Virus record (IMG/VR): IMGVR_UViG_3300047279_000007
Location: 1-29,758 of that record
Length of the DNA: 29,758 bases
DNA from: a virus
Taxonomy: Duplodnaviria > Caudoviricetes
Reading direction: 5' to 3' (one strand)
Shown: positions 1 to 29,758 of the stretch, in pieces
Position numbering within the stretch: the stretch's first letter is position 1
Layout: each line of letters starts with the position of its first letter
Position numbers and translations under genes: made by a program
The notes under the pieces: generated by a model
Databases searched by the model: none
What the model was told of the DNA's origin: nothing
Seen by the model: the letters and a program-made list of their open reading frames with translations, nothing else

Positions 1-660
1 ACTAGCGGGCGTAAATGAGGCGGGGTTGACATTGCCAAATGGAGACTTTGCATTAGCCTCAAACATTTTTGCGCCCGTTGTGGGGTTAAACGCAACATCG
101 CCTTCTTTAAGAATCAAAGGTGCTTTTGGTGCAAGCTGACCCATGTACATATTCATGGCTTGTTGTTGCATACCAGGCGTTTTAAACTCGCCAATCAACG
201 ATGGGTCAATCACGCCCATTGCTTTTGCGGGCGTTGCGGGCATGGTCATTGCACGTTGTTGGTCAGGCTGCATCTGAGCAAATGTTGGCGCAAGGTTTGG
301 ATTATCTTCAAAATCTCGTGCAGTTGGTTCTTGCTTGATTTCAGGCGTAGCCGCTTTGCTTTGCAGACCTTCAATCAATCGTTGGATGTCAGAAGTTGTG
401 TCAGCGCGATATTGCTCGCCCAAGGCTTTTTGCTCTGATTTCAAACCTTCTTGATTCTTGTTTGACAAGTACATTTGAAGCACTTTAGCCAAACCCTGAA
501 CGGGGCTAATTGGGGCTTGAATGCCTTGATATGAACCCGCTTGAATAGGCTCAAATGCTTGCTGTTGCAGAATCTCAGCCATTTTCTGGCGTCGATCCAA
601 CTCCTGTTGTTGCAACTGATAAGGATTAGCAACGCCAAATTGCTCGTATTGATTAGCCAT
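1..660 (-). CDS. Internal virion/ejection protein, partial (runs off left edge)
   Basis: Not in ORF track. ATG at 660 just after the stop of the 920-aa gene; frame open to base 1 (MANQYEQFGVANPYQLQQQELDRRQKMAEILQQQAF...). Q/A/P-rich and placed in the ejection module. Confidence 0.75.
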   Translation of the reverse strand, partial: MANQYEQFGVANPYQLQQQELDRRQKMAEILQQQAFEPIQAGSYQGIQAPISPVQGLAKVLQMYLSNKNQEGLKSEQKALGEQYRADTTSDIQRLIEGLQSKAATPEIKQEPTARDFEDNPNLAPTFAQMQPDQQRAMTMPATPAKAMGVIDPSLIGEFKTPGMQQQAMNMYMGQLAPKAPLILKEGDVAFNPTTGAKMFEANAKSPFGNVNPASFTPAS

Positions 661-664
661 TTTT

Positions 665-3427
665 TTACCCGTTCAATAAACCGTAGTTGACCATTTTGTA
701 ACCGCTTGGGTGCATCAAAACAGCTTCAGGCATGACTTTTTCAACTTCATCTGCCATTACGCCTTGTTGACGTTGACCCAAAATGTCATATTCATACAAA
801 CCGATTCCAAGTTTGTGAGTGCCAATGCGCTCAATGTTTGATTTCAGTCTGCGATCTGAAAGTGCTGCACCCGCAAGGCTAAACAATCCGCTTGTTGTGG
901 CATTAGCACCAGATTGTTGGATGCCATAGTTTTGCATATTAGCCGCACCTTGCGCTTGCGCACCCGCAAAGACAGGGGCGGGGGCAATGTTCGTTGGGTT
1001 GTAACCTTGGAACTGAGGCATCTGCAACTGAGAACCACTCATCAAACCTGTGATTTCATTCAAAGGCTGATTGCGCAATTGAAGTTTGGCTTGCAAATCT
1101 TGCAAAGCCGCATTATTGCTGAACTGCGCACTACCAAGGTTTTGGTTGTACTGCTGAAGTTGTGCGGCATTAGCCAATTGCTGTTGCTGTGCGGCAATAG
1201 CTTGATTTTGAGCAAGCGCTTGATTTTGCGCTGCTTGTGTGTTCATGCCTTGCTGATAATTCTGACCAGCCGCTGCATTTGCAAGTTGTTGGCTTGTCAC
1301 GTTCTGGCCAAAGTTCTGTGCAATTGCTTGGTTTTGTGCCTGTTGTGTGGCCAAAGCATTGTTGAAATTCTGCTGTGTAGCTTGATTTCCAAGTTGCTGA
1401 TTGGTCACATTTTGACCAAAGTTCTGGGCAACGGCTTGATTTGCCAACTGTTGATTTGTCACGTTTTGACCAAAGTTCTGCGCAGCCGCCTGATTTTGAG
1501 CCGCTTGCGTTCCCATACCTTGTTGGTAATTTTGACCAATTGCGGCATTGTAGGCTTGTTGATTTTGCAAACTTTGACCAAAGTTTTGACCAACCGCTGC
1601 GTTATATGCTTGCTGTTGCGCTAATCCTTGAGCTGAATTCTGAGCAATGGCTTGATTGGCGGCTTGTTGGTTTTGCAAGTTTGCACCAAATCCAGACAAT
1701 TGGGCTTGATTGGCAAATTGCGCATTACCTTGAGCTTGCGCGTATTGTTGAGCTTGCGCTTGGTTTGCCGCAGCTTGTTGTTGCAATGCAGTATTTTGGT
1801 TTTGCGCAAGGGCTGCATTTGCCGCATTGGATGCGGTCATGTCCTGACCAAAGTTTTGCGCAACAGCTTGGTTAGCGGCTTGCTGAGATGACATCCCTTG
1901 GCCGTAATTTTGGGCAACTGCTTGATTAGCCGCTTGTTGAGCAGACATAGCTTGACCAAAGTTTTGACCAATAGCTTGGTTTTGCAATTGCTGTGAACTT
2001 AATGCTTGGCCATAATTTTGTGCAATTGCTGCGTTTTGTGCTTGCTGATTTTGCAAATTAACGCCAAAACTTGCCAACTGCGCTTGATTGCCAAATTGAC
2101 CTGATTGCAATTGTTGGTTAAAACCTTGACCTTGAGCCGCGTTTTGAGCTTGTTGAGCAGCCAAAGCATTGCCAAAGTTTTGTTGGATGCCAGTATTTCC
2201 AAATTGACCCGAGGCCAAGGCTTGATTAAAACCTTGTTGATTTGCGGCAGTATCCAAACTAATGCCTTGCAAAGCCGCTTGAGTCAACAAGTCATTTTGT
2301 TGCTGACTTTGATCTCGCATAGCATTGGTATATGCCTCGCCGCCCGCCACTAAACCTTGGTTAGCCAAGTTTTGAGCATTAGCTTTTTGCTGACGTTCCA
2401 ATTGGGGGGCAAGGCGCGACATAATTGCCGCTTGACCTGTAGTTCCCGCATTAACAGGCATTTGCGCAACATTGCTCAAATTTAATTGGTTGTTAGCAAG
2501 GTAATTATTAGCGTTTAAGTTTTGGTTAATTTGGCCAATATTGTTAAGCGATGTTTGTAAATTGACACCTCCAACGCCTCCTTGAGCCAATCCATATTTT
2601 TCAGAATTTACACTTCCAGCCGATCCAAATTGATCTCCCCCAACATTTCCTTGAGCTAAACCATATTGATCTGCCGCAACACTTCCTTGAGCTTGTCCAT
2701 ACTGATTTGCACCAATTGATGAAGCAGAACCATAACCGCCCAAATCAGGGCCACCTTGCACAGTTCCATAATTGCCATAGTTTTGTTGCAGACTTGGGCC
2801 TGTTACACCACCAGTTGCTGTTCCACCTTGGAAGTTACCTCTAGCAGTCCCTCCATATACGCCACCAACAGCTTGGCCACCTTGGAAATTTGCACTAGCT
2901 TGGGGATTAGCAACAGAACCATACGCTGTGCCACTATCAACAGAGCCATACGCTTGGCCACTTTGGGCATTACCCATTGCTGTGCCGCCAGTAACATTAC
3001 CAACAGCCTTGTCGCCTGTAAATCCACCATTAGCCGATCCCATTGCAGCTAGATCAGGCGAGCCTTGGATTTTTCCAGAATCAGCAAGCGAAAAAATGCC
3101 CGCTGGCCCTGTATATTGAAATGGCGTGCCAATAATCTTTGATGCACTAGCAAGACCTTGTTCGCCAAGGTTTGCCATTCCTTGTTGCACTCGTTGCTGT
3201 GATTCCAACGTGCTTTGTGCCGTTGGTGTCAAGTTTTGAGTAATCGTTGGCTGATTTGTTACAGGATCAAACGTAACAGTTTGGCCACCCAACGGGCCAT
3301 TGATGTTGGGGTTGTTTAAATAACCTTGCGTGATCGCTGTATCTTTGTTTGCTACGCCTTGAGCAGTAGCGGCAGCAGCATAATCAGGCGTTGCGGGCGC
3401 AGATGGTTGAGGGCATAAGAAAGCCAT
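665..3427 (-). CDS. Q/N/G-rich repetitive ejection/DNA-pilot-like protein with C-terminal peptidase S74-like (intramolecular chaperone) domain
   Basis: 920 aa with AAGGA RBS. Exact 18-aa periodicity from residue 400 to 778; 9-12-aa Gly-rich repeats at 112-320; SDRRLKSNI...GVMADEV...VNY at the C-terminus; follows tail hub and GNAT. Confidence 0.75.
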   Translation of the reverse strand: MAFLCPQPSAPATPDYAAAATAQGVANKDTAITQGYLNNPNINGPLGGQTVTFDPVTNQPTITQNLTPTAQSTLESQQRVQQGMANLGEQGLASASKIIGTPFQYTGPAGIFSLADSGKIQGSPDLAAMGSANGGFTGDKAVGNVTGGTAMGNAQSGQAYGSVDSGTAYGSVANPQASANFQGGQAVGGVYGGTARGNFQGGTATGGVTGPSLQQNYGNYGTVQGGPDLGGYGSASSIGANQYGQAQGSVAADQYGLAQGNVGGDQFGSAGSVNSEKYGLAQGGVGGVNLQTSLNNIGQINQNLNANNYLANNQLNLSNVAQMPVNAGTTGQAAIMSRLAPQLERQQKANAQNLANQGLVAGGEAYTNAMRDQSQQQNDLLTQAALQGISLDTAANQQGFNQALASGQFGNTGIQQNFGNALAAQQAQNAAQGQGFNQQLQSGQFGNQAQLASFGVNLQNQQAQNAAIAQNYGQALSSQQLQNQAIGQNFGQAMSAQQAANQAVAQNYGQGMSSQQAANQAVAQNFGQDMTASNAANAALAQNQNTALQQQAAANQAQAQQYAQAQGNAQFANQAQLSGFGANLQNQQAANQAIAQNSAQGLAQQQAYNAAVGQNFGQSLQNQQAYNAAIGQNYQQGMGTQAAQNQAAAQNFGQNVTNQQLANQAVAQNFGQNVTNQQLGNQATQQNFNNALATQQAQNQAIAQNFGQNVTSQQLANAAAGQNYQQGMNTQAAQNQALAQNQAIAAQQQQLANAAQLQQYNQNLGSAQFSNNAALQDLQAKLQLRNQPLNEITGLMSGSQLQMPQFQGYNPTNIAPAPVFAGAQAQGAANMQNYGIQQSGANATTSGLFSLAGAALSDRRLKSNIERIGTHKLGIGLYEYDILGQRQQGVMADEVEKVMPEAVLMHPSGYKMVNYGLLNG
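1088..2245 (-). repeat. About 21 tandem 54-bp/18-aa coding repeats (consensus roughly AQNFGQxxxxQQxxNQAx)
   Basis: Anchor residues F400, F418, F436, F454, Y472, F490, Y508, F526, Q544, Y562, F580, S598, F616, Y634, F652, F670, F688, F706, Y724, Q742, Y760 are exactly 18 apart. Confidence 0.9.
2468..3094 (-). repeat. Gly-rich 9-12-aa coding repeats (GxAxGxV/FxG)
   Basis: Nine consecutive 9-mers GSANGGFTG, DKAVGNVTG, GTAMGNAQS, GQAYGSVDS, GTAYGSVAN, PQASANFQG, GQAVGGVYG, GTARGNFQG, GTATGGVTG, flanked by longer 10-12-aa units. Confidence 0.85.
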
Positions 3428-3429
3428 GT

Positions 3430-3867
3430 TTATTCCTTAAATTCGTATGTTTCGCCTGATGGCTCATAGTTTGCTCTTTCAAGCAAAACACTCAAATCTT
3501 GATTTTTCTTGTGGCTAATCATGATTTGGCTAACACCATTAACTTTGAGCATTTGACCTGCTAATTTGAGCAGTTTGCAAATTCCAAGACCGCCTCGGTG
3601 TTCAGGCAGTACATAGTAGAAAACGTCTAGTGCTTGCATTGCGCCATAGAAAGGCGATCTGAACACCATAAAACCCGCATGGCCCGCTAGTTCACCTGTT
3701 TCGGTGCGCAAGGTAAAGTATGCAAAGTTGCCTGTTCTTTCTAGTTCAATCATGCCACCTAAATCGCTTTTCAGGTTGGCATTACCATAAAGTTCAGTCC
3801 AATGTTTGCCAATAAGCACAACGGCTTCGGCTGAAACATCTGCAAATCTTTCCATCTTTGCGTTCAT
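3430..3867 (-). CDS. GNAT-family acetyltransferase-like protein in the virion module
   Basis: ATG at 3867 overlaps the upstream stop (ATGA). Motif-A-like YYVLPEHRGGLGICKLL; typical podovirus position between tail hub and internal proteins. Confidence 0.75.
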   Translation of the reverse strand: MNAKMERFADVSAEAVVLIGKHWTELYGNANLKSDLGGMIELERTGNFAYFTLRTETGELAGHAGFMVFRSPFYGAMQALDVFYYVLPEHRGGLGICKLLKLAGQMLKVNGVSQIMISHKKNQDLSVLLERANYEPSGETYEFKE

Positions 3868-5408
3868 ATACCAGCCCATCCTTGTTGGAAAACCACATCG
3901 GTTGAGGCCCACTCAATTTGCAGACCCTGTGATGCTGATTTTAACTGAATACCCGCGCAGTATCCAATGCCAGTTACGCCTTGCCAGTTGTTTGTGATAA
4001 TTGTGCCGCCCGCCCACAATGCGTTGTCCCACAAAGATGTGTCCCACAAACCATAGGTAGTTGGGCTAAAGTTCAAACTTCCTGTTGTGTCTGAAACGTC
4101 AAAATCGACATTCATACCAACCAAAATCGCGGGCGTTCCATCGGTGAAAATAGATGGTCTTGCTCGGGTAAAGTATTTCTTTACGCCACGGCTTTCATAA
4201 TAGTTAAACGCTTGCAACGCAACAGCATTGATGTCGTTTACATCGTCAACATAGCCATCCCACGCCAAACCAACAAAGCCATTACCGCCAAAGTATGGAT
4301 CATCGTTAAATGTCTCCCAACAGTTAGCGCCCCATCCTGTAAACCTTGTCCATGACTTTGTAATGGTGTTCATCACAAACTGCTCTTGCACACCAGCGCC
4401 AACAGGCACATTGATCCACAAAGCATTGTTTTTGGCGTGATAAAGCAAAGCCCAACCAAATGAGTTTTGGTATAGCGTTGTCGCCTCAGTAATAGCGCCC
4501 TGAATCTTGTCAGACAAATTGACCCTTGGGTCAAGTCGGCTTGATTGCAACGCTGAAGCCAATGGCAACAAACCGTCCAAACTCAAAATCAATAGGTCGC
4601 CACCATACTTATACAAACAACGCCTAGAAACGGGCGCACCGAGCTTCCAAACGCCCGCTAAAGCCCATGTGCTTGCTGAGGCGGGGTCTGTGCCTCGATA
4701 GACAATAATCTCGCCCTGAGACGTCACAAACACAAGGTTATCGTCAACGCCATAACCTGCATCAATTGTCCATGCGCTAACAGAAACAATGTAGCCACCC
4801 ATTCGGGCAATGGAACTCAAGTCTAGAACTTGTGCTTCACCACCAACTGAGTTAGTCGGCAAATACCATGCTTTCAGGCTTTCTTTTTCAATAAACCACA
4901 CGCGATTCTTAAACAACGTGACATTGTTTAATTTGTTTGTGGTTACGCCTGTGATTGCAATGGGTGAGCTTGATCCGTTAATGCTTGCCCATGTTGAGCC
5001 GTTGTACAGTAAAGGGTCATCAACACCATTGCAAGCGTACAGAAAGCTACCACCAGCCGTTGTGACGTTAATATGCTCAAAACGGCTGTTTGATAGCCCT
5101 GTTTTTTCAGCAGCACCAACAGCACCCTTGGTTGTGCAATTGTAGATTTTGCCATCAGCAATACCAAACAACTTACTTACAGAGCCAGTCTCGTAAGCCA
5201 TGATGGTTTCAACTTGGCCTGTGATACCTGTTGACCATTTGCTGTACCCACCGCGCAAATTCACACTTGAAACAGTTGGAAAGAAATTGGTCATTGTCAC
5301 CGCATCAGTTGGTGACATATTGGCCAATGAATCGCGCACGTTCCAGCCGCCAACGGGCGCAGGAATACTCGCTACATTAGCGGCAGTTCTTTGGGCGATT
5401 TTTGGCAT
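3864..5408 (-). CDS. Tail hub/nozzle (P22 gp10 / tail tubular B-like)
   Basis: 514 aa, beta-rich; N-terminal PAPVGGWN, FKNRVWF motif; follows the adaptor gene. Confidence 0.7.
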   Translation of the reverse strand: MPKIAQRTAANVASIPAPVGGWNVRDSLANMSPTDAVTMTNFFPTVSSVNLRGGYSKWSTGITGQVETIMAYETGSVSKLFGIADGKIYNCTTKGAVGAAEKTGLSNSRFEHINVTTAGGSFLYACNGVDDPLLYNGSTWASINGSSSPIAITGVTTNKLNNVTLFKNRVWFIEKESLKAWYLPTNSVGGEAQVLDLSSIARMGGYIVSVSAWTIDAGYGVDDNLVFVTSQGEIIVYRGTDPASASTWALAGVWKLGAPVSRRCLYKYGGDLLILSLDGLLPLASALQSSRLDPRVNLSDKIQGAITEATTLYQNSFGWALLYHAKNNALWINVPVGAGVQEQFVMNTITKSWTRFTGWGANCWETFNDDPYFGGNGFVGLAWDGYVDDVNDINAVALQAFNYYESRGVKKYFTRARPSIFTDGTPAILVGMNVDFDVSDTTGSLNFSPTTYGLWDTSLWDNALWAGGTIITNNWQGVTGIGYCAGIQLKSASQGLQIEWASTDVVFQQGWAGI

Positions 5409-6319
5409 TACGGTGATGCCCCATAACCGCTGTCAGGAATGTTGTCGTAGCCCACCAGAATAGTGCCTGGCCTTGGCGCAAACGACAAGTTAGCCGCAGA
5501 CATATCCAAAGCAATAGCCGCTTCCATTTCTTCCAAATAGTTGCGATACATTGCCGTTGTGTCAAAACCTTTAGCCTCAAAATATTTGAGCTTTGTTGAC
5601 AGCACCATCAAACGGTCAGGATAGATGCAAGTATCGGTGTCAGCCGTAAACGACGTCTTGGGAATGTCTGAGGCGCTATTTGCCCAAGCGTTTGATCGGT
5701 ACTCATAGCCCAAGAACTCAGCGGTAGAGAAGCCAGGCCAGATTTGGAAATACTTGCTAAACAAGCGCCACCGAATTCGAGGGCCAGTTGCAATGTAACC
5801 TGAAAGCAACCACTCCCATTGTTGGGCGTCCTCTGGGCCTAACATCTCCCAATGCTTGTCTTTATCCCACATCGTCCGTGGAATGATGGCTTCATAGTCG
5901 CTAGGAAACGCATACTTCATCTTTTGGAAGTACACGGTTGCATTGGTTTGAGCAGTCGTGGTTTTTCTGGTTAACGTGACAGATGCACCAGAATCCACCG
6001 TTTGAATAAAGGTGTTTTGGTCGATTCCTGTACCAACCACCATGTAGGTGCTATCTAAACCAGTTGTGGATGGAATGTCCGTAATGGACAAACCATCATC
6101 GCTCCATGTGCCAGTAGTGGTTAGATATTCAGTATAGAACTGCTTTTGCTTTGTAAGCGTTCGCCAAGGATGTTTGCGCAGAAACTCGTATCCACTTGCA
6201 TTCATTAACGCAAGAATTTGGATAACGTCTTGATTAGTATTTCCAGCAACACTTGTCGGTGTTGTCACGCCTAATTCATTGGTAACTTGCTGCACTAACT
6301 GGAGCATAGTGCTAGACAT
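5408..6319 (-). CDS. Head-tail adaptor (tail tubular A-like)
   Basis: N-terminal MLQLVQQVTNELG helix, HPW motif, Y-x-FPSDY motif; position after capsid genes. Confidence 0.65.
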   Translation of the reverse strand: MSSTMLQLVQQVTNELGVTTPTSVAGNTNQDVIQILALMNASGYEFLRKHPWRTLTKQKQFYTEYLTTTGTWSDDGLSITDIPSTTGLDSTYMVVGTGIDQNTFIQTVDSGASVTLTRKTTTAQTNATVYFQKMKYAFPSDYEAIIPRTMWDKDKHWEMLGPEDAQQWEWLLSGYIATGPRIRWRLFSKYFQIWPGFSTAEFLGYEYRSNAWANSASDIPKTSFTADTDTCIYPDRLMVLSTKLKYFEAKGFDTTAMYRNYLEEMEAAIALDMSAANLSFAPRPGTILVGYDNIPDSGYGASP

Positions 6320-6322
6320 AAT

Positions 6323-6853
6323 TTACACCTCTTTTTTAGGGCGGCCTCGTGTTTTTTCAGACATCAAGGCTTTCATTTGCTCTTGCAATTCTTTCAATTC
6401 AGAACGGGTTTGCTCTAATTCAAATGAACTTTCACTTTGATTGCGACGCAGCAAATATGCTCGCGCTTTTTCACGCAACCCAACAGCGCCCATACCGACA
6501 CGCTGTAATTGAGCATCACTTGCCGTAGCAACTTGCTCAACTGTTTGAAACTTTAGAATTTGCAGTTCAGCCATTTGACTGTCTGTAAATTCTTCAGGGC
6601 GGTCTAGATGCCAATTTTGCAAAGTTGTGCCAATAATCGGCCCACCTTCTGAGTTTTGCATTTGATAGTGCAACCATTGACGGGGGAAGCGCTCTTTATG
6701 GTCATCACGAACAGGTTGTTCAATGATGTTGTACTTATCGCCAGGAACCATAATTCGCACAAACGGGGTGTCTTTGTACGGTGCTTTGTCAAATGTATAA
6801 AACTCAACGTGCAGATGTGAGTCTGCATTTGCAATATCGGAATCTAGTGCCAT
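6323..6853 (-). CDS. Conserved phage protein with HhH-like segment and C-terminal RGRP AT-hook-like tail
   Basis: KFQTVEQVATASDAQLQRVGMG, then a coiled coil and KTRGRPKKEV; AGGA RBS. Confidence 0.6.
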   Translation of the reverse strand: MALDSDIANADSHLHVEFYTFDKAPYKDTPFVRIMVPGDKYNIIEQPVRDDHKERFPRQWLHYQMQNSEGGPIIGTTLQNWHLDRPEEFTDSQMAELQILKFQTVEQVATASDAQLQRVGMGAVGLREKARAYLLRRNQSESSFELEQTRSELKELQEQMKALMSEKTRGRPKKEV

Positions 6854-6870
6854 TTTTTATCCTGTGGGGA

Positions 6871-7233
6871 TTAAGCTGAAGTGACGGATGCCCAAGTTGT
6901 TGCGCTTGGCGCAAAAAGAATCATACTCTTTGCTGTAGCCAATGTAACAGATGTGGCTGCTGCATTGATAGTTGAGCTTGTATTGTAAGGGTAAACAGTA
7001 ATCGTTTGACCTGAGTCGTTACGAATACCGACCATTGCGCCAGCTTCTGTTGGAGGCAATTTAACGCCTGTGGAAGCAGATGAAGTTGTGATTGTGTTGA
7101 ACACAGCCGACAACAGTTTTGCATCAGCGGCAGTTGAACCCGTTGCAACAACGCCCACAGCACCATCGCCAGCGATAGAGATTGTGGACAAAGGCGAGTT
7201 ACCAGCGCCAAGAATTCGTGATGGAATAGCCAT
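6871..7233 (-). CDS. Putative virion structural protein
   Basis: 120 aa, A/T/S/G-rich and beta-type; AAGGA RBS; in the head module. Confidence 0.55.
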   Translation of the reverse strand: MAIPSRILGAGNSPLSTISIAGDGAVGVVATGSTAADAKLLSAVFNTITTSSASTGVKLPPTEAGAMVGIRNDSGQTITVYPYNTSSTINAAATSVTLATAKSMILFAPSATTWASVTSA

Positions 7234-7247
7234 ATTAGTTCCTTAAT

Positions 7248-7280
7248 TAAAAAGAGGCGGTTTTTATGCCGCCCCTTTTA
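7248..7280 (-). terminator. Rho-independent terminator after capsid/decoration genes
   Basis: Minus strand AAAAGGGGCGG-CATAAAAA-CCGCCTCTTTTT hairpin with U-tract. Confidence 0.8.
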
Positions 7281-7282
7281 TT

Positions 7283-7579
7283 TTACACAGATGCTTTAGA
7301 GAACCATGCAACGTCACCAGATGCTAGGGCAACTGCGGGCGATTTGTAAGAACCGCCAGTAGCTGCAACCAAGAACGTCGTTGCGTTGATGTCACAAGTG
7401 GTTGTTGAGGCTGTGATCGTTGCGTTGGCTTGAGCCAAAACATAGATGCGGCCATCAGAACCAAAAACTTCAGCACCCAAAGGGCCAATAGTAGGAACAG
7501 CCGTACCAGCGCTGTTCAGGTTAGTAGTGACGATGTTGTTAAAGTCAATACCAATGAGGGGGGTGATTGTATATGCCAT
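7283..7579 (-). CDS. Capsid decoration/cement protein
   Basis: 98 aa immediately after the major capsid gene and before the terminator; GSDGRIYV motif; AAGGAG RBS. Confidence 0.6.
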   Translation of the reverse strand: MAYTITPLIGIDFNNIVTTNLNSAGTAVPTIGPLGAEVFGSDGRIYVLAQANATITASTTTCDINATTFLVAATGGSYKSPAVALASGDVAWFSKASV

Positions 7580-7593
7580 GTTTATATACTCCT

Positions 7594-8595
7594 TTAAGCG
7601 ATCAGAACGCCACAGAACTGTGGGCCTGAGCTAGTCAAGTTACCAGCCCAACCAATCAACTTAACGATGGCATCTTGGTTAACGGCTTGACGCTCGCCAC
7701 CAATCGGCACAAAGTTACGGTCAACGTGAGGACGGAACATCAAATATTTGGTGTTCAAGAACCACATATGGTTAGCAGTAGCGGCAGAACCGATACCACC
7801 GTCAAGCACAACATCAGATGCCATGCCAGCGCCATAGTATTTCAATGAAGCAAAACCAGCGCCTTGAGTGGAGTTACCACCGTCAGTAACACGCTGAATG
7901 GATTGCATAGACTGCAAATACAAACGATAGTAATTGCTGTCAGCAACGATCAAGTCAGGCTTGTCTGTACCGCGAATCAACTGAACGGCCAAAGAATCCA
8001 TGTAAGACTGGATGTTTGAAGCTGTAACAGCCGCACCGCCATCGGTCACGCCAGAGAACTTTTGTGAACGCCAGAAGCTGTAGTTGGCACGGTTAATACC
8101 ACCGTAAGTACCAGTTGAAGGTGCATCAGGAACTGCTGCGCCCAAACCAGTAATGTTTTTGCCGCTGTTGCCTGTGCCATCTGTGTAGATGTCAGAACCA
8201 ATACGGTTAGCCAATTGTGCTTCAGCAACATTCATACGGCCATCAAGCAGATCAATAATCGCTTCTTTGCCCGAGTTCTGGATCATTTCAAGACCAGAGA
8301 TGGACACAGCAGCAGCGTATTGAGTAATGCTGAATTGAGCAGAACTGATAGGGCTGTTTTGTGATACGTTCAGCACTTCATAACCAGAATAAGAATTCGT
8401 GTTATTGGTTGTGCTGTCGTTGTACATAATCTCTTGCAAGATCACATTACCGCCAGAGAATGTTTTCACATTTCCACGGTCTTTGAGTCGGCGCAAAAGG
8501 GCGTTGTTGTTTGTGACGTTATCAGCTAACTCACCAGTACGGCTTTGAATGTTGGTCGCAATGATGTCGCTGATACTGGAATTGGCAAATGCCAT
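7594..8595 (-). CDS. Major capsid protein (HK97 fold)
   Basis: 333 aa after the scaffold; LADNVTNNNALL, IYTDGTG...ITGL, YGGINR motifs; AGGAG RBS. Confidence 0.85.
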   Translation of the reverse strand: MAFANSSISDIIATNIQSRTGELADNVTNNNALLRRLKDRGNVKTFSGGNVILQEIMYNDSTTNNTNSYSGYEVLNVSQNSPISSAQFSITQYAAAVSISGLEMIQNSGKEAIIDLLDGRMNVAEAQLANRIGSDIYTDGTGNSGKNITGLGAAVPDAPSTGTYGGINRANYSFWRSQKFSGVTDGGAAVTASNIQSYMDSLAVQLIRGTDKPDLIVADSNYYRLYLQSMQSIQRVTDGGNSTQGAGFASLKYYGAGMASDVVLDGGIGSAATANHMWFLNTKYLMFRPHVDRNFVPIGGERQAVNQDAIVKLIGWAGNLTSSGPQFCGVLIA

Positions 8596-8614
8596 AATAA
8601 TTCTCCTATATCAA

Positions 8615-9574
8615 TTAAAGTCGTGCAGCTATTTGGTCAAATTGCTCTGCCAGCAAGCTACGTCGGTCTTGAGCATTGTTTTTAGTGGCGATTCCTGGTG
8701 TGGAACTTTTCACAGAAACTGCATTAGCCCTTGCAGATTTCGCTGCTCGGTCTGCCGCTACTCGTTTTGCGTTATCCAATTCGGCCTGTTTGCTGATTTG
8801 TACGCTATCAAATAACTCTGGGTCGAGGCGCACAGCTTTTTCATATGCGTCCTCTAACGTATGGGCCACGCCACTCTGTAGGAGTTGAATCATGGTCGGA
8901 CGTGCTTCTTCAAAATGTTCGGCTTTAGAGCTAAATTTTTCAATTTCGCCTAAAAGCTGTTGATTCTGAACTTGCTCTTGTTGCTGTTTCCAGCCATTCA
9001 CTTCACCACGAACATTATTCAGTTCGTTCTGAAGTGCATAAATCGTTGGGTCAACCGTCTGTTGAAAGTTAACTTCATTTAAGTTTACTCCATACTGTTG
9101 CGCTAATCTACTAAATAATTGCAATTTTTCTTGCCCATTAGTAGTTCGCAACATATGGTCAGCTTCCAACAAGGCTTTAACCGCCTTGGGAGTATCTAAA
9201 CCCATGCCCTGAATTGTCTGCAAATAAGGATTAACTACCTCGTTAATCTGATCTGCAAACTGCGCTTTGGAGATTAAAGGCTCAACACCCTTGCGCATTT
9301 GTTCTTCACGTTGCCAAGCATACTCTTGCATCTTGGGGTCGGCAGTCTGCCAAACGTCGTGATAGTCCTTTTTCCAACTAGCTGGCGCACGCTTCCAAAC
9401 GGGTTCTTCAACGGGTTCTTCTGCGGGCTTTTCATTGGAAGCAGCAAATTTGCCCGTGTCATCACGTTGGAATTTTGCGGGTTCAGCTTGGGCTACCTCA
9501 TCAAATTGCTGTGAGAGTAACTCACGACGATTATCTGGCGCTTCTGACGGGACTATGGGTTCTGTAGTATCCAA
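8615..9574 (-). CDS. Capsid scaffolding protein
   Basis: Acidic, helical, RDDTGKF and APASW motifs; TTG start with AGGAGA RBS; directly upstream of the major capsid gene. Confidence 0.75.
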   Translation of the reverse strand: MDTTEPIVPSEAPDNRRELLSQQFDEVAQAEPAKFQRDDTGKFAASNEKPAEEPVEEPVWKRAPASWKKDYHDVWQTADPKMQEYAWQREEQMRKGVEPLISKAQFADQINEVVNPYLQTIQGMGLDTPKAVKALLEADHMLRTTNGQEKLQLFSRLAQQYGVNLNEVNFQQTVDPTIYALQNELNNVRGEVNGWKQQQEQVQNQQLLGEIEKFSSKAEHFEEARPTMIQLLQSGVAHTLEDAYEKAVRLDPELFDSVQISKQAELDNAKRVAADRAAKSARANAVSVKSSTPGIATKNNAQDRRSLLAEQFDQIAARL

Positions 9575-9576
9575 AG

Positions 9577-9921
9577 TTATCTCCTGTGGTATTTCATCTG
9601 GATTGCTTGCTCACGCAATGAATTCATGATCTTGTTGGCTTCGCTGTGGGTCATGTTGCCCAACTGTTGCGCCAATACCTCACGCCTTTTCTCGCTCGAT
9701 GGAGGGGTGAGTTTTGTTTCCATTGATTCATTGCCCACCTCGATACATCCATTTGCTTTCAGATGTTCACGGTGTCGGCTTCGGCTCTGGATCATAGAGC
9801 CATCAATCATAGATTTGTAAGGAGCAATGTCGCCCATAACCATGGGGGCTTGGACATCTTCATCGTTGGCTTTGTGTTTTTCAACCAACTCGCCATTACG
9901 CATAACGTAAGTAGTTCTCAT
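9577..9921 (-). CDS. Conserved phage head-module protein
   Basis: DIAPYKSMIDGSMIQSRSRHREHLKANGCIEVGNE; ATGA-type coupling to the upstream gene. Confidence 0.6.
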   Translation of the reverse strand: MRTTYVMRNGELVEKHKANDEDVQAPMVMGDIAPYKSMIDGSMIQSRSRHREHLKANGCIEVGNESMETKLTPPSSEKRREVLAQQLGNMTHSEANKIMNSLREQAIQMKYHRR

Positions 9922-10397
9922 AGTAGCAAAATTTCCTCGTCATCTGATTCGATGTGGTCGTCCCAAATTAACTGCATTTTGTCCAAATTTGACATCATTT
10001 TGTCGATGTCTGTCATTGTGACATTTTGCTTGGTTTTAATTGTAGCAAATGTTTCAACATAAGGCGCAATTATTTCCTCGGGTATTTTCCCCTCAACAAT
10101 GCGCTCAAAAGCCGCGAGAATCTCATCTCTGCGCTTTTTGTTCTTCTCTTGCTCACGTTTAAACTGTTTTTTCTGCTTATCGGGGCCAGGATCATGGGTG
10201 TCATCAAGATAAATAATTGGCACAGGAGGCGTTACGTTGCCTACCGTACCTGTAGCTTGAACACCCGTTAGTTGGACAATTACGGGGAAAGTAGCAGTTA
10301 CATCCCCAACGCCACCCGTGGCTTGGTTGCCCGATAGTGGGAGACTATCCCACTTGGCATCACCCCAATCACCTATGCCCCATGCACCCTGTGCCAT
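9918..10397 (-). CDS. Hypothetical virion protein (Trp/Gly N-terminus, two short repeats, charged C-terminus)
   Basis: GAWGIGDWGDAKWD; LSGNQATGGVGDVT / LTGVQATGTVGNVT repeat; ends DDEEILLL. Confidence 0.55.
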   Translation of the reverse strand: MAQGAWGIGDWGDAKWDSLPLSGNQATGGVGDVTATFPVIVQLTGVQATGTVGNVTPPVPIIYLDDTHDPGPDKQKKQFKREQEKNKKRRDEILAAFERIVEGKIPEEIIAPYVETFATIKTKQNVTMTDIDKMMSNLDKMQLIWDDHIESDDEEILLL

Positions 10398-10843
10398 TAT
10401 GCGATACGCAAAAGACCTGTGGATGCGTTGTTCACGGGCATGGTCAACGTAAAGTTGCCAGCCGTTACTGTTTGCGATCCAAAGTTATGAACGCTTACTG
10501 CTTTGTTACCAGCGCTTGAGTTGTAGATTAGAACAGCATCAAAAGCCGTTGTAACTGTTAAAGCAGTCCATGAAAAGTCACCAGATGGCGTCCAGTATGC
10601 CGTTGTTCCGCTTGTTGCGGGTGCATTGGCATTGGCCACCGTCACGCCTCCAGCGGTGTAACCTGTGCCAGATGTATTCGTAACTTCATCAGTTGTTGAA
10701 TAAACCGTAGTCCCCGCACCCAAACTGCCACTTGCAAAGTACAAAGCGGCTTTAAATGTGTTGCCTGTGCTTGGCGTGAAGTTATGCGTTCCTGTGAGCA
10801 ATTCGCCCTTGAAACTTGTACACATTGCCGTTGAATTTGCCAT
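10397..10843 (-). CDS. Putative virion structural protein
   Basis: 148 aa, T/G/A-rich and beta-type; GAGGA RBS. Confidence 0.55.
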   Translation of the reverse strand: MANSTAMCTSFKGELLTGTHNFTPSTGNTFKAALYFASGSLGAGTTVYSTTDEVTNTSGTGYTAGGVTVANANAPATSGTTAYWTPSGDFSWTALTVTTAFDAVLIYNSSAGNKAVSVHNFGSQTVTAGNFTLTMPVNNASTGLLRIA

Positions 10844-10852
10844 TTTGGTTCC

Positions 10853-11038
10853 TCAAAAAGATAAAGCAGCGCCATCAGCAATGGCCGCATCTTTTAAATG
10901 CACATGAACTGACCGATGCACCAATTCATTTTCAAGCCAATATTCAACCCACGCAATAGTTTCTGTGTCGGTGTCTGATTGACCTTCCCGCTTTTCAAGC
11001 AAAGATTCATCCATTTGCCCTTTAGTGGTTTCAATCAT
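10853..11038 (-). CDS. Small hypothetical protein
   Basis: Overlaps the portal stop; GGAGG RBS; WVEYWLENELVHRSVHV. Confidence 0.55.
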   Translation of the reverse strand: MIETTKGQMDESLLEKREGQSDTDTETIAWVEYWLENELVHRSVHVHLKDAAIADGAALSF

Positions 11039-13377
11039 TTAACAACCTCCATGCCAATGGCTTTACCATCAGGCCCACGAATAATCCTCTTTGGCGCTGA
11101 AATCATCTCAGCCACGGATTTCATGACTTCTTTGTTGTCATTCTGGTTCTTCATCATTTCTTGCATTGTTCCAACAGTATTGTTGTGGCTTTGCATGACT
11201 TGTTGATTTGAATTGTTCACCGTGTTCATCATTGCCTCAATCATGCTACGCAAGTCTTGATTCATGGCTGATTGAACTTGCTGTTGTGCAGTTATGTCAT
11301 CAGGGTGCATTGAGGCTGAATGGTTGATCTGGGCAACACGAATCTTTGTGTTGGCGTCCAGTTCAGCCTTAAAGCGCTCCATTTGCTGTTCACGTTCAAG
11401 TTTGGCACTCTCAAGTTGAGCAGTAAACTGTTGTTTTTGCGCCTCAGATTGCAACTCTGCTTGCAACTTCATCTGCTCCATTTGCATCTCAGCTTGCACT
11501 TTGGCTTGATGTAATTGGGCATCAAACTGTGCTTGCGCTTGTGCGGCTTGCATATCTGCTTGGACACGCATCTGCTCTGATTGCTGTTGCGCTTGCAACT
11601 TAATCATCTCAGGATCAGGCTTGGGTTGCTGTGGTTGTGCCATCTTTTGCTTGATTTGGTCTAGCGCTTGGTCAATTACGCCTTCAAGTTGCTCTGATGA
11701 CTTAAACGCACTCACGCCAAACTTCATGACTTCCATCAATACAGGCGTCATTTCTGGGCTTGCTTGTGCAACAGGCATGGCTTGCTGCAAGAAGCCCGCA
11801 AACGCACCAATAAATTCGGTACGTTCACGCTTCATGGCCGCTTCGTCCAATTGAACCAAACTATCTGCCGCCACTTCAATCCTGAAATTACGCAATGGCT
11901 TGGTTTTAATCAATTGCAAAGCCTGTGGAATCATCTGCTGATCCACGGGTTGCATCTGGCTTGCTGCCGCATACATAATAATCGTCTGCGGTTGGAACTT
12001 GGTGCAAATGACTTGCGCTTTAAGTCTAATCAGATCAGAGGCAAACAATGCCACTTCTTCTTGCATAGAACGCAGTCTAAGGCTCGCAAATTGTCCCTTG
12101 ATCTGTTGGGCAGTAGCTGTCTCACTTGCTTGTGACGCGCCCCTCAAAATGTCAGACAAACCTGTGATTTCATAGATTTGTTGCTTGATTTCTTGTCGTG
12201 CGCGATAACATTGAAGCAAAGCATTGGCCAAAGTGTCCAACGGCAAAAGGTCAATTGAACCCTTTAAACCGCCTTTTTCACTAAACGCCATCCACTTGTC
12301 AACAGGAATCAGGGTGTTGTTGTCGCCCTCTGTCAACAATCGTTGCAATGCGGGGGTGCTTGCATCGTAAACACCACGAACGCGCAAAGACTTGACCAGT
12401 CCATCAATTCGGTCGCTCAAGATGTCCAACTCATTGGCTTGGTCTTGATACAGCACAAAGTCAGGAACAGGCACAAGGCTGTCGCTTGTCATCGTTGCAT
12501 ACAAAGGCTTGCAACATGGGAAAAACTGCTCTAACTCAAGCGGGTCATCGCGTACATCAATGAACTTGTTGCCTTGTTTGCTGAACCAATAGACCTTGGC
12601 AGTCTCTTTGTCCCACAATTCGCAAATCTTGGCGCGTGTGTATTCTCTTTGATTGCTTGCGTAGTTTGACAGAGGATCGGGGCCACTATCCAATGGAATG
12701 TTGCGGGCTGCTTCCTCGCCAAAACGCTCAACCAAGGCGTCTTTGGTCATATAGACCCAACGCCATACTTGGGTTACTTCTTCCCATGTACGGGCTACGC
12801 TGTGGCCAAAATCAGCCCAATGGACGTAGTCAGTAGGTGCGCATTCGTACTCAATCTGCTCCATTGGCTCGGCTTGGCCAGCGGTGTAGTCTTTGGTTTC
12901 TGCCTCATCCGTATCTTCGGTGACTTGCAAGCCATCGTCGTTTTCGGGGGTTTCGGGCATACCAGGCACTTGGACAACGTGCGGCTCATAGCGAACCCAT
13001 GCCACACCACGGCCACCCAAGAACCGATCTTCAACAGCATGACGCATCGTGCTTCTAAAGTCGGTGTAATGCTCAATCTCAAAATCTAACGCACGCTCAA
13101 CCAAAGAGGACGCAACCCGACCAACTGGATCATTGTCGCCAAACCTACGGCTGACATCAGCCTTTGGCATCTTGCTATAAACAGCAGGGATTAAGGTTTG
13201 GACGTTTGACCAGAGAATGTTGAACTTAGCGGTGTCATTGCCGCTTGCGCTACGGGTGTCATCCCTGTAACGCCTAATGATCTTCTTGGTGCGTGCTTCC
13301 CACTTCTTAAACTCGTTGTCATAAGTGGCGATGAGGGTGTTGTACTTGTCAACTTCCGTTGGGACTAATTCAGCCAT
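11035..13377 (-). CDS. Portal protein with long Q/M-rich C-terminal coiled coil
   Basis: 780 aa downstream of TerL; FNILWSNV, YEITGLSDILRG, ETATAQQIK motifs. Confidence 0.85.
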   Translation of the reverse strand: MAELVPTEVDKYNTLIATYDNEFKKWEARTKKIIRRYRDDTRSASGNDTAKFNILWSNVQTLIPAVYSKMPKADVSRRFGDNDPVGRVASSLVERALDFEIEHYTDFRSTMRHAVEDRFLGGRGVAWVRYEPHVVQVPGMPETPENDDGLQVTEDTDEAETKDYTAGQAEPMEQIEYECAPTDYVHWADFGHSVARTWEEVTQVWRWVYMTKDALVERFGEEAARNIPLDSGPDPLSNYASNQREYTRAKICELWDKETAKVYWFSKQGNKFIDVRDDPLELEQFFPCCKPLYATMTSDSLVPVPDFVLYQDQANELDILSDRIDGLVKSLRVRGVYDASTPALQRLLTEGDNNTLIPVDKWMAFSEKGGLKGSIDLLPLDTLANALLQCYRARQEIKQQIYEITGLSDILRGASQASETATAQQIKGQFASLRLRSMQEEVALFASDLIRLKAQVICTKFQPQTIIMYAAASQMQPVDQQMIPQALQLIKTKPLRNFRIEVAADSLVQLDEAAMKRERTEFIGAFAGFLQQAMPVAQASPEMTPVLMEVMKFGVSAFKSSEQLEGVIDQALDQIKQKMAQPQQPKPDPEMIKLQAQQQSEQMRVQADMQAAQAQAQFDAQLHQAKVQAEMQMEQMKLQAELQSEAQKQQFTAQLESAKLEREQQMERFKAELDANTKIRVAQINHSASMHPDDITAQQQVQSAMNQDLRSMIEAMMNTVNNSNQQVMQSHNNTVGTMQEMMKNQNDNKEVMKSVAEMISAPKRIIRGPDGKAIGMEVVK

Positions 13378-13378
13378 T

Positions 13379-13414
13379 GTTCTTTCCTTCTTAGCAAGTC
13401 CATGAGGCTGTCAT
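13379..13414 (-). pseudogene. Possible relic of a small basic phage gene (MTASWTC*EGKN)
   Basis: ATGA-coupled start and early TAA. Resembles the MTAAWTRKEGKN start of a small phage protein family recalled from memory. Confidence 0.4.
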
Positions 13415-13566
13415 TTATTCTCAGGCTTTGCGGTTTTAGCGGCTTCTTTGAAATCTTTAGCGGTAGGGGCGTCTTTACTGCCCACTTTGTTCATTTTTTC
13501 GCCTGAACCCGCTTTGATTCGCTCTTGTTTAGCCAAAATGTTGGCATAAAGTCCAGCTTTAGACAT
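13411..13566 (-). CDS. Small basic phage protein (51 aa)
   Basis: Below ORF-track cutoff: MSKAGLYANILAKQERIKAGSGEKMNKVGSKDAPTAKDFKEAAKTAKPENK; fills the gap between genes. Confidence 0.7.
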   Translation of the reverse strand: MSKAGLYANILAKQERIKAGSGEKMNKVGSKDAPTAKDFKEAAKTAKPENK

Positions 13567-13568
13567 GA

Positions 13569-13883
13569 TTAAGCCGAGAAGATGCCAATGGCTAACACTT
13601 CAACGCCAGCGCCTGTGGTGATCTTCCACGGGCCATTTCGGGACACAACATTCAATTCGATGTCGTATTGACCAATGCCACCACCAGGCGATGCGGGCAA
13701 CAGCACATGGCTAAAACCAGCGCCATCAAGAATGCTAACGCTGCCAGTTGCCGCTGTTGCTACTGTGCAAGCTAGGCGGTGAATATAGTCACCCGCTGCA
13801 CCTGTTCCACCCAAAACACGCGCAGTTGAGCTTGCGGGGACGTGTTCATATTGGTATGTATAAGGACTATTTGTGCCACTCAT
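13569..13883 (-). CDS. Hypothetical beta-rich protein between TerL and portal
   Basis: 104 aa, coupled to the TerL stop; AAGGAG RBS. Confidence 0.6.
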   Translation of the reverse strand: MSGTNSPYTYQYEHVPASSTARVLGGTGAAGDYIHRLACTVATAATGSVSILDGAGFSHVLLPASPGGGIGQYDIELNVVSRNGPWKITTGAGVEVLAIGIFSA

Positions 13884-15220
13884 ATTCGATTACTCCTTGC
13901 GGTTTGCTTGTGGATTGCCCACATATCGTTCATTGTGACTTCGTTTTCAGGGCCAACAATCAACACTTTACTCGGGTCTGGTGGGTTGTCTTTAGGTTCT
14001 TCCCGCCAACTAATTGCTAACATCCTCATGGCATCGGCTGCGTGACTTGTCCAGTCATGCTTTGGAGACTGCCTAAATGCCTTCGTATCCTCGTTATATT
14101 CACGCTGATACTGTCTCAATGCTTCAATGCCATCTGCGCACTTTTCAGCATCAAACCAACATCTAGGCAATGCCATCCGAACCGCTTGCAAACCATCTTG
14201 GATTGTCAAACTTGGCACAATCGCCAAATTGTTGATGCCCAATCCAACTGCCATTTGCTCAATTACTGACTTCCCACCGCTTGCCAAAGTCCTTGCTCTT
14301 GCATCATGCGGTAAGTAGTGCTTTCCGTAATTGTAGGGTTTTTCTTTGATTTTTGTTACAAAATCTTCAATTGTTCCACCAGAAAGGGCAAAAAAATCAA
14401 CAATATGGATCTCCCCGCCAATGACCTGATACCACCAAATGGCCGTGTCATCAGTACGCCCCAAGTCCCAAGCCGTGTGTGTCTTAACCTCAATCTGGTT
14501 CTCAACCTTGGTGATACGGCCTTGTTCTGTAACCTCGCGCATCTCATCCCCATAGATTGCGCCAACAATGGCCGCCTCAAAGCTGCACTCATACTCTTGG
14601 AGATACTGGTCTTTTGCCAACTGCGCCCTTGCCGCATCTAACTCTGTCTCTGGCAATAGCTTTGATTTACTAGCGGGCAAAGACAGCGTAAACCACTCAT
14701 GTGGCTGTTTTCTGCTTGTCTCAAAGATGTCCCAAAACTGATTTTTACCCTTGGGCGTGCCACCAAAGACGCACCAGCCCTGTTTGTCAGATAACGCTGG
14801 CCTGACCACGTTACCCCAAACGCTTGGCTTGAAGTCGCCATATTCATCAAGGTAAAGCCCATCAAAGCCCAATCCACGCATGGCATCAGCATTGTCAGCG
14901 CCAAACAGCCTGATCTTTGCCCCGTTTAACAGTTCAATGATTAAGTCGGCTTCATTGCTAGACTTGGCAATAGGACGGGAAAAGTATTTGAGATAGTCCC
15001 ACGCCACGCTCTTGGCTTGACTTCTATACGGGGCGACGTACCCAAACAAGGGCATAGGGCTTTTGCAAGTGATTGCCGCCCTGATGATGTCGTTGATGGC
15101 CGCAACGGTCTTACCCGCCCTTCGGTGAGCAACCAAGCAAGCCCATCGCTCGGTTCTGGCGTGAAACTCCCTAAACTGCTTTCTAGGGCTGTAAGGGATT
15201 TCTATGATTCCGCTTGCCAT
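13880..15220 (-). CDS. terL: Terminase large subunit
   Basis: Walker A HRRAGKT, Walker B LYLDEY, GTPKG coupling motif, nuclease WDLG..D and HDWTSHAADAMR. Confidence 0.93.
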   Translation of the reverse strand: MASGIIEIPYSPRKQFREFHARTERWACLVAHRRAGKTVAAINDIIRAAITCKSPMPLFGYVAPYRSQAKSVAWDYLKYFSRPIAKSSNEADLIIELLNGAKIRLFGADNADAMRGLGFDGLYLDEYGDFKPSVWGNVVRPALSDKQGWCVFGGTPKGKNQFWDIFETSRKQPHEWFTLSLPASKSKLLPETELDAARAQLAKDQYLQEYECSFEAAIVGAIYGDEMREVTEQGRITKVENQIEVKTHTAWDLGRTDDTAIWWYQVIGGEIHIVDFFALSGGTIEDFVTKIKEKPYNYGKHYLPHDARARTLASGGKSVIEQMAVGLGINNLAIVPSLTIQDGLQAVRMALPRCWFDAEKCADGIEALRQYQREYNEDTKAFRQSPKHDWTSHAADAMRMLAISWREEPKDNPPDPSKVLIVGPENEVTMNDMWAIHKQTARSNRI

Positions 15221-15531
15221 TTAATGACCATTTCTTGAGGGCCACCGTCTACGCCCGTTACCTCTGAACGCGCCAATTTGGGTACATGGTACTCAACAAC
15301 GCTTTGGAACATCTCAAACGCCTTGGCGGGGTTTGGCTTTATGTCATTAGTAGGATCACCTTCAGCAACAGCGTCGAGCCATTCTGTGAGCCTGTGGGCG
15401 TTTTGATCGACAAACAAGGCTATGGCCTGTCTTGCCTCTTGCGTGACCTTGTTGGGCGTTCCAGCGGGTCTGCCGTTCGGGTTATTGGTCTTACCCTTGC
15501 GGCTTTGTTTAGTTTTGTTGTTTTCAGTCAT
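15202..15531 (-). CDS. terS: Terminase small subunit
   Basis: NPNGRPAGTPNK N-terminus and EVTGVDGGP C-terminus; overlaps the TerL start. An alternative GTG start lies at 15540. Confidence 0.75.
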   Translation of the reverse strand: MTENNKTKQSRKGKTNNPNGRPAGTPNKVTQEARQAIALFVDQNAHRLTEWLDAVAEGDPTNDIKPNPAKAFEMFQSVVEYHVPKLARSEVTGVDGGPQEMVIKWQAES

Positions 15532-15550
15532 TGCTTGCACCTTGTCGGGT

Positions 15551-15639
15551 GAGGGCGTTGATTTGGTCTTTAATTACGCGTGCGAGAAAACAGGAAAATT
15601 ACACGCTTGACATCCTCAATTGCCTGTTTAACCGCCCTC
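15551..15639 (-). ncRNA. Candidate structured RNA/DNA element upstream of terS
   Basis: Outer stem GAGGGCG/CGCCCTC enclosing crossing helices AAACAGG/CCTGTTT and GCGTG/CACGC plus a TTGA/TCAA hairpin. Confidence 0.4.
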
Positions 15640-15662
15640 GTTTTTCTTTCTGTTCATTACTT

Positions 15663-16016
15663 TTATTTGATTTTTAAGGCTTCTTTTAAAACTCTTTGAA
15701 TGTAATCTTTGTAATCTAGTTTTGATGTATTTGAAAGTTTTTCAACAGCGTCTGTGATTAGTTCGTAATAGTCTTGATTTGTCATGCCCGTTTGCTTACT
15801 AAACCAATGCTCTTTCAAACTTTTGCACCATGCGGCCGTAAAGAAAAAACATAAAGTAAAAGCACCCCATTGTTCAGCTTGATAAGAGGCATAAAACCAG
15901 AATGGTTGTCCTAACAAACCAAAAATGCAAGCCCACTTGCGGTATTCTGTTCTTTTGTCCTGAATTAGCCAAATTGCAATTAACTCTGTAACTGCAATAA
16001 AAATTTGCTCAATCAC
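15663..16016 (-). CDS. Small 3-TM membrane protein, PnuC/SemiSWEET-like half transporter
   Basis: Three hydrophobic segments with W/Q/P pattern (KWACIFGLLGQPFWFY...QWG) and a soluble C-terminal tail. Confidence 0.5.
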   Translation of the reverse strand: MIEQIFIAVTELIAIWLIQDKRTEYRKWACIFGLLGQPFWFYASYQAEQWGAFTLCFFFTAAWCKSLKEHWFSKQTGMTNQDYYELITDAVEKLSNTSKLDYKDYIQRVLKEALKIK

Positions 16017-17134
16017 TTAGAAAGTCCTTCTTTCCATGCCCATGCTGGCAATAAGCCAGTTTTTTGTTCTGCGTATTCTGTCAAAGCAGGGTTTGCTGTT
16101 TGGTTGAATTTTCCAAAAGGCCCAAAATTAACCCATGAGTTTTGACCTCGTGTTTCAGAAGTTACGGCTGGCAATGCTTCGGGTGAATACATCCTTGCAT
16201 GAGATTGGAAAGCGTTTTCCTCACCTGCTGCGCGAAAGCCAACGCCATGCTTGGCATGACCAAATACATCATGAACAGCACGAAACACATCGTTGGCTGT
16301 TACTTCTTTACCGTTCCATTTTTCACCCACACGCATTAGCAATGGGTTGGCTTGGCTTGCTTCCATTGCCGATGGCCCGCCAAATCCTTGCTCTGTGGGA
16401 AATACAGACAATTTTTTGTTTAAAATTACATCATTTATGGCGTTTCTAGGATTTCCATAAATATCACCCGACTCGGGCATAAAATCAAACTTATAGCCTT
16501 TTTGTCTCAAAGCCTCATATTGACCCATTGTTTCTTCAATTAAAGCGGCATATGCTTTTTTAACACTTGGATCATTAGGATTGTTGGCCATCACTTGATA
16601 AGCCTCAGCTAACTTGTTTGCTCGATTTGGGTCAATTTGAGAATACTTGGTTAAAGGTTCATAAACAGAACCTTTGTCGGCCATGTAGTTTTTTGCAATG
16701 TCAACCAACCGTTGATCTGTTCCAAATTGCTCTAGTTTTCCACCTACATTTACCGCGCTTGGCAAACCTTCCAATGATTTACCAATAAATCTTTTGGGCG
16801 CAAGAATGCCGCCGACGTTGTAACCTTCTGCCATCAAAGCAGCTAATCGTCGGCTCTTTGGGCCATAATTCATGCCCTCTGAAGTTGTAGCGTCATAAAG
16901 CTGGTCTTTTGCGGCAACCGCCCTGTTTACGGCATCGATGCCCATTTCTTTTAATCCCGTTACAGGGTCTTGAGCAAAGTTTTGCACTCGACCAGGGATG
17001 GTTTTAATGTTGTTGTAAATGTCGGCTAAAGTAGACATTACTTTTTCGCCACTATTTTGTTGCGCCAAAGGGTCCAAACTCTTTTTAGCGTTATAAAAGT
17101 TTAAAGCAGCAGCAATTTGTTGTGGATCAGCCAT
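16013..17134 (-). CDS. Hypothetical protein with putative metal-binding HDxxGH...EE domain
   Basis: FRAVHDVFGHAKHGVGFRAAGEENAFQSH...ETRGQNS in the C-terminal part; AAAGG RBS. Confidence 0.6.
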   Translation of the reverse strand: MADPQQIAAALNFYNAKKSLDPLAQQNSGEKVMSTLADIYNNIKTIPGRVQNFAQDPVTGLKEMGIDAVNRAVAAKDQLYDATTSEGMNYGPKSRRLAALMAEGYNVGGILAPKRFIGKSLEGLPSAVNVGGKLEQFGTDQRLVDIAKNYMADKGSVYEPLTKYSQIDPNRANKLAEAYQVMANNPNDPSVKKAYAALIEETMGQYEALRQKGYKFDFMPESGDIYGNPRNAINDVILNKKLSVFPTEQGFGGPSAMEASQANPLLMRVGEKWNGKEVTANDVFRAVHDVFGHAKHGVGFRAAGEENAFQSHARMYSPEALPAVTSETRGQNSWVNFGPFGKFNQTANPALTEYAEQKTGLLPAWAWKEGLSK

Positions 17135-17137
17135 TGG

Positions 17138-17311
17138 TCAAGACCTTTCTTTTTTGTCCATTGCCATCATTGCTTCAGCTAATCGTTTGCCTTTGTCGGC
17201 CTGATTGTAATCTTTCGCTACGCTTACAGGAATACCCATCTTTTTTGCAAATTCAGGGTTATGTGCGGCTGCGGCCATCATTCTGGCTTGTGCTGGTGAG
17301 TGGCTTGGCAT
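17138..17311 (-). CDS. Small basic phage protein (57 aa)
   Basis: Below ORF-track cutoff: MPSHSPAQARMMAAAAHNPEFAKKMGIPVSVAKDYNQADKGKRL...; fills the gap with 3-nt spacers on both sides. Confidence 0.7.
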   Translation of the reverse strand: MPSHSPAQARMMAAAAHNPEFAKKMGIPVSVAKDYNQADKGKRLAEAMMAMDKKERS

Positions 17312-17314
17312 GGC

Positions 17315-17686
17315 TTAGTTCAAGAACTTGAGTTTATACAGCGTTGAATCAATGTTCTCTTGGATGTTATCCACAAGCTGATTCAGTTCTGAGTCTTGGG
17401 GCAGCTCTTTGCGGATGTCCATTACGAACTTAGACAAGATTTCAAAGTATTTGATTGGGTCGGAATTTGGGGGATGGTACTCATTGGGGAATTTTTTGAG
17501 TTGGCCATACTTGCCCATGTAAGCCTCGGCATAGGCGTCTGCTTGCTCAATGATTAGGTCATAGAACGTGCCAAGAGCCATGTGCTTGCTAAAGCTGTTG
17601 GTTGTCCAGTGCATTAAATGGGCATTTGTGCCGCAATGCAGTAAAGCAAGGACAAAGTTTGAGACATAGCCTGAGTATTTATCCAT
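17315..17686 (-). CDS. Ferritin/Dps-like protein
   Basis: HLMHWTT..F..H.ALGTFYD....ADAYAEAYMG matches the Dps ferroxidase pattern; AGGA RBS. Confidence 0.7.
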   Translation of the reverse strand: MDKYSGYVSNFVLALLHCGTNAHLMHWTTNSFSKHMALGTFYDLIIEQADAYAEAYMGKYGQLKKFPNEYHPPNSDPIKYFEILSKFVMDIRKELPQDSELNQLVDNIQENIDSTLYKLKFLN

Positions 17687-17697
17687 GCTTTTTCCTG

Positions 17698-17737
17698 AAA
17701 AAAGTGGTGAGACTGCATTTTAATACAATCCCACCAC
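17698..17737 (-). terminator. Intrinsic terminator between the nin-like region and late genes
   Basis: GTGGTGGGATTGTAT-TAAA-ATGCAGTCTCACCAC (15 bp, 3 G-U pairs valid only on the minus strand) followed by TTTTTT. Confidence 0.8.
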
Positions 17738-17752
17738 AAGGCAACTGCAAAT

Positions 17753-18079
17753 TTAGTATATAGGAATTGGGATTTCTTTGGGCCATTGATTGTTTTCAAC
17801 CAAGTTATCCACAGTCCTTTGATGCGCTTTTAACCACATTTCCTTGCGTTCCTCTTTTGTCAGGTGCGCACCTTGGTCAATCGTGTAATGGCACTTTAAA
17901 CAGAGTGCCGCCACATATTCATCGCTTGATTTTAGGGACTTTCCTTTGCCACCCCATTCAGCCCAGTTGCTGTGAGCCGCTTGGACACCATTGTCCATCC
18001 CACAACATTGACAAGGTAAGCTGGCCACCAATTTCAATAGCTTTTGGCTTCGGATGTAGGTTTGTTTAGGAAACATCAT
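17753..18079 (-). CDS. DUF968/Ref-like Zn-binding HNH-type nuclease
   Basis: PCQCCG...AAH...LCLKCH motifs; nin-region position. Confidence 0.7.
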   Translation of the reverse strand: MMFPKQTYIRSQKLLKLVASLPCQCCGMDNGVQAAHSNWAEWGGKGKSLKSSDEYVAALCLKCHYTIDQGAHLTKEERKEMWLKAHQRTVDNLVENNQWPKEIPIPIY

Positions 18080-18477
18080 GGCTCAATTCCCTTGTCTGCC
18101 ATCCAAGCCATTAGCCATTCAATGAAATCTGAGCCTTCTTCTTTGCTGAATTTTCGGCTTAGTAGTCCCAGTTGAACAGTCCGATAACCATCTAGGCTTG
18201 GGGTAATTCTTCCAAGGGTGCGATTAGTCTCATGCGCCCATTGGTCAATCAATAGGCGTTTCCAATCGTCATCTGACCAAGGAGAGCCAACGGCTTTCAT
18301 TTCCTTGGTTATTTTGTCAATCAAGGCATGAAACATGGCATTTTGGTCTGTGCTTCGGCTTGCCTTTTTAATTTCTAAGCGCAATTGCTTGCCAGCTTGC
18401 AAGTTTTCTTTGATCTTGGGCCACAAGGTTTTCAAAACTGTTTGGGCTTGCTCAATGTTGTGTAAGGTAACGATCAT
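18076..18477 (-). CDS. ninB: NinB (Orf)-like recombination protein
   Basis: RSTDQNAMFHA, WKRLL and SRKFSKEEGSDFIEWL motifs. Confidence 0.8.
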   Translation of the reverse strand: MIVTLHNIEQAQTVLKTLWPKIKENLQAGKQLRLEIKKASRSTDQNAMFHALIDKITKEMKAVGSPWSDDDWKRLLIDQWAHETNRTLGRITPSLDGYRTVQLGLLSRKFSKEEGSDFIEWLMAWMADKGIEP

Positions 18478-18755
18478 TTCAAATCCTTTGGTTGAATTTC
18501 CTGCCCCAATTTTTGTACTTCACTCATGGCAATTTCACGCAATGCCGCTTGTAAACCCGCCAAACCACCAACACGCTGATCCTCAATAAAAATCTGCGGA
18601 AGGCCACGCACATCTGGATAAGCAAAGTTGAATGCTTTTCTGACTTCAGCATCGTCCATGTCGTTCTCAATAAACTTCAGCCCTTTAGACTTTAAAAGCT
18701 GTTTGGCAGCCACGCAGTTAGGACATTTGCTTTTTGTGTAGATAAAAATGTTCAT
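18474..18755 (-). CDS. Glutaredoxin
   Basis: IYTKSKCPNC, PQIFI and GG motifs. Confidence 0.9.
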   Translation of the reverse strand: MNIFIYTKSKCPNCVAAKQLLKSKGLKFIENDMDDAEVRKAFNFAYPDVRGLPQIFIEDQRVGGLAGLQAALREIAMSEVQKLGQEIQPKDLK

Positions 18756-19171
18756 ACTTGCCTCACTAAAACTTCAACCTTGGCGATCTCACCATAAACC
18801 TTGGTTGCGTGAATTGATGTGATTTGCGAATCCGACAAAAAGACAATTTTGTCCATGCCATCGCAGATTGCCTTGACCACGTTATCCAAATCGGGTTTTT
18901 TGATGTGTTTCTCAATATTGCTTAAACAGGCTTCTGTGCGTTTTTTGGAGTAACTGGCTGGAACGGGAAAGGTAACGTAAATAAACGCCTCCAATGCCCC
19001 ATCTAAGGCTTCTGACGCACCCATTGCTGCTTTTGCCATCATTCCAACCTCGGCTTCATAAGTTTTTGTCTTTTCGGGGGTGTAAGCAACGGGGAATTTG
19101 CCCCTTGTGGAAAACCTTGGTCTGCCCTTGGCGACAGGCTCTCCGTACACCGTAAACATTATTTGGATCAT
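18752..19171 (-). CDS. rusA: RusA-like Holliday junction resolvase
   Basis: PVAKGRPRF, KPDLDNVVKAICDGM and DSQI motifs. Confidence 0.9.
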   Translation of the reverse strand: MIQIMFTVYGEPVAKGRPRFSTRGKFPVAYTPEKTKTYEAEVGMMAKAAMGASEALDGALEAFIYVTFPVPASYSKKRTEACLSNIEKHIKKPDLDNVVKAICDGMDKIVFLSDSQITSIHATKVYGEIAKVEVLVRQV

Positions 19172-19383
19172 TTCTTGTCTTTCTGTTCGTTCATGCGTCT
19201 GCGTAGATCATCAGCGGCAGCTTGCCCACGCCTCTGAGCTATGTGGATCAGCGTCTGTTGCCACCAATATTGCGCTTCCCCTCTGCCCTCCTCTAGCGCT
19301 TTCTTGCGGTAGCGTTTGATCCAATCCAATGCTTCTGTATTCCTCATAATCTCCTGTAAGTTCAAGCGCTCTTGTGATGACAT
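19168..19383 (-). CDS. Hypothetical protein (overlaps upstream ORF)
   Basis: EALDWIKRYRKK...WW...RRGQAAADDLRRRMN; stop coupled to the rusA start. Start codon uncertain. Confidence 0.55.
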   Translation of the reverse strand: MSSQERLNLQEIMRNTEALDWIKRYRKKALEEGRGEAQYWWQQTLIHIAQRRGQAAADDLRRRMNEQKDKK

Positions 19384-19447
19384 AGTGGCTAAATTGTTGG
19401 CCTTCTCTGACTCGATCAAGGATTCTGTTGGCAGTTTCATAGTTCAT
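19211..19447 (-). CDS. Hypothetical protein
   Basis: ATGA-coupled to the upstream stop; MNYETANRILDRVREG...ALELTGD. Confidence 0.55.
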   Translation of the reverse strand: MNYETANRILDRVREGQQFSHYVITRALELTGDYEEYRSIGLDQTLPQESARGGQRGSAILVATDADPHSSEAWASCR

Positions 19448-19833
19448 TTTGTGTATTGCTTTTTAAGAGCCGCCAATTTTGCCAATGCTTCTGCCCTAAC
19501 ACGATCACTCTCAATTTGCTCGTGAATCGTCATCTTGCGTTCAATCTGCGGTAATGGCTTGATGGGAATTTCAAGGCCAGCGTTGCACAAGTTTTTAAAT
19601 TTGATGGCGCTTGGCACAAATTCTTCATTTAGCTTGGAAATTGCGTAGTCCATGCTTGGGCGGTATGTCAGGAAACGTCCAAGTTGGTTTTTCCATTCCT
19701 GGCGCACAAACTCAGGGTCTAGTCCATCAAAGTGACGATTGAATGGCGCACCGTAAATTGCCATCATGCGGCCAAAGATGTAGTCAAGACCTTGGTCTTG
19801 TGTGCAAAAGTCAGTTTCCAAGTAGCTTGACAT
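19444..19833 (-). CDS. Replication protein P-like helicase loader (putative)
   Basis: GGAGG RBS before the ATG at 19833; follows the initiator; PSAIKFKNLC motif. Confidence 0.5.
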   Translation of the reverse strand: MSSYLETDFCTQDQGLDYIFGRMMAIYGAPFNRHFDGLDPEFVRQEWKNQLGRFLTYRPSMDYAISKLNEEFVPSAIKFKNLCNAGLEIPIKPLPQIERKMTIHEQIESDRVRAEALAKLAALKKQYTK

Positions 19834-20536
19834 TGCTGTTGCCTCCGATAAGCCCACGGGTTAGGCCAGAAATGACCCTTTGATTCATTTGACCAGTCTT
19901 GCTCAAACCCTTTTCATCAGGCTTTAGCCAATCAGCTTGCAAGCCCTGCGATCCTCTGGCGCACCAAACACTCAGGAAATCGCTAAACGCCATGTTTGCT
20001 TTGGCGGCTTCTTTCCTTGCGCTGTTGACTACAGTTTCTGTAACTGGTGCTTTCTTGGCTTTGCGTAGTTGTTTCCAATCATCCCAAATCTGTTGATCAA
20101 CATCAGGAGGGCAAGCAACGACAGTTGCGTACTTCTTTTTGTGTTCTGTGTCTTGTGTTATGTGTCTTGTGTCTTGTGTAGCATTGCTTTCGGATTGCGT
20201 TGGCAATGCGTTCGCATCAAGACCTTTATTCCATCGGGCTTTGGCACTAGCACTTGCTTTAGCAGATTTCTCACCAGTTTTAGCAATTTCACGATTGGCA
20301 CGAACTGATGACCATCCTTTTTTAGTTAACTCAAAGAACTCTTGCAATACGATTGCAATGCTTTCGGTATGCGTTCGCATCCTAATTTGTCTTGCAATTT
20401 CTGGAATGTCATCAGGTATTGGTGACTCATGAAGATAGTACCAATCAAGCAAACGCCTGTAAGCCAAATCTTCAATTTCAGATAGGTGTGCGGTGTGACT
20501 TTGATAGTCACCAATATTGAACTGGTAATAGTGCAT
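19811..20536 (-). CDS. DUF1376/YdaU-family replication initiator
   Basis: MHYYQFNIGDY...AYRRLLDWYY N-terminal domain, WDDWKQLRKAKKAP C-terminal domain, internal iterons. Confidence 0.8.
   Translation of the reverse strand: MHYYQFNIGDYQSHTAHLSEIEDLAYRRLLDWYYLHESPIPDDIPEIARQIRMRTHTESIAIVLQEFFELTKKGWSSVRANREIAKTGEKSAKASASAKARWNKGLDANALPTQSESNATQDTRHITQDTEHKKKYATVVACPPDVDQQIWDDWKQLRKAKKAPVTETVVNSARKEAAKANMAFSDFLSVWCARGSQGLQADWLKPDEKGLSKTGQMNQRVISGLTRGLIGGNSNVKLLGN
20140..20379. repeat. Putative replication origin: 7-bp tandem array plus 11-bp iterons
   Basis: (TCTTGTG)n-like array at 20140-20179. 11-mers TTGCTTTCGGA, TTGCGTTGGCA, ATGCGTTCGCA at 20184-20216 and ATGCTTTCGGT, ATGCGTTCGCA at 20358-20379. 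Confidence 0.6.
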
Positions 20537-20561
20537 AACTCGCCTTTTCACCCCCTTAAAA

Positions 20562-20628
20562 GAAACTGCGGCAGGAGAGGGAGGAACTCTTTTCGGAACG
20601 GGGATCAATCCATTCCTAGCCGTGTTTC
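20562..20628 (-). ncRNA. c4/CI-like three-way-junction RNA candidate in the initiator leader
   Basis: GAAAC-CGGC closing stem, GGAATGG/CCGTTCC hairpin, GAG/CTC hairpin with TTCCTCC loop; preceded by TTGCGT-18-TAAAAT. Confidence 0.5.
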
Positions 20629-20636
20629 AAACAATT

Positions 20637-20792
20637 TTACTCTACAAACCAATGTGGACGCAACAACTTTAATTGCCACACCCTAGCTTGAGGCACAGTT
20701 TTCCATTGGGAAATAGCCGCTTGGCTAATACCCAACAGCTTGCCTAGCTCATCCTGTGAGCCTGCTAGTGCAATAAACTTGTGTTTGTCCAT
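20637..20792 (-). CDS. cro: Cro-like HTH regulator (51 aa)
   Basis: Below ORF-track cutoff: MDKHKFIALAGSQDELGKLLGISQAAISQWKTVPQARVWQLKLLRPHWFVE. Confidence 0.8.
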   Translation of the reverse strand: MDKHKFIALAGSQDELGKLLGISQAAISQWKTVPQARVWQLKLLRPHWFVE

Positions 20793-20799
20793 AAGGCAG

Positions 20800-20860
20800 A
20801 TTGTATATTAGTTGGCTAATACCCTTACAGTTGACTTGGTTATATAAGGTGCGTTATAGT
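20800..20860. promoter_or_regulatory. Divergent early promoter region
   Basis: Plus strand TTGACT(20831)-N18-TATAGT(20855). Minus strand TACAAT (20805-20800) lies 7 nt before the cro ATG. ATTAG-N4-CTAAT inverted repeat. Confidence 0.6.
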
Positions 20861-20903
20861 CACCCCATGCCCTGAACTTCTCGGGGTCTATTTAAGGCAC
20901 AAA

Positions 20904-21068
20904 ATGAAAACAAATCTTATCCCCAACGCTAACTGGCAAACACAGCAACGTGGCACTAATGACCAAGAGTATCAAATTTACTTGGCTTTTGCTGACGATG
21001 GCAAAGGTGGTGACATTACCCGCAATGGTCAACCACTCAAATCTTATGAGGAATGGATTAACTGTTAA
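20904..21068 (+). CDS. First early small protein (54 aa)
   Basis: Below ORF-track cutoff; AAGG RBS; MKTNLIPNANWQTQQRGTNDQEYQIYLAFADDGKGGDITRNGQPLKSYEEWINC. Confidence 0.65.
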   Translation: MKTNLIPNANWQTQQRGTNDQEYQIYLAFADDGKGGDITRNGQPLKSYEEWINC

Positions 21069-21073
21069 TTAAC

Positions 21074-21087
21074 AGGGCTTCGGCCCT
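21074..21087 (+). promoter_or_regulatory. cUUCGg tetraloop hairpin before an RBS
   Basis: AGGGC-TTCG-GCCCT followed by TTAAGGA. Confidence 0.55.
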
Positions 21088-21100
21088 TTAAGGAAAACAA

Positions 21101-21358
21101 ATGAAACCTACTCAACTCCAACACAGCTTTGAAAACGTAGTGTCCTACGGCAACGGTGAGACTGTAGAAGTCGTAACTGTCGGTTATGACTATTTGCCTG
21201 AAGAAATCAACTACCCATACGCACCAGACTATGCAGAAGTCTTTGATGTGTTCGTGTTTGATCAACAGGGCAAGCACATTACTTATGACATTCCCCAAGA
21301 CGAATACAACCGCTTGATGGATGAAGCCAAATCACACTTTTCTATGGAGGCCGTATGA
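21101..21358 (+). CDS. Acidic hypothetical early protein
   Basis: 85 aa, AAGGA RBS, D/E/Y-rich. Confidence 0.65.
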   Translation: MKPTQLQHSFENVVSYGNGETVEVVTVGYDYLPEEINYPYAPDYAEVFDVFVFDQQGKHITYDIPQDEYNRLMDEAKSHFSMEAV

Positions 21359-21447
21359 AATCTAAGATTATTCAAACCCTAATTGAGTGGACATTGGCGA
21401 TCGTCATCTTTGGCGGTTTGGGCGTACTTTTGGCTTGGAGAGCATGA
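21355..21447 (+). CDS. 30-aa single-pass membrane peptide
   Basis: GGAGG RBS, ATGA overlaps at both ends; MKSKIIQTLIEWTLAIVIFGGLGVLLAWRA. Confidence 0.65.
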   Translation: MKSKIIQTLIEWTLAIVIFGGLGVLLAWRA

Positions 21448-21629
21448 TGATTGAACACATCAAAGAATACTGGCGTATGCCATCGCCAAAAGAGTTAGCA
21501 GCCAAAGAACTTGAAATGGCGCAACGCAAGCTGTTAGAGGCTCTTAGCGCACAGGAATATGCAAAGCGCATGGCTGACTATCACTCAGACCGAATCAAAC
21601 GCCTCACGGCTTATTTAAAGGACGAATAA
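21444..21629 (+). CDS. Hypothetical coiled-coil early protein
   Basis: GGAG RBS, ATG at 21444; PSPKELAAKELEMAQRKLL. Confidence 0.6.
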   Translation: MMIEHIKEYWRMPSPKELAAKELEMAQRKLLEALSAQEYAKRMADYHSDRIKRLTAYLKDE

Positions 21630-22237
21630 TGAAAGTTTATCAAGCAATTAACGCCATTCAATCAGATTTAGCCAAGATCGGCATTTCCAAAGACCGCGTG
21701 AACTCTCAAGGCTCTGGATACAAATTTCGCGGCATTGACGATGTGTATAACGCAATTAGCCCATTGTTGGCAAAACATGGTTTGTGCATTTTGCCCCGTA
21801 TGCTTACCCGTGAATGTACCGACAGAATTAGCGCCAAGGGCGGCAACCTGTTTTATGTGGTTGTGGAAGCAGAGTTTGACTTTGTAAGCGCAGAAGATGG
21901 TTCTAAACACACGGTTAAGACTTTTGGCGAGGCAATGGATAGCGGAGACAAGGCAACCAACAAAGCCATGTCAGCCGCTTATAAATACGCTGCATTCCAA
22001 GCGTTTGCCATTCCCACAGAGGGCGACAATGATGCTGATGCCTACACGCACGATGTTGCACCAACAAGCATTGATCCTAACAGCATGACAGATTTGTTTG
22101 CGGCCATTGAATCAGCCACCACAGAAGATGATTTAAAGATTGCTTACAAAATCGCGTATGCCGCTTGCGATAACAACAAGTTTTGGCAACTCAAAGTTAT
22201 TGCAGCCAAAGATGAAGCAAAGGCAAAATTAAAATGA
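21629..22237 (+). CDS. erf: ERF-family ssDNA annealing protein
   Basis: YKFRGIDDVYN and GEAMDSGDKATNKAMSAAYKYA...F.IP motifs. Confidence 0.85.
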   Translation: MKVYQAINAIQSDLAKIGISKDRVNSQGSGYKFRGIDDVYNAISPLLAKHGLCILPRMLTRECTDRISAKGGNLFYVVVEAEFDFVSAEDGSKHTVKTFGEAMDSGDKATNKAMSAAYKYAAFQAFAIPTEGDNDADAYTHDVAPTSIDPNSMTDLFAAIESATTEDDLKIAYKIAYAACDNNKFWQLKVIAAKDEAKAKLK

Positions 22238-22857
22238 TTGAAATTGTCCAAGGCACAAACGAATGGTTTGCGGCTCGGCTTGGTAAGGTCACAGCATCCC
22301 GTGTGGCTGATGTGCTTGCCAAAACCAAATCAGGCTACTCAGCCAGTCGTGACAATTACATGGCTCAGTTGGTGTGTGAACGCCTGACAAACCAAAAGGC
22401 TGAAAGTTTTACTAACGCTGCTATGGCTCATGGCGTAGAAACAGAGCCACTTGCCAGAGCCGCATATGAGGCGCTTAAAGACGTTTTAGTTGATGAAGTG
22501 GGGTTTGTGCCTCACCCAACGATTGAAATGGCTGGTGCGTCTCCTGACGGGCTTGTTGGCGATGATGGATTGATCGAATGCAAATGCCCCCAGACAAATA
22601 CACATATTGAGACTTTATTAACTCAATCTGTGCCAACAAAATATTACACCCAGATGCAATTTCAACTTGCGTGTACTGGTAGGCAGTATTGCGATTTCGT
22701 TAGTTTCGATAATCGCCTACCAACAGAACTTCAATTGTTTGTGAAGCGAGTCCCAAGGGATGAAACTTACATCAAGCTAATGGAAGCAGAAATCGTCAAA
22801 TTCCTTGCTGAACTAAACGACAAAATTAACAAACTTATGAAAGTCAAAAATGTCTAA
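22234..22857 (+). CDS. YqaJ/lambda-exonuclease family protein
   Basis: QGTNEWFAARLGKVTAS, GASPDG, ECKCP and QMQFQL motifs. Confidence 0.92.
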   Translation: MIEIVQGTNEWFAARLGKVTASRVADVLAKTKSGYSASRDNYMAQLVCERLTNQKAESFTNAAMAHGVETEPLARAAYEALKDVLVDEVGFVPHPTIEMAGASPDGLVGDDGLIECKCPQTNTHIETLLTQSVPTKYYTQMQFQLACTGRQYCDFVSFDNRLPTELQLFVKRVPRDETYIKLMEAEIVKFLAELNDKINKLMKVKNV

Positions 22858-23092
22858 ACTTTACGAAATCACCGTGTCAGTTGGTAAATACACCAAAGAT
22901 GGTCAAGAGAAAACACGCTACCAAACCATTGGGTCTGTCATTGAAACTAAAAATGGCCCAATGCTTAAATTGGACACATTGCCTTTGACAGATTCAGGTG
23001 GTTGGAATGGTTGGGCATATCTCAATACACCAAAACCTAAAGACGATTACAAAGGTTTGCCAAAGGATGAAGACTTAGACGCGCCCTTTTAA
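22850..23092 (+). CDS. Small ssDNA-binding-like protein
   Basis: Beta-rich, with SSB-type acidic tail DEDLDAPF; follows erf and exonuclease. Confidence 0.55.
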   Translation: MSKLYEITVSVGKYTKDGQEKTRYQTIGSVIETKNGPMLKLDTLPLTDSGGWNGWAYLNTPKPKDDYKGLPKDEDLDAPF

Positions 23093-23098
23093 TTTTTA

Positions 23099-23146
23099 TG
23101 GGGAAAGTGGCGCTTAAGCGGACGAAACACGAGTACCCACCTTTTT
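23099..23146 (+). ncRNA. Candidate loop-E-containing RNA hairpin/terminator
   Basis: TGGG[GAA]AGTG...CACG[AGTA]CCCA with inner CGC-TTAA-GCG hairpin, followed by TTTTT. Confidence 0.4.
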
Positions 23147-23155
23147 GGAGTAATC

Positions 23156-23473
23156 ATGGACTATAAAGAAACATTTAAACGCATTTTTGCCATGCCTGAA
23201 TTTCCAAGAGTTAGGGCAAATGATCCTCTTACTTCATTTGAAGCAGCAGAGTCAATTAAAGATTCTGTTTCACAGCATCATCAAGTGATCTTGGAATGTC
23301 TACAAACGCATGGCGCACTTGGCAAGGACGGAATTGCCAGTCTGACAAACTTAGACAGTAATCAGGTCGCCAGGCGCTTAAACGAAATGAAAATCATCGG
23401 TTTGATTGAATTGACAGGCAACACCGTCAAATCAAACTCAGGACGCAATGAACGGGAGTGGAAAGCAAAATGA
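23156..23473 (+). CDS. Winged-HTH DNA-binding protein
   Basis: RANDPLTSFEAA, VARRLNEM..GLI and SGR motifs; GGAG RBS. Confidence 0.7.
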   Translation: MDYKETFKRIFAMPEFPRVRANDPLTSFEAAESIKDSVSQHHQVILECLQTHGALGKDGIASLTNLDSNQVARRLNEMKIIGLIELTGNTVKSNSGRNEREWKAK

Positions 23474-23682
23474 GCAAGGGCAGCGCACCACGGCCATTTC
23501 AAGTGGCCAATAAAGAATATGCACAGCGTTGGGATTTAATTTTTGGCAGAGACAATGAGAAAACAAACAAAACGCAAGCATTGGAAACTGATCGATTCAC
23601 TCAGACACGCGATCTTGGGGGCGGGAATAACGGAATCCCGAGTGCTGGACAAGTTGAGGATAAGGGAATTGGCGGCAATTGA
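23470..23682 (+). CDS. Small hypothetical protein
   Basis: ATGA-coupled; MSKGSAPRPF...YAQRWDLIFG; C-terminal part overlaps the next gene. Confidence 0.5.
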   Translation: MSKGSAPRPFQVANKEYAQRWDLIFGRDNEKTNKTQALETDRFTQTRDLGGGNNGIPSAGQVEDKGIGGN

Positions 23683-24013
23683 TGCTATGTCCAAGGGCAT
23701 GGGGACAATCGTTGAATGGCAAGAACTTGCCGACATGATGAACATTTGTGAAGTGATGGGGTCAAGCGGCATCGGTGCTGAAGCACTACCCCATTGCCAA
23801 CAGGCTCAAGAAGCACTTACAGAGGCCGCTAGACGATTTGAAAGTACAGGGAAAATGGGTTTGTCGGGGTTAGGTTTGCAAGCCCTTAGAGAAGTCTATG
23901 AGTACCATGACCTTCAGCGTTCTAGCGTACCTCGTAGCGTCTATGAGCAAATGATTATCAAGACGCGCAACCGCATCCAAAGCAAATCAAAAGAAGTAGT
24001 AGAGATTAAATGA
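23555..24013 (+). CDS. Conserved helical phage protein
   Basis: 152 aa from ATG 23555; WQELADMMNICE and YHDLQR motifs. Confidence 0.6.
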   Translation: MRKQTKRKHWKLIDSLRHAILGAGITESRVLDKLRIRELAAIDAMSKGMGTIVEWQELADMMNICEVMGSSGIGAEALPHCQQAQEALTEAARRFESTGKMGLSGLGLQALREVYEYHDLQRSSVPRSVYEQMIIKTRNRIQSKSKEVVEIK

Positions 24014-24186
24014 CACCAATATCAGAACCACGGCAACTTCACCCTTATAAAACTTGCGGAAAATGCGATGAAAGCAAACCACCAGAGGGCGGCATTGATA
24101 TGGGGCATAGATGGATATGTCAGTCCTGTTGGATAATGCGTCTGACAGGCAAACACTTACGTCAAAACTCAGCCAAGAACAGCTAA
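24010..24186 (+). CDS. Small zinc-finger protein (58 aa)
   Basis: Below ORF-track cutoff; ATGA-coupled; CGKC...WICQSC. Confidence 0.65.
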   Translation: MTPISEPRQLHPYKTCGKCDESKPPEGGIDMGHRWICQSCWIMRLTGKHLRQNSAKNS

Positions 24187-24765
24187 AGCCTCATTGGTGT
24201 GCAAGACCCGATCATCAAATCCAATCGTGCCACCATTGATCTTCTTTGTTAGACCTAACCAGTCTGCCGCTTCAGCCAAGTTATTGCAGTTGTGTGTTGA
24301 CCAAAACCATCCAGCCGTAAGTGCCGCATATTGAGGCGTTGCCACCAAGTCAGGATTAGCCCAAAAGTCCACGCCAAGGGCTTTTCCTGCATGGAAATAC
24401 GAGTCTGAGCCAGTTAGCTGAACGCAGCCTCTGCCCCTGAAACGATACCCGTCACCTGATGCTTCGTCCCTGTTGCCCATGCGTGAGGCATAGACCTTGT
24501 TGGCGATCTTTTGTGGTTTGCCTGCATACTCATTTGCAATGTCTAATGTGGGAAACCGTTTAGACCACAATTTCATCAGCGTTGCCGCACGATAGTTCAG
24601 GTTTTCCTCAAGCACTTTAAACTTGCCACATTCATGGCCGCATTGACCAATAAATGCTGCTTGTTGGCGAGGCGTATTGATGCCAAACCGATCAAATGTC
24701 TGGTTTAAGGCATCTACCCATTGTGAGCCAATTTTTAACTTGGCAAGTTGGTCAGCGTTTACCAT
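24169..24765 (-). CDS. Endolysin, glycoside hydrolase family 19
   Basis: AAFIGQCGHEC, EENLNY, GDGYRFRGRGCVQLTG and INGG motifs. Confidence 0.92.
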   Translation of the reverse strand: MVNADQLAKLKIGSQWVDALNQTFDRFGINTPRQQAAFIGQCGHECGKFKVLEENLNYRAATLMKLWSKRFPTLDIANEYAGKPQKIANKVYASRMGNRDEASGDGYRFRGRGCVQLTGSDSYFHAGKALGVDFWANPDLVATPQYAALTAGWFWSTHNCNNLAEAADWLGLTKKINGGTIGFDDRVLHTNEALAVLG

Positions 24766-25210
24766 TTACCAACTCCCTCATTTCGTTATAGCTGGTGATA
24801 CAGGCGTTAAGTTGGAGGATTGCTGAGTCTCCTTCTGCAACGATGGCTGCAATAGCTGCGAGAGTCTGTCGGTCAGATTCGCTTGTCTCGGTGTCCCGAT
24901 CTGCGCTGGCAGGGGCGGCACTTGTGGAGGGTTGTACGCAACTTGAGGGGAGGCGCACCCGACCAGCACGAATGGCACGATCAAGGGCAGTAGTCTTTTG
25001 GGAAAGGGCATCATTGGCCTCCTGTAACTTGTTGGTTTGTGCAATTACCTTAGAAGTCATGTTGCGCTCAACTTCACGGGCTTCCTCATTTTTCTTGGCA
25101 ATTTCAATTTGCATCTCAGCGTCACGCTCAAGCCATCCTTCATGATGGCCGTAAAAGTAAACACCCACAGCAGTTGCAATAGCGCCTAAAATTAACCAAG
25201 GATTTATCAT
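24752..25210 (-). CDS. Rz-like inner-membrane spanin
   Basis: N-terminal TM helix, periplasmic coiled coil, LNACI near the C-terminus. Confidence 0.8.
   Translation of the reverse strand: MINPWLILGAIATAVGVYFYGHHEGWLERDAEMQIEIAKKNEEAREVERNMTSKVIAQTNKLQEANDALSQKTTALDRAIRAGRVRLPSSCVQPSTSAAPASADRDTETSESDRQTLAAIAAIVAEGDSAILQLNACITSYNEMRELVNGKR
24778..25014 (-). CDS. Rz1-like outer-membrane lipoprotein spanin nested in Rz
   Basis: Alternate frame; signal peptide KRLLPLIVPFVLVG-C and Pro-rich mature part. Confidence 0.75.
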   Translation of the reverse strand: MMPFPKRLLPLIVPFVLVGCASPQVAYNPPQVPPLPAQIGTPRQANLTDRLSQLLQPSLQKETQQSSNLTPVSPAITK

Positions 25211-25734
25211 GATTCATGCCTTGCGATTGCCCGCTCCATTGCAATATCCTCACGTTCAGGGTGTAAGTGATCCGCACCCGTCACAGGCGGTGGGCCAGGC
25301 GTCCAAGATTCGTCCAAAGCGGGATTTACCCACACAGGCATCTGTCCAAAAGGTTGACCAGCAACTACTGGTGATGCACCGTAAGCAGTTGGTGTTGGTG
25401 GGCATGGACTTGCGCTGCCACCTGATTGATATGTTTGTGTAGGGTTGGTAATTGCACCAACAGCCCTTTTGCCCACAATGCCACCAATACCGCCCACAAT
25501 CAACAACACAATGTCGTTGAGCATCTTGGTATAGGCTTGGTCAATTGGGGCCATGCTCTTGATTGGCTGAGTAACAAACGTCACCGAGTACAGCAAAGCA
25601 AACACAATCCCAAACAAAATGACCGTAATCATGATAACCACAAAGCCCCAAATGCGAACCTCAATTTCGTCCGCATTTAGTTTGTGTTGAGGATCACTTC
25701 TGGATATTTGTGTCAGGAACTTGAGGGGATTCAA
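25207..25734 (-). CDS. Two-TM membrane protein (holin-like) with Pro-rich tail
   Basis: TTG start after GGAG; TM1 IWGFVVIMITVILFGIVFALLY, TM2 IVLLIVGGIGGIVG. Confidence 0.6.
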   Translation of the reverse strand: MNPLKFLTQISRSDPQHKLNADEIEVRIWGFVVIMITVILFGIVFALLYSVTFVTQPIKSMAPIDQAYTKMLNDIVLLIVGGIGGIVGKRAVGAITNPTQTYQSGGSASPCPPTPTAYGASPVVAGQPFGQMPVWVNPALDESWTPGPPPVTGADHLHPEREDIAMERAIARHES

Positions 25735-25915
25735 TTTTCTTCTCCAGAATAGGGGCGACAAGGTATTCAGGACACATCTGAGTAAACAAACAACGAGGCT
25801 TCTGACAATCAGGTTTGTAAAAGTTATCAGGATCCTGACATTTATATCGATACCTGTCTTGAAAACATCCTGACAAAAATAATCCAACAATTAAAGCCAG
25901 AATAATGTGTTTCAT
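25694..25915 (-). CDS. Cys-rich lipoprotein
   Basis: Lipobox LSG-C; DRYRYKCQDP...C..P.C.....CP. Confidence 0.7.
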   Translation of the reverse strand: MKHIILALIVGLFLSGCFQDRYRYKCQDPDNFYKPDCQKPRCLFTQMCPEYLVAPILEKKIESPQVPDTNIQK

Positions 25916-26418
25916 TGTTTTATGTGATGTGTAAAAAGTTCATTTTCAGCGGCTTGCCTTGCAATAATCGCTTCTTGCATTGTTGCGTAATATCCCAAAT
26001 GTTTTTGCTTGTAATTGTGAGTTATGCAAGCAGACCAAGGTTTTGAAATTAATCTTGATTCAAACCTAACACCACGGAAACCTGATGTATTTTGTTTTGT
26101 TCTAAAAATATTTTCACTATTTTGTTTTTGTGTTGCCAATCTCAAATTAATAGGTCTGTTATCTTCTTTGTCCCGATTAATATGGTCTATCTGCAATAAT
26201 GGTATTGCACCATAAACATACAACCACATCAACCTATGTGCGTAATAATCTTTTTGGTCAAGCCTTATTAAAATATATCCAATCTTTTGTTTTGAACCAG
26301 CTTGTTGACCTTTTTGCGCTTTTCCACCCATTGTGTTGCGCCAAATAAACATACCTTTTTCAGTATCTACCTCTAGCAATTCGCACAAACGCTCTCGTGA
26401 TAAACTAATTTCAGCCAT
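25912..26418 (-). mobile_element. Free-standing HNH homing endonuclease with AP2-like C-terminal domain
   Basis: YYAHRLMW, IDHINRDKEDNRPINLR, NTSGFRGV and HLGYY motifs; AT-rich relative to neighbours; AAAGGA RBS. Confidence 0.85.
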
Positions 26419-26447
26419 TTGATGTCCTTTCATCATTTAGGTTAGAG

Positions 26448-26508
26448 ATGCCAAGTAGTTAGAGCCACTTGGCATTTCGCATTTTACTCTTGCCAACTAT
26501 ATTAGCAA
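26448..26508 (-). promoter_or_regulatory. HNH cassette promoter and leader hairpin
   Basis: TTGCTA-N16-TAAAAT; hairpin ATGCCAAGTGG/CTACTTGGCAT whose loop CTCTAA recurs immediately downstream. Confidence 0.5.
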
Positions 26509-26558
26509 GTAATATCTTGACAGCCAGTTAGAAGTAACAATATCAGTAAATACTTCAT
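26502..26558 (-). pseudogene. Orphaned 5' end (signal peptide plus lipobox) of the lipoprotein gene
   Basis: ATGA-coupled MKYLLILLLLTGCQDITC*; GCQD parallels GCFQD-RYRY of the gene after the HNH. Confidence 0.65.
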
Positions 26559-26704
26559 AGCCCCAACATCCTCAAAAACTTGTTGACAATCTTGTCAGAC
26601 AGATCGTTAGGTAGGAAACGCAAGAAGCCAACAACGTACCAAGCCACGCACATACGGACAAAAATTTTGAGGAATAAGTCAAACTGTTTTTGGTACTCAT
26701 TCAC
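26555..26704 (-). CDS. 49-aa membrane protein
   Basis: Below ORF-track cutoff; GTGA-coupled; MNEYQKQFDLFLKIFVRMCVAWYVVGFLRFLPNDLSDKIVNKFLRMLGL. Confidence 0.6.
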   Translation of the reverse strand: MNEYQKQFDLFLKIFVRMCVAWYVVGFLRFLPNDLSDKIVNKFLRMLGL

Positions 26705-27201
26705 CGACCACACCTTCCATGTGAGCAAACATCTCTTAGTTCAGTCACAGCAAACACAATCAACGCAAGCAAGGCAACAACAGCAAGGCCACCGATAAGC
26801 CAAGCCATTTGTTCTTCTTCTTCAGCTTTTAGACGTTTTTCTTCAGCCCGTAATGCTGCCATTTCTTTGGCATCATCCCTGTCCATTTCAGCTTGGCGTG
26901 CCTTGATCTTGTTCCAAACGTCAATCTTGCCCGTTTGCATGAACAACATTTTTAGTTCTTCTTCAAATGCTCTGGCTTGTTCAAGTGCCATCTCAATTTG
27001 AAGGGCGGCTCCCATGTTGGAACCCTTCTTGTTGGACTTGGCCTGAAGCATGGCCTTTGTTGCTTGACTTTTAGCGTCAAACATTTTCCCAAGCATGGGC
27101 GCAAGACCGCCTAAGTCATTGGCGACCTTACTCGCCTTCTTGACCATGCTAATGGCACTTTGTAACCCTTCAAGTGCCGCTATTGGGTCAATAGGAATCA
27201 T
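26701..27201 (-). CDS. Helical protein with C-terminal TM anchor
   Basis: 166 aa; coiled coil followed by WLIGGLAVVALLALIVFAV. Confidence 0.65.
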   Translation of the reverse strand: MIPIDPIAALEGLQSAISMVKKASKVANDLGGLAPMLGKMFDAKSQATKAMLQAKSNKKGSNMGAALQIEMALEQARAFEEELKMLFMQTGKIDVWNKIKARQAEMDRDDAKEMAALRAEEKRLKAEEEEQMAWLIGGLAVVALLALIVFAVTELRDVCSHGRCGR

Positions 27202-27404
27202 CCCCTAGTCCACCAATGGCTGACGTAGCCCAAAAGTGTTGAAATAGCAGACACAAAAGCCATGCCCATCCAAAAGCCACCACGACCTTTGTTTGCCAAT
27301 TCAATAAGGGTTTCAAGTTGGGATTCCATCTTGTCAATCTTGGCTTCCATTGATTCAACTTTTTGCCAAAGAACCCCATATTTGACCAAATCAATGTCAG
27401 ACAT
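27198..27404 (-). CDS. Small coiled-coil plus C-terminal TM protein (holin/XhlA-like)
   Basis: 68 aa; heptad region then GGFWMGMAFVSAISTLLGYV; first gene after the tail module. Confidence 0.6.
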   Translation of the reverse strand: MSDIDLVKYGVLWQKVESMEAKIDKMESQLETLIELANKGRGGFWMGMAFVSAISTLLGYVSHWWTRG

Positions 27405-27423
27405 ATGTCAAATCTTTAAAATG

Positions 27424-27687
27424 TTATGGTGCATCAGGCTTTGGGTACTTTGCCTTAACAGCAAGACACGCATCAATGTATGCTTGAATTTGCGCTTGAT
27501 CGCCTTTTACTACGCCATCAATGTAATTGTTAATTGACGGATATTCTTTTGCCCTATCACGTTGATATTGCGTTCTAGCAAATTCGATTTGTTCCGTTGC
27601 GATAGTGGCTTCTAATGCTTGCCATTCCGCTTCTTCTTCAGAGGTGAATGGTACATTGCCTTCAGCAGTTGCGTGATAACGTGTCAT
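27424..27687 (-). CDS. Tail fibre assembly/chaperone-like protein
   Basis: FTSEEEAEW, QRDRAKEYP and VKAKYPKP motifs; directly after the fibre gene. Confidence 0.6.
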   Translation of the reverse strand: MTRYHATAEGNVPFTSEEEAEWQALEATIATEQIEFARTQYQRDRAKEYPSINNYIDGVVKGDQAQIQAYIDACLAVKAKYPKPDAP

Positions 27688-27688
27688 G

Positions 27689-28942
27689 TTATGCCTTTGC
27701 TATTCCGTAAAGTGTGAATGTTCCAGAGATTGTTCCAGAGCCTTGGTAAAACCTAATGCCTTGCACGGCTCCTGAATTATTCCAGCCATTGCTATAACCA
27801 GCCGTGCCGTTAATACCAGCCGTTCCTGAATTAAAACCAGAACCATTTGAAGTGCAAATCTTTCCAGCACCACTATTAGCGCCAATAATATTTACTATAA
27901 AGCCTCCATTTGAACTGGGGTCTGTATACGCATTAAATACACCACTGGTTCGAGTAGTTGTAGACCCAGATGCGCCAGCAACTAAAAAATAAGTTGATCC
28001 AGTATCGTATGCCCCACCAGTTTTAAATCTGATATTTCCTGTACTTGCTGCGCTGTTGGCAAAATTGTCAATGACAACCATATAGTTGTCATAGGTAGAG
28101 CTAAAACCTGTTTCCACATCAACAGTTGAAGCGCCACTTGCAGTGACAGTGGACAAATAAACCAAACCACTAGCGTTTGGAGTAGTCCAAGTAGGCGCTC
28201 CAGCGCCAGCAGAAGTCAGCACTTGTCCAGAAGTTCCAACAGCAGAATAAGCATGAGCTGTTCCAGTTCCGTAGCCCACCCCACCAGCCGTAGGAGTAGC
28301 CGTTGAATTAGTGCCACCATTTGCCACCGCCAAAGTGCCCGCAACAGTAACTGCGCCACTTGTTGCAGTTGATGGGGTTAACCCTGTGCTTCCAAATGTG
28401 ATACTTGAAACACCTAAAGCTACGGGAGGGGCATTGAGCAATTGAAACCGAGTTCCATCGTATTCAATTAAATAAATTTGACCACTTACAAGATCACCTG
28501 CAGCCAAAGCAGTTGATCCTGCTTTTGTGATGCTTTTAGCACCTAAACTGTTTAAATTGATTGTTGTTGCCCCCGTGTTTGTATTAGCCGCAACAAAAGA
28601 AAACAAATTTCCCGTGGCGTATGCACTAGGGGCGGGAGATAAAGAACCCGTCAATGTGTCTGTGCCTGAAACCGTTGCAATAGTGGTTGCACCAGCTTGC
28701 AACTGGCCATATTGAGCCGCATCCGTTGCCGCAGAACCCGCACCCAAACCTGTTACTTTAAACCCCCCCATTGGGATGTTTGCAGTAGGTGTAGTTTGGC
28801 CATCTTTGGTCAACGCAGTAGTTAAACCCGTAGCCAAATCAGCAGTCAGCAAATTAAATGCCGTGCTAGTGATCGTTGTGCCTGTAACAACGGGCTGACC
28901 CGCTGTGTTGATATTGAACGTGCCTGAACCGTTGTAACTCAT
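27689..28942 (-). CDS. Tail fibre protein
   Basis: 417 aa, G/T/A/S-rich; DGQTTPTANIPMGG, NTGATTIN, LAVANGGT and GTFTLYG modules; AAGGA RBS. Confidence 0.75.
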   Translation of the reverse strand: MSYNGSGTFNINTAGQPVVTGTTITSTAFNLLTADLATGLTTALTKDGQTTPTANIPMGGFKVTGLGAGSAATDAAQYGQLQAGATTIATVSGTDTLTGSLSPAPSAYATGNLFSFVAANTNTGATTINLNSLGAKSITKAGSTALAAGDLVSGQIYLIEYDGTRFQLLNAPPVALGVSSITFGSTGLTPSTATSGAVTVAGTLAVANGGTNSTATPTAGGVGYGTGTAHAYSAVGTSGQVLTSAGAGAPTWTTPNASGLVYLSTVTASGASTVDVETGFSSTYDNYMVVIDNFANSAASTGNIRFKTGGAYDTGSTYFLVAGASGSTTTRTSGVFNAYTDPSSNGGFIVNIIGANSGAGKICTSNGSGFNSGTAGINGTAGYSNGWNNSGAVQGIRFYQGSGTISGTFTLYGIAKA

Positions 28943-28951
28943 TTTGTATCC

Positions 28952-29758
28952 TTATCTGCCGTATTGGTCAAGGTTTTGGCCAATTATTGAGCCAGCACCA
29001 GTTTGCATTTGCGTTGATCGTTGGTTTAAAGCACGAATCAATGCCGCTGTGTTTTCAACTTCCATCTGCCCTGTTTGGCCACGCAATAACAACATTTTAG
29101 CTAGTTCATTGCGTGTTGTCTCAGGCATTTGGTTGATTACTTGGCCAATCCTGTTCTTGACATTTGCCGCCTCACCCGCAGCCGCCATTGGGTTGCCCGT
29201 AGCCACATTTGCCACCGCCTTACCCGCATTCATTGCGGTAGGCATCACGCCCAAATCTTCAGCGCCAGCCATCCTAGAGAAAGTCCCCGAGCCGCGACCA
29301 ACTTGCTCCAACGGTTTCAGTCGAGCTTCTTTGGCCACATCTTGAGCAAACTTTTGGTAGTTGTCGCCAAAAATCTCTTTCAGTCTGTTGCTAGTAGCGG
29401 GTTCTTTCCACATCTTCAGTAATGAAGTCTGACCCGCTTCTGTGCCAACTTTGTCCTTCAAAGACTGCAACGCGCCTATGCGGAAAGCCTCTAGTTCGCT
29501 CCCCGACATATTGCTCATCAAGTCAGACAATGCAATATCGTCTTGCTTCATGGCCGTTCTACCCTTGACCACGGCATTTCCAAGCTGTGATGGGCCAGCG
29601 TAAGCATCCAAGGCTTGACGGTAAATTGAACCATTTTTATCGGCAGGCGATAAGGCTTCAAGTTTCTTTGTCAACGCCACACGCAGATCGTCATATGCTC
29701 GGCTTGTGTTTGTCGCTTTGCCAAACTCACCACGGGCTGATTCGCCCAAGTCATAAAG
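28952..29758 (-). CDS. Internal virion/ejection protein, C-terminal part (runs off right edge)
   Basis: Frame open to the last base (LYDLGESARGEF...); helical and A/G-rich; lies upstream of the tail fibre. Confidence 0.65.
   Translation of the reverse strand, partial: LYDLGESARGEFGKATNTSRAYDDLRVALTKKLEALSPADKNGSIYRQALDAYAGPSQLGNAVVKGRTAMKQDDIALSDLMSNMSGSELEAFRIGALQSLKDKVGTEAGQTSLLKMWKEPATSNRLKEIFGDNYQKFAQDVAKEARLKPLEQVGRGSGTFSRMAGAEDLGVMPTAMNAGKAVANVATGNPMAAAGEAANVKNRIGQVINQMPETTRNELAKMLLLRGQTGQMEVENTAALIRALNQRSTQMQTGAGSIIGQNLDQYGR

Follow-up and report, generated by a model that had tools for sequence, protein, structure and literature searches.

The 29,758-nt stretch of viral DNA analyzed here (the window) encodes a protein of 920 residues in which a Gly-rich N-terminal arm and a Q/N/A-rich C-terminal arm, each built from its own kind of repeat, flank a central domain. 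This locus raises the question of whether the two arrays belong together and what a phage might do with them. The initial annotation had proposed that the arms are matched unit for unit in reverse order and zip into a hairpin serving as the ejection conduit of a short-tailed phage. The matching is supported by joint insertions and deletions, by regression and by length correlation, and the earlier interpretation as a whole is partly supported. The features concerned are collected in Table 1.

Table 1. Domains of the 920-residue protein and neighboring genes, in window numbering
Feature	Residues or length	Position	Strand	Description
Whole CDS (ORF)	920 aa + stop	665..3427	(-)	PHROG 6121 "virion structural protein"
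N-terminal domain	1–100	3128..3427	(-)	Models: helix, beta-hairpin, long helix
N-arm	101–299	2531..3127	(-)	Gly-rich units; length follows C-unit count
Central domain	300–397	2237..2530	(-)	Anchor, 77–99% identical across the close clade
C-arm	398–775	1103..2236	(-)	21 units of exactly 18 residues, Q/N/A-rich
C-region	776–856	860..1102	(-)	Conserved "RNQPLNEITGLMSGSQ" and Gly/Ala-rich hydrophobic tail
Peptidase_S74 domain (intramolecular chaperone/autoprotease)	857–920	668..859	(-)	Starts SDRRLKSNI; Pfam PF13884
Acetyltransferase-like gene (IVP-A slot), upstream	160 aa	3430..3912	(-)	phrog_1249, E 8e-8
Tubular-tail-B-slot protein	514 aa	3864..5408	(-)	PHROG 5107, labelled "amidase"
gp20-slot ejection protein, downstream	first 220 aa	1..660	(-)	Cut by the record end

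Domains, repeat units and predicted structure

The N-terminal domain is an anchor kept in 119 of 121 homologues; its pLDDT is 61–81 in the model of the homologue P0081 and about 90 in that of a minimal form. Gly accounts for 23% of the N-arm that follows. Contrary to the initial annotation's emphasis on 9-mers, the N-arm units measure 9, 10 or 12 residues, with 9-residue units at 131–211, units of 10–12 residues at 212–286 and two units containing PDL at about 117–130 and 222–233. In the minimal-form model, the equivalent of the central domain is a helical hairpin (helices 129–154 and 162–204) that turns at the invariant Gly of the motif NQG..G (G156). The C-arm units are free of indels and follow the consensus Q-N-F/Y-G-Q-x-L/M/V-x-x-Q-Q-A-x-N-Q-A-x-A, with N14 present in 21/21 units and A16 in 20/21.

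The domain layout of the initial annotation had omitted the C-terminal Peptidase_S74 domain, matched by Pfam at residues 857–904 (E 1.1e-6, 29.3 bits versus a cut-off of 22). Peptidase_S74 (PF13884) is the C-terminal intramolecular chaperone of endosialidases and phage tail fibers and is otherwise typical of external trimeric fibers and spikes; its autoproteolytic motif is S-D-x-R-x-K. Here, SDRRLK occupies residues 857–862, the Ser, Asp and Lys are invariant in 97 rows of the alignment A1, and self-cleavage at the Ser is expected by analogy. The hydrophobic Gly/Ala-rich tail of the C-region (..TSGLFSLAGAAL) directly precedes this predicted cleavage site. The S74 motif was found in 27 of 103 representatives with a regular expression that overlooks one member or more; roughly three quarters are without S74 and end in a Gly/Ala-rich hydrophobic tail instead. 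The profile PHROG 6121 matches the whole protein, with an E-value of 4.1e-45 over three stretches (the best at residues 694–918). It is matched by 30/30 diverse family members over about 6–387 of its 392 positions, and by Brucella phage Tb_23 at 2e-137.

The AlphaFold2 monomer of P0081, which has seven units, reaches a mean pLDDT of 52, with the N-arm below 50 and drawn as coil, and the C-arm drawn as helices at low confidence. The autocorrelation of the C-arm is 0.44–0.49 at lags of 18, 36 and 54 residues, against a background of about 0.2, and periodicity analysis gave no period-2 signal in this arm. Its hydrophobic residues recur with a period of 4.5, which by our own arithmetic on a 100-degree wheel yields two opposite stripes at positions 3/7/10/14/17 and 1/5/9/12/16 of the 18-residue unit. 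We infer that the C-arm is an unsupercoiled alpha-helix and that each N-unit of 9–12 residues is extended along one C-unit; 18 residues correspond to five turns or about 27 Å per unit, and 21 units would therefore measure about 57 nm. A left-handed beta-helix (hexapeptide type, 18 residues per turn) was rejected as a candidate, since the lag-6 autocorrelation of 0.213 is close to background and a period-6 repeat is absent. Foldseek returned no match at E ≤ 0.001 for the minimal-form model. Comparison with 8e4g_a (Z 7.3, 70 residues aligned) and 7ey7_A (Z 7.1, 97 residues aligned), chains which we take to be T7 gp14 from their length and entry titles, gave scores within the noise for helical hairpins, many unrelated ones of which score alike.

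Coupled variation and register of the two arms

The two arms expand and contract together, in matched unit numbers. Across about 300 homologues, which range from 304 to 1311 aa and from 1 to 34 C-units, the N-arm gains 9–12 residues per 18-residue C-unit. The C-arm length is a multiple of 18 in 119/119 homologues with all three anchors (119 of 121; two N-truncated ones were left out). Within the close clade of 86 sequences, N-arm length correlates with unit number at r = 0.94, rising to r = 0.997 (slope, 9.85 aa per unit) when P0031 and P0048 are set aside; together with L044, these are the three homologues with unbalanced arms. On the same line lie 65 of 72 IMG/VR loci, from 1 unit with an N-arm of about 1 aa to 34 units with one of 352 aa, and a Spearman coefficient of 0.95 was obtained among the 118 of 149 representatives of 50%-identity clusters that have all anchors. 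The coupling is thus shared by over 250 sequences taken from contigs in two collections, also across clusters of less than 50% identity. Meanwhile, the flanking domains are more than 80% identical among phages spanning 1 to 34 units. Extra non-repeat sequence occurs in the N-arm of 12/33 distant-clade proteins and of at least 7 of the 118 representatives, and departures from multiples of 18 in diverged relatives are mostly of 7 or 11 residues, a pattern that speaks for a helical C-arm. The family as a whole is large, with 2932 cluster representatives (50% identity) at E ≤ 0.001. Independent gain or loss of repeats in one arm was looked for among the homologues, and the proposed matching withstood this comparison.

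Not only the number but also the order of the changes is matched. Among 85 close homologues, 67 distinct indel patterns were found in which N-blocks match C-blocks in reversed order: blocks of 9, 18 and 27 aa in the distal N-arm, or 12, 24 and 35 aa in its proximal part, correspond to one, two and three C-units. Long forms follow the same mirror rule, as in L041, where +9 and +144 aa correspond to +1 and +12 units. Regression over the 67 architectures gave an N-proximal length of 10.3 x C-proximal units + 0.6 x C-distal units and an N-distal length of 0.7 x C-proximal + 8.2 x C-distal units. Since N-proximal length tracks the C-proximal units and N-distal length the C-distal ones, the register is antiparallel, and the joint gain and loss of units in mirrored order indicates that the protein likely folds back on itself. 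In the DNA, a search for a long inverted repeat found only six imperfect pairs of 14–24 nt.

The pairings that had been read from the single protein fall into place within this register. The contact pairs predicted earlier (124~742, 227~544 and 283~454) lie near the register obtained independently from the joint indels. PDL is indeed located at 124–126 and 227–229, 103 aa apart, and the only two units starting with QNQ are found at 542 and 740, 198 aa or 11 units apart; the statement that AQNQ occurs only twice holds for units starting with QNQ, whereas the string itself recurs inside other units. Similarly, F580 and F454 were located in the two ..FGxNLQNQQ units and Y562 and F436 in QQY/QGF units, and QAYGSVDSG and TAYGSVANP pair with the two QNFGQNVTNQQ units at 668 and 650. 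The proposed facing of Phe and Gly stood as a pairing, with the Phe at position 6 of the 9-mer; the position 7 given earlier reflects a different phase. When the nine 9-mers (131–211) are laid antiparallel to units 722..578, Phe6 faces the unit's Gly6 in 3/3 cases and non-Phe faces non-Gly in 6/6, for which our own arithmetic gives a chance probability of 1/84 for one fixed register. Across 133 aligned homologues, with the register taken from indels, the rule holds in 313/318 cells, which stem from related sequences and are not independent events; the best of 13 other registers reaches 0.888. The mirror-matched double repeat array is confirmed as real, with the comparison across homologues as the deciding evidence, and is far stronger than the initial annotation could know.

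Gene neighborhood and comparison with known systems

The genes follow the order tail protein, 514-aa protein, acetyltransferase, 920-aa gene, gp20-like gene, a protein of about 680 aa and fiber genes. The same order is kept in Rhizobium phage RHph_I3_18 and in Brucella phage Tb, whose homologue is annotated as a structural protein. The 160-aa acetyltransferase-like gene shares its position with Tb_22 and the N-acyltransferase gene of the Rhizobium phage, and synteny with Tb_21 and with the "neck protein" of the Rhizobium phage places the 514-aa protein in the tubular-tail-B slot. The gp20-slot fragment is 90% identical to the N-terminus of a 537-aa protein of L020, which matches phrog_2534 ("released from the phage upon host infection"), as does P22 gp20. 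A capsid and tail module of Mx8/Perisivirus type agrees with the short-tailed phage suggested earlier. In two podovirus papers, the standard order is tubeB, IVP-A (an acetyltransferase family; PMC4819975) and IVP-B, with P22 gene 7 as IVP-B (PMC4819975, PMC10386132). It is thus supported that the 920-aa gene occupies the podoviral ejection-protein (IVP-B) slot, the position of T7 gp14 and P22 gp7. Furthermore, PHROG 4287 ("DNA ejection protein") is also matched by 8 of 30 family members, and S74-like ends are present on proteins of other podoviruses annotated as DNA injection protein or internal virion protein. Neither the rest of the window nor five related genomes, each at least 98% complete, gave a P22_gp7 Pfam match. 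Both ejection-slot proteins encoded downstream are nearly constant in length while the family of the 920-aa protein spans 1 to 34 units.

The closest known systems are P22 gp7 (IVP-B, "DNA transfer protein") and its counterpart T7 gp14. In a P22 preprint, each copy of gp7* folds back with its turn (the "fingertip") docked in the hub, 12 copies form an extracellular channel, the C-terminus of gp7* enters the outer membrane, and the protein is rich in Gln/Asn hydrogen bonds (10.64898/2026.09.03.749273). The 920-aa family shares with gp7 and gp14 the gene slot after IVP-A and before a gp20/gp15-like gene, and with gp7 a helical-hairpin center (modelled), arms rich in Q/N and a Gly/Ala-rich tail. 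The consensus of gp7 has the Gly-rich hydrophobic terminus "..GLGLLGSLF," which resembles the tails of the family. As to a fold-back like that of gp7, the mirrored 1:1 co-variation of the arms and the modelled hairpin center stand beside a P0081 model that gave no arm contacts. In contrast, the family measures 304–1311 aa, whereas proteins of the gp14/gp7 class have a constant size of about 180–240 aa, with gp7 and gp14 at 181–240 aa (PMC8954989). Both arms of gp7 are helical, whereas the family has arrays of 1–34 units in which 9–12 residues face 18; it also adds an N-domain and, in about a quarter of its members, S74. No sequence homology was detected: Pfam PF25688 gave no match at E ≤ 10 for the 920-aa protein or seven short homologues, and hhalign against P22 gp7 returned probabilities of 0.25% and 0.36%. 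A P22_gp7-bearing cluster at rank 29 of a feature-based Atlas search (score 0.94, 180 shared features) is a lead only.

Other known systems share single traits with the 920-aa protein. Like S74 fibers it ends in S74, and unlike them it has no recognizable triple beta-helix or fiber shaft before this domain, its gene lies in the ejection block and S74 is optional within its family. The cytoplasmic hairpins of chemoreceptors and the arms of SMC/Rad50 are antiparallel coiled-coil stalks with symmetric indels. They resemble the 920-aa protein in that two arms of one chain carry matched indels at mirrored positions; however, both stalk arms are helical with equal numbers of residues (heptads on each side), whereas the Gly-rich N-arm, coil in the model, has 8.2–10.3 residues per 18-residue unit, or about half to two thirds of the count in the helical arm, and its units are overt repeats in the sequence, as are those of the C-arm. 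After fusion, class I viral fusion proteins are trimers of hairpins, and the outer layer of influenza HA2 is partly extended chain. By analogy, the 920-aa protein may likewise combine a central coiled coil, an antiparallel outer chain and an adjoining Gly/Ala-rich hydrophobic peptide, and its S74 domain implies trimers; however, the two are not homologous, and the order along the chain is the opposite, with the hydrophobic peptide C-terminal. The tape measure proteins of long-tailed phages are also repeat-bearing, largely helical virion proteins, and here too protein length would set that of a tail structure, although a tape measure is a single extended chain in a pre-built tail rather than a paired hairpin forming a structure only after ejection. 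Finally, phiX174 H, invoked in the initial annotation, is a helical phage protein rich in Gln/Asn that has been proposed to act as a conduit; it forms a parallel decameric coiled-coil tube without a fold-back arm, and the 920-aa protein shows no sequence or fold evidence of kinship to it.

Possible role of the paired arms

Taken together, these data favor, with a probability of about 0.5, the view that the protein, whose arms covary unit for unit in mirrored order, is likely an antiparallel strand-on-helix hairpin and is predicted to be the first of the ejection proteins, its repeat number determining how long a tail extension it would build. The central helical hairpin would form the turn and, as the "fingertip" of gp7 suggests, would dock at the tail hub. 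The opposite end would hold the N-domain and the C-tail side by side, with the tail meeting the outer membrane there, S74 self-cleavage would free the Gly/Ala-rich C-tail, and several hairpins would assemble into a channel after ejection. A possible though rather doubtful extension is a length-programmed tail of about 3 nm to about 90 nm, built only at infection from stored hairpins, in which S74 unmasks a membrane-seeking tail. Here, the channel would sit under the tail hub, the number of paired strand/helix units would be its length, and the protein would act as the tape measure of a post-ejection tail. In a bolder sub-reading, drawn from class I fusion proteins, mechanical work would be done as the N-arm zips onto a trimeric coiled coil of C-arms. 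Several points weigh against the favored reading, among them the missing sequence homology to gp7, fold matches within the noise, the low-confidence arms of the P0081 model, the near-constant length of the downstream ejection-slot proteins, the three unbalanced homologues and the extra N-arm sequence. The 30-fold range of units is not accounted for by envelope width, the gp14/gp7 class is small and of constant size while the 920-aa family varies widely, and a rigid rod of 57–92 nm would probably not fit a head of T=7 size, which leaves its storage unaccounted for. Moreover, the association of S74 with trimeric fibers must be reconciled with any conduit model; S74 is not known to fold a 6- or 12-copy channel.

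This association leads to an external trimeric fiber or central tail needle, a trimer of hairpins whose repeat number tunes its reach through a capsule or S-layer, which we judge unlikely. S74 would trimerize the C-terminal part, and the three C-arms would pack into an unsupercoiled coiled coil over which the N-arms are laid back; attachment to the tail would be through the N-domain, with the central domain as the distal tip that touches the host. Such a trimer fits the mirrored co-variation as well as a channel does, S74 scores above the Pfam cut-off with a conserved Ser/Lys motif, and the very variable length recalls host-range determinants. The secondary PHROG matches are to tail-fiber families, all through the C-terminal domain, but this limits them to the S74 end, and the domain is missing from most representatives. 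The gene follows IVP-A inside the ejection block, whereas fiber genes form a separate mosaic cluster downstream, and the minimal forms of 304 aa are without any shaft. In favor of a needle, hubs of the P22 kind require a plug, and the stretch from the tubeB-slot gene to the IVP-A-slot gene contains no gp26-like needle gene. The gene position does not match that of a trimeric tail needle of the P22 gp26 type: the slot of gp26 is between tubeB (gp10) and IVP-A (gp14), and the 920-aa gene comes after the acetyltransferase-like gene.

It is quite improbable that the protein stays inside the head, where its hairpin rod might be a core or spool along the axis, act as pressure or volume filler or plug the portal channel, and forms no conduit. 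Its place within the internal-virion-protein block and the annotation of the Brucella phage Tb homologue would suit this, and the related genomes, at only 32–35 kb with a P22/Mx8-type capsid protein, may leave head volume. However, genome size shows no clear fall as the protein grows, at 32.1–32.9 kb for 17–30 units versus 33.8–35.1 kb for 1 unit (five genomes only), a filler would need no unit-specific mirrored pairing, and the gp7-type hydrophobic Gly-rich C-tail suggests membrane contact. Very improbable is that the arms never touch and owe their matched lengths to a third, variable-length partner, linked recombination or assembly artefacts. The lack of direct arm contact in the P0081 monomer is consistent with this, metagenome assemblies can mis-assemble repeats and the counted cells are phylogenetically related. 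Yet repeat collapse during assembly would unbalance the arms rather than balance them, and the coupling recurs in both collections and across diverged clusters. Among possible partners, the neighboring ejection-slot proteins are nearly constant in length and fiber length does not follow unit number consistently (308–363 aa at 29–30 units versus 827–933 aa at 21–24 units). The DNA is without a long inverted repeat, and a third partner would explain neither the reverse order nor the Phe/Gly pairing.

In the literature searched, no description of such a paired-array protein was found. Selection keeps both arms in step. The family is a clean case of co-evolving, non-identical repeat arrays (9–12 versus 18 residues), whose strand-on-helix pairing would be a code for those who design proteins or predict their structures to decipher. 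How short-tailed phages cross from tail tip to cytoplasm is at present being worked out in P22 and T7, whose first ejected protein is small and of fixed size; the 920-aa family in the same slot varies 30-fold in the length of its two-armed module. This raises the questions of whether rod or channel length scales with unit number and which host feature it tracks. As the phages form a natural allelic series of 1 to 34 units, the hypothesis linking structure and function is directly testable.

Protein architecture and domain matches

P0001, the 920-residue protein of the window (29,758 bases, an entire IMG/VR virus record that is rated 87% complete), is read from a single open reading frame in which conserved regions alternate with two repetitive arms. 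The Peptidase_S74 (S74) domain that closes the protein, which was absent from the initial annotation, is recognized in Pfam (E 1.1e-6; score 29.3 bits, cut-off 22), and the Ser, Asp and Lys of its SDRRLK motif show no variation across an alignment of 97 homologues. The sole further family match of P0001 is PHROG 6121 (“virion structural protein”). Pfam searches of the protein and of its short homologues returned S74 and no other domain, and a phmmer search of P0001 against PDB sequences gave 0 matches at E <= 1. The C-arm of P0001 also contains a higher-order repeat, in which QNQ, QQY..AQF and xxFGxNLQNQQ units occur at residues 542–595, again at 740–775 and partly at 434–469. The N-arm counterparts of this repeat, namely the two PDL units and PSLQQNY/VNLQTSL, recur as well; since matching N-arm segments recur alongside the C-arm units, paired 11-unit blocks as a whole were duplicated in both arms.

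Features of the 920-residue protein and of other genes in the window
Feature	Window (nt)	Strand	Residues	Description
Gene under study	665–3427	minus	1–920	single ORF
N-domain			1–100	conserved
N-arm			101–299	Gly-rich, 23% Gly
Central domain			300–397	conserved
C-arm	1103–2236	minus	398–775	21 units of 18 residues, zero indels; 28% Gln, 22% Ala, 15% Asn
C-region			776–856	conserved; terminal part a Gly/Ala-rich hydrophobic stretch
C-terminal domain			857–920	Peptidase_S74 intramolecular chaperone; begins SDRRLKSNI
514-aa protein	3864–5408	minus		tubular-tail-B slot; PHROG 5107, E 1e-130; Pfam none
Portal protein	11035–13377	minus		780 aa; best of two PHROG portal profile stretches at residues 7–490
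HNH endonuclease	17753–18079	minus		PHROG 131; Pfam HNH_3
HNH endonuclease	25912–26436	minus		PHROG 131; Pfam HNH_3
ERF single-strand annealing protein and YqaJ-type exonuclease	21629–22857	plus		strand opposite the structural genes
Probable endolysin	24169–24765	minus		GH19 (chitinase class I-like)

Coupled and mirrored variation of the two arms

The initial annotation had listed five correspondences between N-arm and C-arm units of P0001, all of which are present in the sequence at the positions claimed, among them a near-identical pair of 9-mers that faces two near-identical QNFGQNVTNQQ units. When the nine 9-mers at residues 131–211 are set in reverse against the units whose first residues run from 722 back to 578, Phe stands opposite Gly6 in 3/3 cases and non-Phe opposite non-Gly in 6/6. 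Correspondences within a single sequence could by themselves result from pattern-seeking, and the test named in the annotation, a 1:1 change of repeat counts in the two arms of homologues, was therefore run. The arms were found to change together and in reverse order, with three unbalanced sequences and some extra N-arm inserts.

Arm lengths were taken as the distances between three anchors (N-domain, central domain and C-region) placed by BLASTP in 121 proteins, namely P0001 and the best 120 of 1279 relatives (529–892 aa) from a word-indexed search. All anchors were found in 119 of the 121; P0069 and P0077, which lack the N-terminus, were left out. In 119/119, the length of the C-arm is exactly divisible by 18 residues, ranging from 7 to 21 units. 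Among the 86 close relatives, the N-arm measures 61 aa at 7 units, 72 at 8, 95 at 10, 130–136 at 14, 160–162 at 17, 175–183 at 19 and 199 at 21 (r = 0.94; without P0031 and P0048, r = 0.997 and 9.85 aa per unit). Twenty-one of the 33 more distant relatives fall on the line of the close relatives, and 12 have 30–107 additional N-arm residues. In six of these, P0090, P0102, P0103, P0105, P0106 and P0113, the surplus is a charged, non-repeat, non-Gly-rich module that directly follows PDL unit one, much like a domain looped out of the hairpin. Over the family, such surplus in the N-arm only amounts to 30–550 residues and is also present in the representatives P0157, P0166, P0173, P0206, P0213, P0250 and P0256.

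A scan of IMG/VR yielded 72 loci, 65 of them with all anchors, in which N-arms of ~1, 31, 235, 278, 291–292, 304 and 352 aa accompany 1, 4, 24, 28, 29, 30 and 34 units, respectively; the 1-unit proteins comprise 304–396 aa and the 34-unit protein 1311 aa, and L071 encodes a 453-aa form within the 4–7-unit range. Forms with long arms abound in freshwater or marine samples. A full HMMER search with the 304-aa minimal form, a homologue with one unit, recovered 2932 cluster representatives (50% identity) at E <= 0.001. Among the best 149 of these, 118 had all anchors, and the arm insertions correlate with a Spearman coefficient of 0.95 and a Pearson coefficient of only 0.66, the latter because at least seven carry large additional N-arm inserts; an excess of C-arm was found in none of the 118. 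The unbalanced sequences are P0031 (17 units, 102 aa), P0048 (8 units, 175 aa) and locus L044 (2624–4426; 11 units, 162 aa), each of which comes from one short contig, L044 as a partial ORF. Their imbalance could stem from repeat collapse during assembly, or they may be genuine intermediates of paired gain and loss.

To follow the order of these changes, the close homologues were each aligned globally with P0001, and the deletions form matched sets with reversed order between the arms. P0003 lacks residues 244–267 and 461–496, P0002 lacks 152–169 and 663–698, and P0009 lacks 159–167, 188–205 and 258–269 together with 649–666, 596–631 and 482–499, while in P0060 the loss of 129–231 (103 aa) accompanies that of 547–744 (11 units). 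Among 85 close homologues, 67 distinct mirrored indel patterns occur, in which one, two and three units lie opposite N-arm blocks that measure 9, 18 and 27 aa in the distal part and 12, 24 and 35 aa close to the centre. Insertions in the long forms from IMG/VR follow this rule: L016 gains 24 aa at 261 and two units at 481, L030 gains 20 aa at 148 and two units at 703, L068 has +20, +9 and +48 aa paired in reverse with +2, +1 and +4 units, and L041 has +9 and +144 aa paired with +1 and +12 units. With the edge of the 9-mer zone as the dividing line in each arm, regression over 67 distinct architectures (125 sequences) gave an N-proximal length of 10.3 × C-proximal units + 0.6 × C-distal units and an N-distal length of 0.7 × C-proximal + 8.2 × C-distal, with correlations of 0.91 and 0.90 for antiparallel pairing as opposed to 0.55 and 0.54 for parallel pairing.

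At the register derived from the indels, the Phe/Gly rule holds in 313/318 cells (best of 13 alternative registers, 0.888); as the cells come from related sequences, this figure reflects conservation and not independent events. Mutual information computed column by column for the two arms in 133 sequences is noisy, with some enrichment near 259–265 with 494–512 and another cluster displaced by about two units, and was given no weight. Symmetry of the DNA was rejected as the cause of the coupling, only six short imperfect inverted pairs and no long inverted repeat able to couple the arms mechanically being present, and repeat collapse during assembly would unbalance the arms instead of balancing them. 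The most likely reading of the co-variation is thus that N-unit i pairs directly with C-unit i, units being numbered outward from the centre. In P0001 numbering, this would set residue 136 near 727, 181 near 637, 199 near 601 and 263 near 490.

Predicted structure of the arms and the central turn

The averaged 18-mer has a hydrophobic period of 4.5, with neither a period-2 (beta) signal nor a hexapeptide period. A beta-solenoid or left-handed beta-helix of 18-mers was rejected on these grounds, and the connectivity also opposes rungs common to both arms. Plotted on a 100-degree helical wheel (our own arithmetic), the 18-mer displays two opposing stripes, one at positions 3, 7, 10, 14 and 17 (F/Y, L/M/V, Q, invariant N, I/V) and a small/polar one at positions 1, 5, 9, 12 and 16 (Q, Q, S/N, A, near-invariant A). 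Because 18 residues in five turns correspond to 3.6 residues per turn, the C-arm would form an unsupercoiled helix of ~27 Å per unit and ~57 nm for 21 units. Nine extended N-arm residues would likewise cover ~27 Å, and N-units of 10 or 12 residues would have to bulge. In diverged relatives, where the anchors are less exactly placed, C-arm lengths that are not multiples of 18 are mostly off by 7 or 11 residues (83, 47, 115, 191, 97, 61), which would suit coiled-coil periodicities.

An AlphaFold2 monomer model of the 535-aa, 7-unit homologue P0081 (mean pLDDT 52) contains C-arm helices and an N-arm coil, both at pLDDT 28–48 and without confident packing. The model of the minimal form (mean pLDDT 80, pTM 0.45) has helices at residues 14–35, 64–96, 129–154, 162–204, 207–236 and 257–298 and a small sheet at 40–62. 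Judged from structure-search matches, residues 126–206 form a helical hairpin, which would thus put the turn of the molecule at the invariant Gly of “NQG..G”, and in this model the C-arm would prolong the second helix of the central hairpin. Foldseek found nothing in the PDB at E <= 0.001 for the minimal-form model; in a wide VIA-align search the top Z was 7.6 and all matches were generic helical hairpins.

Genomic setting and proposed role in ejection

The minus strand encodes, in order, the large terminase, portal, capsid protein, a 303-aa tail protein, the 514-aa protein, a 160-aa acetyltransferase-like protein, the 920-aa protein and a gene cut by the record end. The capsid protein shares 52% identity with its counterpart in Myxococcus phage Mx8 and 29% with those of the Brucella Tb-type phages. 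The truncated gene resembles, at 90% identity, the first part of a 537-aa protein encoded by L020, a near-complete relative; the 537-aa protein hits PHROG 2534 (“released from the phage upon host infection”). P22 gp20 also matches this profile, over its other half, and the pairwise match between this gp20-slot protein and P22 gp20 is weak (E 0.007). Beyond the gp20-slot gene, relatives carry a ~680-aa protein and then a mosaic tail-fibre cluster. The gene order is common to Brucella phage Tb and Rhizobium phage RHph_I3_18, in both of which an N-acyltransferase gene lies immediately ahead of a 326-aa S74-bearing “structural protein” that represents the minimal form. Sulfitobacter phages of the pCB2047 type carry a minimal form as well.

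The standard podoviral order is described as tubular tail B, IVP-A (acetyltransferase family, homologous to P22 gene 14) and IVP-B (T7 gp14, P22 gp7), and the Mx8/Brucella-phage lineage is placed within it (PMC4819975, PMC10386132, Hardies and co-workers). A pairwise BLAST of the window acetyltransferase against P22 gp14 gave no match, and Pfam P22_gp7 has no match in the window or in five related genomes at least 98% complete. Gene order and the lack of P22_gp7 matches in these genomes therefore assign the 920-aa protein to the IVP-B slot, for which no other candidate is visible.

Several further features of these genomes were recorded. The PHROG 5107 label of the tubular-tail-B-slot protein, “amidase” (lysis category), seems doubtful given where the gene lies, and the long C-terminal extension of the portal, outside the best profile stretch, is possibly a barrel as in P22. 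One HNH gene lies amid replication/recombination genes and the other near the lysis/late region. The tail-fibre region (L020:16109–21085; elsewhere the third ORF downstream) combines a conserved N-terminal part of ~150 aa with variable C-terminal parts of 90–780 aa, some of whose endings look S74-type chaperone-like, and L020 has four paralogous ~290-aa genes with a Pfam Gly_rich_2 domain. The two downstream ejection-slot proteins are nearly constant in length while the 920-aa family varies; fibre length has no consistent relation to unit number, and the fibre gene is mosaic. The five genomes at least 98% complete (L020, L040, L057, L010 and L072), two of which have direct terminal repeats, measure 32.1–32.9 kb at 17–30 units and 33.8–35.1 kb at 1 unit, five being too few to judge a trade-off between DNA and protein inside the head.

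According to a 2026 preprint on P22, each gp7* folds back and supplies two helices to a 24-helix bundle, its turn (“fingertip”) docks between gp10 hub subunits, and twelve copies, held by many Gln/Asn hydrogen bonds and with a V-shaped C-terminus in the membrane, form an extracellular channel over the ~6 nm gap to the outer membrane (10.64898/2026.09.03.749273). The family here would resemble gp7 in its predicted layout of arm, turn, arm and putatively membrane-seeking tail. The S74 motif occurs in 27/103 representatives (counted with a regular expression known to overlook one or more), so that about three quarters are without S74; S74-less forms include loci L054, L069, L073 and L074–L076. 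S74-less members end in Gly/Ala/Leu-rich tails, frequently with a terminal Phe, Tyr or Trp, and these Gly/Ala-rich tails resemble the Gly-rich consensus C-terminus of gp7, “..GLGLLGSLF”. In S74-bearing members, Phe, Tyr, Trp or Met often stands just ahead of the predicted cleavage Ser. Homology to P22 gp7 was rejected, with Pfam P22_gp7 absent and hhalign probabilities of 0.25% and 0.36%. The known gp14/gp7 proteins are moreover reported to be of constant size, at 181–240 aa (PMC8954989), whereas the present family is variable in length. As leads, a gp7-bearing cluster at rank 29 of a language-model search (score 0.94), matches to PHROG 4287 (“DNA ejection protein”) in 8/30 family members, all eight S74-bearing, and the S74-like ends of two annotated proteins, a “DNA injection protein” from a Vibrio phage and an “internal virion protein D”, all point towards an ejection or gp7-like class.

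We think that this lineage uses the 920-aa protein as its IVP-B-class ejection protein and that the stalk is a hairpin able to grow by one unit per arm. After ejection, the central turn would dock on the hub, and the docked protein would form an extension of the tail with the N-domain and C-tail at its far end. S74 elsewhere acts as a chaperone of trimeric fibres, and for this reason a needle or fibre built as a folded-back trimer has to be taken seriously as a rival, albeit a rather unlikely one. A straight rod of 57–92 nm would presumably be too long to fit inside a head of such a class. Other weak points are that the next two ejection-slot proteins keep their length as this one varies, that fibre length gives no consistent link, and that nothing known about envelopes calls for a 30-fold range of lengths.

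The most far-reaching reading, less likely than not, would be a length-programmed post-ejection tail. Ejection proteins that form hairpins are already known, as are stalks with mirrored indels; the papers searched contain no description of a repeat-built strand-against-helix hairpin that stays in register over 1–34 units across a family of thousands.
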